Assembly: GCA_965240325.2 (NCBI GenBank)
Contig: OZ251240.1
Coordinates: 930,001-994,000 of the forward strand
Direction: 5' to 3'
Source: Rebecca billardiae RCC1528
Taxonomy: Eukaryota; Protista; Haptophyta
Length of the DNA stretch: 64,000 nt
Shown one piece after another: positions 1-64,000 of the stretch (positions are counted from its first letter, which is position 1; every line of letters begins with the position of its first letter). Position numbers and translations under genes: made by a program. Under the pieces are notes generated by a model that did not search any database, was not told the DNA's origin, and saw nothing but the letters and a program-made list of their open reading frames with translations.

Positions 1-14
1 GGTGCGGTCGCGGA

Positions 15-56
<42 letters not shown>

Positions 57-2831
57 GGGCGAGTCGATGCTGCTGCGCGCGCTGGCGGACGTCTTCGAGG
101 CGCTGCGTGCGCTGCCCGAGCCCGAGCGCCCCCTCGTCGAGCTGCGCTGCGCACAGCTGCACTGCGAGACGAGCCACGACCTGCTAGCGCCGGGCGCCGG
201 CGGTACGGGCGACGCAGCCGCCGGGGGCGCGGCGGATGCGGGCGGCAAGGGCGACACGGGCGTGGGCAGCCCGCAGGTGGCGACGCGCGCGGGCGCGGGT
301 GGCGCCACGCTCGGCTCCATGCGCGTGATCTTCGCGGGCTGTACCACGCGCACGCTCGGTGCGCGCCGCGCCGCGCGCGCGCGCGCGCCACCCTTGGCCT
401 CGGCCGAACCGTTGGGCGTGTGGGCTGGCAGCTGGGGCGGTGTCTGTGCCACGCGCGGTGTCGCGCCGCGCCTCGCGCGCGCTCTCGGCGCGTGCGGCGC
501 GCGACCGCGCGCGCTGCGCGTGCGTGCCGAGCGTGAGGCCGACAGTGCGCGTCCCACGCGCGCGCGCGCGCCCCCGTCGCACGGCCGCGCGCGCAGGCGG
601 CGAGGAGGAGGCGCGAGCGGTGCTGGCGCAGGCGGCGCGCGCGCGGCGTGCGCTCGGCCACTCGCCGCTGCTGGCGAGCGCGGCGGCGTGTGTGCAGCTG
701 CGCACGCGGCACGCGGGCGCGGTGTCCGCGAAGCTGGTCCCGCCGGACGACGCCGCGGCCGAGGCCGGCGCGGATGGCCGCGCGCTGCTGCAGCGCGCAC
801 CCGTCTCCACCGCGCGCGCGCCCGCGCTCGGCGGAGGCCAGCTGTGCTTCGTCGTTCTGCCCGAGGGGCCTCCGGCGCCGGCCGGCGGCGCGGCGGCGGC
901 GTCGGCAGCCGAGGGCTCGCCTCCCGCCGGCGGGGCCGCCGAGTCGTGGACCGCCGCGCTGCGACACGCCGACTCGGGACGCGCCGAGCTCTGGCGGCGC
1001 GTGGGTGCGCTCTCGCGGTGGGCGCGCGCCGGCACGGCCGCGGCCGCGCGCACCGGCGGCGGCGGCGGCGGCGGCGCGCGGCCGGGCGTGCGGCGCGGCG
1101 GCGCGGGCTCGGCGCCGCCGGTCGCGAGCAGCGGCACCTCCCTCGCCGACGGCGCGCCGCTCCCGCCGCCGCTGCTCGCGCGACTACTCGACGACGCGCT
1201 CGACCTCCGCACGCGCTCGCGTGTGGCAGTGGTGTGCTTTGCGCGAGCGCGCGGCGGCGGCGAGCGGCATGCACTCTCGAGCCTGCAGCAGGCGCAGCTG
1301 TGGCTGCGCGCGGCGCTGCGGCCGCAGCAGCTGGACGACGGCGCGCTGGCGCACGCGCTGCAGGCGCGGCTCGACGCGGCGCCCCTCGAGGCGCAGACGG
1401 CCGACGCGCGGCGCGCCGAGCTCGCCGCTCTGCCCGAGCGCGCCGCCGCGGCCGCGGCCGAGCTGCGTCGCGCGCTGAGCGCGACCAGAGAGGAGGGGGC
1501 GCGGCTGCGCAGCAGCGGGCCGGGCGCGGCGCAGGGCGCGGCGCAGGGCAGCGCCCCGGAGGCCGAGGACGTGCGCCGCGCGGTGCACGCCGCGCGCGCA
1601 CGCCTCGAGGCCCTGGGCGTCTCGGCCGCCGCACCTCGGTCCTCAGTGGCAGCGGTCGCGGCCGCGGCGGTCGCGGCGGCAAAGGCGGCGGCGCCGCCGC
1701 AGCCGCCGGTGCCGGTGCCGGCCGCCGTGCAGTCGAAGATCAACCAGTTCAAGAAGGAGGTGGACGCGGCGTGGCAGGAGCTCGCATCGGCGCGGAAGGA
1801 GCGCGAGCTGCTCGAGCGCTCGGTCGACGAGTCGCTGGCCTATCAGGTGCTTGCGCCTTGCTTGCGCAGCCCGCCGCGCCGCGCCGCGCCGCGCCGCGCC
1901 GCCGCCGCCCGCGGGCCAAGCCGCGGGTCGTGCTGCGCACTCGTGCCGCGGCCGTGCCGCGCGCTCGGCCGGCCGGGCGCGCGGGCGATCGCGCGCCGCC
2001 CGCCGCCGCCGCGCGCACCCGCCGCCGACCCCTCTCGCCCCGCGCGCTCGCGCCCCTCGGCCGCAGGCGTACGTGTACGATGCCCGACAGGCGACCGAGG
2101 CGGCACTACAGTCGGTGGCAGACAACTTGCACCTGCTGGGGTGGGAGCGAAGGAACGGCGGGCAGCCGAGGGTCTCGGTGCCGCTGTACGGCGCGGCGCT
2201 GGCGATCTACGAGGCGGTGCTCGGGCCGAGCCACCCGCAGGCCGCGTCGACGCTGGTCAACCTCGGCAACGCCTTCTTCGACCTCGGCCGCCACGCCGAG
2301 GCCGCCGCGCTCTACCGCCGCTCGCTCGCCATCGACGAGGAGGTGCTGGGCGATGACCATCCGGACGTGGCCATGGACCTGAGTAACCTGGGTATCGTGT
2401 ACCGCAACATGGGGTACGTGGCGCAGGCGATCACGCTGTTCGAGCGCGCGCACGAGCTGCTGCAGCGCACGCTCGGCGCGGAGCACGCGTCGACGCTCAC
2501 CGTCGCGCGCAACCTCGCCAAGCTGCGCGCGACGGACGCGGGGAAGGCCGCGCGCGACGGCGCGGCCGAGACCGCGGCCGCGCTCGCCCGCGCCGGGCCC
2601 CTCACGCCGCGTGGCCTCGCGGAGGAGATCACCGCCATGCTGGACGAGGACACGTACGTGGAGTCGGCGGTGCACATCGGTGCGCACCTGCTGCGCGAGC
2701 ACGTGAGCGCGGCGAAGCAGGCCGCGGCGAACAACCCGTCGCCGTCGCGCGGCAGCAGGAGTTCGCACCACGGCGCAGGCGTCGACAACGGCGGCGTCTC
2801 GCCCTCGCCGCCGCGCCCGCCCACGAGGTAG
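1..2831 (+). CDS. Divergent kinesin-motor-like protein with coiled coil and C-terminal kinesin-light-chain-type TPR repeats (5' end outside window)
   Basis: Spliced 1-358, 597-1846, 2067-2831 (GT-AG introns keep frame). Kinesin-like blocks in the expected order: LLRALADVFEAL..VELRCAQLHCETSHDLL, EEEARAVLAQAARAR, LLARLLDDAL..VAVVCF..ALSSLQQA. TPR units: ALAIYEAVLGPSHPQAASTLVNLG, SLAIDEEVLGDDHPDVAMDLSNLG. Confidence 0.7.
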
Positions 2832-3324
2832 GCCGCGGGCGGGGACAATGGCACGAGACGTCTCGAACGACGACACGAGCTAGGCACTCATGCCGGATTC
2901 GACGGATCGCCGCGTCTCGGGATCTGGTGCCGACAGCTACAGCTTCAAGGCACCTAGCGATGCGCCGACTAAATGTCTTTCAGACTTCAGTCTACGGTAT
3001 CTAGGTATGATAGACTGTACCTTCGCGAATCGCGACAGTAGCAGTACTTGCAACAGTTTACAGTTCGGCGGTAATACTACTTCAGTGACCAGGGAGTCGT
3101 TCGGTTGGAAGCGAACTATCACGGACTTCTCACTTCTCTGATGTTTCTCGGAAGGGCGGGACGACTCATCGGCGTCAAGGCGCAACCGCCCGCAACGTTC
3201 GTTTCCTAACGGCGAGCTCAAAATCGCGGGAGATCATACTACCGTACGGCAGATTTCTTGATCGGCGTCATCAACTCCCACCCAGCCGCTGGCCGTGGCC
3301 CTGCTTGCCAGCTGCCGCGCCGCC

Positions 3325-5324
3325 ATGTCGCAGATGTACAACGTCGCCGTGCCGCAGGGGTACGGGCCCGGGATGCAATTCCAGGCGCAGGTCGGTGGAC
3401 AGATGCAGCTCATCACCGTGCCGCAGGGTGCGGGCCCTGGCTCGGTCGTGCAGGTCGCCGGCCCGCCGCTCGTCGCGCAGGCGACGCCGGTGCCTCAGGC
3501 GCAGCCGCAGGTGGCGTACGCGCAGCCCATTGGGCAGCAGCAGCCCGCGTACGGGTACGGGCAGCAGCAGCCGCCGCCGCCTCAGCCCATGGGCATGACG
3601 GGGTACGGCCAGGCATCGCCTGAGCAGCCGCCTCCGTACCCGGTCGCACCGCAGGCCAAGCAGCAGATGGCCAACCAGCCAAAGGGCGTGCCGCCGCCGG
3701 TGTTCCTGCAGCCCACGCACGCGCTGCAGCTGCCCAAGAAGCTGGAGCGGCTGTACCTCGGCCTCGGCTGGCGCTCCGCGCGCCAGGGCCTTGACCTCGA
3801 CGCATCCGCCATCATCTTCTCCCGCGGGCAGAAGATTGATACCGTCAACTTCCAGAAGCTGCGCAACGTGGCGCAGGGCAATGCGTCGATTGTGCACACG
3901 GGCGACGTGCTGACTGGGCAGCAGTCGCCCGGCAAGATGGAGGACCTGGAGCGCATCTACTTCTGGTGCGCGCGCGCGCCGTGCGCACCGGCCGAGTGCG
4001 CGCGGCCTGCTCGCCAGCGCTGCTGTCGGCAGCGCGCGCGCGCGGGCAGCAGCGCGCCGCCGTCGAGCCCGGCTGTCCACCGCGCCCGCTCGCTGCCCGC
4101 CGCGCCCGCTCCACATGCGCTGACGCCGCCCGGCCCTCCGCACGCCCCGCATGCGCCCGCCACCGACCGCGCGCGCCGGCCCCCGCGCCGCGCAGGGTGC
4201 CCAAGCTCGAGCGCGTGGACATGGTCTACCTGGTCGTGAACGTCTTCACCGACGGCGCGACCTTTTCGGACGTGCAGTCGGCGTACTGCCGGATGGTGAA
4301 CGCGGACACGGAGCAGGAGATCGGCCGCTTCCAGCTGGAGAACCTGCACGGCAACGCGGTCGTCTTTGCGCGCATCGAGAAGCATCAGAAGGGTGCGTGC
4401 GCGGCCGCCGGGCTGCGCGCGCGGCGCGCGCGGTGCCGGCGCGCGCGGCGCGCGCGGCGCCGGCGCGCGCGGCGCACGGCGCGGCAGCGGTGCGCGGCGC
4501 GCGGCGCGCCGCTCGCCGCACGCGGCGTCGGCTGCGGCCGCTGACGCGCTCCTCGTGCCCCGGCTGGCGCGACCCCGCCGCCCCACGCGCTGCCGTGCGC
4601 AGGCCACTGGCAGTGGGTCGCCCTCGGCCAGAGCGCTCAGGGCCGCACCGCGCACGACATCGGCGAGTTCATCGACAAGAACCCCGCGATGAACTCCAAG
4701 CCGAGCGCTTACGAGAACATGACGGGCGCGGCGGGCACGGGTGCCAAGCCGACGAAGCAGAAGCCCTCGCGCTCGTGGGTCGCGCCCGCGATGATCGGGG
4801 CGACGGCGGCGGGCATCGCCGCGGCCACGCTGATCTACACGCAGCCCCAGCTGCGCGCGGACATGATGGGCGGCGTGCGCGGCGGACCGGACGTGGCCGA
4901 CATGATGGACCTGGGGAGTATCTCGCCGCCCGAGATGCCAATCGACATCGACCTCACGCCGCCGGAGGGCATCGCCGACGCGTTCGGCGAGTTTGCCGGG
5001 CGCGGCGTCGAGGCGGGCGGGGCGTTCGTCAACGGCGCTGGCAACGCCGGCGGCCAGATCGTGTCGGCGGTCGAGGGCCTGACAGGCTGGGACATGGGCG
5101 CGGCGGGCAGCGCGATCGGCGACGGCGCGGGCGCCTTCGGGGACGCCGTGGGCTCTGGGGCGGGCGCGGCCGCGGGCGCGTTCAACGACTCCGGGTTCGC
5201 GGCCAGTGCTGGCGGTGCGTTCAACGACGTCGGCAACGCGGCTGGCGATGCGGCTGGCGACGCAGCAGAGTGCTGCGAAGGCTGCTGCGGCTCGATCATG
5301 GGCGCGCTGAGCGGCTCCGAATGA
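3325..5324 (+). CDS. TerD-domain (TerD/CABP1-like) protein with Pro/Gln-rich N-terminus and Gly/Asp/Ala-rich tail
   Basis: LYLGLGW..DLDASAIIF..SIVHTGDVLTG..EDLERI, then VYLVVNVFTDGATFSDVQSAYCRMV..EIGRFQL and WQWVALGQ are TerD motifs. Introns at about 3967-4195 and 4393-4602. Confidence 0.8.
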
Positions 5325-5600
5325 GCCCCGCGGATCATGACGACTACGCAGACGGTACGGACTATCAGTATCACTAGTCCACTTCACAGCGGCACGCGAG
5401 TCACGGAGTCTGGCCGTGAGGGCAGCGGACCCGCGCGTGCGGCGTGGGCGAGTAGTCGAGCATGCTGATGATTGCCGTGACAGTGCTCACCGGTGCCCAC
5501 GTCACATCTCGGAGCGTCGGAAGAGTGAAGCTTGGCGCACTGCGGGCTGCGCACCCGCTAGCCCGGGCTACTGCTAGGCCGGCCTAACGGGCGCGCGTCA

Positions 5601-5646
5601 ATCTCGCCTGCCTGAGCTGTGTGCGTCTCTTATTCTTAGTAAACTG
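5601..5646 (+). repeat. 46-bp dispersed repeat family A, copy 1
   Basis: ATCTCGCCTGCCTGAGCTGTGTGCGTCTCTTATTCTTAGTAAACTG followed by TA; identical to copies at 54302 and 54507. Confidence 0.95.
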
Positions 5647-6026
5647 TAGTTCAGAAGTTTTTACCCGGGCCTGATGAGTGATGACTGATGAGCAACCCGC
5701 GCTGGCGATACCGCCATTTATCTTAATCATATTTTGATGACAATGATGGCCGTATGGTGAATATTGACGGATTGACGATATCAACAGTTTAAGAGCTACT
5801 GAGTTCGGCTCAGTCAATGAACCTTTCTCAGACTCTGGCGTATTCGATGGCCGTCCGCCTTTGTAAGGAGTTGGTGGTCCTTTGACGACCGTAGCTTTCG
5901 CACCGTACCTCCCTTCCTCCTAATAAGTACTGCCTCCGTGTGAAAATGGTGTGAAGCTTCGCGGAAGGCGCCGGAGCGGGGCGCTGAGAGGGGGCCGCGC
6001 GCCAGGGTCTCTTTCCCTTGGGCGCA

Positions 6027-9000
6027 ATGCGGAGCTTGTGGCCGCGCCTCCAGCGGCGCCCGGAGATCGTGTTGATCACTGATCCCGGTCCCGATCCGGA
6101 CGACGCCAAGACCTTGCTCATCCTCGCCACCCTCCACCGCCGCGGCGTGCTCGGCCTCCGCGCCGTTGTTTGTAACGGCGGCGGAGAGCCTGCGGCGCGG
6201 GCGAGGCTCGCGCTCTGCCTGCTGCGGCACTTGGGGGTGGACGACGTTCCGGTGGGCGTGGGCTCGGCAGGCGTGCCTTCGCGGCCCGAGCCCCACGAGT
6301 ATATGCTCCAGGGCTACGACGACGTTGAGCCCGCCGACCTCGCCGAGGGCAGCGCCCTGCTGCGCGCGACGCTCGGCGCTGCTCGCGCGCGGCAGCTGAC
6401 GGTCGTGTGCATCAGCGGGCTGCGCGACTTTGCGGATGTCTTCCTCAAGGCACCCGAGCTCCTCGCGAGCGTGGGCGAGGTGGCTATCCAGGGCGGCCTC
6501 GAGCGCGCAGACGGCACGCCCTGGGGCTGGGCGCCTGACACGAGCGTGAACAACAGTGCGCGCCGCTCGCGAGCGCTGTGCGGGCGGCGCCGCTCGCGGG
6601 CGCCGGCCGGCCCGCCATCTCGCCGAGCGCGAATCGTGCGCCGCGACCAACGGTTGCCCCTCCTGTGCCCCCCCCGCGCGCGCCCCCCGCGTGCCAGCCT
6701 TCGACGCAGCCGCGGCGGCAACCGTGTATGATGGCTGCTTCGGGCGGGGCATTCCGATGTCGGTCGTCAGCCGCGAGGCGGTTCCGCTCGTGCCGATGCA
6801 GCTTGCGCGCTCGTTCGCCGTGCGGATGGACTGCCCCGTGGTGCGCCGCCGCGCGAGCCTCGCGCTGCATCCGGCCACCGCCGCCGAGCGCGCAGCGCGA
6901 CACGCCGACATGCCGCGCGCGGGCGCCGCTGCTGCGCGCCGCCGCCGCTGCGCGCCGCCGCCGCTGGGCATCCTGGCTGCTGCTGACGCGTGCGCGTGTG
7001 CGTGCCTGTGCCTGCGCGCGCTCGGGCGGCCCTGGCTGCTCGCGCGCAGATGCACTACCTCGCCTCGGCGCAGTTCCTCGGACTGGTCGGCCTCTGGCAG
7101 CGGCTGTGCCGCGCGCAGCTGCCCGCGCGCTGCACCAAGCAGTGGTTCTTTGAGACCTTCTGCGCGGTCGGGCCCGCCGAGTTTGCGCAGAAGCGGCTGG
7201 ACGCGCTCGGCGAGGACGACGACATCCTGCCGCACCTCAACGGCTTCGTCAAACCGTGCGCGCCGCGCGGGACGGCGCGCTCCGCGCCGCGCGCCGCGGG
7301 ACGCGCCGCGCGCCGCCGGCCGAGCTGGGCCGCCTGCCATGCCCGCCCGCCCCTCCGCCCGTGCCGAGGCCCTCGCTCGCTCCCGCGCCGCGCCGCGCCC
7401 GCCGCGCCCGCCTGCGCGCGCGGGGGGGCACCGCAGGTACGACGTGGTTGCGCTGATGGCGGTGCTGCCGAGCGTGCGGCAGGCGGTCGCGCAGAGCGGC
7501 GGCGAGGTGCGCGTGCGCGGCGTGAGCCACCGGCTTCTGATCAGCCCGGAGCAGTTGGTGCCGCACGAGGCGGTGCTGTGGCTGCTGCGCTCGACGTTCC
7601 ACGACGTGGTCGCGCTGACGGCCGAGGCCGCGAGCGCGCGCGCGGGCGCGCACGACGTCGGCAGCTCGTGGCTCGGCGCCGGCGCGCGCGCGCGGCTGCC
7701 GAGCACGGTGCTTGGGCACGGGGGCGGGGCGCACTCGCGAGCGGCGGTCGCGCCGCGATCGCCCTCGTCGCGCAGCTCCTCGAGACACTCGCAGCGCAGC
7801 AGCGCGCACGCCAAGGGCAGCAGGGCGCCGCGGCTCTCGGCTGAGCCGATGCAGCCGCCTCCGCTTGGGCCGGGCGCGAGCTCCGCCTCCTCAGCTGTCA
7901 CCTCAGCTGGCAGCGCCGAGGAGGCGGGGGAGGGCGCGCGCGGCCGGCGGCGCGGGAGCAGGGCGGTGCCGAGCTCGCCGCCGCCGCACTCGCCACGCGA
8001 GATCGCCGCGCTCCTCGGCGCGGCGCACGAGGCCGCGACCGGCCTGAACCGCGGCGTGGCCGCGTGCTTGCTCTGCGCGGCCGTGAGCATCATGGCGGTG
8101 GCCGCGGTCGTCGCCATCGCCATCCTCACCTCGCTGGGCGGGGGCGGGGAGGGTGCGTCTCAGGAGGTGGAGTCGGCGGCGGCAGCGAGCGCGCTCAGCG
8201 CGCCGCTGCTGCAGATTGGCTTTAACGGCGCGAGCGTGCTGTGCGTGCTCGCGCTGCAGCCGGTCGAGGCGCAGCGCGCGCTGGTGCTGGCGAGCGCGCT
8301 GCTGATCGGCGGCATCTCCGTCGGCCTCGTCACCTCCGAGCTGATCGCGCGCGCGCCCGGCGCGCGCGGCGCTGCTGACATCCTAGTCAAGCCAGACTGG
8401 AGCGCGGGGCAGGCGACGTTTGCATCCGTGGGGCACGCGAGCTGGGCGCTGTCCGGGCTGGCGATGCTCGTGGCGGCCGCGCGGCTGCACACGCGGTGCG
8501 CGCGGCTGCTGCGCGCCGTGTGGCTCTGCCTCGCGTACAGGCTCGTCCTCACGTACGCCGCCATCGCTGGGTATCACTGTGTCTCATTTGCCGAGGCGGA
8601 GGCGGAGGCGGCCGGCCGCGCGCGCTCGGGCGGCGCGGCCGTGCTCGCCGCCATGCTGGCCATCGACGCGCTCGGCCTCGGGCTCGGGCTGAACATGCTT
8701 CGCCCGGCCGCGCGCGCGCGCGTGCAGTACGCAGTGGGCCGCGCGCTCGGCCGCGCCTCGCCGCTCGCCGCACTCGACGCACTCGCGGGCGGCGCGGGCG
8801 CCGTGGTGCGCGCGCGGCGGCACGGCGGCGCGCGCCGCGCATCGGCGCGCCGCAGCCGAGGCGGCGCGACTGGGCTCAGTGACACGGAGCGCGTGCGCCG
8901 CGCGCTGGCAGTCTTCCAGGGCCTCGCGCTCAGCGCCGAGGCGCTCGACGCCGCGTGCGATGCGCTCGTGCACGCGCGCGCGCGCGCGCGCGCCGTGCAC

Positions 9001-10107
9001 CCCAACCGCTACCGCGACGGCAGCGACGACGACGGCGACGGCGGTGGCTCCGGCTGGGGCGCGCGCGGCGCGGGCTCCTGGCGCCGATCGTCCGCGTCCG
9101 ACGGGTCGGGCCGGGCCGGCCAGGCCGACGGCGGCATCGCGCGCGCCGTGCGGCTGCTGCTGGGAGGGCCCGGTCGCAGCGGCGGCCTCGGCGCCAAGCA
9201 CGCAGCCTTCAACCGCGCTCGCGCCGCGCCGCACCCGCACACGCGCCCGTCGCTCGACTTCAGCTCAGTGATGAGTGCCAAGGCACTGCTGCAGGAAGCG
9301 GCGGCGCAGCGCGCGGCCGCGGGCGGCGGCGGCGGCGGCGCGCGCGGCGCAGCGGCCGCCGAGCGCGCGGCCTCGCCCCCGGTCGTCGACGCGTACGTCG
9401 TGCACGCCCTCGCGGACTCGGGCGCGGGCAAGGGCGAGGCGCTGCGCCGCTGGGCCGCCGAGTTTGAACGGCTCGAGGGCCGCGCGCCGACGGTCTGGAT
9501 CGACGTGCTCTGTGCAGACCCCGCGCTCACGCCGGAAGAGCTGCTCGCGCACACGCCCATCCACCTCGCGCGCGCGCGCCGGCTGCTGCTGCTCGCCGGG
9601 CCGCACCTGTGCGACTGCACGTGGGCGGCGTGCGTCCTCTTCGCGTGGCGAGCGCTCGGCGGCTCGGCCGACACGGCGGACGTGGCTCTCATCCCCGCGC
9701 ACGCCGGCGGCGCGCCCGGCGAGACGGTGGCCGCATTCGACGCTTTCCACGTGCTGCGCACGCACGCGATGCGCCGGGCGGTGGCAGAGGCGGACGGCGG
9801 CGCGGACGAGCCGGCGCGCCCGCACGCGCTCGTCGAGCCGACGCGCCCGCACGCGCTCGCCGACGACGTGCACGACGTGCTGCGCCACGCGATCGAGCTG
9901 GCCGGCGTGCACGCATTCAACGACGCGGTGCACGCGCACGTCCCGCGCGTGCGCGGCGCCGCGGACGCGATGCAGCGCGCGCACGCGGATGCGCCGTCGG
10001 CGCCGCCGACGCCACCGACGACGACGAGCGCCGCTGTCATCCCGAGCGCGGGTGAGCCGCTAGGACATCGCGTGCATACGCGCCTAGAGGCGGCGGAGGA
10101 GCCCTGA
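6027..10107 (+). CDS. Fusion protein: IU-nucleoside-hydrolase-like domain + ~6 TM helices + TIR-like domain
   Basis: Exons 6027-6555, 6698-6840, 7050-7255, 7437-10107 join in frame via GT-AG introns. Hydrolase motifs: IVLITDPGPDPDD, VVCISGLRDFA, IQGG..PDTSVNNTFD, KPYDVVAL. Hydrophobic segments at ~8050-8700. TIR-like segment: VDAYVVHA..WAAEF..TVWIDVLC..PIHLARARRLLLLAGP..W. Confidence 0.75.
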
Positions 10108-11129
10108 GGGCCTGAGGGCCTGAGGCTGAGGAGCCGCGCCCATGCGCACGCAGCATGGCGTAGCTCGGCGGAGAAGTGAGGTGCCCCTGCAGGGCGCCAC
10201 TGCGCCGCCCACTGCTGCTGACATGATGCGCGCAGCAATGTAATAGCAGCAGCGCATGCAGTCGTATAGTAAGCAGACTGCTACTGCTGCGCTGTTTCCA
10301 TATATATATATGTCTAGCCGTCCTCGTGAACGCCGACGCCAACTGCTGGCCGAAGGTGGGCACGCCGCCTGGCATGTCGATGCCGAGGCGGCTGCGTGTG
10401 TTCCTACTCAGTGGGATTTACGTGTCCTCATGCCTTGGCGAGCGGCAGCAGATGCGGTGGGCATGCCGCTCGCCGTCGACGAGATGCGGTGCGTGAGGGA
10501 GAAGGCTAGACGGCCTTTGCGGATGCTGTGAATGGCCCGCGGGTGCGCACGGGGCCCGGCGCGCGGTGTGCCGCCAGCGGTCCTTGTGTAGGAGCCGGCT
10601 GGCGTTGGCACCGGGGCGATCCCGAGGCAGGGCGGGAGAGATGGAGCAGCGATCCGCGTGGGGGCGCACCCACGGAGGAGGAGGCATGTGGCGAAGAGGG
10701 AACGGTGCGATCGGGGCGGGTGCGGAACGGAGCCACAGGGTGCGCACGCACACAGAGAGAGAAGAGGCGCGGTGGCCCGAAGCGCGAGGGGGCGCGATGC
10801 GGAGCGTTGCTTACCGCCGAGTTGCCGAAAGATGTTGGTCGGTGCACGCGACGCGCCACCCGCGTGTGAGCCGCCGCCGCCGGCGACGCAGGACGAGCTT
10901 GGCTGGAGCCATCTCGCACGCCGCGCCTGGCGAAGCAGGCGGCAGAGGCCGGCGCCGGAAACCGAATGATCTCCTGGGCGGCAGAAAGAACAACCCGGAC
11001 AGACTGTTTGTCCGGGAGCAGCGCCCTTTGAGGCGATGGTCTGGTAGAGGGCGATGTGGCTGATGAGCGGCGCTGGCGCCCGGCGTTCTTGTCGTCCTCT
11101 TAGACAATCAGTTATTGTACCAATAACCC

Positions 11130-11132
<3 letters not shown>

Positions 11133-11212
<80 letters not shown>
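11133..11212. repeat. (AT)n microsatellite (further short AT runs at ~11408-11444 and 11586-11651)
   Basis: Directly visible perfect dinucleotide run. Confidence 0.95.
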
Positions 11213-11215
<3 letters not shown>

Positions 11216-11406
11216 CGACGTGGTATGCAACGGGCAGGCGTCAGAGTCAGCAAGCTGTAGCAGCAGATCGAGCAGCAGAGACAAACACCAGGATCAGCGC
11301 TCCTCGCCGTCGTCCCCCCCCTCATAGTCGCCCATCACTCCATCGCCGAGCGGAAGCTCGACGCACCGTCTGGCGTCGACGCGCACGCGCCACCGCGGTG
11401 GTCGCG

Positions 11407-11446
<40 letters not shown>

Positions 11447-11792
11447 TCGATCAAATATACACGCGATGGGGTGCTGTCAGATCGGCCACGCCGCGACTGC
11501 GTGAGCCGCCGTGAGCGTAGACCTGCGCGCTGACTCAGCAGCGGCTCTGACGGTCTGACGCCCGCCATATCGTCATCATCAGTACATATATATATATATA
11601 TATTATATTGCTGCTGATGATGACATGCATGCATCACATATATATATATATTCACGCGCGACGATATATGCGCGCGCTGGCTCGGATGCGACGAGACACG
11701 AGTGACGGGCCGCGCACGCTGCTCGTCATCGTCATTCGACGTTCGTGACGATGAACGTAAGCGTGAATAAGATCGATCGACATCGGCGGTCT

Positions 11793-14188
11793 TCATCCGG
11801 TCCCACCAGCGCGGGTCATAGCTCTCCGAATGGGTGACGCGATGGTAATCCTGAAGCTTCCCGCCTTGAGCGCTTGCCACGACTCGACTGAGCCCGCGGT
11901 CTGCGCACACACGCCGGCGAGGGGCGGCCGGGCGGCCGGGCGGAGTGTCAGACAGGCAGTGCGTCAGCCGGGCCCACCGGGCGTGTTCAGACCCGGCGCC
12001 CCTCTCCCGTGGGCATGCGGGTGCTCTACAGCCATGCGCGCGCGCACGCCGCGCACGCGCCGCGCCCCCCGCGCGCGCTCGCGCGGGCAGCGATGCACGG
12101 GTGGAGGCGGGTGAAGTACTCACCTCCCGGTGTAGGAGGACGGCCACGGCCACGGCCAGCGCGGCCGAGAACGCCGCGGAGAGGCGAAGCAGCACCAGCA
12201 CCGCGACGGACGAGGCGCCGATGCAGGCCTGCAGGGTAGGACCGCGCACGCACGCCGCGCGCCGGCTCAGCCGCGCGCGCCAGTGCGTGCGTCCGCGCGC
12301 GGCCACGCGCGCGCGCGCGCGCACCCCGGCGAGCCCGACGCCACAGCCAGCGGCGAGGAGGGTGACCGAGGCGGACAGCTGGCCGATGCGGTGCGCGTCG
12401 ACGCTGCCGAAGAGCTGGCACCACAGCGGGCCGGGCACGAGGGCACACGTACTCACCAGCGCGCCGCTGAGTGCGCCCCACGCGCGCGCCCCGCCCCCCG
12501 AGCCCGTCTGCCCCGCGGACGCCAGAGCGAGCGCGAGCGCGTCCAGTGCGAGCGCGCAGCAGACGAAGACGTGCTTGCGCCGGAACGCGTCGAGCAGCAG
12601 GCCGATGGCGGCGGCCGCCGCGGCCGCGCCGCCGCCGACGGTCGCGAGCCAAGCAAAGGGGGAGACTCCGGACGGCAGAAGCTTCGGGTGCATGAAGAAC
12701 AGGAGCGTCGCGTGCGCGCGCAGCGTGAGGAGCGCGAGCTGCGCCCACGGGGCGGTCGCGCGCACGCGCACACCGCGCACACACCAGGGCTCGGCAGCGA
12801 GTGAGCTCGGCAAGCCGACGGACGCGCGCGCGGTCGGTGGTCAGTCATGCACTCATGCGGGCGCATGCGCTCAGGGCGCGGCGCCCGGGCAGCGTGCGGA
12901 GAGGCGCGAAGACGCTGCCTCCACCCCCTACCCCCCTGCACTCGGCCGTCCGGCGCGCGAGCGGGCCCGCTCCCGGGCGGCCCTGCGCGCCCGCCGCGCA
13001 GAGCACGCATACACACTATACCTGCGCGAGCCAAAATTTGGCCGAGCGGACTGCGTCGTGCACGGACCCAACTGCGTGCGGCAAGTCTGTGAGCTCGAGG
13101 CCCTCGTCGCCCGCGCCGTGGTGCGGCGCGGAGAGCGCCGCGCCGTCGGGCACCTGCCCGTACGCGCTCGGCGGCCGCGGCATGAGCAGCAGCAGCACGG
13201 GCACGCCGATGAGCGCCGCCAGCGCCGCCGCGCGCCCAAAGCTGGCGCGCCACCCGCCTGCGCTGCTGAGCGCGTCCGAGCGCGCGAGAGCTGGCACCAG
13301 CCACAGCGTGACGAGGGAGGTGGTGACGGCGACGGCCGTGTCGACGACGCGTCGGCGCGAGCGCCACCAGCCGTGCAGCGCGGACGTGCTCAGCGGCGTG
13401 AGCACGCCGCACCCCACCAGCTTGCACACACACACGCCCACGCCCACGCCGCCCGCGCCCGAGGCGGTCGCGACGAGCAGCATGGCTGCAAAGAGCGCGC
13501 ACGCACCCGCGAGCCCGGCGAGGCCCGGCGCGACGCGCGCGTGCGCGCCGGCCAGGAGCGGCGCGAGGAGCGCGGCGAAGACGTGCGCCAGCGCCAGCGC
13601 GCGCGCGAGCGCCGGCTCGGCGCACTTGAGCGACGACGCCGCCTGCTTGAGGACGCTCGCGATCGCCAGGTCTCCCGCCGGAGACTCGAGCGCGAGCGCG
13701 ACCACCGCGACGAGCGCGACGACCCAGCCGTAGAAGACGCCGCGCGCGGAGAGGATTGGCACGATGAACGGCACGGCGGAGACGCCCTCGCACAGCAGGC
13801 GCTCGTCGCCCATCCCCGACACGTCGTTGCGCGGTGCACGCACCGCGGCCGACCACGATCGCCACCGCCGCTCGATGTGGCCCATCTCGCGCGCGGTCAT
13901 GCCCCAGTCGTCCGGGACCTCGTCGATGCCGCGGGCCACTTGGCGTGCGCGCCCAATCCCGCCACCCACACCGCTCGCCTGCGTCGACAGCTTGCTCATC
14001 GCGTCGCGTCCGCTCGCCGCCCAGCGCGCCCAGCGACTGGGCGGCTTGCCGCTCCCTGCGGCGTCCGCGTCGATCTGGACATCGTCGAAGCCGGCGGGCG
14101 TCTCGGCGGATTCCGCGATCGGTACGTTCTCGGAGGCCTCACCCTCGTCCTCTTGCGCTCCCGCCGCCACCTTCGTGTAGCTGCTCAT
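11793..14188 (-). CDS. Major facilitator superfamily transporter (intron-containing; internal boundaries approximate)
   Basis: ATG 14188 (MSSYTKV). FYGWVVALVAVVAL, GWRASFGRAAAL, VHDAVRSAKFWL, IGLLLDAFRRKHV and LWCQLFG typify MFS_1 (OFA/MCT-like) proteins. Donors at 13021 and 12123; last exon after GTGTGCGCAG ends at TGA 11793. Confidence 0.7.
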
Positions 14189-14371
14189 TCTCGTGCCGGT
14201 GTTCAAAGGGTATAGCGGTCGGCACACGGGCGCGCCGCGGCCATCGATCGGGCAACACCGCAACAGGACTTTTCGTCATTATTTTCTTGGGCCGGACAAG
14301 CCGCGCGTGCTCCCGCCATTTGTTAGTGCCGCCGCCCATCGCGCGTCGCCGCGCACACGGCGGACCCGCCG
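14189..14371. promoter_or_regulatory. Putative bidirectional promoter between divergent MFS and NAA20 genes
   Basis: 183-bp AT-richer spacer between head-to-head ATGs; no specific motif identified. Confidence 0.4.
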
Positions 14372-14899
14372 ATGACGACGCTCCGGCCTTTCCAGGTGGG
14401 CGACCTCTTCCGCTTCAACAACGTGAACCTCGATCCACTGACCGAGACGTACAACGTCTCCTTCTACCTGCAGTACCTCGGCCGCTGGCCAGAGTACTGC
14501 CACATGGCTGTCGGCCCGACCGGCAAACCGATGGGATACATCCTGGGCAAGTCGGAGTCGTTCCGCAGCGAGGCGGAGTCGTGGCACGGGCACGTGACGG
14601 CTGTGACCGTCGCGCCCGAAGCGCGACGCCTCGGCCTCGCGACGCAGCTCATGCAGCTGCTCGAGCACACGTCCGAGCATGGGGACAACTGCTACTTTGT
14701 CGACCTCTTTGTGCGCGAGTCGAACAAGGTGGCCATCGACATGTACAAGCGCATGGGCTACTCCATATACCGACAAGTGATCGGCTACTATTCCGGCGAG
14801 GAGGACGCGTACGACATGCGCAAGGCGCTGCCACGAGACGTGGACAAGAAATCGATCGTGCCGCTGAAAGCGCCCGTGCACCCGTCCGACCTGGACTGA
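14372..14899 (+). CDS. NAA20: N-alpha-acetyltransferase 20 (NatB catalytic subunit)
   Basis: MTTLRPFQVGDLFRFNNVNLDPLTETY..WHGHVTAVTVAPEARRLGLA..FVDLFVRESNKVAIDMY..EEDAYDMRKAL is the NAA20/NAT3 signature; intronless 175 aa. Confidence 0.97.
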   Translation: MTTLRPFQVGDLFRFNNVNLDPLTETYNVSFYLQYLGRWPEYCHMAVGPTGKPMGYILGKSESFRSEAESWHGHVTAVTVAPEARRLGLATQLMQLLEHTSEHGDNCYFVDLFVRESNKVAIDMYKRMGYSIYRQVIGYYSGEEDAYDMRKALPRDVDKKSIVPLKAPVHPSDLD

Positions 14900-15650
14900 C
14901 ACCGACCTGCGTGACGCGGCGCTGCAGAACTGCATCCCGTGGAGGCTCGTGGCTGTGCATGAATCGACGGGCGTGTTGGGCCTGGCTGGCCCTGCCTATG
15001 CGCTTCTGAGCTACCGCAGCCGTCACCACTGCAGTGCCATTGCCTATGAGGATGCAGCTCATGCAGCCTGCTCACTCCGACGACCCGAGACGCCGACGGC
15101 TGCGACATGCAGATGCAGCCACTCGAGCAGTCGAGCGTCTCACTCTCAGAGCGACTCCGCTGCCAGGCCTCCGACACTGTCGGAGCTGCCAGCACGGTTG
15201 GTCTGATAGTACTGGCTCGCCTCTAGCATGGAGCAGAGCGGGAGTGCCGCGAAGGACGATCTGATAGGATTAAGAAGGACGATCTGATAGGATTATACTG
15301 AAAGTGCGTGCGGAAACTTATAGTCTTATTAGTGAATCATCGGTTCGGAGTCAGTCAAATTGCGGAGTCCCGGAGCCGGCGCGGTATGAGCGTCAGCTGC
15401 GTTAGCGAATATATTGCCAGCATCAGTGGCGCCGAGTTAAATGACGATGATGCAACCGCGCCCTGATCATGAACGAGACCTGAGTGTGAATCTGGTTATA
15501 GTCTGCGCCGTAGTGCTGGCGGTGCATCCCACATGCCTCTCATGCCGCGCGGCAAGAGAGCTGGACCGTGTCGGGGTGCGCGTAGCTACACACGCATAGT
15601 GCATGGCTGCTGCCTGGGCCGCGCGACGCTCGAGCCAACAACGGGAACAA

Positions 15651-15723
15651 CAGTTTACTATGTTTTAACGTGCACACTTGGTCAAGGCATGATTGACGCC
15701 ATCCAACACTGCACAAAGACACC
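15651..15723 (+). repeat. Dispersed repeat family B (~75 bp), sharing terminus CAGTTTACTA with family A
   Basis: CAGTTTACTATGTTTTAACGTGCACACTTGGTCAAGGCATGATTGACGCCATCCAACACTGCACAAAGACAC matches the reverse complement of 46691-46769. Confidence 0.85.
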
Positions 15724-16114
15724 GCCACAAAACAGACCGGCGCAAGCAGGTGAGGGGCGCGTTGCCGCACACAACTCTACCACCACTGCAACCAGGGTCT
15801 ACCACTCGCCCTCGTTGCTGGCCCTCGCCCAGGTCAGATAAAGCCGTCGAAGATGCGCCTTGCCCTCCCGGGAGGAGGGCCGGCCATCAATCTCACTGCA
15901 TCGCAATCTTGCCGCCTCAGACGGCCAACCGTCACTCATCAAGCCCGGCCGGACTGCCACCACGACCGGCGCGCAATCTCAAATCATATGTGAGGCCCCA
16001 AACCCGCTTGGCGCCTTGACAAGATCAATTTCGGTCGGGTGGGTTCCTTGCCGCCTGGGCCCCCGCTGGTCCGTCCACCCGCCGAACGGGCACCGAAGCA
16101 CGCCGGCGGGCACG

Positions 16115-17584
16115 ATGGTGACGGTGGAGGAGCACGACGGCTTTGTGCTGCTCTCCGCGCCGGCCACGGCGCCTACCGTCGACAACGCCTCGCCGACGCC
16201 GCCCGCGCCCGCGGCTCCGGCGACTACGGATGCCGACGACGCCCCGGCGGGCAGTGCTTCGGAGCCCTCGACTGTGCCGCCGGTAGCGGGGGCCACCCCG
16301 GTGGCGTCCCAGACGGAGGCGCGGACGGGCGTGTCGGTGGCGTGGCTCTTCCTCATTCCTGTCGCGCTCGCCATCTTCTGCGTCGGCGTCGACATTGGCT
16401 CCGCCCTGGAGGCGCACGCCAGCATGGAGCGCGAGCGGCACGCCGCGGAGGGCGGGCGCATCCTCGCGGCAGAGCTGTCCCCAGAGGCCGAGGCCGAGGT
16501 CCCAACGCGCGCGAGCAGCCTGGCGCCCACGTGTGGCTCACACGGCGAGGATGAGGTGCGAGCGCGCAGCCGCGCCCCGCTCCACATGACCCTCCTCCAG
16601 AGTTGGTGCTAACTCCGATTCGCTGCCGCCGCGCCCGCCGCGGTGCGCTCTTCGCGCGCGTGCCCCCCGCTTTGCCGCGCCGCCGCCGCGCAGACGGCTA
16701 CGGACGCCTGGGTCGGCCTCGAGCCCCTCGAGCGCGAGCTCACCGACACGCGCGCGCGCGCGCAGGCCGCCGAGCTCGAGGCGCAGGAGCTGCGCGCGCA
16801 GCTCGCGCGGCTGAGCGCGCGCTCGAGCGCGCTTGTCGCGCACCTCAACTACACGTACGCCGTGAGCGCCAAGTGGGAGAAGATCGCCCGCGCTGGGATC
16901 GCCGCGCACAACCGGTGGAAGGCGCGCGAGCTGCAGCGCAAGATGCTCTGGCGCCAGGTCCAGATGGGCACCGGCGGGCGCGTCCGCGCGGCGGGCGGGC
17001 GGCAGCTGCGCGCTGGTGGCGCGCAGCGTCAGCTGCTCGCGCAGGCAGCGGGCGGCAACCTGGGGCCTTCCAAGGAGTCACCGCCGCCTGCGCCACTCCA
17101 GCGCCACGGCGACGCGGAGCACGCCGCCCAGCGCGCGGGGCCCGGCCCGTACATCCTCTCGCCGCCCCCGCCGCCGCACCAGTGGCGCACGCAGGCGGAG
17201 GCGGAGTGGCGGCGAGTGGCTGAGGCGGCGCAGGAGGACGCCGCCGGCAGCAAGGGTCGCGCGGCCGCGTCGCACGCGCTCACGAGCGCCAAGTCCCGCG
17301 CCCTCGCCGCCACGCCCGCCTCCACCAACGCCAGCGGTGGGAAGGGCCCCCGATTCGCGGCCAAGCCCGCGCGCGGCGGCCGAGGCCGTGGCAAGGCCGG
17401 CACAGCCAAGTCCAAGAAGACGGCTGCCGACGCGCGCTGCGCAGCGCGCGAGTGCCTGTCAGCGCCCAAGCAACAGCAGCGCGGCTGCCGCTGCCCGGCA
17501 ACGTCATCGGACGCACCGCCGGTGCCCGCGCCGACGGGCCCCAAGTCGGGCGTCGCTCTGATGGCCGTGAGTGGCCACTCGTGA
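16115..17584 (+). CDS. Hypothetical single-pass membrane protein with coiled coil and basic C-terminus
   Basis: Exons 16115-16555 and 16694-17584 join in frame (GT-AG). TM segment VSVAWLFLIPVALAIFCVGV; heptad region LERELTDTRARAQAAELEAQELRAQLARL. Confidence 0.6.
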
Positions 17585-18170
17585 AGGCGCGGGTCAAGCA
17601 TCACAGCACCTTGCCGCCATCGGCTGCCGAGCTGCGCGCGTGCTGCGTTCGGCCCACCCTCCATTGCGCGCGTTCGGCGGCGCACTGCGCTAGGTGCGCA
17701 GCAGTCCTCGTGCACGCGCGCGCGCAGGGCGGGGACGACGAGCACCTGTACAGTACACTCCCATCAAGCCGCGCATGCCCGTACCGAGCTCAGGCCGCAG
17801 CGGCTGCCGTCCCCGGCCGCGGGCCGCTGCGAAGCGCAGTGCGCGTCACGCTGTAGCCTGTCAGTCTGCTGACTGATGGCGACAGTACTGCCTAAGTACT
17901 GGCGGCCAACTCTGCCTTGCTGGGCGACGTTTGCCGGACCACACAGTCACCAGCGGCAGCCGACCACGCAAACTAACAGCAGTCTCAAGCAACTCGGACG
18001 TAGCGTCCGAGTAGCTTGAGCTTCGGCACGGCCGGCCCGAGGCCGAGCGCCCGATCGGCAGCCTCACGCGCGGGCCCTGCTGCCAGCCAGGCTGCCATGC
18101 TGCTTCCGAGTTCCGATTATGAAACTACAGCTTGCTGACTCTGACGCCTGCCCGTTGCATGCCACGTCGT

Positions 18171-18174
<4 letters not shown>

Positions 18175-18247
<73 letters not shown>

Positions 18248-18289
18248 AGCATTAACTCAGCATGATGATTTGCTGATGACTCTCTCTCT

Positions 18290-18361
<72 letters not shown>

Positions 18362-18399
18362 TCTCCGTACTAGCTAGCTCTGCTCTCTCTCTCTCTCTC
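18175..18399. repeat. Interrupted (CT)n microsatellite
   Basis: Long CT runs visible. Confidence 0.95.
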
Positions 18400-18419
18400 T
18401 TAGCTCTCGTCGCTGCTAT

Positions 18420-18856
18420 TACTCACCGAGGCTGGCGAGGCATACGTCAAGGCGCGCTCCGGGCTCGCCCGCGCACGTCGAGCTGGTCAAGGCGACGCAG
18501 GCGCACACCGAGGCTGGCGAGGCATACGTCAAGGCGCGCTCCGGGCTCGCCCGCGCAGTGGCACGCGCACGGGACGGCAATGGCGGCGAGCAGGCCGATG
18601 CTGGGGCAGAAACAGATGCAGCTGATGCCGCAGACTCGGACGACGAGCAATCCGAGCGCGCGGGTGAGGAGGGGGAGGACGAGCTGGACCACCGGACGCG
18701 ATGGAAGACGATGATGCATCCGCCGCCGGGGACGAGGCTGCCTCGAGCGATGTCGGCGACGACGACGTGTCGGAGACGATGACGGAGGGTGGCGTGGACG
18801 AGGAGGAGTTTGCGATCGGCGCCCTGCTGTCGTCGCGCGGGGCGGCTGACTACTAG
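18420..18856 (+). pseudogene. Frameshifted 3' remnant of an acidic-tailed ORF with a 52-bp internal duplication
   Basis: Direct repeat 18424-18475 / 18506-18557. Coding-like reading ELVKATQAHTEAGEAYVKARSGLARA..DSDDEQSERAGEEGEDELD, shifting frame to DDDASAAGDE..EEEFAIGALLSSRGAADY-stop. No start; abuts the CT repeat. Confidence 0.4.
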
Positions 18857-19040
18857 CAGCTGCTGACGACGCGCGCGATGATATATATATGATGATGACG
18901 AGGCGGATGTGTCGTAGTCGCTGCTGACCGCACCTGACTCGATCATAAGACATACGAATAAGTACTATATATATTATTTAATATATATTCAATATATATA
19001 TATCGATGATCAATTGACACATAAAATTAAATAATATATA

Positions 19041-21191
19041 TTATTCATCATCATCAATGGCGGCGTAGTCGCAGCGCGCAAGCTCGGAAGTGGCCACACG
19101 CATAACGTGCTCAGGCGCACCCGTCGCGACGCCGTGCTCCAGCAGCGTGTTGTGCGCGCGACGGTCAGCTGCCACGCGCACGCAAGTCGTGTATTCCTCG
19201 CGTGCGACAATGAACTCGAGGCAACCGGCCCAGGCAGCGTATATGACCACCTTCCAACGCCACGCGAGCGAGGCTGTAGCGCCGAGGCGCTCCACCGCAT
19301 TCGTCAGGAGCGGCTGCTGCCAGCTATCGCCATGGTCGCGCCCGTCGAGGGCGTCGAGGAGCGCGCGCACGCTGCTCGTGAGGTCAACGTCGTGTGCCGC
19401 CACACTGGAACTGACGCGCGCGGCGAGGCTGGAGTAGCAGTTGTCGCAGCAGCGCGTCGCCGGCACGCCTGCGAGGCTCTGGTCGGTATAATCGCCCAGC
19501 GCGTTCAGGAGCAGCTCGTGCCGGCAGCTGCAAGTGTCGTGCACGTACCGCATCACCTCCATCAAGGCACCCAGGCCGCCGTCTGACTGGGCTGCCATCG
19601 CGAGGGCGGCTGCGTAGCGGCCGGGGTGGTCGAGGAGGAGGCACTGGGCGAAATGCCCGTCGCGCCCAGCCTGGCCGTCGTGCTGCATCAGCTGCGACAA
19701 CGTGAGCGGCGGCGCGGCGTGCACGACGAGCCGCACATCCGCCACGTCGATGCCCATGCCCGCCGCCTCGGTCGCGAACAGCAGCTCGACTGCCTCTGGG
19801 GAGATATGGCCGGCAAAGCGGCGCGCTCGCTTCGCGAGCTCGCCCTCGCCGCCCTCCTCCTCGGGGAGGCCCCTGTAGTACGTGGCCGCGTTCACGTTGA
19901 GGCCTTCCTGTCCCGCGAGGGCGGCAACTCGGAAGCAGAGCGACGTGGTCAGCCCCTTGGTGCCGCAGTACACGATGACCTTCAGGCCAGCAGAGCGGTC
20001 CATCTTGAGCAGCTCACGCACGATGCACTTTGCCTGAGCCTTGAGTGGGTCGAGCGCCGGGTCCAGCCGCTCGACCCTCAAATTGAGCTCGGCACGGCGG
20101 AGCGGCAGGTGAACCAGCCTGGCGTTGCTGGGCACACCGAGGCTGTCGGCGATGCGCGCGATCATTGCAGGAGTCGCGGTGGCAGTCACGCCAACTTTGG
20201 GAAGGTGGCAGAGTGCGGTGAGGTGCAGAGGAGGCGGCCTTGGCACCACAGCCAGCTTGGCCGCCAGCTTGTCGGCTTCCGCGCGCACGCCGGCGAGCTT
20301 CTCGAGCAGCGCGGCGCGGGCGTCACCGCCGGCGCCGCCGGAAGTGCGCGATGCGAGAACCGCCTCCACGGCGCGCGCGTTTGCCAGCGTGCGAGCGAGC
20401 TCGCACGCTTGCTCGCTCGCGCCCCGCGCAATTCTCACCACCAAAGCGAGCTGCATGCCAACAAGGTTGTAGGCCGACATGAAGGAGTCGTCCCACTCGA
20501 CCACGCAGTGCATCTCGTCGATGACGACCGAGAGGAGGCGGTGCTGCAGATGCAACAGCGTCAGCGCGGCACGGATATCGCTGGACTCGACCAGCTTCTC
20601 CGGCGTCACGAAGATTACGCTGAAGCTCCCCTCCAGGATCTCCTTGGTCAGCTTGCCACCCTTGAGCGGCGGCACGCCAACCCCACGAACCTCGTCGGGC
20701 ACCGGCTTTTCACCCGGCCTGGGCGGGTCGCCGAGATAAGCGTGCGCGATCGGAGCGAGACCGCGCTCCTCCGCGAGCTTGTTGAGCTTGTCGCGCTGTT
20801 GGCACATCAGCAACCGGAGCGGCGAGACCACGACCACGACCTTACGCGCCCCACGCGAGCTGGGCATCAGGACAGGCAGGACGTACGACAGCGTCTTGCC
20901 CGCGCCCGTCGGGGCGGTGCACAGCACGTCCTCTCCGCGCAGCGTCGATCTGGCCACGTCGAGTTGCCACTGCTTGGCCTCGCACACGCCAAACAGCTCG
21001 ACCGCCAACGTGAGCTCGTGCTCGAGCTCCCCATCCAGCACTGCCGGTCGCTGCGCGTCGGGCGCGGCCCGCAACGCCGCGTTGACACCTACAAGACGCT
21101 GCCGCACGTCCTCCGACTGGCGGCACAGCGTCCGAGCGCGCGCCTCGAGCGCGCTCCTGGCGGGAGTCGTGAACGACGATGCCCGCATCAT
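19041..21191 (-). CDS. RecQ-family DNA helicase (intronless, divergent)
   Basis: Motifs APTGAGKT, VVSPLRLLM, VTPEKL, VIDEMHC, TATAT, ATEAAGMGID, QHDGQAGRDG, plus RQC Zn site CRH..CCDNC. Confidence 0.92.
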   Translation of the reverse strand: MMRASSFTTPARSALEARARTLCRQSEDVRQRLVGVNAALRAAPDAQRPAVLDGELEHELTLAVELFGVCEAKQWQLDVARSTLRGEDVLCTAPTGAGKTLSYVLPVLMPSSRGARKVVVVVSPLRLLMCQQRDKLNKLAEERGLAPIAHAYLGDPPRPGEKPVPDEVRGVGVPPLKGGKLTKEILEGSFSVIFVTPEKLVESSDIRAALTLLHLQHRLLSVVIDEMHCVVEWDDSFMSAYNLVGMQLALVVRIARGASEQACELARTLANARAVEAVLASRTSGGAGGDARAALLEKLAGVRAEADKLAAKLAVVPRPPPLHLTALCHLPKVGVTATATPAMIARIADSLGVPSNARLVHLPLRRAELNLRVERLDPALDPLKAQAKCIVRELLKMDRSAGLKVIVYCGTKGLTTSLCFRVAALAGQEGLNVNAATYYRGLPEEEGGEGELAKRARRFAGHISPEAVELLFATEAAGMGIDVADVRLVVHAAPPLTLSQLMQHDGQAGRDGHFAQCLLLDHPGRYAAALAMAAQSDGGLGALMEVMRYVHDTCSCRHELLLNALGDYTDQSLAGVPATRCCDNCYSSLAARVSSSVAAHDVDLTSSVRALLDALDGRDHGDSWQQPLLTNAVERLGATASLAWRWKVVIYAAWAGCLEFIVAREEYTTCVRVAADRRAHNTLLEHGVATGAPEHVMRVATSELARCDYAAIDDDE

Positions 21192-21797
21192 CGCGCCGGC
21201 AGGCACGATGCCGGCTGCCGAGCGGCCCAAATCCGCGGCGCACACGGGCCAACCCGCCCAACCGCGAGACAACCTGAGTCACGAGCCACACTTTGAGTGA
21301 CTTTGCCCAGGAATGGCGCCCTTCCCGCCCGGCTCGTTGGGGTGAGCCTCTCGCCCGGCCCCACGGCGTTCCGCCCAGCGCGACCGAGTACGCGAGGGGC
21401 AGATATGGACTTGTCTTGCCTACCCGCGGCCCGCCGCCAGCGCCAACCTGCGCTGGGAGCGCCTCTCTCGCCCCCAATCGGCGTATGCGCGCCTCGGCTC
21501 CCCAAGTCGCCGAGTGTACGCCCCAGTGGTGAGGCGACGAGAAGGTGAGCTACCAGGCTCAGCGCTTGCATGCGGCCAGCTGACATGTCTCCGGATCACT
21601 CGCAGCCGCGTTTGCGCCCTCAAACCGCCGCACACGTCCGTCGGGCCGTCCCCAACGGCCGCACCCGAGAACCACGGGCGAAGCACGCCCGCACGACCCT
21701 CCGCCCTCGGACCCTCGCCGGAGGCGTGCGGAGGGTGCCGTTCGTGAAACGGCTTGGCTGCAGACTGGCCAGGGAGCCACCGCGGCCGAGAAGCGGG

Positions 21798-23018
21798 ATG
21801 CACGATGATGCAAGATCGATGGCGGCTGCTGCCGACGACGAGGATGTGGTCCGGGAGATAGCCGCCCTCCTGTCGTGTGTGGACGCTGATGACAGGCGGC
21901 GAGAGCTGTGCGAGCGCGCCCTCGCCCTTGCATCGAACGCAGCGGCAGCGCCCGACGCCAGCACGCCGTGCGAGGCGTTTGGCTTAGCGCGGCTGTCGAT
22001 CGACGCGCTGCTCGCTGAGCTCGAGATCGGCGGCAAGTACGCGGCCACGTTCGAGGAGTACGAGCTGAGCACCGTGAGCGAGTTGCTCTCGGTTGGCGGG
22101 CCCGACGAGTGCAGCGCATTCCTCGCCTCGCTCGGCGTCACGCCCAACGACCAGCACCGCATCGTCACGTTCGCCTACTCGCACCGACCAAACATGACGA
22201 GCGGCTCGATCTATTCGCCGCGCTTCCTCCGCGCCGCGCGGCCGCTCTACTCGATGCACATGGGGTGCGAGAACATGGGCCCGCTGCTGTACCACCTCGC
22301 CCGCTTCGCCAAGGCGCGGACCGTCCTCGAGATTGGGGCGGGCTACACGTCGCTTTGGCTGCTTCAAGCGCTCGCTGACAACGCGGAGGAGCTGCGCAAC
22401 TACGAGCAGCTGCTGAACGAGGGGAGCGCGGCGCAGTGGCTGGTGGAGGAGCGCGTGCGCGAGCCGCGCGGGCCGCCCGTGCTGCACTGCGTGGACAACC
22501 TCGCGCACGCGCAGACGACCGCGCACCGCGTGCTCGCCGCCGCGCGCGCGCTCGGCATCGACCAGCTGCTACGCGTGCACGAGGCGGACGCCTGGCAGCT
22601 GGCGGGCAGCTGGGCCGAGGCGACGGCGGCGGCGGGAGCCGAGGGCGCCGCGGCGGAGGGCGACCTGCTCGACCTGCTCTGGCTCGACTTTGGCGCAGGC
22701 ACGCGGCTGTCCTCCTTCCTGGGCGCGTGGTGGCCGCGCGTCGCGCCGGGCGGCTTTGTGGTCGTGCACTCGACGCTCACGAACGCGCTCACGCGCTCGT
22801 GGCTCGAATCAGTGCGCGCGCCGCCGGGCGGTGGCGGTGGCGACGAGGCCGCGGGCGCGGGCGCGCCCGCCACCGAGTCGGCGCCGGCGCGATCGCTGCT
22901 CGGCGACATCGCCACCCTCTCGCTGCTCGAGCCGCACAAGCGATACCAGAACAGCTGCACGATCATACAGAAGCGCGCAGATGGGTACGCTGAGCCGATA
23001 TACTCGCTTTACCCATGA
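21798..23018 (+). CDS. Class I SAM-dependent methyltransferase (Methyltransf_24-like) with N-terminal sterile-alpha-motif-like domain
   Basis: VLEIGAGYTS, LHCVDN, LDLLWLDFG and WPRVAPGGFVVVHS methyltransferase motifs. IDALLAELEIGGKYAATFEEYEL..LASLGVTPNDQHRI resembles a sterile alpha motif. Start may be 21819. Confidence 0.8.
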   Translation: MHDDARSMAAAADDEDVVREIAALLSCVDADDRRRELCERALALASNAAAAPDASTPCEAFGLARLSIDALLAELEIGGKYAATFEEYELSTVSELLSVGGPDECSAFLASLGVTPNDQHRIVTFAYSHRPNMTSGSIYSPRFLRAARPLYSMHMGCENMGPLLYHLARFAKARTVLEIGAGYTSLWLLQALADNAEELRNYEQLLNEGSAAQWLVEERVREPRGPPVLHCVDNLAHAQTTAHRVLAAARALGIDQLLRVHEADAWQLAGSWAEATAAAGAEGAAAEGDLLDLLWLDFGAGTRLSSFLGAWWPRVAPGGFVVVHSTLTNALTRSWLESVRAPPGGGGGDEAAGAGAPATESAPARSLLGDIATLSLLEPHKRYQNSCTIIQKRADGYAEPIYSLYP

Positions 23019-23823
23019 GCGCGCTTGCGCGAGAGGGCTGTTCGATGTCACCGGCTCGAAGGGGGCGCATCGCTGGCTGCGTCGGGCAGGCAGTTGTACC
23101 GGCACTTGTACGGCACGCAGGCACTCCGCACTGCGGCCTCACACGTAAGCGGGTTCCGCACTTCCGGAATCCGCGGTGACTCGTCACTCGGGTCAGGCAG
23201 CGGGCGAGCGGCACTGCGTATATATATATATATAGTTGATGCGGAACTCAGTTATTCTGTCAGTTCATCACATATCCGAGAGTTATTATTATATCATTAC
23301 CGCGCACCATTCCACCTAAATCGGGCTCGGCACCTACTAATAAGTAATATTCTACAGTACGCCTATACGGTGCGGCAGTTAGCACTGTCAGTCAAAGGCA
23401 GTTACCAGCGACGCGCTGGCCGACGGCCGCGCCGACGGCGTGACTGTGAGCCGACGGTTCGCCCTCTGGCTAGCTGCTCAATCCGTCATCTCTGTAGACT
23501 GCAGACTCTGCCGCGTATACCAAACCTGCACTCCGCAGCTGACGGAGGGTCCTGTCGGGGCTAGGACTCAGCAGCCAGTCTGACAGTCACGCTCGGGGTG
23601 GCGGTGACGACAGGTGAGGCAGAGGGGCTCGCCTCAGGGCCGGAGCGGGCCTGCCTGCCCGTGGCTGTGCGGGGAGTGCTCAGTGCGGTCAAAATGTGAG
23701 ACGAAAGACAGTGTCGAGCAGAATCTGACCAGTGTCCGGTGCAGATCTCGTCATCACAGCAAAAGTCCAGTCCGACCTCGGACTCCCGATCGGCGGCGCG
23801 GCGCGCCCCTTTGTAGGCGCGCC

Positions 23824-25548
23824 ATGGGTGCGGCAACCAGCCGTGACTCGCCGCCCGCGAAGGCCGGGGCCTCGTCCACCAGCTCCTCGCGCTTCGTCGT
23901 GTACATCGACACGCCGCCCAAGCCACCGCCGCCGGATCCCACGCCGACCAAGCGCCCATTGCACCAGCGCGCCGCGCACGGCGCGCGGCTCGCCGTGGGC
24001 AAGCGCACGCAATTCGCGCCCGAGTTTGGCCCGCGTGGCGTCGGCGGGAACGTGGCCCTGCGCACGGTGCACTGCGGCACGCCGCTCCTTCGCGGCGAGT
24101 GGTGGTCCACGCCGCAGTTCGAGGCCGTGGTCAGCGCGTACCGCGAGAACTTCCGCAGCGGCCGCATCCGCGACGGCCGCTCGCAGTTGTGCATGTACCA
24201 CAAGGGGCAGAAGGTGGTGGACGCGTTCGGCGACGCGCTCGGGAAGGGCGACGATTACGACCGCGACTCGCTGCAGGCGATCTTCTCGTGCTCCAAGCTC
24301 GTCTCCGCCATCGTGTTCGCCTGGCTCCGCGACCGCGGCCACATTGACTACAACGCCAAGGTGAGTAAATACTGGCCCGAGTTTGGCTCGCACGGCAAGG
24401 AGGACGTGACGGTGTCCGACCTGCTCAAGCACGACGCCGGGATCCCGTGGCTCGACGAGAAGGTCCCGGGCGAGCTCACCGTCGGCACCGAGCGCCTCGA
24501 CGAGCTCGCGAAGCTGCTCGCCTCGCAGAAGCGGCTGTACCCGGCGGGTACGCGCGTGTATCACGCGGTCATCCAGGGGCCGCTGCTCAACGAGTTCGTG
24601 CGCCGCGCGGACCCGAAGGGGCGGATCCTCGCGGACGTGTTCCGGCAGGAGATCGGCGAGCCGCTCAACGTCGACGTCTACTTCAACCTCACCAAGGAGA
24701 TGGCCGCCGCGCGGCTCGCCAACTCGTACGAGCCGTCCAAGCTCTGGACTGACTGGAACATCAAGGCCGCGTATGCGACGACCGGCTGCTTCCTCGGCTC
24801 GGACCAGCCCGGGCTGCAGGCGGTGCTGGACACGCAGCGGGACCTGAACTCGGTGTACAACCTGGCGAGCAGGCCCGTCGCCGCCGACCACACCGCGACG
24901 GACGAGCAGAAGCGCGACATCTTCATCAACACGCCGTGCATGTGCGCTTCCAACGGGATGGCCTCCGCGCGCGGCCTCGCCAAGCTGGGCGCGATGCTGG
25001 TGAACGGCGGCGAGGTGGAGGGCGTGCGCATCCTGAAGGAGGCGACGGTGCGCGAGATGTGCAGCGACCTCGATCTGCGCCCGGACGCCTTCTTCGACGG
25101 CGCGGAGATGGGCTGGACGAAAGGCGGCATCTGTGCGCGCACGCGCGCGCGCCACGCGTCATGAGCGCGCGCCTCGCGTCATGAGCGCGCGCCTCGCGCG
25201 CACCTCACGCCCTGGCGCGCGCTCCGTGCGGCGGCAGATCGCTGGGACCACTCGGCCAAGGTGTACGGCATCCGCGACGGCGCGATCGGCTGGGCCGGCC
25301 TCGGCGGCTCGTGCCTCATCCTCGACATGGAGAAGGGCCTGGCGACCTCGTTTGCGACCGTCTCGATGCGACACCCGGCCACGACCGAGCTGCGCTGGGC
25401 GCCCTTCTTCTCGGCCGCCTACTCCGTGATCGAGCAGGAGCAGGCGGCGAAGTGGAAGGCGACGGCGGCGGTGGCGCTCGCGCTGTTCGTGCGCAAGGGC
25501 CCGCAACACGACAAGCGGCTGGCCGCCGCTGCGCCGCGTGTGCTGTGA
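23824..25548 (+). CDS. Beta-lactamase-family (class C / EstB-like) serine hydrolase
   Basis: IFSCSK (SxxK), KYWPEF..KEDVTVSDLLKHDAG, RVYHA, ASARGLAKL and, after intron 25133-25237, GWAGLGGS. Confidence 0.9.
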
Positions 25549-26026
25549 GAGTTGCCCTCGCGGCGCTGGCCCTGGCTGCCCTGCCAGGCCGATGCGCGCA
25601 CCACGCGGTCGGCCAAGTGCCAACCAGCACCGCCCCGCGGATCATGGCGTGCCGATAAATGGCACGGGCGCATGCAGCTTTGGGCGTCGGGCAAGGGGCC
25701 TGGCCGACGCCCTCGATCACCGCCCATCGATCTGCGATCGGTGCCGCCGCCGTCCTAGTGCACTGTGCACGACCGGGCCGACCCGGCGACGATGCCGCTT
25801 GATTGCTACGATGAATGGGGGGCATCAGAACGGTCTGAGTAAAGCTAAATGGTTACGAAACGTAGCCACGGAGGGGGCCGCGGTTCCTCAGCAGCAGGCC
25901 CGGATTGGTGACGTCATATTTTACGGTTGCGATATTCCTACTCGGCGCGCGGCGAAACTTGATCGCCCGCACCAAACGCGCCGACACCAACGCGGCCACG
26001 AGGATCGCGTGCCGCGTGCCCTTGGG

Positions 26027-26964
26027 ATGAGCACTCACGCGCGTTGGCTCCCTTCGCTCGTGCTTCTCGCGCTGGCGAGCAGGTCGTCTGTGCTGGCGGG
26101 GACTCCGTCACCGCCGCCGAGCCCTCCCCCGAGCCCGCCGCCATCGCCACCGCCGCCGTCGCCACCGCCGAGCCCGCCGCCGCCGCGCCTGCCACCGTCG
26201 CCGCCGCCAAGCCCGCCACCGAGTCCACCGCCTCCGCTCCCTCCTCCGAGCCCTCCTCCGCCAACCCCTCCGCCGAGCCCGCCGCCGAGCCCGCCACCGC
26301 CGAGCCCGCCGCCGAGCCCGCCGCCGAGCCCGCCGCCCTCGCCGCCGCCGAGCCCGCCCCCAAGCCCGCCCCCGCCTTTGCCGCCGCCGAGCCCGCCGCC
26401 GAGCCCGCCGCCGAGCCCGCCACCGCCGCTTCCGCCGCCGAGCCCGCCGCCGCCGAGCCCGCCACCGAGCCCGCCGCCGAGCCCCCCTCCACCATCGCCG
26501 CCACCGAGCCCGCCACCGAGCCCTCCGCCGCCGAGCCCGCCGCCATCGCCGCCGCCGAGCCCCCCGCCCAGCCCGCCGCCCAGCCCGCCGCCCAGCCCGC
26601 CGCCCAGCCCGCCGCCGAGCCCGCCGCCCAGCCCGCCGCCCAGCCCGCCGCCAAGCCCGCCACCGAGCCCGCCACCCAGCCCGCCGCCCAGCCCGCCGCC
26701 CAGCCCGCCGCCCAGCCCGCCACCACCGAGCCCGCCGCCCAGCCCGCCGCCGAGCCCGCCGCCGCCGAGCCCGCCGCCGAGCCCGCCGCCGAGCCCGCCC
26801 CCGCCGAGCCCGCCGCCGAGTCCACCGCCTCCGAGCCCCCCGCCGAGCCCGCCTCCCAGCCCACCGCCGCCAAGTCCGCCGCCCTCCCCGCCCCCGCCCT
26901 CCCCTCCGCCTTCCCCACCGCCGAGCCCACCGCCGCCGAGCCCGCCGCCGAGCCCGCCGCCGCC

Positions 26965-27008
<44 letters not shown>

Positions 27009-27077
27009 CGCCGCCCACACCGCCGCCGCCCCCTTCGCCGCCGCCATCCCCGCCCTCGCCGCCCCCGCCGCCCCGCC

Positions 27078-27111
<34 letters not shown>

Positions 27112-29003
27112 TGCCGGTGCGCAGCCCACGGGCTCGTCCTCCCCTGGGGACACGTCGCCGCCGCCGCCGCCGCTCCCGCCGGCAGTTACGCTTCTCCGCG
27201 CCTCGGTCGCGCAGCTGCTGGTGGAGGCGCAGCTGTGGGGCCGGCGCAGCGCGCTCACGGACGCGCTCGAGCTGCGCCGGTCGTACGGCGCCGCGCTCGA
27301 GCTCGAGCTCGAGGTGCCGCCGGACGGCGTGGTCAGCGTACGCCCGGTGCTCACAGACGATGCGGCGGGTCGCGTCGAGGTGGGCAGCTGGGCGGTGCTC
27401 TGGCCCGACGCCGTCGCCGCGCTCGAGGACGAGCTGCGCGAGGCGGACGAGGCCGCCGGCGACGACGACGACCGCGAGTTTGCGCCGATCGGCGCGCGCC
27501 GCGCGCGCGCGCTCGAGCGCGCGCTCCGCGCCGTGCGCGCGCGCAACGAGCCGCCGCGCTCGCGCTGGCTGCCGACGACCAAGGCCACATCCTTTGTGCG
27601 CGCGGACGCGCCCAGCGGCGGCGCGCCCATCTTGCTGCTGGTGCTGGAGGGCGTGGAGCGCCCCGCGGACGACGGCGACGACGAGAGCGGCGGCGGCGGC
27701 GGCGCGCGGCGCGCGCTCAGCTCGGCGGCCGACGTGGCCGCGCCGCAGCCGCCGCACGGCTCGGCGCCGCGGCGGCGCCTGCAAGCCGACGCCGACGCCG
27801 ACGACGCGGTCGGGCGCGTGGCGTTTGAGGTGAGCGAGGCGGAGCAGGAGGGGAGCGTCACGCTGGAGGCGGCGGTGGGGCTGGGCGCGAGCGTGTCCAC
27901 GCTCGCCGCCATCGTCGCCGCGGCGTCGGCCGCCGCCGGCGTCGTGGTCGGAGTCGCGGCGGGCGGCGGCGCGGCGACCGCGGGCGCAGGCGTGGGCGGA
28001 GGCCCCGGCAGCGGCGTGGGCGGCGGCGGCCCGGCGGTGGTCGGCGCCGCGCTGCTGCTCTCGCAGCTGCAGTTCATGCACGTGCTCTCCTTCGCCAGCG
28101 TGCCCCTCCCGCGCGCGTACGTCGCGTTCATGTCCACGCTGCGCTGGGCCAACGGCTTTCTGCTGCCGGGCGGCCCCTTCTCCTGCGGCACGCGCGTGCC
28201 CGCGGCCGCGTCCGCGCCGACGCGCGCCATCGTCGCCGACCCGGCCGAGCACGCGCACCTGTACCGCGCGCTGGGCTCGTCGGGCGAGACGGTGGAGGGG
28301 CTGTGGTCGAGCCACGTGCGCACGCTGCTGCTCGCGTTCGGCGCCTCGCTCGGCGTGAGCATCGCCATCCACCTGTACTGGACGCGCCAGCTGCGCGCCG
28401 CCGTGCCCGCCACCCTCGCGCCGCCCAAGTTGCAGGCCGCGGTGGGGTTCGTGCTGTGGCCGGGCGCTGTGCTCGCCGCGTCGCTTGTGTTCACGCTGGG
28501 CGCGTGCGAGGCCGGGTACGTCGCGGGCGCCGCGCTGGTCTTCGTGCTCTCCCCGTGTGCCTTCTGGGCGTGGGTCCTCGGCACGCAGCTACTCACCGTC
28601 CGCCCATCGCCGCACCTCGAGTTCCGAAAGTACGACTTGAAGCGACTTACGGCGCTCCTGCGCGGCTGGCGCAGGCGCGACCCGCTCGGCGCGTACGGCG
28701 ACGGCGGGGCGGAGGAGGAGGACGCCGCGGGCGGCGCCGAGGCCGGCCGCGCGGCGCGGCGCGGCGCGCGCGCGCGCGGCGGCGCCTGCGGGTGCGGTGG
28801 GCTGATCGCTGCTTACAAGCGCGCGGCCAAGGCGGCTGAGCTGATTGCTTACTCGGGCGAGTGGCTGCCGACTGACGCGGCGGAGGAGGAGGCGGCGGCG
28901 GCGGCGGCCAAGGGGCGCGCGGCGGCGGCGGCGGTGCGCGAGCGCGCGCGCTCCGTCAGCAGCCGGCTCGGCGGCGGCGTCACGCGCGGCGGCAGCTGGG
29001 TGC

Positions 29004-29051
<48 letters not shown>

Positions 29052-30424
29052 TGCGCATGACACGCGCGCCGCCGCCGCCGCCGCCGCCCGCGCCGCCGCC
29101 GCCGACGCCGCCGACGCCGAGCGGCGCCGGCCTTCGCGCGGCCGAGGGCGGCGCCGGCTTTGCCCTCATCGACCGCCTGGGCCTCGTGTTCGACCAGCGC
29201 ACGCGGCCGCTGATGCTGCACCTCCCGCTCGAGATGGCCCGGCAGGCGGCGCGCACCGCAGTGCTCATCGGCGCGCCCGGCGCGGCGGGCGGCGTGGCGG
29301 CGGGCGGCGTCGTCATCTGCCTCGAGGCGGCGGACGCACTACTCGTCTTCGCACTCCGGCCCTTCGTCTCGCGCGCGCAGAACCTTACGCGCGGCCTGCT
29401 CGCGCTCGCGCGGCTCGCGCACGTGAGCGTGCTCTTTGGCGGCGCGTGGAGCGGCCTCGAGCCCACGGGCACGGCGGTGGCGTCGCTCGTGCTGCAGCTC
29501 CTCGCCCTCGCCGCGCTCTCGCTCAGCGCGCTGCTCGCCGTCGCGGCGGAGGTGCGCGTCGCGGGCCCGCGCGCGATGCTGCGCGCGAGCGCGGCCGCTG
29601 AGCTCGCCGCCGCCGCCGCGGCGGGCCCGGAGCGCGCCGCGCTGCCCGCCGGCCTCAGCACGGCCGCGCACGCGAGGCTGCTCTCCACAGCGGTCGGCGT
29701 GCTCGCGCTCACCTACCCGCCTGGCGGCGCGGTCGTCCTCGCCGCCGTCCGCTCGGACTATGTGCGCGCGTACCGGCGGCACGGCGCGCCGCACCCGGGC
29801 GCACGCTCCGCGCTCGGCGAGGCGGTGGGCGCGCTGCGCGCGCGGCTGAGCTGCGCGGCCGGCGCGGCCGAGGCGGCGCGCGCGCGCCGCGCCGCGGCGT
29901 ACGGCGGCGACGCACTCGCCACGCGAGCGGCGCACGAGGCCGCGCTGCTGGCCGTCCAAGCCGAGCTCGTCCGGCGCTGCCGGGAGCGGTGGCGCGTCGA
30001 GCTCGAGCCGGAGCTCGCGCGCGCGCGCGCGCAGCCCACGGCCGCGGCGGCGCACGCGCTCGTCCTCGGCGCGCTCCACGCCGTCCTGGAGGCTGAGCTG
30101 TCAGACGCGGTGCAGCTGGCAGCCGAGATGCGCGGGCTCGACTCGGGCGTGGCGTCCGCCCTCGGCGAGGCGCTCGCGCCGAGGCTCCACCGCGTGTTTG
30201 ATCGCTCGCTGCGGAAGGAGGCGCGCGCGGCGCTCGCACTCGTCGCGCCGCCCGGCCACGAGCCGCCGGCCGAGCTCTTGGCCGCACCTGCGGCCGAGGA
30301 CGCGGCGCGCGCGAGGGGCACGCGCACAGCCTCGCTGCGCGAGCGCGCCGCCGCCATGCTGCGCCGGGGCGAGCCGGCCGCAGCCAGCGGCGGTGCGCGC
30401 GCGAGCGGCGGTGCGCGTGCGTAG
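26027..30424 (+). CDS. Large surface membrane protein: signal peptide, extensin/pherophorin-like SPPP stalk, C-terminal multi-TM region (TRP_C/FLC-like)
   Basis: MSTHARWLPSLVLLALAS signal peptide and ~330 aa of SPPP(P) repeats. LSQLQFMHVLSFASVPLPRAYVAFMSTLRWANG plus several TM helices and LRPFVSRAQN resemble FLC/PKD2-like TM modules. Single ORF. Confidence 0.75.
26101..27110 (+). repeat. Coding tandem repeat (CCGCCGCCGAGC-type, Ser-Pro3/4)
   Basis: 12-15 bp units visible throughout. Confidence 0.95.
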
Positions 30425-30456
30425 GTCGAGGCCGCGGGGCAAGGCTGCCAGGCAGG

Positions 30457-30620
30457 GTCCTCGGGTGGGCCTGATATGCCCTCGCCCGTCGACGACGACG
30501 GCGATGCGCTGCCGTTCTGACTACGTTCTCATCACGCGCAAATAACGAATGATGAGTTGCTGCTGTCGTCGATGGCGTCAATCACCGGGCCAGCGAGTCG
30601 TAGTGATATCGAGGCCCGCC
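30457..30620 (+). repeat. Diverged direct duplicate of 43137-43290
   Basis: GGGTGGGCCTGAT..CTCGCCCG..GACGACGAC..GATGCGC.GCCGTTCT..CATCACGCG shared by both loci. Confidence 0.8.
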
Positions 30621-31594
30621 CTTGCGCTGCCGAGCAGTGCCTCCTTATGGCGCACGGCACCCCCCGATAAGGTCTGAGCGTGAGCGAAAGCCGGGGGGGC
30701 GGCGCACGACGCGCACGTGCTGACGTGCTCCGCAAAATCAAAAGAGAGGATGCGCGCAGGATTTATTGGGCCGGATAGTGCGGGCAGCACCGGGCCGCGA
30801 CAAGAAGACGTTCGGTGCGAACTTCATGCCGCGCACATCATCGAGCGGGGGCTGCGGTGCTGCTTCGGCGAGCGCGTCAGCTGCACCTCCGGCCGAGCGA
30901 CTAGTCGACGCAAACGACGACGCGCGACGCATCGAGCTGTTCCAAGCAGTGCCATTGGCGCTAGTGGCAGCGGCGGGCTGTACACGCTGACGACGTAGCG
31001 AGGCGTGAGGTGGTGGTCCACGCCACCGTCGTACCGCGTCGCCTCGCGCACCCCGAGCGCGCGCGACGAGCTGTACGGGCTCGGAAGCTGACAGCATCCC
31101 CGCGCCCGGCGCCGCGACCGCCGGACCCGCGCAGGCCCGGGGCCCTCTCGGAGAGCTGATTTTCGTCCGCGCGCTTTATTGCTGAAGTCGCGCTGGTGAG
31201 CTCAGACGCCGGCGCATACTCCGCCGGCGCTAGTCTGTCGCACCCCTTTTGTTCCGAGTCGCTGAGACCGCGCCGATCGTCACTGATAGTTTTGAATTTC
31301 TGTTACGCCAGTGTGACCAGCCCGCACTCGGACGCACTGTAGCTGTAGCATTCTGCATTGTCGTGCCGTGATTGATAAATTTGATGATTCGGTGCCACGA
31401 CTCAAGCCAACGCGACAACTTAAACTACTACCAGTCAGAGGCCTACCAGGGCCGTGCGCCCTCAACTTCGTTGTTTACTACCCGAAGATCGGCGTAGCCG
31501 ATCATTATAGTCCTGCTTGAATCAGTCGGCCGGCCTGCTCATTGTTATTGTCAGACTCAGAGCCTGCTCATGCTGCTGGCTGGCCCTGCTGCTG

Positions 31595-31950
31595 CGGACC
31601 GCCCACGGCGGCGAGCCGGAGCCCCGGTACGTGGCGCGGCAGCAGCCGGCAGCTGAAGATGATGCGCCCTTGGCCTTGGACTTGTTGCGACGGCGCAGGC
31701 GTGTGCCCGGCAGCCGCGCGTCTGGAGGGCTTCGGTTCTAAATCGGTTCAGCCTTGGCCAGGCCGCGCTCGGCCTGGCAACCGTCCGCTGCACCGGCGCG
31801 CGCTCCGTGCGCGATCGGCGAGTGGTTGGTGGGTGTCGCGCTCACGACTCATCAGCGCTCGCACTCGTCGCACGCACGTCGGAGAGCAAGGCCGAGAGCA
31901 GGAGGGCGTCCCAGCCAGCTGCTGCACGAAGAAAGCCGGTCAGCTGCATG
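31595..31950 (+). pseudogene. Decayed duplicate of the 5' end of the kinase gene (homologous to ~43455-43715); may extend to ~32510
   Basis: Shared blocks GCCCGGCAGCCGCGCGTCTGGAGG, GTTCAGCCTTGGCCAGGCCGCGCTCGGCC, CAACCGTCCGC, CGCGATCGGCG, GTGGGTGTCGCGCTC and AGCTGCATG, separated by small insertions that destroy the frame. Confidence 0.8.
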
Positions 31951-33210
31951 GGCCATTTGGCGCGCCTCGGGCGGCGCGTCAGGTCAGCAGGGCTTGTAGC
32001 CATCCGTGCGCGGTCGGCGGTAGTAGAGACGTCGAGGTCCCATGACTGGCATGCGCGACCAGACGCAAGCGTCGACGTGCGCAGCGCTCCCAAGGCCGCA
32101 TGCGGGCTTGACAGCCGTGCGCGGGCGCTTTGTGAGGGCAAGAAGAGCCGTAGGCAGCAATCGCGCCGCCTCGTTGACGCCCTCGCCGTCCTCTCTCAGT
32201 CAGTCTCTGCGCGCAGAGACCTGCTGTAGAATGGCAGGCGCAGCTCTCGAGAGGAGGCCGGCCAGTGTCCGACGAGCGTGATGGCCGCGCGTGCGCCTGG
32301 GGGCATTCAAGGTCGGCGTTTTCGTCGCTTCTGTTCGATGGGCATGAGAGTACTCAACATCACTGCCTCGCCGCGTCAGCCATGCCGACATCGGTCGGAC
32401 CGCACACACGCACGCGACAGCTGGCAGGCCAGCAACCGGTTGAGACGGCGGCTCCCAGGAGCACAAGACACGACAACGAACAAGGCTGTCGACGAGGAGA
32501 CCGCAGTGCGAGCAAAATGAGGCCACGCCAGACATGCGTATCGGTCGGTCGCGGGACATTCGCCGTTGGTGCGCGATTTTAAAGCGCGCCTATGAACCGC
32601 CGATATCCGGAAGAGATTCGTTATTGACGTGCCACTTTGCTAAGCGCGGTTATGGCAACCGAGGGCAGTAGTTATGGGTTGAACCACTTTAACCCCCGCC
32701 TGTACCGGGCTTGTTATCGCTGCTGAATTACGGCCGCCCTTGGCTGAGTATGATAAAGGGTCGTTGATTATGACGAGAGCGGGCCGACGGCCCTTGACGG
32801 CACACGATGGTACTAGGAGCGGCGCGGGCCGTTGATACAAAATGTACCCGCGGGAAAAAGTAGCCTGTTCAAATTGAACCCCCTTCCTGCTTGGCTCAAT
32901 CATAGGAAGCAAGGCAACAAACTGAAAACGTTCCCCGATCTCCCCGCGCGGGGAACGCGCCTGAGAAGCTTGGCAGGGGCCCAGACCCCTCCGGAGGAAT
33001 CGTGCTCGGCTGAGGTCGCGGCTCCGCTGGTGAGCGGCTGAGGTCCAACCGCGACCGAGGTGGTCCAACCTACTTACCTCGAGCACGATTTCTCCGGAGG
33101 GGACTCGGGCGGCGGCCCACATCGCTGCAAGGCCGAGAGTGCCCAACTCGGTGGTGGTCACGCACCCTTGGCTCGGGCGCCCTTGGCTCATCACCTCGTG
33201 TTGGCCTGCG

Positions 33211-36200
33211 ATGCGCGTCCTCGTGGCGGTGGCGCTCGGCACCTTCGTCACCCTCGCGTTGCTCAGCGCGTCTGACCCGGGTCTGGCCCACTTGCCTGCC
33301 CGCTCCATCGGACGTGCGCTCGCCTCGATCACCGGCACGAGCGGCGCGGACACGCTCACCGGCGAGGACGGTTCTGCAGCGACGCTCGCGAGCGTGTCGC
33401 CGAGCAATCTGTACAACGCCATCAGCGGCCTCGAGGGCGACGACGCGCTGTACGGTGGCAACGGCGGTGGCTCCGCCTACGATGGCCGGTTCGGCCAACA
33501 CGTCATTAACAACATCACTGGCGGCGATGGCCAAGACTTGCTTGTGGGTGGCGACGGTGGCAACTCCACGAGCGCGGACGCAATCGGTGGTACGGTTGAG
33601 AACTACCTCTACGGTGCGGGCGCGCGCGCTCGCCTCCAGCCGAGCCCCATGCGATCGCCGAGCGCACGCCGCGTACGCCTGACGCTCGATGCGCCGCCCG
33701 CGCCTCAACGTGCCCGTGCGCACCGTCGCGTGCGCAGGCGAAGCTGGAGATGACACCATACGGGGCGGGAGCGCAGGCAGCGCCGACCAAGCCGACAAGA
33801 GGGTGGACGGCGGTGAGGTACTGAACGTGCTCGACGGTGGCGAGGGCGCGGACACGCTCATCGGTGGGGATGCCTCCGAGAACGCAGCCGTGCGCAACTA
33901 CATCTTCGGCGGCAGCGGCGACGACACCGCTTCCGGCGGCGGGACGGCCGCTGCCGTCGATGCGGACTTCGAGCAAGCCTCCACGGTCAATAAAGCATAT
34001 CTCGGGGCGGGCAACGACGTCTTCGTCGGCGGCACCGTCGGCCCCGCCAGCGGCAGCGACGTCCCAGCGATCACGCCCGCGGGCGAGGTGTACAACCTTG
34101 CCCAAGGCGACGCGGGCGACGACCTGCTCATCGGCTCAGACGGCGGCAACAGCTCACTCGACGCGACCAGCAACGTGAACAGGAAGGGCGCCACCGCGAC
34201 AAACTATTTCTATGGCGGCTACGGAGCGGACACGCTCGTCGGCGGCAACACCGGGCACGTCACAGGAGACGGCGGTATCGGCGGCGACGCGCTAAACTAC
34301 CTGCATGGCTTTGCCGGCAACGACGTCATCAAGGGCGGCTCGAGCCCTGAGACAGGGCTGGCGAGTAAGGCGTACGCCTTCGGTGGCAGTTTGACGAACC
34401 ATCTGTACGGCGATGGGGGCGACGATGTCATCGTCGGTGCGCGCCGCGCCGCGCCGCGCCGCGCGCGCCCGTGCAGCGCCCGCCGCAGCGGCTGCCTGCA
34501 ACGGTCTGTCTTAAGCGTGCGTGCCCCCTTCCCCTCGCGCGCGCTCGGCCGGCCTCTTTTGCGCGCAGGCGGCGATTCAGGCGCAGCGACTGGCTCGTAT
34601 GCGTACGGCGCCTACGTCTACAACTACATGTGGGGTGGATCGGGCAATGATGTCATTCACCTCGGAATCGCTGGGAACTCGCACGGCACGAGCACGGATA
34701 CGGATGTGTATGAGCCAGCCCAGGGCACGTACGTGTCGAATGAGGTCTACGCCGGCGACGGCGACGACACCATCACCGACGGTGCGCATCGCGTGGCACA
34801 GCCCCGCACCTTCCCGTGCGGCGCCCAATCGCCAGCGCGCTTTGACCCGCCCCTCGCCCGAGTTCACCCGCCCCTCGCCCCGCCCCTTCCCCCGTGAGCG
34901 CGCGCGCGCAGACGGGCGTCATGGTGGCGACGCCACCGGCTCCTATGCCTACTTTGACACTGAGGTCACGTATGACCATCTGTATGGCGAGGGCGGCCAT
35001 GACACGATCACCGTCGGCAATGGTGGCGACGGGCGGGGCGACTGGGTGTACGGGCTGAACCGCTACGTCTACGCGCACGGTGGCAACGGCGAGGACACCA
35101 TCACCGTCGGTGGCGGAGGCGACGCCGCCGGCTACTACGCATACGGCGGCTATCTTGCGGCCTACCTGTACGGCGACGACGGGAACGACGTGATCATCGG
35201 CACGAAGGGCGGGGGTGACGCCGAGGGGTACGCAACGTATGGCGGCCGTTCGTACACCACCGCGTACGGCAGCGACGGCGACGACAAGCTCCTCTTCGGC
35301 GACGTGCACGGCGGCTCTGCAGACGGCGATTACGCGGAAGGCGGTTCCGCCTACGTGTACTACGCGCACGGCGATGCTGGCAACGACGTCATCGAGTTCG
35401 GCGACGCTGGCAACGGCACGAATGAGGGCGTTGGCGGCAACATGTATATCTACAGCCTGGACGGTGGCACGGGCGACGACCACATCACCATCGGCGGCGG
35501 CGGCGCTGGCCTCGGCGGCGATGGCACCGGCGGGAAGCTCGCCGCGACTGCCTACTCGCAGGGCGGCAGCAACACCTTCATCGCCGGTGGCGGCGGTGCC
35601 GCGAAAGACGCGGGGTACGGCGGTGGGGCCACCGTCTCCTTCCACTCGTATGGCGCCGGTGACGACGTCGCTCACTTTGGCGGCGGTGGTGACGCGACGA
35701 GTGCTAGTGGCTGGGCCTACGGCGGCAGCGCCTCCCAGACTGCGCACCTGTACGATGGCGTGAATGAGGCGACCTTCGGCGGCGGCGGCGACGCGCGAAC
35801 CTCCAATCCGACGGTCTCCTACGCCTACGGCGGCAGGACTGACACCTTCTTCTACGGCGGCGACGACCGCGACACGGCCACGGGCGGCGCGGGCGGTGCC
35901 GCATCGGGTACCCTCGCGTACGGTGGTCGCGCCACGCATACCTTCACGGGATACGGAGGCGACGACGTGCTGACTGGAGGCAGCGGGGGCCGTGCCAGCG
36001 GCTCGTATGTCGGAGGCGGCCACGTGTCCAACTACCTCTACGGCATGGATGGTGCAGACGTGCTCGTCGGCGGCAGCGGCGGCAACGCCGACGGTTATGA
36101 ATACTCGTACGGCGGCGCAGTGAACAACTACCTGAGCGGCGGCGCTGGCGACGATCTGCTGATCGGCGGCGATGGCGGCAATGCGACGGCTGGTGCCTAC

Positions 36201-36941
36201 GTGTACGGCGGCATCGTCAAGAACACGCTGGTCGGCGGGGACGGTGACGACCGCCTGATCGGCGGCAACAGCGGGTTCGGCAAACTCGCCGGCGAGGTGT
36301 ACAACGACCTGGACGGCGGCGCCGGGAACGACCGGATCGAAGGTGGCAAGGCGGCAGGCCGGCTGTACGGCGGCGACGGAGACGACTACATCATCGGAGG
36401 CGCCGGCGACGAGAAGATCTACGGCGGTGCTGGCTCGAACAGGCTGATCGGCGGCGCTGGGTACGACATCATCAAGGGCGGGCGCGAGTACAACTACATC
36501 GACACGCGCGACGGCGAGGTGGACAAGATCTACACCTATTCGAAGCAGGATGTGCTGCGGTACGACCCTGGGCTCGACATCATCGTGGGCTTCACCTCGC
36601 CCACGTACTGCAAGCGCGGCCCGTGGTTCCGCTGGTTTGTGAGTCCCCAATGCCGCGAGGTTCTGCGCAAGCGCATCGTGCGCTCGACGGGCGGCTACAT
36701 CTGCGACGCCTTTGACATCGACATCGGTCACCAGGGCGGCTGCGACGACGACCGCCGGCGCCAGCTCGCCTCCTCCAAGACCGCCGCCGAGCGTGCACAC
36801 CGGGCGGCAGCCGTCCTCGTCACGCTGAGTGCCCTCGTCGCCCTCACGGCGGCGGTAGTGATCATCGCCGCTCGCCGCCTCGGGCGTGCGGCTGCCTGGA
36901 CGAGCTCGGACGCCCAGCCTCTCGAGCCCATGCACGTCTGA
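33211..36941 (+). CDS. Secreted/membrane-anchored RTX (hemolysin-type Ca2+-binding) repeat protein
   Basis: Signal peptide MRVLVAVALGTFVTLALLSA. More than 20 GGxGxDx(L/I)xG repeats. Introns 33614-33737, 34437-34568, 34782-34911 keep frame. C-terminal Cys-containing segment and TM AAAVLVTLSALVALTAAVVIIAA. Confidence 0.88.
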
Positions 36942-37154
36942 ACGGCATCTGCGCCAAGGCCCAGTCTATCTACGTCACATCTAATATCCATCACAGCAAC
37001 GACTTCTTTTTTAAAGCGGCCGTTAGCGTGTCCAGCGGCCAGATTAATTTTCGATCGAAAAATTACTATGCGCTGCGCGCGCGCCCCTAGGGGGCGGCGC
37101 GCGCGCGCGGCTGGTCCCCCCTGCATGCCCGCACCGTCAGCTGCCTGATTGCCG

Positions 37155-39991
37155 CTACCCAGCCCCGCTACCGTCGCGCGCGACATCCGCGCCGTAAATC
37201 ACCGTCACCGAGCGGTCCGGCGAGCGCGCCGCCATCAATTTGCTCCTGAGTGCCGAAAACTCCTTCTCCGGAAGCCCAGCCTCCTCGCGCAGGAGCTTGC
37301 GCGCCGTCATGCACTCCGCGATCAGGTCGATCGCGTCGGTCTCCGCCCTGCGCTGCCATTCGCGCTGCCGCTTGGCGTACTTCTTCAGCCAGAGCCGCCG
37401 CACCTTGTCGCCGAACTCCTCTGCCCACGTCGCAAGCGACACGCGGCGCACGAGCTGCGCGACCGTCGAGATGTGCGGCTCCGCCGTCGACTTCTTCCCC
37501 TCGGCGTACTCGCGGACGAATGAGTCGAGTGACTTGCGCGCGTGCACGAGCGGCATCGCACGCTTGGTCACCTGCACGAAATGCCCCTGCACCTGCTCGT
37601 CCGCGAGCTGCACGAGGCGCCCCCGCCGCCTGAGGCGAGACGCCGTCTGCGCCCGCCTCCGTGACCGCCCAGACGTTGAAGCGGAGCGGTGGGACGTTGT
37701 GCGAGCCCTGGCCGGCGAGGCTGGCGAGGCTGACGTAAGCGCCGGTGCACGCCACGATGGCCTTCTGCTCCTCCGCGTAGTCGGCCGCCTCGGCGCCGCC
37801 GCCAAAACCGCCGCCGGCCGCGCTGCCGCCTGCCGAGGCAGTGCTGCCACCGAGGCCGCGCTGCTGCGCGCCGCCGCCGGCCGCGCCGCCGCCGGCCGCG
37901 CCGCCACCAGCCGCACCACCACCCGCACTGTCAGCCGCGCGGCTGGCCGCGCCACATGCCGCGCCACCGGCCACGCGGACGCCAGCACCGGCTGTGCCGC
38001 TAGCCACGCCGCTGCCACTGCCGGCCGCGCCGCCCACGCCGCCGCCCGCGCCCGCGCCCGCGCCCACGTTGCCAGCCGCGCCCCCGGCCGCGCCCCCGGC
38101 CGCGCCGCCGGCCGCGCCACCGGCCGCGCGGACGCCAGCGCCAGCGGTGCCGCCAGCCACGCAGCTGCCGCTGCTGCTGCCACCAGTGCTGCTGCTGCCG
38201 CCCGCACCGGCCGCGCCGCCGCCGGCCGCGCCACCGCCGGCCGCGCCGCCGCCGGCCGCGCCGCCGCCGGCCGCGCCGCCGCCGGCCGCGCGATCGCGAG
38301 CGCTGTCAGCCGCGCCGCTGTCCGCGCCGCCGGCCGCACCTCCGGCCGCGCCTCCAGCCGCGCGGACGCCAACGCCAGCTGTGCCGCCAGCCACGCCACT
38401 GCAGCTGCCGCCCGCGCCGCCCGCGCCGCCGCCAGCACCCGCGCCCGCGTTGCCAGCCGCGCCGCCGGCCGCGTCCGGCCGCGTCGCCGGGCGCACCGCC
38501 GCCTGGCGCGCAGTTGTCGGGCGTGCCGCCGTCGGGCGCGCCGCCACCGGGCCCGCCATCGCCCGCGCTGTCAGCCGCGCCGCCGGCCGCGCCGCAGGCC
38601 GCGCCACCGGCCGCGCGGACGCCAACGCCGGCTGTGTCGCCAGTCACGCCGCTGTCGCTGCAGCTGCCGCCGCTGCTGCCGGCCGCGCCGGCCGCGCGCG
38701 GCCGCGCCGCCGGCCGCGCCGCCGCCGGCAGTGCCGCCGCCGGCCGCGCCACCGCCCGCGCTGTCAGCCGCGCCGCTGGCCGCGCCGCCGGCCGCGCCAC
38801 CGGCCGCACGGACGCCAGCGCCGACTGTGCCGCCAGCCACGCCGCTGCCGCTGCCGCTCGCGCCGGCCGCGCCGCCGCCCGTGCCCGCGGACGCGCCCGC
38901 GTTGCCAGCCGCGCCGCCCGCCGCGCCGCCGGCCGCGCCGCCGACCGCGCAACCGGCCGCGCGGACTCCAGCGCCGGCGGCACCGCCAGCTACGCCGCTA
39001 CCGCTGCCGCTGCCGCCGCTGCCGCCGGCCGCGCCGCCGGCCGCGTCGCCGGCCGCGCCGCCTGCAGCGCCGCCAGCCGCGCCGCCCTGCCGCGCTGGCC
39101 ACGTGCAGCGGCGGCAGCTGGCGGCGCCGGTCGCGGTGGGAGCCGGCCGCTCCGGATCACGTCATTGATCCCGTCGGCGTCCGCACTCCATAGCTCGGGC
39201 ATGTCCGAGTCCGGCCGCTCCGAGATGGCGATCGCCTCCGACGACGCGAGCGCAACACCCTCATAGTTGCGCACGATGGCGATCGTGGCCGCGCGCGAGT
39301 GCGCTGCGTTTGGCCCGTGTCCGCCGAGAGGAGGAGGACATGCGGCTGCCCGCGCGGGCGCGCGGACTTGCCGTAGTGCTCCAAGCGATCCAGCACGGCG
39401 CCCACGGCCTGCGCCCACGGCCGCGCCGCCGACTCGCTGCCGATCATCATCACGCCCGCGCCCGCGTGCTCGCGATTGCGCAGCGCGCTCTCACGTGAGC
39501 CAGCCACCGGCGGCGGGATCGGGTGGCGCATGCCCAGGTTGAGCCACGTCGAGAACTCTCGGGCTGGCGCGAGCCCACGATGCTCAGTGTGCGGTCCTTC
39601 TCGCGCGCCTAGTGCACGACGCCCTCGTCGTCGAGCGAGGTGAAGGCATGCAAGACGAGCGCGTCTCACGAGAAGAGCCGCAGCTTGGCTACACGCAGCA
39701 GGTTGTTCTTCTTCCGCTGGGCCTTGATGGCGACGAGGCTGTTGACGCTGCGCTTGACCTCCGCCAGGTAGTTCTCGTTCGGCATGATCGAGTGGTCCAC
39801 CTCGCTCGCGGCCTCGCGCGCGCGCAGCTTGAGCATCTCGTGCGGCTGAGCGCCGCGGCCATGCGCAGCCATGCAGATGCGGCAGAGACGTGGCGCCCGA
39901 TGCGTTAGGCACCTTTGCGATGCAGCTTGGGCTTCCTAGGCTTCGCGCAGGAACGCTTGCCCTTGCCCACGGTGAGCACAGCCGTCGCCAT
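37155..39991 (-). pseudogene. Disrupted ORF carried by the TIR element (unknown family, central Gly/Ala repeats)
   Basis: ATG 39991 (MATAVLTVGKGKR). Coding-like segments EMLKLRARE..RLFS*DALVLHAF..VH*AREKD, REFSTWLNLG.., EEQKAIVAC.., and RLVQLADEQVQGHF..GAG-stop are linked by in-frame stops and frameshifts. Confidence 0.55.
37800..39090. repeat. Degenerate GC-rich minisatellite inside the element
   Basis: Recurring CTGTCAGCCGCG (~37928, 38303, 38568, 38761), CGGACGCCA.C and GTTGCCAGCCGCG blocks with CCGGCCGCGCCG subunits. Confidence 0.8.
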
Positions 39992-40616
39992 TGCTGCGCG
40001 CGGCGAGCGCGGTCCTGCGCGGCCGTGCCGGGCGCAGCCGCAGCAAGTTAGTCTGATGCAAATTCCCGGTCACCCATGCAAAAGTAAGCGTTCCCGCTGC
40101 GCATGTGCGTGCATCACGAGTAACCCGCCGCCTGAATAACAACTCCGCGCCCCTCCATACACTTCCTGCATCCCCGCGCGCAGCGGCGTGCGGGCGGGCG
40201 CGAATTCGCACCGTGTTACGAACAGACCTAGCAAAGTAGATCGGTGTGGCGCGTCGGGACGCGGAGCGGGTGCGGGGCAGGCGGGGGATAGGTTGGGGAA
40301 CACCCGCGATTAGAGCACCGGTGGCGCAGCGGCGACGTGGACGCCGCCACACGCGCACGCACGGCGCGCGCTCGCACCGCGAGTCGAACGTCCGCTCGCC
40401 AAGCCCTGCGACGGCGTCCGTGCGACGCCGAGCGACGAACGCTCTCGGGATTTGGCCCGGACCACCAGATTCAGCCGTTAACGGCCGAAAATTCATTTGT
40501 TGGAGTTTCCTTAACGGCCGCTTTAAAAAAGAAATCGTTGCTGTGATGCCCACCTGCACCTTGCTAGTCACTGCTGCTGGCCGCTCCTCGGCCACTCGCC
40601 TGATCTTTTCCGCCTA

Positions 40617-40799
<183 letters not shown>

Positions 40800-41904
40800 C
40801 ACAGCAACGATTTCTTTTTTAAAGCGGCCGTTAAGGAAACTCCAACAAATGAATTTTCGGCCGTTAACGGCTGAATCTGGTGGTCCGGGCCAAATCCCGA
40901 GAGCGTTCGTCGCTCGGCGTCGCACGGACGCCGTCGCAGGGCTTGGCGAGCGGACGTTCGACTCGCGGTGCGAGCGCGCGCCGTGCGTGCGCGTGTGGCG
41001 GCGTCCACGTCGCCGCTGCGCCACCGGTGCTCTAATCGCGGGTGTTCCCCAACCTATCCCCCGCCTGCCCCGCACCCGCTCCGCGTCCCGACGCGCCACA
41101 CCGATCTACTTTGCTAGGTCTGTTCGTAACACGGTGCGAATTCGCGCCCGCCCGCACGCCGCTGCGCGCGGGGATGCAGGAAGTGTATGGAGGGGCGCGG
41201 AGTTGTTATTCAGGCGGCGGGTTACTCGTGATGCACGCACATGCGCAGCGGGAACGCTTACTTTTGCATGGGTGACCGGGAATTTGCATCAGACTAACTT
41301 GCTGCGGCTGCGCCCGGCACGGCCGCGCAGGACCGCGCTCGCCGCGCGCAGCAATGGCGACGGCTGTGCTCACCGTGGGCAAGGGCAAGCGTTCCTGCGC
41401 GAAGCCTAGGAAGCCCAAGCTGCATCGCAAAGGTGCCTAACGCATCGGGCGCCACGTCTCTGCCGCATCTGCATGGCTGCGCATGGCCGCGGCGCTCAGC
41501 CGCACGAGATGCTCAAGCTGCGCGCGCGCGAGGCCGCGAGCGAGGTGGACCACTCGATCATGCCGAACGAGAACTACCTGGCGGAGGTCAAGCGCAGCGT
41601 CAACAGCCTCGTCGCCATCAAGGCCCAGCGGAAGAAGAACAACCTGCTGCGTGTAGCCAAGCTGCGGCTCTTCTCGTGAGACGCGCTCGTCTTGCATGCC
41701 TTCACCTCGCTCGACGACGAGGGCGTCGTGCACTAGGCGCGCGAGAAGGACCGCACACTGAGCATCGTGGGCTCGCGCCAGCCCGAGAGTTCTCGACGTG
41801 GCTCAACCTGGGCATGCGCCACCCGATCCCGCCGCCGGTGGCTGGCTCACGTGAGAGCGCGCTGCGCAATCGCGAGCACGCGGGCGCGGGCGTGATGATG
41901 ATCG
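40800..41904. mobile_element. Second, inverted copy of the TIR element, truncated by assembly gap
   Basis: 1105 bp that read as the reverse complement of 39441-40545 (ends and mirrored ORF translations match), starting exactly at the TIR after AT. Confidence 0.85.
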
Positions 41905-42004
41905 NNNNNNNNNNNNNNNNNNNNNNNNNNNNNNNNNNNNNNNNNNNNNNNNNNNNNNNNNNNNNNNNNNNNNNNNNNNNNNNNNNNNNNNNNNNNNNNN
42001 NNNN
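41905..42004. other. Assembly gap (100 N)
   Basis: Run of N. Confidence 1.
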
Positions 42005-42018
42005 CTCGTCACTGGCTA

Positions 42019-42050
42019 CAGTTTACTAAGAATAAGAGACGCACACAGCT
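42019..42050 (-). repeat. Family A repeat, partial copy
   Basis: TA|CAGTTTACTAAGAATAAGAGACGCACACAGCT. Confidence 0.9.
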
Positions 42051-42348
42051 TATGCAGCAGTACCGCCATTCTCAGCTGATTTACAGAATACGGTTGGTAC
42101 ACTTTGATACATTTATGAATAATACACCAACTCCCACCGAATAGATGTACCGCCAACTCATCGTCTCAAGATGACAAGAATGTACTGTCAACGTGTACCA
42201 ACGTCTCCTAAAATGTGCGCTGCATGCCAATTGAAGCAGTGTATAAATTCTACCAACGACTATGTACCAACATGTACGCCACTGCTGGTTACAGTTTATC
42301 CGACAGCAGCCTGCGATTCGGAGCTGATGGTACTGTCAAGTGCTTGTA

Positions 42349-42394
42349 CAGTTTCCTACAAATAAGAGACGCACACAGCTCAGTCAGGCCAGAT
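42349..42394 (-). repeat. Family A repeat, variant copy
   Basis: TA|CAGTTTCCTACAAATAAGAGACGCACACAGCTCAGTCAGGCCAGAT. Confidence 0.9.
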
Positions 42395-43478
42395 CAGTAC
42401 ACTATATATATGTGGCGTTATAGCGGAGCTATGACCGAGGGTGTCCGGCGGCAAGATAGGTGACTTGCCGCTGGTGGTCAAGAGCTCTCTCCCTCCAACT
42501 GCCATACAAGATCCTGCAAGTCCATTCTGCTGATGGTAACCAATCCAAATAAAAGTGCTCGCTCATTTTTGTACCAGCTCCCAACATCATCATATCTTGA
42601 GTGCGCATGCTGAGCATATCATATGAACGTCGTTTACCTACCGACTTGACGCGGCCTTCCTCTCATGCAGACCTCTCCAAGCTCAAAATTATGTACCCGC
42701 TCCTATCTACTTCGAACTCGACGGATCGTATCTGCTGAAAAGTAGGTGTCGGGCAGCTTCTCATTCCAACCGTCTGCAAGTCATCGACTGCTCATGTGTC
42801 GTTACTGCGCACTCACCTTCGGCGCCGAGCTATTCCGCATCGGCCCTGCTTGCTTGCTCATCAACGCACAGTGCCTCGTTTGCTCGTCGCGCATCCCGCC
42901 GTTCACCCCTGCGACCTCCGTTACTTGCTGAGCTTGTCAGCGGTCAAGGTCTGTGAGGCAATCTCGACTGACAGGGACCTCGCTGTCATTTGCTGGCGCA
43001 CCCGGCGCACAGTCTGGCACCGTCGGCTCAGTCGCTCTTCCCTATATATTATGACAGAGTACGGGTCACTGAGAGTACCATCTGGAATCGCTGATGACAG
43101 TACTACGCTTAGATATGTACATCACTCATAATCAGCGTCCTCGACCTGTTGGGTGGGCCTGATGCACTCGCCCGACGACGACGACGACGATGCGCCGCCG
43201 TTCTCATCACGCGGGTGAGAAGTCGCGCTCGAGTGTTGCTGATGATTGTCGTCGTCCACCAGCGTCGGAGTGAGACGCGAGTCCCGCTGGTGAGTGGTGT
43301 GCTCATGAAGACAGTACAGTAGTGACTCAGTGTACAGTAGTGACCGCCACTGGCCGTGACCTCAGATGACTTCATCACGACTTCTCAGTGACGCAACAGC
43401 CGCTGCCGAGCGACTCTTGCTCTAGATCTCGTCGGGCGGGTCTGCTTCGCCGGTTCGCGACCGCCCACCCGAGCCCCG

Positions 43479-44828
43479 ATGCGGCGCGGCAGCTGCGCCC
43501 TCGGCGCGGCGGCGCGGGCGTGCGCCCGGCAGCCGCGCGTCTGGAGGCGCTCGTTCAGCCTTGGCCAGGCCGCGCTCGGCCCAACCGTCCGCCACACCGC
43601 GCGCGCCCCGTTCGCGATCGGCGTGGGTGTCGCGCTCGGCTCAGCGCTCGCGTTCGGCGCGCACGAGGTGAGCGAGGGCGAGGCGGCGACGACGGACGGG
43701 CGGAAGCTGCATGAGGAGTACGAGGTGGGTGCGCGCATCGGTAAGGGCGCGAGCGCGATCGTCCGCCGCGGCCGCTGCCGCCGCACCGGCAAGGAGGTCG
43801 CCATCAAGGAGGTCCGCAAGTCGGCCGTCAACGCCAATCTCGTCGCGACCGAGATCGCCATCCTGCGCAAGGTGGGCGGGAACCCGCACGTCGCGCAGAT
43901 GCTCGACGTGTTCGAGACGAGCCACTCGTACCACATCGTCATGGAGCTCGCCAAGGGCGGCGAGCTCTTCGACCGCCTCGCGAACAAGGGCGCGTACTCG
44001 GAGCGGCAGGCGTCGAGCGCTGTGCGGCAGATTGCGGACGCGCTCGCCTTCCTGCACGCGCAGGGCGTGTACCACCGCGACCTCAAGCCGGAGAACGTGC
44101 TGCTCGTGGACGAGAGCGACGACTCGGACGTGCGGCTCGTCGACTTTGGCCTCTCGCGCGAGACCTCGGAGAAGAGCGGGCAGCAGTCGGCCGCGGGCAC
44201 GTGGGCGTACTGGTCCCCTGAGGTGCTTGAGGGGCGCAGCTCCGGGGGCGCGCCGCTCGACATGTGGGCGCTGGGGTGCATCCTGTACATCCTGCTCGTC
44301 GGGTACCACCCGTTCGACGTGGACGGGCGCGCGTCGGACGACGAGGTGATGATGAGCATCCGCCGGTGCAAGTACTCGATGGCGGGCTCCGAGTGGCGGA
44401 GCGTCTCCGCGCCCGCGCGCGACCTCGTCCGTCAGCTGCTCACGCGTGAGCCGGAGAAGCGCCTCACGGTCGAGGGGCTGCTGACGCACCCGTGGATCGC
44501 GGGCGGCGTGGCGTCGGGCGAGACGCTGCGCGGCTCCGACACGCGGCTGCGCACCTTCGTCGACGGCCACCGCCGCCTCCGCGCCGCCGCGTTCGCCATC
44601 ATGCTCAAGAACGCCGCGACCGTGCAGGCGAGCGGCGGCACCGAAGGCGGCGCGCTCGAGGCGACGCTCCTGGCGAACGCGTTCCGCATGTTCGACCGCG
44701 AGGGGAAGGGGTTCATCGACACGAGCGACGTGCGGCGCGTGATGCACGAGGACCTCGGGCAGGAGGTCGACGAGGAGGAGGCGCAGAGCGTGCTCACCGG
44801 TGACGACGACGAGGCGGACGGCAAGAAG

Positions 44829-44872
<44 letters not shown>

Positions 44873-46071
44873 GGCGCGCGGCGGCGGCGGCGGCGGCGGA
44901 GCGGCGGCGGCGGCGGGCGCTGGCGGCGGCTCGTCTGGCGGCGTCTTCTCGATGCTGAGGCGGCTGAGCAAGCCCAGTGGCGGCAGCGCCGACGACGCCT
45001 CGTCCAAGCGGCCGCCCACCTCCGTCGCCGCCGCCGCGGGCCCGGCGGCGCGCGTGCAGTACGGCGAATATCTCTCCATGATGGCCGCCACGATCCGACA
45101 GCGCTACGAGCCCAACGAGGTAATCTGCCGGCAGGGCGACCCGGCGGACTCGTTCTACCTGCTGCTCGGCGGCGAGGTGCAGGTGCTGATGAGCGCGCCC
45201 GAGCCGCGCGCCAAGCCCAAGGTGGTGGACAGGCTCCGCGCCGGCGAGTTCTTCGGCGAGACGGCGCTGCTGAGTGGAGGCACGCGCACGGCCACGGTTC
45301 AGGCAGGTAGCCACGGCGCCGAGGTGCTGCAGCTCTCGAACGACGACTTCGAGGCGCTCGTCGCGGGGTCGAGGCCCGCGCGCCGCGTCGGGGCCACCGC
45401 GGACGGGCAGCCCGCGCCCGCCCCGGCCGTCCTCACCGCGGAGGAGGGCAAGGTCAACGCCGCGCTCAACTTCATCCGCGTCGCGTCGCGCATGGAGAGG
45501 GTGCGCATCGATCGTGGCGAGCGCGTGTTCGCGCAGGGCGACAAGGTGCGCGGCACGCGCGACGCGCGCCGGCGTCGCGCCGGCGTGGGCATCAGCCCTC
45601 GCCGCTACTCGGCCTCCGCGCGCGAGCGTGCGCGCGCTCACGCCCCACGCGCACCGCCCGCCCGCCGCCCGCCCGCCCTCCCCGCGCCTCGGTCGCACGC
45701 GCGCGGCGCCCTTGCCGCGCCGCCACGCGACGGCGCATCGTCAGGCGGACAACTTTTATATCGTCGTCGAGGGCGAGCTGAAAGCCGTCGCCGATGGCGA
45801 GCAGGTGAACCGGTTCGGCCCGGGCGACTGCTTCGGCGAGATGGGCATCCTCAACAACGCGCCGCGCAACGCGAGCGTCGTCGCCGACTCGCCGGCGGTC
45901 TGCCTCACTCTCAAGGCGTCAGACCTGCTCGCGCTGCTCAAAAAGTCGTCCGCGATCAAGTCGAGCATCCAGGGGCTGGCGCACGGGCGCGAGCAGACCT
46001 TGCAGCGCTCGAGGACGAGCGCGGTGGACAGCAGCTCGGGCATCACCCCCGCCCCGCCTCAGAGGCCTTAG
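43479..46071 (+). CDS. CAMK-group Ser/Thr kinase with EF-hand and two cyclic-nucleotide-binding domains
   Basis: Kinase motifs GKGASAIV, VAIK, HRDLKPEN, DFG, GTWAYWSPE. EF-hand FRMFDREGKGFIDTSDV. cNMP domains QGDPADSFY..GEFFGETALL..RTATV and, after intron 45546-45744, GDKADNFY..GDCFGEMGIL..PRNASV. Confidence 0.92.
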
Positions 46072-46629
46072 CGGTAGGCTCGGGCTGTCCGAGTCGGTGG
46101 ACCGGCACGAGTCCGCAACTCCGACTCCGTGAGTCCGTGTGAACTCCGCCGGCGCGCCGACCGGGCCGCCGGTCGGCGACCCAGGCCCAGCGCTTTGACT
46201 GCTGCGATGACAATATGATACTTGATAGTAGGCTGCTGGTTTACTTATATATTGATTACATCTATGAATGACGATGACGATCATGCTGGGGTAGTATGAA
46301 GCATGCCCTCGGGAATGAGTACGGGTCCGCGATGGCCTCATAGGCATAGCCCGTATGTCATAGCCATAGGCCCGATAGGGCAGAGGCTTCAGACTCTGAG
46401 GCGTCCGTCCGAGCGGCGAGCACGGTCCGTGTGACGCCGGGAGCCATCAACAATTACAAGCACAATTATAAATAACAATATACTACGATATGTACTAATA
46501 CTTTATTATCTTGCATCATTAATGCTGCCGCAAATTTTACCATTATTTGGGCGAGATTCAGCGAGAATACTAGTAGCGCACTGATGCTGCCTTAGCGCGC
46601 TGCTAGCAGTTGAAAATTACAAAATCAAT

Positions 46630-46691
46630 ACCTGGCCTGCCTGATCTGTGTGCGTCTCTTATTCTTAGCAGTAATTGCTGATTGTAAACTG
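46630..46691 (+). repeat. Family A repeat, diverged copy with ~15-bp insertion
   Basis: CCTGCCTGATCTGTGTGCGTCTCTTATTCTTAG[..]GTAAACTG. Confidence 0.8.
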
Positions 46692-46769
46692 TGTCTTTGT
46701 GCAGCGTGTTGGTTATGGCGTCAATCACGCCTTAACCAAGTGTGCACGTTAAAAACGTACAGTAAACAG
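46691..46769 (-). repeat. Family B repeat copy (further terminal fragment at 46918-46941)
   Basis: Reverse complement matches 15651-15723. Confidence 0.85.
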
Positions 46770-46989
46770 TGTAACGTCATGACGACACTCGGCTCTGCGC
46801 GGTGCCGGGTGCGCCTCGGCTTTCACGGCGGCGCACTTCATCAGTCTTCACAGAGTTGGTCTCTCTTCGGAGAGCGTGCGATGAAGGATGGCGCGGCAAC
46901 CTGCCACCGTGAGCCTTACGCACGTTAAAACAAATAAACTGTATGTATGCATTCGCTTTATTTATTTATTGGACGATGTTCACGACACA

Positions 46990-47739
46990 ATGGCGGCCGC
47001 GCAGCAGATCTCCGAGACGCAGTTCGCGCCGCAACCCATTGGCTGCATCTTCCGACTGCGGGCGCCGCTCGCCAAGGTCACTGCGCGGCGCTGCCGAGAG
47101 TGTGGCGAGGATATATGGCAGCACCATATCTCGGAAGTAGCCGAGGCCGACGTGATGACGGTGCTCAACGTTACGCTCGACGACACGCCAACACCTATCG
47201 AGCCCGGGCTGCTCGTGGGCAGCTTCAAGGCTGCAGTGGCGGCGTGCCGCGCCTCGACGGCCACCGTGGTCATCAACTGCGCGGGTCAGCGGCTGCACGA
47301 CTTCCTGCCGGCCACGCGCGCTCCCTTCGAGCTGCTCAGGGAGCAGGGGCGCCTGCTCGACCTCGAGTGGGAGGACTCGCCATCGTTCCTCATCCCCGTG
47401 GCCGACGTCACTGCGGCGATCGACTGGGCGTCGGCCCGCACCGCGGATGGCAATTCGGTCGTGGTCAGCTGCGCTCAGGGCAGGTCGCGCTCGGCCGCGA
47501 TGGCTACAGCTATCCTCATGCGCACGCACAGGCTTGACAGTCAGTCGGCGCTTCGCCGCTTGCAGGCGCACCGACCATTCTGCGACCCAAATCCGGGCTT
47601 CATCCGCCAACTAGCCGAGATGCAGCCCACGCTCCTCCGTGACTTACCCATCGCGAAGGGGCGGCTCTCCGGAGACCTGCCCCGTGACGACCACGCACCG
47701 GCTCCCGCTCCAGCTGAGTCTACTGACGGCCGGACGTAG
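46990..47739 (+). CDS. Dual-specificity protein phosphatase with N-terminal C-x-CxxC-H motif
   Basis: IEPGLLVGS, VVINCA, catalytic loop VVVSCAQGRSRSAA (Cx5R), RPFCDPNPGFIRQL; intronless. Confidence 0.9.
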   Translation: MAAAQQISETQFAPQPIGCIFRLRAPLAKVTARRCRECGEDIWQHHISEVAEADVMTVLNVTLDDTPTPIEPGLLVGSFKAAVAACRASTATVVINCAGQRLHDFLPATRAPFELLREQGRLLDLEWEDSPSFLIPVADVTAAIDWASARTADGNSVVVSCAQGRSRSAAMATAILMRTHRLDSQSALRRLQAHRPFCDPNPGFIRQLAEMQPTLLRDLPIAKGRLSGDLPRDDHAPAPAPAESTDGRT

Positions 47740-48026
47740 AGTGCTTGACAGACACGCAGCTTTGCACGGCTGGCGCGACTTGACGAGCCGCTGACGGCAA
47801 GATCGAGTCCCGCACAGCTGGAAAGTAGCCGCTGTATTACCACTGACGAAACCGGGAACTAGAAATAGCAGCCGGGGCCGGGCGCGACTTTCGTGCGAGG
47901 TCGCCTCGGTGCGCCTGCCCACCCGGTACTCATTTGCTGTGAGCCCGGGGCTGCCCTCCCACCATAAGGCTGGAGACGGCTCGTGCAACACGGCCGCGCG
48001 ACGACGCGTGGGGTCGCCCCCTCGTC

Positions 48027-48479
48027 ATGGAGGACGACGACGACTCATCGCCCCTATCGCCCGGCTTGCCGCCCTACCTGCCCTTCGGCACCATCTTTCA
48101 TGTGCCCTCGCGGACAGACCTGCTGGAGCACGCGCGGGAAAAGGTGGACCGGATGCGCCAGGCCACGCTCGAGAAGGTGCAGAGCGCGGTCGACCTCGCC
48201 GAGCTGGCGCGCGACACATCGACAACGACCCTTCGGCGAGTGCGCTCGCAGAGCTACTCGCACCTGCAGGACGCCTACTCTGTCGCCGAGCTGCACGTAC
48301 AGCGCTCGTTTACGAGTGTCACCACCGGCAGGGCGTTCCTCAATTCGATCGTCATGCTCGTCGTCTTCCCGCTTCGATGCGTGGCCGCGGCGATCTGGGC
48401 GATCATGAGTAGACCCTCCGAGTCCGCCATCATCGCACAGCGGGCCGCCGACGATCGACGGCGTCACAAAATGGAATAG
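48027..48479 (+). CDS. Hypothetical 150-aa protein with one C-terminal hydrophobic segment
   Basis: ATG-initiated ORF with normal composition and GC3 bias; no recognisable family. Confidence 0.5.
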   Translation: MEDDDDSSPLSPGLPPYLPFGTIFHVPSRTDLLEHAREKVDRMRQATLEKVQSAVDLAELARDTSTTTLRRVRSQSYSHLQDAYSVAELHVQRSFTSVTTGRAFLNSIVMLVVFPLRCVAAAIWAIMSRPSESAIIAQRAADDRRRHKME

Positions 48480-48549
48480 AAAGTTGAGGAGATGTGCGCG
48501 CTGCGCTAAGCTGTCAGCTCGGAGGTTGGCGAGAGCGCGGACGAGCATG

Positions 48550-48635
48550 CTCAATGCTGAGGGCACCGCGGCACACTCGCGCGTCGTGCCGCGGTGCCCT
48601 CAGCATTGAGGGCCATGCCCTCAATGCTGAGGGCA
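48550..48635. repeat. Nested inverted repeats (25-bp perfect hairpin plus overlapping palindrome)
   Basis: CTCAATGCTGAGGGCACCGCGGCAC (48550-48574) / GTGCCGCGGTGCCCTCAGCATTGAG (48586-48610), then a third CTCAATGCTGAGGGCA. Confidence 0.9.
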
Positions 48636-48764
48636 TGGCCCGGCATGCCAGCGGGTGCCATGCCCGGCACCCGCAACGCGACATCGAGATCACGTAGTGA
48701 TGGGACTCTCTGGCCGTCGACGCCACTCGTGACTCGACACTACTGTGACAGTTGGCGGGCGTCG

Positions 48765-48812
48765 ATCTCGCCTGCCTGAGCTGTGTGCGTCTCTTATTCT
48801 TATAGTAAACTG
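48765..48812 (+). repeat. Family A repeat copy (2-bp TA insertion)
   Basis: ATCTCGCCTGCCTGAGCTGTGTGCGTCTCTTATTCTTATAGTAAACTG|TA. Confidence 0.93.
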
Positions 48813-49685
48813 TAGTCTGTACACTCTGTGCTACTCGTTCGTCCGCGTAATAAGTATCATAGGTCGCGTCCCGCGGAGCCGACGGATTCTCCGCGCGGTG
48901 TGACCGCGGCAGCCCGTTATCATAATCACTCACGCTGTGGCCCGTAAGTCTGAACGGAGAGTCTGAACCCGCGGCGGGCGACACAGCCGTCACATGCCGG
49001 CCTCACCGATGCCGACGACGATGGACATGGCTCAATCCGCAATCGGCGCAGACCCGCCCGGACCCGGTCCGGGACGACCGGTCACCGGGCGCCTGCAAAG
49101 TGCCGGGCTGCTCGGCTTCACTCGCGGGCGCGTGCGCCCGGCGGCGGCGTGCGGCGTGCGGCCCGCCGGCGGCGCCACTAGCCCCGCGCCCCGCGGGCCC
49201 GCGCCGCGCCATCCGGCCATCCGGCCACTCCGGGGCCGCGGGATGGGTGGCATGCCACAGTTGCATGCCACTCATCGATGAGACTCAGTCTCATCGACGA
49301 TGGGGTTGACCCGATGGATAAATACATATATATATATATATATTATAATAATAACGACAATAGATCGACTCGATCCAAGTCCAAAATGCCGGGCCCGATG
49401 ATGCTCGCTGCTTAGAAATAGTTAATAGAACGCTGTCGCTGGGCATGGCCCGGCAGGTGCCGGGCACCCGCAACGCGACCTAGTCACGTCGTACGCCGGC
49501 GCTCGTTACGCGATGCCAGTCAGTCTGGCCGCGAGCTTGAACTTCGGCGTCGCAGCCGGCTTTGCTTGCCGCCCTCCGGGATACCCAGCGCGCGGGGCCG
49601 AGTGATTGATGATGAGCAACCGCAACCATGAACCAAGTAAAACCAACGTCTCCCGCCGACCCCGCCACGCTGACTGCTGCGCTGT

Positions 49686-52600
49686 TCAGGCTGTCGGAGG
49701 GCTGTCGCAGCTGGGCTCTCCACCCGCAGCCGTCGCAGACGCCGGACTGCTGACAGTGCGGTCAGCTGCGCCGTCACTCTCCGTCTCGGCCGAGGGCTCG
49801 TCACCGCTCGGTGCAAAGGCCGCTCCCGCGTCGGCGGCGTCGCTCCCCTCGAGTAGCTCGGCGCCACCCTCGGAGGGCCCCGTCCCGAGATCTGCGCTCG
49901 CCAGCTCCTCGGGGCCCGCATCCGCGCCGCCATCGCCCGACTCGACCACGGCGTCGGCCGCTGTCGCGCCGTCGGCTGTCAGCTCGGCCGGCGGCTCCGA
50001 GTCCTGTGCGGCTGGGGCGGGCCTGTTGGCGCGGTCGAGCTGCTCCGCCATCACCGCTGCGACAAACGTGAAGATGAGCTTGGGCCGCACCTCGACGATG
50101 TCCTCCCACAGCAGGAAGACGGCGCAGCCCAGCTTGCGTGCGCAGCTGATGGCGTACTTTGCGTTGAGCGCGCAGTCGTCGACTGTCGTCGGCGGTCGGC
50201 AAGCGGGCCGCCGAGGGCGGTGGGTGGCGCGCGCACGCAGAGAGAGGTGAGTCCGTGGGCGGCCGAGGATGTGCGCGCACACGTCTCCTCGCGGCTACGC
50301 GCACGCCGCGCGCGCGCACGGTTTGCGCCGTAGATCAGGTCAAAGTCCACACGCTTTATCAGCTTGGTGTCGACCGAGCGCTCGTCCACCTCCTTGACGA
50401 GGTCGAGCAGGAAGAGGCCTGTCGGGCCCAAGCGTCGGGCACAAGCGTCGGGCACAAGCAGAGAGAGCACACCCGCAGCCGGGCGGCGCGCGGCGCCAGC
50501 GACCAGTGGCACGCGGCACGGCATGCATGGCGCGTGGCGCGGCGGGCACACGGCGGGAGGCCGTGCACCGCGTGCGGAGCGGCGCAGGCGAGCGCGGCGG
50601 GTGGCGGGGCACGGGTCAGTCAGCCTGCCAGCGTCTCGGCGCCGATGGCGCGCGCCGCGCTGGCGTGGCTGCGGGCGCAGCTCGCGGCCAGGCTGGCCCG
50701 CGCGGGCAACCGCGGGCGCAAAGGGGCCGTGCAGGAGCGCGCCCCGCACACCTGTCTTGAGCGTGCGGTCCTTGAACGACTCGATCCGCCGGCCGCTCCC
50801 GCCCTTGGCCACCGTCTGGTTGGCCCAGCGCAGCACGTCCTCCTCGCTCACCGGCGCGCCGACCGAGAGCCGAATGTAGTTGAGGACGTGGAAGCGCATC
50901 AACTGCCAGATCACGGCGAGGATGTACATGCGGTTGCCCTCGGCGAGGTCGGCGCCCTGGATGCCGACGAGCGAGAGCGCGAAGCCCGATCGCTCGTCCG
51001 TCGCGAGCGAGATCACGTAGTTCCCGTTCTCCGCTGTCTCGTACACGGTGCGCGGGTTTGTGGCCACGTGCGGGCCCCAGCTGACCAGCCCGGGCTTGAG
51101 CTTGTCCATCACCTGCAAGACGGCGATCGAGTCCTGCAGGTCGTCGAAGAGGTTGAAGATGAACCGGCCGATGCCGAGCGAGTTGATCCACATCCGGAAC
51201 GCGCGCTCCTCGCGCGACTCGTCCAGCGTGAGCCCGTCCGGCCCACAGCTCATCTCGACGCCGACGGCGCCGACGCGAGCCCGCCCGCCCGCGCCGCCCG
51301 GCGCGGCGCCCGCGCCCGCGCCCGCGCCGCCGAGCGCGCCCGCGGCGCCCTCCAGCGCTGCCGCGCTGATGTCCGCCTCGTCCAGGCCGGGCGCGGCGTT
51401 GAAGAGCGCGGCGACGAACGCCATGTTGAGCTTCTCGTTCGCGTTCAGGATGTCGTCCGCCGTGATCGAGAAGCTGACGCCCTCCATGGCGGACGCGGCG
51501 CTCACGACCGCCTCGGCGCGCGCTCGCGCATCCGGCTCGCTCAGCGGACGGAGTGCCGACGCCGCGCGCGCGTCGGCGATGCGCGAGAGCACGACGGTGT
51601 ACGCGAGCGAGTCGGAGAGGTCGCGCCCAAAGTTGCGCACGCGCTCCTCCCGGCCGGCGCGCTCGAGGTGCCAGTTCAGCCAGCGCAGCAGCACCTGCTC
51701 GGGCGGCAGCTTGTGCAGCTCGGCGACACTCTCGTCGGCGGCGGCGAGCACGGCCAGCTCCGGGTGCGCTCGCAGGTTGATCCGCTTGAGCAGGGCGAGG
51801 CGCACGAGCTGCCAGACCATGCCGAGCACGAGGTGCGGCGTGCCCTGGAGGATGTCCGTGTTGTCGATGTTCACGATGTGGCACCCCACCGCCCGCGCCG
51901 CGCCGATCGCCAGGTTGAGGTTCTCGCCTATCTGGAAGCGAGACAGCTTGGGCCCGGCGCGCCCGCCGACGGTGCTCGGGATGTTGACCGCGCGCTCGTC
52001 GATGGCCTCGTCCTCCGAGGCGTGGTTGACGAGCTTGCACAGCAGCACGCCGTCGTTCACCTTGCGGAACAGCTCGAGCGTCGACGGCTCGATCGGCAGC
52101 ACCCTCGCCAGGTGCTCGTCGCCCCCGAGCGCGCCGTTGATGTAGGAGCTGAATGCCGCCTTCTCCTCCTCAGCAAACGAGTGCGTGCCGCCGTGCGCGC
52201 CGTGCACCTTGAGCACGGATGGCGCGGGCGGCGGCTTGGGCTGCGCGCGAGGCGAGGGGAACCGAGGCGCGCGGGGGGGGGCGCGGTCGAATCAGCCGGC
52301 ACGGAGGCGCCGGGCGCACACGCGCGTGGGCGCGCGCACGCCCGCGCACCTTGGCTGCCACTGGCTCAAGCTCGCGCATGCGCGTCTGGATGTGCTTGGC
52401 GAGCTGCGAGAACTCGGCGAGGCTGATCTTATCGTCGCCGTCGCGATCGGCCACGCGCAGCGCCCCGCGCACCTCCTCCTTCGCCCCGCCGCCGAGCAGC
52501 TGCACGAGCGCGCCCTCGAGCTCGCGCGCGTCGATCATTCCGTCCGAGTTGAAGTCGAAGGACTTGAAGGCCGTCGTGAGCTCGTACGTGCTCGCGGCGT

Positions 52601-52901
52601 CGACGACGGGGGCGGTGTTGCGTGGGGTGGAGGGCGAGATCCCCGACGAGATGCGCCAGCTCGCGCCGCCCGCCTTGGGCGTCACGCCTTGGCCTCGCGG
52701 CGTCTGCGCGCTCTCGGGCGTGCGCACCTGCAGCGGCATCGGCGGCGCGCGCATCGGCTGGTCCTCGGGGACGACGAGCTGGACGCCGAGGCAGGAGAGG
52801 CGTCCGACGGAGCTGCCTATCGACAGGCCCTTCGCCGGCGGCGAGGGCACGCCGCTACAGCGTCGCTCGTACGCCGCGAGGCGCTCCTTCACGCTTGCCA
52901 T
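49686..52901 (-). CDS. Fimbrin/plastin (EF-hands + four calponin-homology domains)
   Basis: EF-hands FDFNSDGMIDAREL and DRDGDDKISLAEF. HSFAEEEKAAFSSYIN, DGVLLCKLVN, ESREERAFRMWINSLG, NAKYAISCARKLG..EDIVEVRPKLIFTF. Introns 52241-52349, 50419-50751, 50183-50319. Confidence 0.95.
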
Positions 52902-53124
52902 GTGTCCGTCCTGATCGGTCCTGGCCGTGAAAAACCCCAGCCGTTCGTGAGGATCCGCCGTTTCACAGGTCAAATCACCCTGGAATTTTCCCAGAAGCTA
53001 GTCCGGGAGCAGGTCCGGAAGAAGGGCAGCGCTGAGAGCAGCCATCGCCTTTGGCGCCGCCACTTCCGCGCAAGGACAGTGACGAGCGGCGGCGGCACAC
53101 CAGCGACCCGTGCGTGTGCGCGCC

Positions 53125-54103
53125 ATGTTCCAAACGTCGACCTTCACGGGGCGCGAGATCTTCGACCCGATGTCGGTGGGGCAGGTGGAGTCGCAGCTGC
53201 GCGGCGCCTCGCTCATGGACAACGACCTCTCGCAGCCCGTTAGCCTCGGCACGTCGATCATGGCGGTCGAGTTTGACGGCGGCGTCGTGTGCGGCGCTGA
53301 CTCGCGCACGTCGACAGGTGCGTCGACGCGGGGCGCTGCCCTCGCGCGCGGCACGGCTCGGCCAGCGTACGTGCGTGCCCACCCGCGCCCGCACACGGTT
53401 GCCCACCTGCGCCCGCGCCCGCCCGCCTCTGCCCGCGCGCAGGCGCGTACATTGCAAACCGCGTCTCGGACAAAATCACGAGCCTGGACGAGCGCATCTT
53501 CACGATGCGATCGGGCTCGGCGGCGGACACCCAGGCCGTCTCCGACTACGTGCGCTACTTCCTCGACATGCACAAGAACGAGACGCAGAAGCCGACCAAC
53601 GTCAAGACGGCCGCCAAGCTCGTCTCGAAGCTGCTGTACGAGAACAAGGGGATGCTGATGGGGGAAATGATCGTCGCCGGCTGGGACAAGCAAAGCGGCG
53701 GGCAGGTGTACAAGTGCGCGATGGGCGGCTCGCTGCTGCGGAGGCCGTACTCGACCGGCGGGTCGGGCTCGATCTTCATCGCCGCGCACTGCGAGAACAA
53801 CTTCCGCCCCGGCATGACGCGCGAGCAGGCAATGGAGTTCGTGGATAAGGGTGCGCGGCGCGCGCGGCGACGGAGCCAGCAGCGGCGGAGCGCACGCGGC
53901 CGCGCCTGCGCGCGGCGCCGGTGGCCTCCGCTCCGCTCACCCCTCGGCGCCCCATGGGCCGTGCCTTCGCGCGCGCCTCCGCCCGCGGCTGCGCAGCGCT
54001 CATGCTTGCGATGGCGAGCGATGGCTCGTCAGGCGGGTCGGTGCGCAAGGTGGTGATCGATGCGTCGGGCGTGCAGCGCACGTACACGGGCGGTGTCTAC
54101 TGA
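53125..54103 (+). CDS. PSMB6: 20S proteasome subunit beta1 (beta type-6, PRE3/PBA1)
   Basis: VSLG|[54 protein letters not shown]. Introns 53318-53442 and 53851-53996. Confidence 0.95.
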
Positions 54104-54301
54104 GCGCACGCAGCGCGCAGCGGCTGCGCGGATCTCGTCCTGCGGTGGCGGGGGCGCCCTGCAATCGGGACGAGAGCTGGTGTCTGCCATCGTGCACGGC
54201 CAGGCAATGAGGCATGCGCAGGCGAACCGCGATGCACTCGAGGCTCGAGGCGCAGGCCCGTCCGGCCGCAGACGGCCCGGCCCGGTGCCATGCTACTGAG
54301 A

Positions 54302-54347
54302 ATCTCGCCTGCCTGAGCTGTGTGCGTCTCTTATTCTTAGTAAACTG
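54302..54347 (+). repeat. Family A repeat copy
   Basis: Identical 46-mer followed by TA. Confidence 0.95.
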
Positions 54348-54506
54348 TACTCAGTACTGGTCGGTGGACTACTGCTACTGCTAGTCTGACTGCCGCTGCT
54401 AACTAGCTAGCTAGGCGCTGCTACCGTCGCCGGCTAAACCGTGCACTATTGTTGCCAATAATTGTACACAGTATAATACTGAATACGTATACGTGCATGT
54501 ACTGTA

Positions 54507-54552
54507 ATCTCGCCTGCCTGAGCTGTGTGCGTCTCTTATTCTTAGTAAACTG
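54507..54552 (+). repeat. Family A repeat copy flanked by TA on both sides
   Basis: TA|ATCTCGCC...GTAAACTG|TA. Confidence 0.95.
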
Positions 54553-54834
54553 TAGGCTATGTACTGTCTTCGAGTGTCTGACTATTATTTAATAGACTAT
54601 GCTATTATTACGGGCGCGATGCGCTGACGACGATCAGCAGACGATCTAATAATATAACGATACTAAATATACTCTATAGCTTACTTGCCCTTGGCAGTCT
54701 TGGCAGTGATGGCACGCCGTCGCCCGTCCGATGACCGATCTCGACCGTCCGTCGCTGAGTGAGCAGGACTTCACACTCTGACTCACAGTTTGCGCTGCTG
54801 CCGCTGACTCGGATGCCAGAGGCCGGTGCCTGGA

Positions 54835-55914
54835 TCACAGACGAGCATCACCGATAGAAGCTGGAACATGGCCAGGCTCCACTGCCGGCACTGACTCCAA
54901 TGCGCCTTCGTCAGACGCTTTGTCACGCGATGTGCGTTGCTGTCGCCTGTCGACAACGATTGCGACAGTCGCGTTGGTGATGACGGCACAGAGCACGATG
55001 GCACCGCCAATGAGGGTCAGCATCGTCGGCACCTCTCCGAGCACAAAGTACGTCAGCAGGGGCCCCATCACGCCCTCGAGGGTGAGGATGAGCGCCACCT
55101 CCGCGGACGGCACGAGGCGCGTTGCCATCTGCGCAGCGATGAACGTGAGCGACATGCAGCACGTGCCGTTGACAGCCGGCCAGATCATCGCGCGCTGATT
55201 CGGCGGGACCAATGGCTCGCCTGCGGGGTGGAGCCAGGGCACGAGGGCGAGCCCGAAGCAGCCAGAGAGCGCAAAGCCAATAGGTGGAACCAAGCCGATT
55301 GGCGTCGTCGGCGCGCGCACACCAACTGACTGGGCAGTCGTCAACCAGCCCGCGAGGCACAGGCCGCCCATGACACCCATGAAACTGCCTGCGACGACAT
55401 TCCTGCCCTGCGAGCGCTGGCCCAGGCCAGTCTCGGCAAGCACGACGCCAACGAGCACCACGATCGAGCCGGTGAACCCCAGGGCCGCCGCGGCCATGAT
55501 CCGCGGGTTTGGCCGCTTGCCCAGCACCGGCCACGCGTACAGCGCTGCCCAGAACGGGCTCAGGCTGGTGAGCGCGAGCATGTTGGCTGCCGTGGTCAGC
55601 GAGAAGCCCATCGTGAAGGCGATGCTCTGAAAGAAGAAAAAGAAGACGCCGACTAGCACGTGCCTCGTCTCAAGAGATGGCGGCCACGACCCTCGGAGCG
55701 AGAGGTTCACACGCTGCCCGCTGATCGCGGCACGCGCCGCCAAAAGCGTCGAGAGCGTCGCTGCGGCAAACATGGTCTTGAAGGTGAGCCCCATTGGCAG
55801 CGACACTCCGTCGCGCGCAGCCAGCTTCACGAGCAGGCTGTCACAGCTGAGGCCGAGGACGGTGAAGACCGACAAGGCGATCCCCCGCACGTAGTCCGAC
55901 GCGTGCATCAGCAT
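54835..55914 (-). CDS. DMT/EamA-family transporter
   Basis: ~10 TM. TTAANMLALTSLSPFWAALYAWPVLGKR and SAEVALILTLEGVMGPLLTYFVLGEVPTMLTLIGGAIVL are EamA repeats; intronless. Confidence 0.9.
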   Translation of the reverse strand: MLMHASDYVRGIALSVFTVLGLSCDSLLVKLAARDGVSLPMGLTFKTMFAAATLSTLLAARAAISGQRVNLSLRGSWPPSLETRHVLVGVFFFFFQSIAFTMGFSLTTAANMLALTSLSPFWAALYAWPVLGKRPNPRIMAAAALGFTGSIVVLVGVVLAETGLGQRSQGRNVVAGSFMGVMGGLCLAGWLTTAQSVGVRAPTTPIGLVPPIGFALSGCFGLALVPWLHPAGEPLVPPNQRAMIWPAVNGTCCMSLTFIAAQMATRLVPSAEVALILTLEGVMGPLLTYFVLGEVPTMLTLIGGAIVLCAVITNATVAIVVDRRQQRTSRDKASDEGALESVPAVEPGHVPASIGDARL

Positions 55915-56136
55915 GGGGATGATGACAACCCGGCCCGCTCATTCAGGCGGGACTTGGACCGCCATCCCTGGGTCCTGTCGTCGTCCGGTTGCCCGGAAGA
56001 CAGCTGAAAGCCGCATCACAAAATCGCCCGAGCTGGCGAGCCGAGTCGAGGGCGGAAAACCCACGACCGCTCCGGGCTCCGGCTCGTTGCTGCGCTGCAC
56101 GCACACGCCTGCCAGGGCCCCGTGTGAGCATCGAGC

Positions 56137-56904
56137 ATGGTCTTCACGCTCCTTCAGATGCACCTCAATCGGCTCACGGCGGGCTTCGTGCCGCCGCCGC
56201 AGCACTACGGCGCCTCGAGCGAGGAGGGCTGGAACGTGCTGCTCGTGCACGCGCACCCGCTGAAGGACTCGTACTGCGCTGCGCTTGCGGACACGGCTGC
56301 GAGCGCGATGCAGGCCCAGGGGCATAACGTGAAGGTCGTCTCGCTGAACCACTACCAGAATGGCAAGGCCATGCGCGCAGATCTGGACGCCGCCGAGCGC
56401 GCGCGCTACATGACGGGCTCACCACCGTCGCCGTACCCCGCGCCGAGCGCCGATGTCGCGCCACTGGTGGAATCGATGAGGAAGGCGGATGCGCTCGTCT
56501 TCGTGTACCCCACATGGTGGATGAGCGTCCCCGCCATCCTCAAGGGCTTCGTCGACCGCGCATTCCTCCCCGGCATCGCGTTCAAGCTCCCGCACCTCGA
56601 GGACGGCTCGGAGAAGCCAGTGATGGGATTGATCCCCGGGCTGGCTAATATCAAAAAGGTGGGCGTGATCACGACCTACGGCGCCTCTCGCACGATTGTC
56701 AACCTTGCCGGGGACGGTGGGAACGCGCTCATCGGCCGGGTCCTCCTGTACCTCTTCAGCCCGCAGTGCACGCTGCTGTGGCAGGGGCTCTATGGCATGG
56801 ACACGGCCTCGGAGGTGAAGCGCAAGCAGTTCCTGCACGAGGTACGAGTATCCTACTCAAAGTTCTGCCCGCCAAAGCCCGTGAGCGCGGCGGCCGTGGC
56901 ATGA
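56137..56904 (+). CDS. Flavodoxin_2-family NAD(P)H:quinone oxidoreductase (MdaB/KefF-like)
   Basis: VLLVHAHP..SYCAAL, ADALVFVYPTWWMSVPAILKGFVDRAF.PG.AF, VITTYG; intronless. Confidence 0.92.
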   Translation: MVFTLLQMHLNRLTAGFVPPPQHYGASSEEGWNVLLVHAHPLKDSYCAALADTAASAMQAQGHNVKVVSLNHYQNGKAMRADLDAAERARYMTGSPPSPYPAPSADVAPLVESMRKADALVFVYPTWWMSVPAILKGFVDRAFLPGIAFKLPHLEDGSEKPVMGLIPGLANIKKVGVITTYGASRTIVNLAGDGGNALIGRVLLYLFSPQCTLLWQGLYGMDTASEVKRKQFLHEVRVSYSKFCPPKPVSAAAVA

Positions 56905-57596
56905 GTACGCTGCTTTCACGGCGGCGCGCAGTACTGCGCGCGCTCTCGTGGAGTTGTGCCTCGTCTTGGTGCCCATCACCGCGCCGGTACTTCTTGGCTT
57001 CGTGCGCGTCACACCACACACGCCAGCGAGGGCGACAGGCGTGACACTCGCGAGCGGCGAGTCGTCACTCACATGCACTTCTCTCATGCCCGTGGCTGCG
57101 AGTGTAAACCCGCGCCCATCACGCCTTCGAGTCCCGGGGCCGGTACGTCCCGGAGACGATTATACATGCGTCTAGAGCGCTGTGCTAGCCAGCCAACGGA
57201 TCAGCCTCTGAGCCTGGTAGGCGAACAGCCCGACAGGCCGCAGCTGGCAGACGTCGTAGTCGTAGACAGTTATTACCGAGTGAGTATTATTGAGTAAGTA
57301 GCTAGTACTAGTAGTTAGTAGTAGTACGTCTAAGACTAAGAGTCTTACGAGTATAAGAGTAAGTAGATAGTACGGCAGTGAGTATGTTTAGCAGCTGCAT
57401 CATCAATAGGCGGTCGTCGACGACGATCCGGCGATGGCGCCGCGTTACGAGCGACAGCGTCAGCAACCCGCCACATTGATGCATGATATGAGTTGATATC
57501 TGGCATACCGTACGGGTCCGTAGTGAGGCGTAGTCTGCCGATCCCGATGGCGAGTTGAATGTCCATGCTGATCTGCGCGCTGCTTCTGAAAACCAA

Positions 57597-58566
57597 TCAT
57601 GCCGACGGCAGCACAAAGCGGAAGTCGTGCGTGGCAGCAATGTCCGAGACCGATGTGGAGCACGAAATCGAGCGCGCGCCGCACTCCCGCAGGTACGCAT
57701 CCACGGCCTTCGCCTCAAAGTCGTTGTGCAGCTTTGCCGACGCGAGAACTTTCTGCGACCACAGCGTCGCCGGAGCGACCAGCGAGCACCGAAGCGTGGC
57801 CGGCGCCCCAGGCTTGGCACCCGGCTGGGCTGTGACGGAGGTGGCCGTGGCAAAGGACTGGATGCGGAAGATCTCGAGGATCTCTCTCACCCCCGAACGC
57901 ACCTCGTCCAGGCTCCGCGCGCCAGGCACGTCGTACCGCTCGCGCATCCACTCGAGCACCGTGTCGCCGACGCGGCGCGAGTGCTCTGCAGGCAGGGCCG
58001 CGTTGTCGCGCGGCACGTCCGCCGGCCTCTCGAAGGAGACCTCCTCGCCCTCGGCGCCGACGCGCTCGACGTAGGCGAGCTTGCCCTCGCGCATCGCCTG
58101 CTCGAGCGTGCGGTACTGGGCGAACGAGATGAAGTCGAAGTAGGCGGGGTCCTGCAGGTCGCCCTGCTTGGGCGCGAGCCCCTCGCACGCCTTCACGTAG
58201 TCCTGCCACTCGTCCTGCCGAAGGAGGAAGAAGGAGCGCTGGAACTGGTCCATCGGCACGAAGCGCATCTCTGTGGAAGATGGGGTCGGGGGCTCGCCTC
58301 AGCGTGCGCGCGCGCGCCGCGCTGCGCGCGCTGCGCGCGCGCGCGCGCGCTGCGCGCAGCTGCGGCGAACCTTCGCACTTCTGATACGATGTCCGCATTA
58401 AGAGCACGGCAAAGTCCTTCTCGATGCGCGGGCGCGAGATGAGTGGAGGCTTCGGCCGCAGCCTGAGCTCCAGGGTGCGCCTCGCGCCGCCCGGCCCGAG
58501 CGCCTCACGAGAGGGCTCGACGAGGAGGAGCGCTGCGAGCAGCGCGGCACATCGGGCCGCCGCCAT
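57597..58566 (-). CDS. Conserved-looking hypothetical protein with signal-peptide-like N-terminus (possibly plastid-targeted)
   Basis: Exons 58566-58371 and 58270-57597 join in frame (..LLMRTSYQKCEEMRFVPMDQFQRSFF..QGDLQDPAYFDFISFAQY); hydrophobic N-terminus followed by an Arg-rich segment. Confidence 0.7.
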
Positions 58567-58706
58567 GGGTCGGCCGTGTGACGACGCGCGCGCTCATCAT
58601 TACAAGCCTCACCCAGAATCTTCGTCATTGTCATCGGCCACCTCTCGGCTCTCGCTGGGCCATCAGGTATTTATTTGCTGCTGCTAACTGACGATATTAA
58701 TCTGCG

Positions 58707-61700
58707 TCAGAAGAGATCATCCGCATTGTCGTCGTCTGCGTCGAAGTTGTCCTCGTTCTCGAGAATATGCAGCCAGCGCGGCTCGTTCACCCATGGCTCC
58801 TCCACGCCAAAGAGTTTCCTCACGAGCTTGCTGACGACGAGCGGCGAGCTCTCCATCTGGTGGGGCACGCACGCGGGCGCGGGCGGCGGGCCGGGTCGGC
58901 ACCGGCCGCGCGCGCGGCGCATACGCGCGCTCGCGGCCGCGCGCGCGGCTGGCGAGGAGCGGCGGCGCGCACCTCGGTGATGACGCGCGCGCGCTCGAAC
59001 TTTGCCGCCTGCTTCGTGCGCGCCTGCACCTGCCTGTACGAGTCCGCCATGATCGCGACGAGCAGGTTGAGCAGCACGACCTGCACGACCAGCATGAAGA
59101 TCTGGAAGAGCACCCACAAGTACCAGCCGCCGTGGAAAAAAAAGTCGCGGTCAAAGTTGTTGTACAGCCCCATGTTGATGGTGCTCCACAGCGAGACGCG
59201 GTAGTCGCGCATGCCCGACGGGATGATGGTGAGCGCGAACGAGAAGCCGAAGACCATCACCCCCAGGATCGACATGAACGGGATCATGTCGATCAGGATC
59301 GCCTGGATCATCTGCACCAGTGAGCCGAGGTGCGCAAAGCCGCGCATGTAGTTGAACAGCTTGAACAGGGTGAGGATCACTGACAGCCCCGCCATGTTGA
59401 GCAGGACGTGCACCTCCGGGCGCAGCACCTCGCCGTCGAACGCGAACGGCGCGGCCATCTCGCTCAGGTCGGGCGGCTCGGGGAGGCAGCGCCCGAGCGG
59501 GTCGGGCGAGGGGCACGTGTGCTCGTGCCCGCTGTGGTCCACCGCACCAAACCGGAGCAGCCATCCTGACTCGCTGTCAAAGACGTGCGCAATGTGCTCG
59601 GGCGCGAGCATGATGAGCGCCGCGTACGTGCTCGTGCCCATCTGGCACACGATGCGCATCACGTCGATCATGTTCCACACGTCCGAGAAGTAGTCGCTCA
59701 CGCCCGAGTGCCTCACCTGGAGGGCGGCGGCGGGAGGGCGGCAGCGGCGTGCGCGCGCGGTCTGAGCGGGCGCGCGCGGCGAGCGCGCGCGGCTGGGCAC
59801 GCGGCGCGACGCGACGCCGAGGCGCGGTGCCGCTGGCACGCGCACGCGGCTCGCACGCGCACGTGCCGCGCACGCCACCGCACGCGGCTGACTCGCGCAC
59901 GCACACACGCACGCACGCACGCACAGACACACACAGGCACGCACACGCGCGCACACACACGTGCGCACGCGCGCACACGCACACGCGCGAGTGCGCGCGC
60001 ACGCACGCGCTCGCGCACACACCTGCCCTGACTCGTGGTAGACGACGTAGAAGATGTGCACGGTCGTCCACAGCCAGCCGAGGATGAACGCGCGCGCCTC
60101 CCACACGCCCTCGCCGTTGCCCAGCATGCGCTGCCCCAGCTGGCCCAGCTCCCCCGCCGAGTGGTGCAGGTCCCGCAGCGAGGCCGAATAGGCAAAGTGC
60201 ACCCCCATGTGGCACGTGTACAAAAATAGCTGCGTGTGAAACTGCCGCCCGGCGAACGCGCGCCACTTGTAGTCCATGAGCGCGTGCACGATCTTCGAGT
60301 CGAAGACGGCGTAGTCGCCCGCGCGCACCGCCGCCGTGACGATCAGCTCGAGGTGCGTCGTCGTCGAGGACGACTTGGCCGTCGACGGGTCGGAGTACGC
60401 GGCGCCGGCCAGGTTGGGCAGCGGCACGCGGAGCGCCGAGAGTCCGGCCGCACCGGACTTTGCGGTGAAGCCCGAGTGCAGCGGCACGTGCACGGACATG
60501 CGCCTCGCCTCGGCGAGCGTGCGGCGCGGCGCGTCGCCGAAGCCGTCCATCAGCTCGGGGAAGATCGAGCCCAGGATCGACCGCGCCTCGAACACGCCCC
60601 CCGGCACGTGCCATTTGGGCGCGGGGCCGGAGCGGCTGCGGAGCACGTGGCGCATCAGGCTCGCCGCGGACGCGGGCGCGGCGCTCGGCGCGATGCCGCC
60701 GTCGGCCGCGACCGAGCCCACGTCGGAGGGCGTGGGCGAGCGGCCGACGTCGCTGAGCACGCCCGCGCGCGGCGAGCGCAGCGAGCTCCGGAGCTGCTCG
60801 GAGAGCGGCGAGGCGGAGGGCGGCTTACCGTCGTCGCTGCCGCCGCCGCCGCCCTTGGGCGTGCTCGTCGTGTTGCTCTGCCGCTGGCTGCGGCCCACGC
60901 CGCCCACGCCGCCCTCCGCGCCCGGCCCGCCCGCCGCGGCGTTCGCCGCCACCATCCTGCGCAGCTCCAGGTCCCACACGCCGCGCGGCGAGCGCTCCAT
61001 CGAGCCCGCCACCAGCACCTGCGGCAGCATCAGGTTGTCCGTGCGCGCCGCGTCGCCCAGAACTTCCGGCTCGGGCTCGAGCGGCATGTGCGTGACGAAC
61101 CGAAGCAGCTCGTGCGGGAAGGCGAGCGCGAGCGGCGCGAAGAGGCGCATCACCTGCTCGATCGAGCCGGGCGCGCGCGAGATCGCGCCGCGCTCGACCG
61201 CGTGCAGCATCTTGCGGATCGACTTGCGCGACATCCCCTCGAGCGCCGAGTCGAGTGCACTAAGGCCATCCTCGTCCGTCATCAGGCCGATCTTGGTGTT
61301 GACGGAGAGAGCGAGGTCGAGGATGGCGGGGTCGGAGGTGGACTCGATGAGCAGCTTGAGCAGGCTGACGCGCGAGCCGCGGTCCGCCGCGTTCACCATC
61401 GTCGGGTGCTGCGCCAGCATCACGCGCAGGTACGCCAGCCGCTGCTCGTCCGACGTCTGCGGGTTGCGCACAATGGACGCCGCGACCTCATACGATGGAC
61501 CCTCGTGCCAGCCATAGGAGAAGCCTCCTTTTCCGTACAGCATGCCCTGGTCGCCCGAGGCGTAGCACAGCGAGGAGACGCCGAGCTGCACGTCGTACAC
61601 CGGCTCGTACGTCGGCAGCACGAGCACCTGCGCGCCCGTGTCCGTCTCCATCACCGAGACGAACGTGAGTTCGCCGCCGACCGTGAGGCGCGAGCCGTCC

Positions 61701-64000
61701 GCGTTGAGCGCGACGCACCAGACGGTGCCGCCTGTCGGCTGCTCAAAGATGCGCTCGCCGCTGCCGCCGTCGAGCGCGGTCACGCGCTTCGACATGCCGC
61801 CGAAGGCCACGCGCGTGCAGTCCTCCGCCACCGACACCGTGTACACAAAGTCCGCATCGCGCACCTGCGCGCGCGCGCGCGCGCAGGCGCGGCGCGGCGC
61901 GGCGCGCGGTGCCGGGTGGGTGGCGCCGCGCGCGCGGCGGGAGCCGCCTCAGCGGCGCGCTCGGCGCGCGCGCGCGAGAGAGAGGGGTGCAGGATGCGGC
62001 GGCGGCGGTGCCGTCCGATCCGCGCGGCGCGGCGAGAGGTGCGCCCGCGCGCTCTTCGCGTGCCCGCGCGCAAAGCCGGCGCACGCACCTCCCACAGCAC
62101 AGCGCCGGAGGCAACGTCGACCATGGCGACCGCTTTGTCGCGCCCGCCGACCGCGAGGCGCGTGCCGTCGCGGTCGAGGGCGACGGCGTAGACGCGGTCC
62201 TTCCGCTTCACGACGCACGCCTCGTCGAAGCGCAGCTCGTAGTCCGGCCCGACGCCGACGATGTGCTTGCCGCCGATCGTCGGCGTCGTCTTCACCGCCG
62301 CCGCCCCGTCCGCGCCCGCGCCGCCGCCACCGTCGGCCGTGGGCTGCGCGTTGGCACGCTTCTGCTCAGCGAGGTCGTACACGTAAGCCGAGCCGTTCCA
62401 GCAGCCCACCGCGAGCCTGCGCCCGCTCGCCGCCCAGCAGCACGACCAGACGAACGCGGGCGGCCCGTCCGGCGTCGCGTACTTGACCGTGCCCACCTCG
62501 TGCCCCGTCTTGAGCTCGTAGACGTGCACGCAGCCATCGTACCCCCCGACCGCGCAATACGTGCCGTCAAGCGTGAGGCGAGCGCACCACACGGGCCGCG
62601 GCAGCGTCCACCTGCGGTCGCGCGCGTGGTCGCGCCGCCTGTCCATGTGGTACACCAGCGCGAAGCCCGTGCCGTTCGACTCGCCCGCGATCGCGATCAT
62701 CCGGCTCAGCTTGTGCACCGAGCGGACGATGTCGCCGCGCGCCGGCGACGGGAAGCGCATCACCTCCGCGCCAGCCGACGTCTTGTACAGTGTCACGTGG
62801 CGGTCGAAGCCGCCAAAGACGACATGCGAGCCCGAGCTCGAGAGCGCGACGCAGCGCACGCGCGAGGCCAGCGTGTACACCTTGAGCACCGCGCCGTCGT
62901 GGATCGCGTGCAGGCTCACGCGCTCGTTGCCCGCGACCGCGAGGCGCGACGCGTCCGCGGAGAAGGCCACCCCGCCAGAAATCGCCGGCGCGTCGATTGT
63001 GGCGAGCGGCTCGCAGTCCCAGCGCAGGAGGGTGCGCCCGTCGACGAGGCGCTGCCACACGATCACCCACAGCTCGGTGTGCGTCGCGAGCCCCACCGCG
63101 AGCGTCGAGCGCACCGTCTTCACGCCCGCGTGCTCGGCCAACGACGGCTTGTCGCGCGCGAGCGCGATCGAGTGCACTGTGCTGGACGTGGCAAACCGAC
63201 AGCGCAGCAGCAGCGAGTGCCGCGAGTCGGCCTCCTCCGCCTGCGTGGGCCACTTCTGCTGCCGCCGCGCCGCGCGGAGCGGGCTCATGCAGAAGTTGCC
63301 GATCGGCGAGCGCGGGATGTGCGGCGAGCCGAACGGCGACGGCTCGTGCGACGAGTCGCGGCCGCCGCCCGAGGCGCGGGCGCCCGGGCCCGCGGCCGCG
63401 GCCGCGCCCTGCTGACAGGTTTGGCTGGTGCGCAGGGAGAAGCGCGCGGGCAGCCCGCCGATGCCGCTGCCGCTGTGGTTGGGGACGGGCGAGTCGAGCG
63501 GCGAGGGCGGCATCGGGCGCGGCGGCTCGATCGCGTACACCTCCACCATCTTCGCCTCGCCCGCCACCACGACGAACTCGCTCTCGTTCTCGAGCTCGAT
63601 GCCCTGCACGTTGCCCGTGTGCTGCGAGCGACCGCACTCCTCGATTGTGAACGACCACTCCCGCTCGGGCTCGTCGCCCGCCGCGCTGGCGGCGGAGGAC
63701 TCGGAGCTCGCCGCGCCGCCGCCCGCCTTGAAGCCCTGCGCGACCGGCCCGGGCGAGTCCGCCACCGCGCTGCCGCCCGAGTTCTTCCGGCCGGCGGTGG
63801 GCGTGCCCAGGCCGAGGCCGAGGCCTCCGCGAGGCGTACTGGCCACGTCGGACGGGCGCATCATGCGCACGCCGATGGAAGGCGCGGCGAGCGCGCCGGG
63901 GGAGCGCTCGCTGGCGGCGCTGCCCGGCGGCGTGAGCGGCTCGCCCGGCAGCGTGAGCGGCAGCGGCACGCCCGGCGGCGAGGGCGAGCACGCGCTCAGC
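58707..64000 (-). CDS. TRP-type cation channel with N-terminal WD40 repeats (5' end outside window)
   Basis: WD-like units VRCVALSSSGSHVVFGGFDRHV, VYAVALDRDGTRLAVGGRDKAV, VWCVALNADGSRL. Channel core ALMDYKW, YFSDVWNMID, LVQMIQAILIDMIPF, VVLLNLLVAIMADSYRQV. Introns 61865-62088, 59717-60022, 58857-58972. Confidence 0.88.

Follow-up and report, generated by a model that had tools for sequence, protein, structure and literature searches.

A XopQ/HopQ1-type hydrolase, six hydrophobic segments and a TIR-like domain in one predicted membrane protein of the haptophyte Rebecca billardiae

The 64,000-nucleotide stretch of Rebecca billardiae DNA analyzed here (the window) contains a locus in which a nucleoside-hydrolase fold, hydrophobic helices and a TIR-like domain lie in succession, and this raises the questions of whether the parts belong to one protein and what a protein so built would do. 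The locus is a single four-exon gene in GC-rich host DNA (6027-10107, plus strand) encoding a membrane protein of 1182 aa. In order, the protein consists of a calcium-dependent ribosyl hydrolase of the XopQ/HopQ1 type, a disordered linker, six helices, a second linker and a TIR fold. We give an even chance to the reading, whose mechanism we infer, that it is a membrane-anchored hydrolase of ADPR-type TIR signals with a scaffold-type TIR domain.

Gene model and domain layout

The exons join in one frame through three GTGCGC donors and CAG acceptors. The features of the gene, all on the plus strand, are the following.

6027-6555, plus: exon 1; start codon, hydrolase residues 1-176 and the first base of codon 177; donor GTGCGC at 6556
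6081-6104, plus: calcium-binding Asp cluster D19-x3-D23-x-D25-D26 (TDPGPDPDDA); aligns with XopQ FTDPNKDPDD
6698-6840, plus: exon 2; hydrolase residues 177-224, with the FD..AA..Y block among them; acceptor corrected
7050-7255, plus: exon 3; residues 225-293 of the hydrolase, among them L236, L239, W256 and F261
7437-10107, plus: exon 4; end of the hydrolase, linkers, membrane block, TIR-like domain and stop
7437-7635, plus: start of exon 4; last ~65 hydrolase residues (YDVVALMAVLP, aligning with XopQ LYDPLTLL)
7636-8052, plus: linker 1, residues 360-498; low complexity, rich in Ser, Arg, Ala and Pro; GC3 0.91; no Pfam match
8053-8700, plus: membrane block, residues 499-714; six hydrophobic segments by hydropathy; no family recognized
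8701-9369, plus: linker 2, residues 715-937; helix 6 is followed by a conserved amphipathic stretch and then by low complexity rich in Gly, Ala and Arg
9370-9966, plus: TIR/HET-like domain, residues 938-1136, from predicted structure and structural matches
9634-9636, plus: Val1026 at the WCxxE glutamate position (the TIR catalytic Glu), within TWAACVLFAW (9619-9648)
9967-10107, plus: C-terminal tail and stop codon; the ORF ends at 10107

Alignment of the spliced protein with 11 homologues, one of them transcript-derived, was gapless across all three junctions, and the homologues that support the gene model include MMETSP transcripts. The four exons in one frame that a preliminary description of this DNA had drawn were retained, and only the start of exon 2 was moved. 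Two in-frame acceptors were considered for this exon. The one at 6709/6710 (start 6710) was rejected in favor of 6697/6698 (start 6698), because the NNxFD..AA..Y block of the homologues is intact only with the latter and a tblastn match with homologue P0158 begins at 6700. The alignment with homologues is free of gaps only if the exon starts at 6698.

GC3 was 0.90-0.94 in all coding parts, linkers included, with the exception of the last 46 codons (0.80). Codon periodicity was strong over all 1182 codons and absent in intron 1, and GC drops to 0.67 downstream of the gene. Long chance ORFs occur in this region, an example being a 771-aa antisense ORF at 5814-8129. The last exon by itself is one ORF. 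Because the final ~65 hydrolase residues (from YDVVALM), the hydrophobic block and the TIR-like domain all lie in it, no splice is needed to join them, as had been proposed. The motifs quoted in the preliminary description were all found in place, TDPGPDPDD at 6078-6104 and DAYVVHA, WAAEF, VWIDVLC and PIHLARARRLLLLAGP in the last exon. Its central claim, that one gene fuses a nucleoside-hydrolase fold to about six membrane helices and a TIR fold, was upheld by alignment, hydropathy and structure comparison. The best identity among the retrieved proteins was about 57% over the hydrolase domain, and none of them is the product of this gene itself.

The hydrolase domain

Exon 1 alone matched the Pfam family IU_nuc_hydro (PF01156) with an E-value of 7.5e-9 and 36.1 bits (cut-off 34.2) over profile positions 3-149 of 297; 13 of the 55 homologues scanned also matched this family, and the spliced N-terminus matched homologues at 1e-117. 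The solved relatives are the XopQ structures 4kl0, 4p5f and 7jlu. In the PDB search with exon 1 the closest was XopQ 7jlu_B (4.5e-7), whereas classical hydrolases appeared only at 0.009 or above; with homologue P0106 the values were 8.7e-26 for XopQ and 0.007 for a classical nucleoside hydrolase. Residues 18-26 (TDPGPDPDD) have the DXXXDXDD form, which in place of DXDXXXDD defines the modified calcium motif of HopQ1-like proteins (PMC11685791). The fold and the PF01156 match agree with the earlier assignment as an inosine-uridine nucleoside hydrolase, but the motif and the best solved relative do not support an IU-type nucleosidase. Judged from its sequence, the domain is of the XopQ/HopQ1 type and not an ordinary inosine-uridine enzyme.

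IU-type nucleoside hydrolases have His-Asp at a position that is Tyr-Asp here. This difference weighs against a further reading, in which the protein is an ordinary membrane-tethered nucleoside hydrolase of purine/pyrimidine salvage with an unrelated adaptor domain. The above-threshold Pfam match fits such an enzyme. The non-canonical DXXXDXDD motif and the far closer relation to XopQ than to classical hydrolases do not, and XopQ and HopQ1 are inactive on common nucleosides (PMC8910321). We regard the salvage function as very improbable.

The aspartates bear on activity. D23 occupies the position of XopQ D120, and by alignment Y294-D295 is the counterpart of XopQ D399 and HopQ1 D384, so that Asp is present at both sites. 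XopQ is reported to cleave the O-glycosidic bond of the TIR product 2'cADPR, XopQ D120N and HopQ1 D105N/D384N are inactive, and cleavage of 2'cADPR is abolished in these mutants (preprint 10.64898/2026.06.15.732069). Because every Asp needed in XopQ/HopQ1 is kept, the domain is probably active. In the alignment through P0106 to 4kl0, L236, L239, W256 and F261 are the counterparts of XopQ L342, L345, W361 and F366, and four of the five ADP-ribose contacts of XopQ, as listed in PMC11185476, are therefore kept; the fifth, Y279, is replaced by Val here (V174) and across the family. The kept contacts suggest that the substrate is probably an ADP-ribose-type nucleotide, and the loss of the Tyr suggests that it may differ from 2'cADPR.

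The Xanthomonas and Pseudomonas effectors XopQ and HopQ1 (4KL0, 4P5F, 7JLU) belong to the same branch of the nucleoside-hydrolase fold, and the algal domain shares with them the DXXXDXDD motif, the late Asp (D295), the NN ribose motif and most ADP-ribose contacts. Unlike them, the algal gene, known from sequence, is eukaryotic and intron-bearing, lacks a secretion signal region and has Val for Tyr279, and it joins the domain to a block of six membrane helices and to a TIR-like domain. HopQ1-like proteins with a non-canonical motif have been reported from heterokont and haptophyte algae (Piechocki et al., 2018; PMC6019455); the searched text of that paper treats the hydrolase domain only and contains neither "transmembrane" nor "TIR".

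The TIR-like domain and the membrane block

The TIR fold that had been read from motif order in the C-terminal domain is corroborated by structure prediction. An AlphaFold model from the single sequence reached a pLDDT of 42, and the AlphaFold2 model from 115 sequences (pLDDT 89.4, pTM 0.85) was used. VIA-align gave only TIR domains among its 50 best solved structures (Z 10.8-8.3; rmsd 2.6-4.0 over 91-139 residues), the top Foldseek ranks were the TIR domains of RUN1, SARM1 and MyD88 (probability ~1.0), and a profile search of the PDB returned the TLR15 TIR (0.005). Sequence profiles behaved differently. This copy matched neither Pfam TIR nor TIR_2 at E<=10, and it did not match HET (PF06985). 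Weak sub-threshold matches were obtained to TIR_2 in 27 of 115 relatives and to HET in 23 of 115 (best 4.3e-4). The domain belongs to a divergent TIR/HET-type family. The fungal HET domain, which triggers cell death, is related to TIR, and we take the W-x-D-x-x-C-x-D/Q and WCxxE-type blocks of the algal family to resemble HET blocks; unlike fungal HET, the family occurs in another taxon with other partner domains, and its matches lie far below the Pfam thresholds. PADLOC defence models matched neither the hydrolase nor the TIR-like domain.

Catalytic TIRs (SARM1, plant RUN1, RPP1 and RPS4, bacterial ThsB and the SPARTA TIR-APAZ protein) share this fold (Z 8-11 over 105-139 residues) and arrange their strands and helices in the same order. 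The algal domain differs from them in that identity is only 6-14%, Pfam TIR is not matched, a helical C-terminal extension brings it to ~190 residues, and the catalytic Glu is Val. The column of V1026 aligns with TLR15 WCQYEL and holds Glu in 78 of the 115 family domains; of the 68 members fused to a hydrolase, 43 have it. The neighboring residue is Ala where the family has Cys. Other conserved TIR-family positions (D6, W42, D44, C47, D49, G76 and P77) are nearly all kept. The NADase activity of TIR enzymes, among them SARM1 (with E642) and plant TIRs, is abolished once the catalytic Glu is lost. With Val in its place, NADase activity is unlikely in this copy, and the NAD+ glycohydrolase role that had been suggested for the domain is not favored.

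The same residue bears on the reading that signal maker and signal breaker sit in one chain, with an active NADase/cyclase in the TIR-like domain and a hydrolase that degrades or processes its product. Such logic would suit the fusion of a TIR to the type of enzyme that cleaves a TIR product, two thirds of the family keep the WCxxE glutamate, and in this copy the fold and almost every other conserved position are intact. The replacement of both the Glu and the adjacent Cys, together with the general effect of Glu loss in TIR enzymes, makes it improbable here.

The membrane block is conserved in hydropathy pattern only. When 16 family members are aligned, six hydrophobic columns prove conserved, and the helix count, which rests on hydropathy and this alignment, agrees with the roughly six helices first described. 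No signal peptide was found, and segments predicted on the inner side carry 15 K+R as opposed to 5 on the outer side, which fits an N-in/C-in topology. The two soluble domains thus would lie on one side of the membrane, as had been supposed, and because of the missing signal peptide, the six helices and the charge bias this side is probably the cytosol. The preliminary description also suggested that the protein could be a sensing receptor; the outer loops are only 16-21 residues long and hold no ligand-binding domain. At E<=10, Pfam gave only DUF7672 (0.34) for the stretch from late linker 1 through the membrane block and no match for linker 2, and phmmer found no match between the membrane block or linker 2 and the retrieved homologues.

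TRPM2, a channel with a NUDT9-like domain, offers a comparison for another possibility, that the six helices form a channel or transporter whose gating ligand, of ADPR type, is bound and not cleaved by the XopQ-like domain. Conservation of the six helices throughout the family fits this, as does the large closing movement of XopQ upon binding ADP-ribose (PMC8910321). On the other side, no Pfam channel or transporter family was recognized in the six-helix block in 55 full-length homologues, Atlas feature and structure searches with the block gave haptophyte hypothetical proteins only (TM scores <0.5), and the loop between helices 5 and 6 has 16 residues and is not conserved. That the catalytic Asp residues are still present suggests that a ligand would be turned over and not just bound. 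We consider a ligand-gated device doubtful, with little probability.

Distribution of the architecture and proposed role

The C-terminal domain had 982 matches at E<=1e-3, mostly from haptophytes, and about two thirds of its family carry the WCxxE glutamate. The hydrolase and the TIR-like domain occur together in 68 retrieved proteins, and the gene family is expanded in pavlovophyte (haptophyte) algae. The full arrangement is also present in Diacronema lutheri, Pavlovales sp. CCMP2436 and MMETSP transcripts, and metagenomes are a further source of family members. All 24 hydrolase-plus-TIR members that were profiled have a hydrophobic block, either between both domains or before the TIR-like domain (P0110). 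One contig carries the permuted order helices-TIR-hydrolase in one uninterrupted ORF, which argues for a functional linkage of the two domains and not for accidental joining. In a word-index search the last exon as a whole gave no match, probably swamped by low-complexity words; the TIR part alone returned 2 proteins.

With so many copies, this one could be a decaying paralogue that is losing its function, its frame intact partly from the high GC, at which stops are rare. Its glutamate is lost, as it is in about a third of hydrolase-fused members, and long ORFs arise by chance in this region, as on the antisense strand. Decay is nevertheless unlikely, though somewhat less so than the ligand-gated or the maker-and-breaker reading: the hydrolase keeps its catalytic and pocket residues, the TIR keeps the residues that define its fold, the three splice sites are still canonical, and periodicity extends over the whole coding sequence. 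Recurrent loss of the Glu beside otherwise conserved domains looks like sub-functionalization.

Under the preferred reading of a membrane-anchored hydrolase, the enzyme would act on an ADP-ribose-type nucleotide, the best candidate, by analogy with XopQ, being a cyclic isomer of ADPR made by a TIR. The Glu-less TIR-like domain would not cleave NAD+ and would serve in assembly or docking. Docking could bring the hydrolase to TIR assemblies at the membrane, for example those of Glu-bearing paralogues, where the protein would end or reshape the TIR signal. For this copy the narrower message is an apparently intact hydrolase with a probably non-catalytic TIR.

Multi-helix membrane TIR proteins of Gephyrocapsa huxleyi are induced on virus infection and were proposed to be receptor-like (PMC12489294). 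Like the protein described here, they place a haptophyte TIR-fold domain after N-terminal membrane helices; unlike this copy, they keep the Glu, and the word "nucleoside" does not occur in that paper, which thus reports no hydrolase domain. The pairing of a XopQ-like hydrolase with a TIR fold was found in no paper, in agreement with the preliminary description.

XopQ and HopQ1 had no known substrate for two decades until the 2026 preprint on cleavage of the plant TIR product. A natural hydrolase-TIR fusion that occurs in two orders and in many paralogues of an unrelated lineage provides genomic evidence for both domains working on shared chemistry. It points to membrane TIR-type nucleotide signaling in marine phytoplankton, where antiviral immunity is almost unstudied. 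More speculatively, and against the balance of probability, haptophytes may use membrane TIR signaling with cyclic-ADPR-type messengers, with XopQ-like hydrolases as a native, built-in off-switch or signal converter. If so, the joining of the two domains in either order would give independent "Rosetta stone" evidence for a shared evolution of the HopQ1-like clan and TIR signaling in eukaryotes, bacterial effectors would appear to copy a host-type regulator, and copies without the Glu, such as this one, would be dedicated to terminating the signal by docking onto TIR assemblies that are active. The family is a ready set of natural variants with and without the TIR glutamate.

Structure of the fusion gene

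Four coding blocks, linked in a single frame by three GTGCGC donors and CAG acceptors, make up the gene at window positions 6027-10107 and encode a product of 1182 residues.

Exons of the fusion gene and the evidence for each
6027-6555, + strand, exon 1 (ORF list, sequence and homologue alignment)
6698-6840, + strand, exon 2 (CAG acceptor 6697/6698 and homologue alignment)
7050-7255, + strand, exon 3 (ORF list, sequence and homologue alignment)
7437-10107, + strand, exon 4, the last (one ORF)

The preliminary description had proposed a four-exon, one-frame gene, which homologue alignment and tblastn confirmed with one correction: exon 2 starts at 6698 and not at 6710. Acceptor 6709/6710 was rejected because it left a four-residue gap relative to homologues in the conserved NNxFD..AA..Y block. 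The block becomes gapless only when the CAG 12 bases further upstream (6697/6698) serves as acceptor, and the exon start was placed accordingly. All three junctions were gapless against eleven homologues, among them P0009, encoded by an MMETSP transcript, and P0028, from a Pavlovales genome, and tblastn of P0028 and the transcript-derived P0158 against the window recovered the same four blocks with contiguous protein coordinates. Evidence for a single transcript is confined to homologous transcripts and JGI contigs that scarcely exceed their coding sequence. GC3 was 0.90-0.94 in each coding segment apart from the last 46 codons (0.80), both low-complexity linkers included, and GC by codon position was flat in intron 1 (0.83/0.83/0.83). 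The single ORF of the last exon runs from the end of the hydrolase (YDVVALM onward) through the hydrophobic block into the C-terminal domain, so the fusion is independent of splicing, as originally argued.

Window 6697-6710 contains two in-frame CAG acceptors, with 6698 favoured by homology. Splicing to 6710 instead would cost the protein four residues, among them the conserved FD of the NNxFD block, and could thus leave the hydrolase crippled. The very Ala/Arg-rich, 771-codon antisense ORF that crosses the gene (5814-8129, - strand) most likely just reflects the high GC3 of the coding strand and is not itself a gene.

The hydrolase domain

Exon 1 scored above the Pfam IU_nuc_hydro threshold, but the IU-type assignment was replaced by a XopQ-type one. 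The solved structures nearest to exon 1 were XopQ entries (4.5e-7), whereas classical hydrolases scored 0.009 or worse. P0106, a homologue that aligns to the window protein without gaps over this domain, matched XopQ at 8.7e-26 over 307 residues and a classical hydrolase at 0.007. The TDPGPDPDD motif fits DXXXDXDD, the form by which HopQ1-like proteins are defined (PMC11685791). XopQ numbering was carried onto the P0106 alignment by an offset of 81, verified by the identities L342, L345, W361 and F366.

XopQ residues and their counterparts in the window protein
D116: D19
D120: D23
D122 / D123: D25 / D26
D399 (HopQ1 D384): D295
Asn pair following Y279 (NN ribose motif): N175 / N176
L342: L236
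L345: L239
W361: W256
F366: F261
Y279: V174 (most aligned members also Val)

Hydrolysis of 2'cADPR to ADPR is reported for both XopQ and HopQ1, as is the inactivity of XopQ D120N and HopQ1 D105N/D384N (Roth et al., preprint 10.64898/2026.06.15.732069). The Asp positions of XopQ D120 and HopQ1 D384 are both intact in the window protein, and four of the five ADP-ribose contacts of the XopQ crystal structure cited in PMC11185476 are retained, the exception being Y279. From its sequence, the N-terminal domain therefore looks like a competent XopQ-type enzyme with one pocket difference.

The TIR-like domain and membrane block

The C-terminal domain of the window copy alone gave no match in Pfam or PDB sequence searches. 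Exhaustive HMMER searching with this domain retrieved 982 relatives at E<=1e-3 (168 at E<=1e-10), and AlphaFold2 with 115 relatives as alignment gave a model (pLDDT 89.4, pTM 0.85) with TIR-typical strand-helix order. TIR domains ranked first in Foldseek (RUN1, RPS4, SARM1, MyD88 and SPARTA) and made up all of the best 50 VIA-align entries (Z 10.8-8.3); the Atlas search returned haptophyte clusters first (TM 0.69-0.76), then bacterial ThsB_TIR/TIR_2 and plant TIR-NB-ARC proteins. The family profile matched TLR15 (0.005) and SIGIRR (0.02) TIR sequences, with the family LWCvvEL aligned to WCQYEL. Given these structural matches and weak matches to TIR_2 (27/115 members) and HET (23/115), the domain is a divergent TIR/HET-type domain.

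A TIR domain without the catalytic Glu has no NADase activity, as established for SARM1 E642 and plant TIRs. The glutamate column holds E in 78 of 115 family domains, and in 43 of the 68 proteins that also bear the hydrolase. The window copy has V1026 there and Ala at the adjacent Cys position, while retaining the remaining near-invariant family positions, and the suggested NAD+ glycohydrolase role is unlikely for it.

Hydropathy of the window protein resolved five clear hydrophobic segments and one weaker; six conserved hydrophobic columns, with a conserved basic stretch past the sixth, were present in the block alignment of 16 family members. The proposed architecture and both folds are real. 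The membrane block matched no Pfam family, the ESM Atlas search returned no convincing match, and the window protein lacks a signal peptide. K+R counts from the N-side onward were 7, 0, 0, 3, 3, 2 and 5 (15 in-side, 5 out-side), which fits an N-in/C-in topology, so both soluble domains probably lie on the same side of the membrane, as had been supposed, and are probably cytosolic.

The best reading is that the window protein would be a membrane-anchored hydrolase acting on an ADPR-type TIR signal, with its own TIR-like domain as a putative docking-type module.

Relatives and surroundings

Relatives occur in the pavlovophyte algae Diacronema lutheri and Pavlovales sp. CCMP2436 and in MMETSP transcriptomes. 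The closest collected shares ~57 % identity over the hydrolase domain, and none is the gene's own product. Both domains were found in 68 collected proteins, many of them fragments beginning within the last exon, a result to be expected of a prokaryote-type gene caller on intron-bearing contigs. A hydrophobic block accompanied the two domains in 24/24 two-domain members profiled, lying between them except in P0110, where it precedes the TIR-like domain. This permuted protein (positions 3001-5844 of the 18,978-base contig L001) has ~five helices, a TIR-like domain with the Glu, a XopQ-like hydrolase and one helix in a single uninterrupted, intron-less ORF of 947 codons. The existence of two domain orders argues for a functional link between the hydrolase and TIR-like domains. 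Next to P0110 lie a fibronectin-III protein and ORFs that carry no annotation.

Algal HopQ1-like proteins are already known (PMC6019455), although the searched text of that paper treats only their hydrolase domain, and membrane TIR proteins are known from virus responses of Gephyrocapsa huxleyi (PMC12489294). The XopQ preprint of Roth et al. mentions no algae, fusion or eukaryotes, and literature searches turned up no description of a hydrolase-membrane-TIR fusion.

Parts of the hydrolase domain, internal or N-terminal, are missing from the deposited D. lutheri models P0034, P0167, P0173 and P0177 (in P0034, the stretch corresponding to residues 52-136), which suggests that public annotation of the family in this species has missed exons. 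P0165 (Pavlovales sp. CCMP2436, 1450 aa) carries ~585 additional residues N-terminal to the hydrolase domain.

GC content across the window is very high (0.58-0.83 per 2 kb), and the sequence is intron-bearing. A long (TA)n-type microsatellite (~11150-11290), translating as IYIYIY on both strands, lies in a lower-GC spacer ~1 kb 3' of the stop codon. Further downstream, a 492-codon ORF (11335-12813, - strand) with several hydrophobic stretches at its start may be a neighbouring membrane-protein gene.
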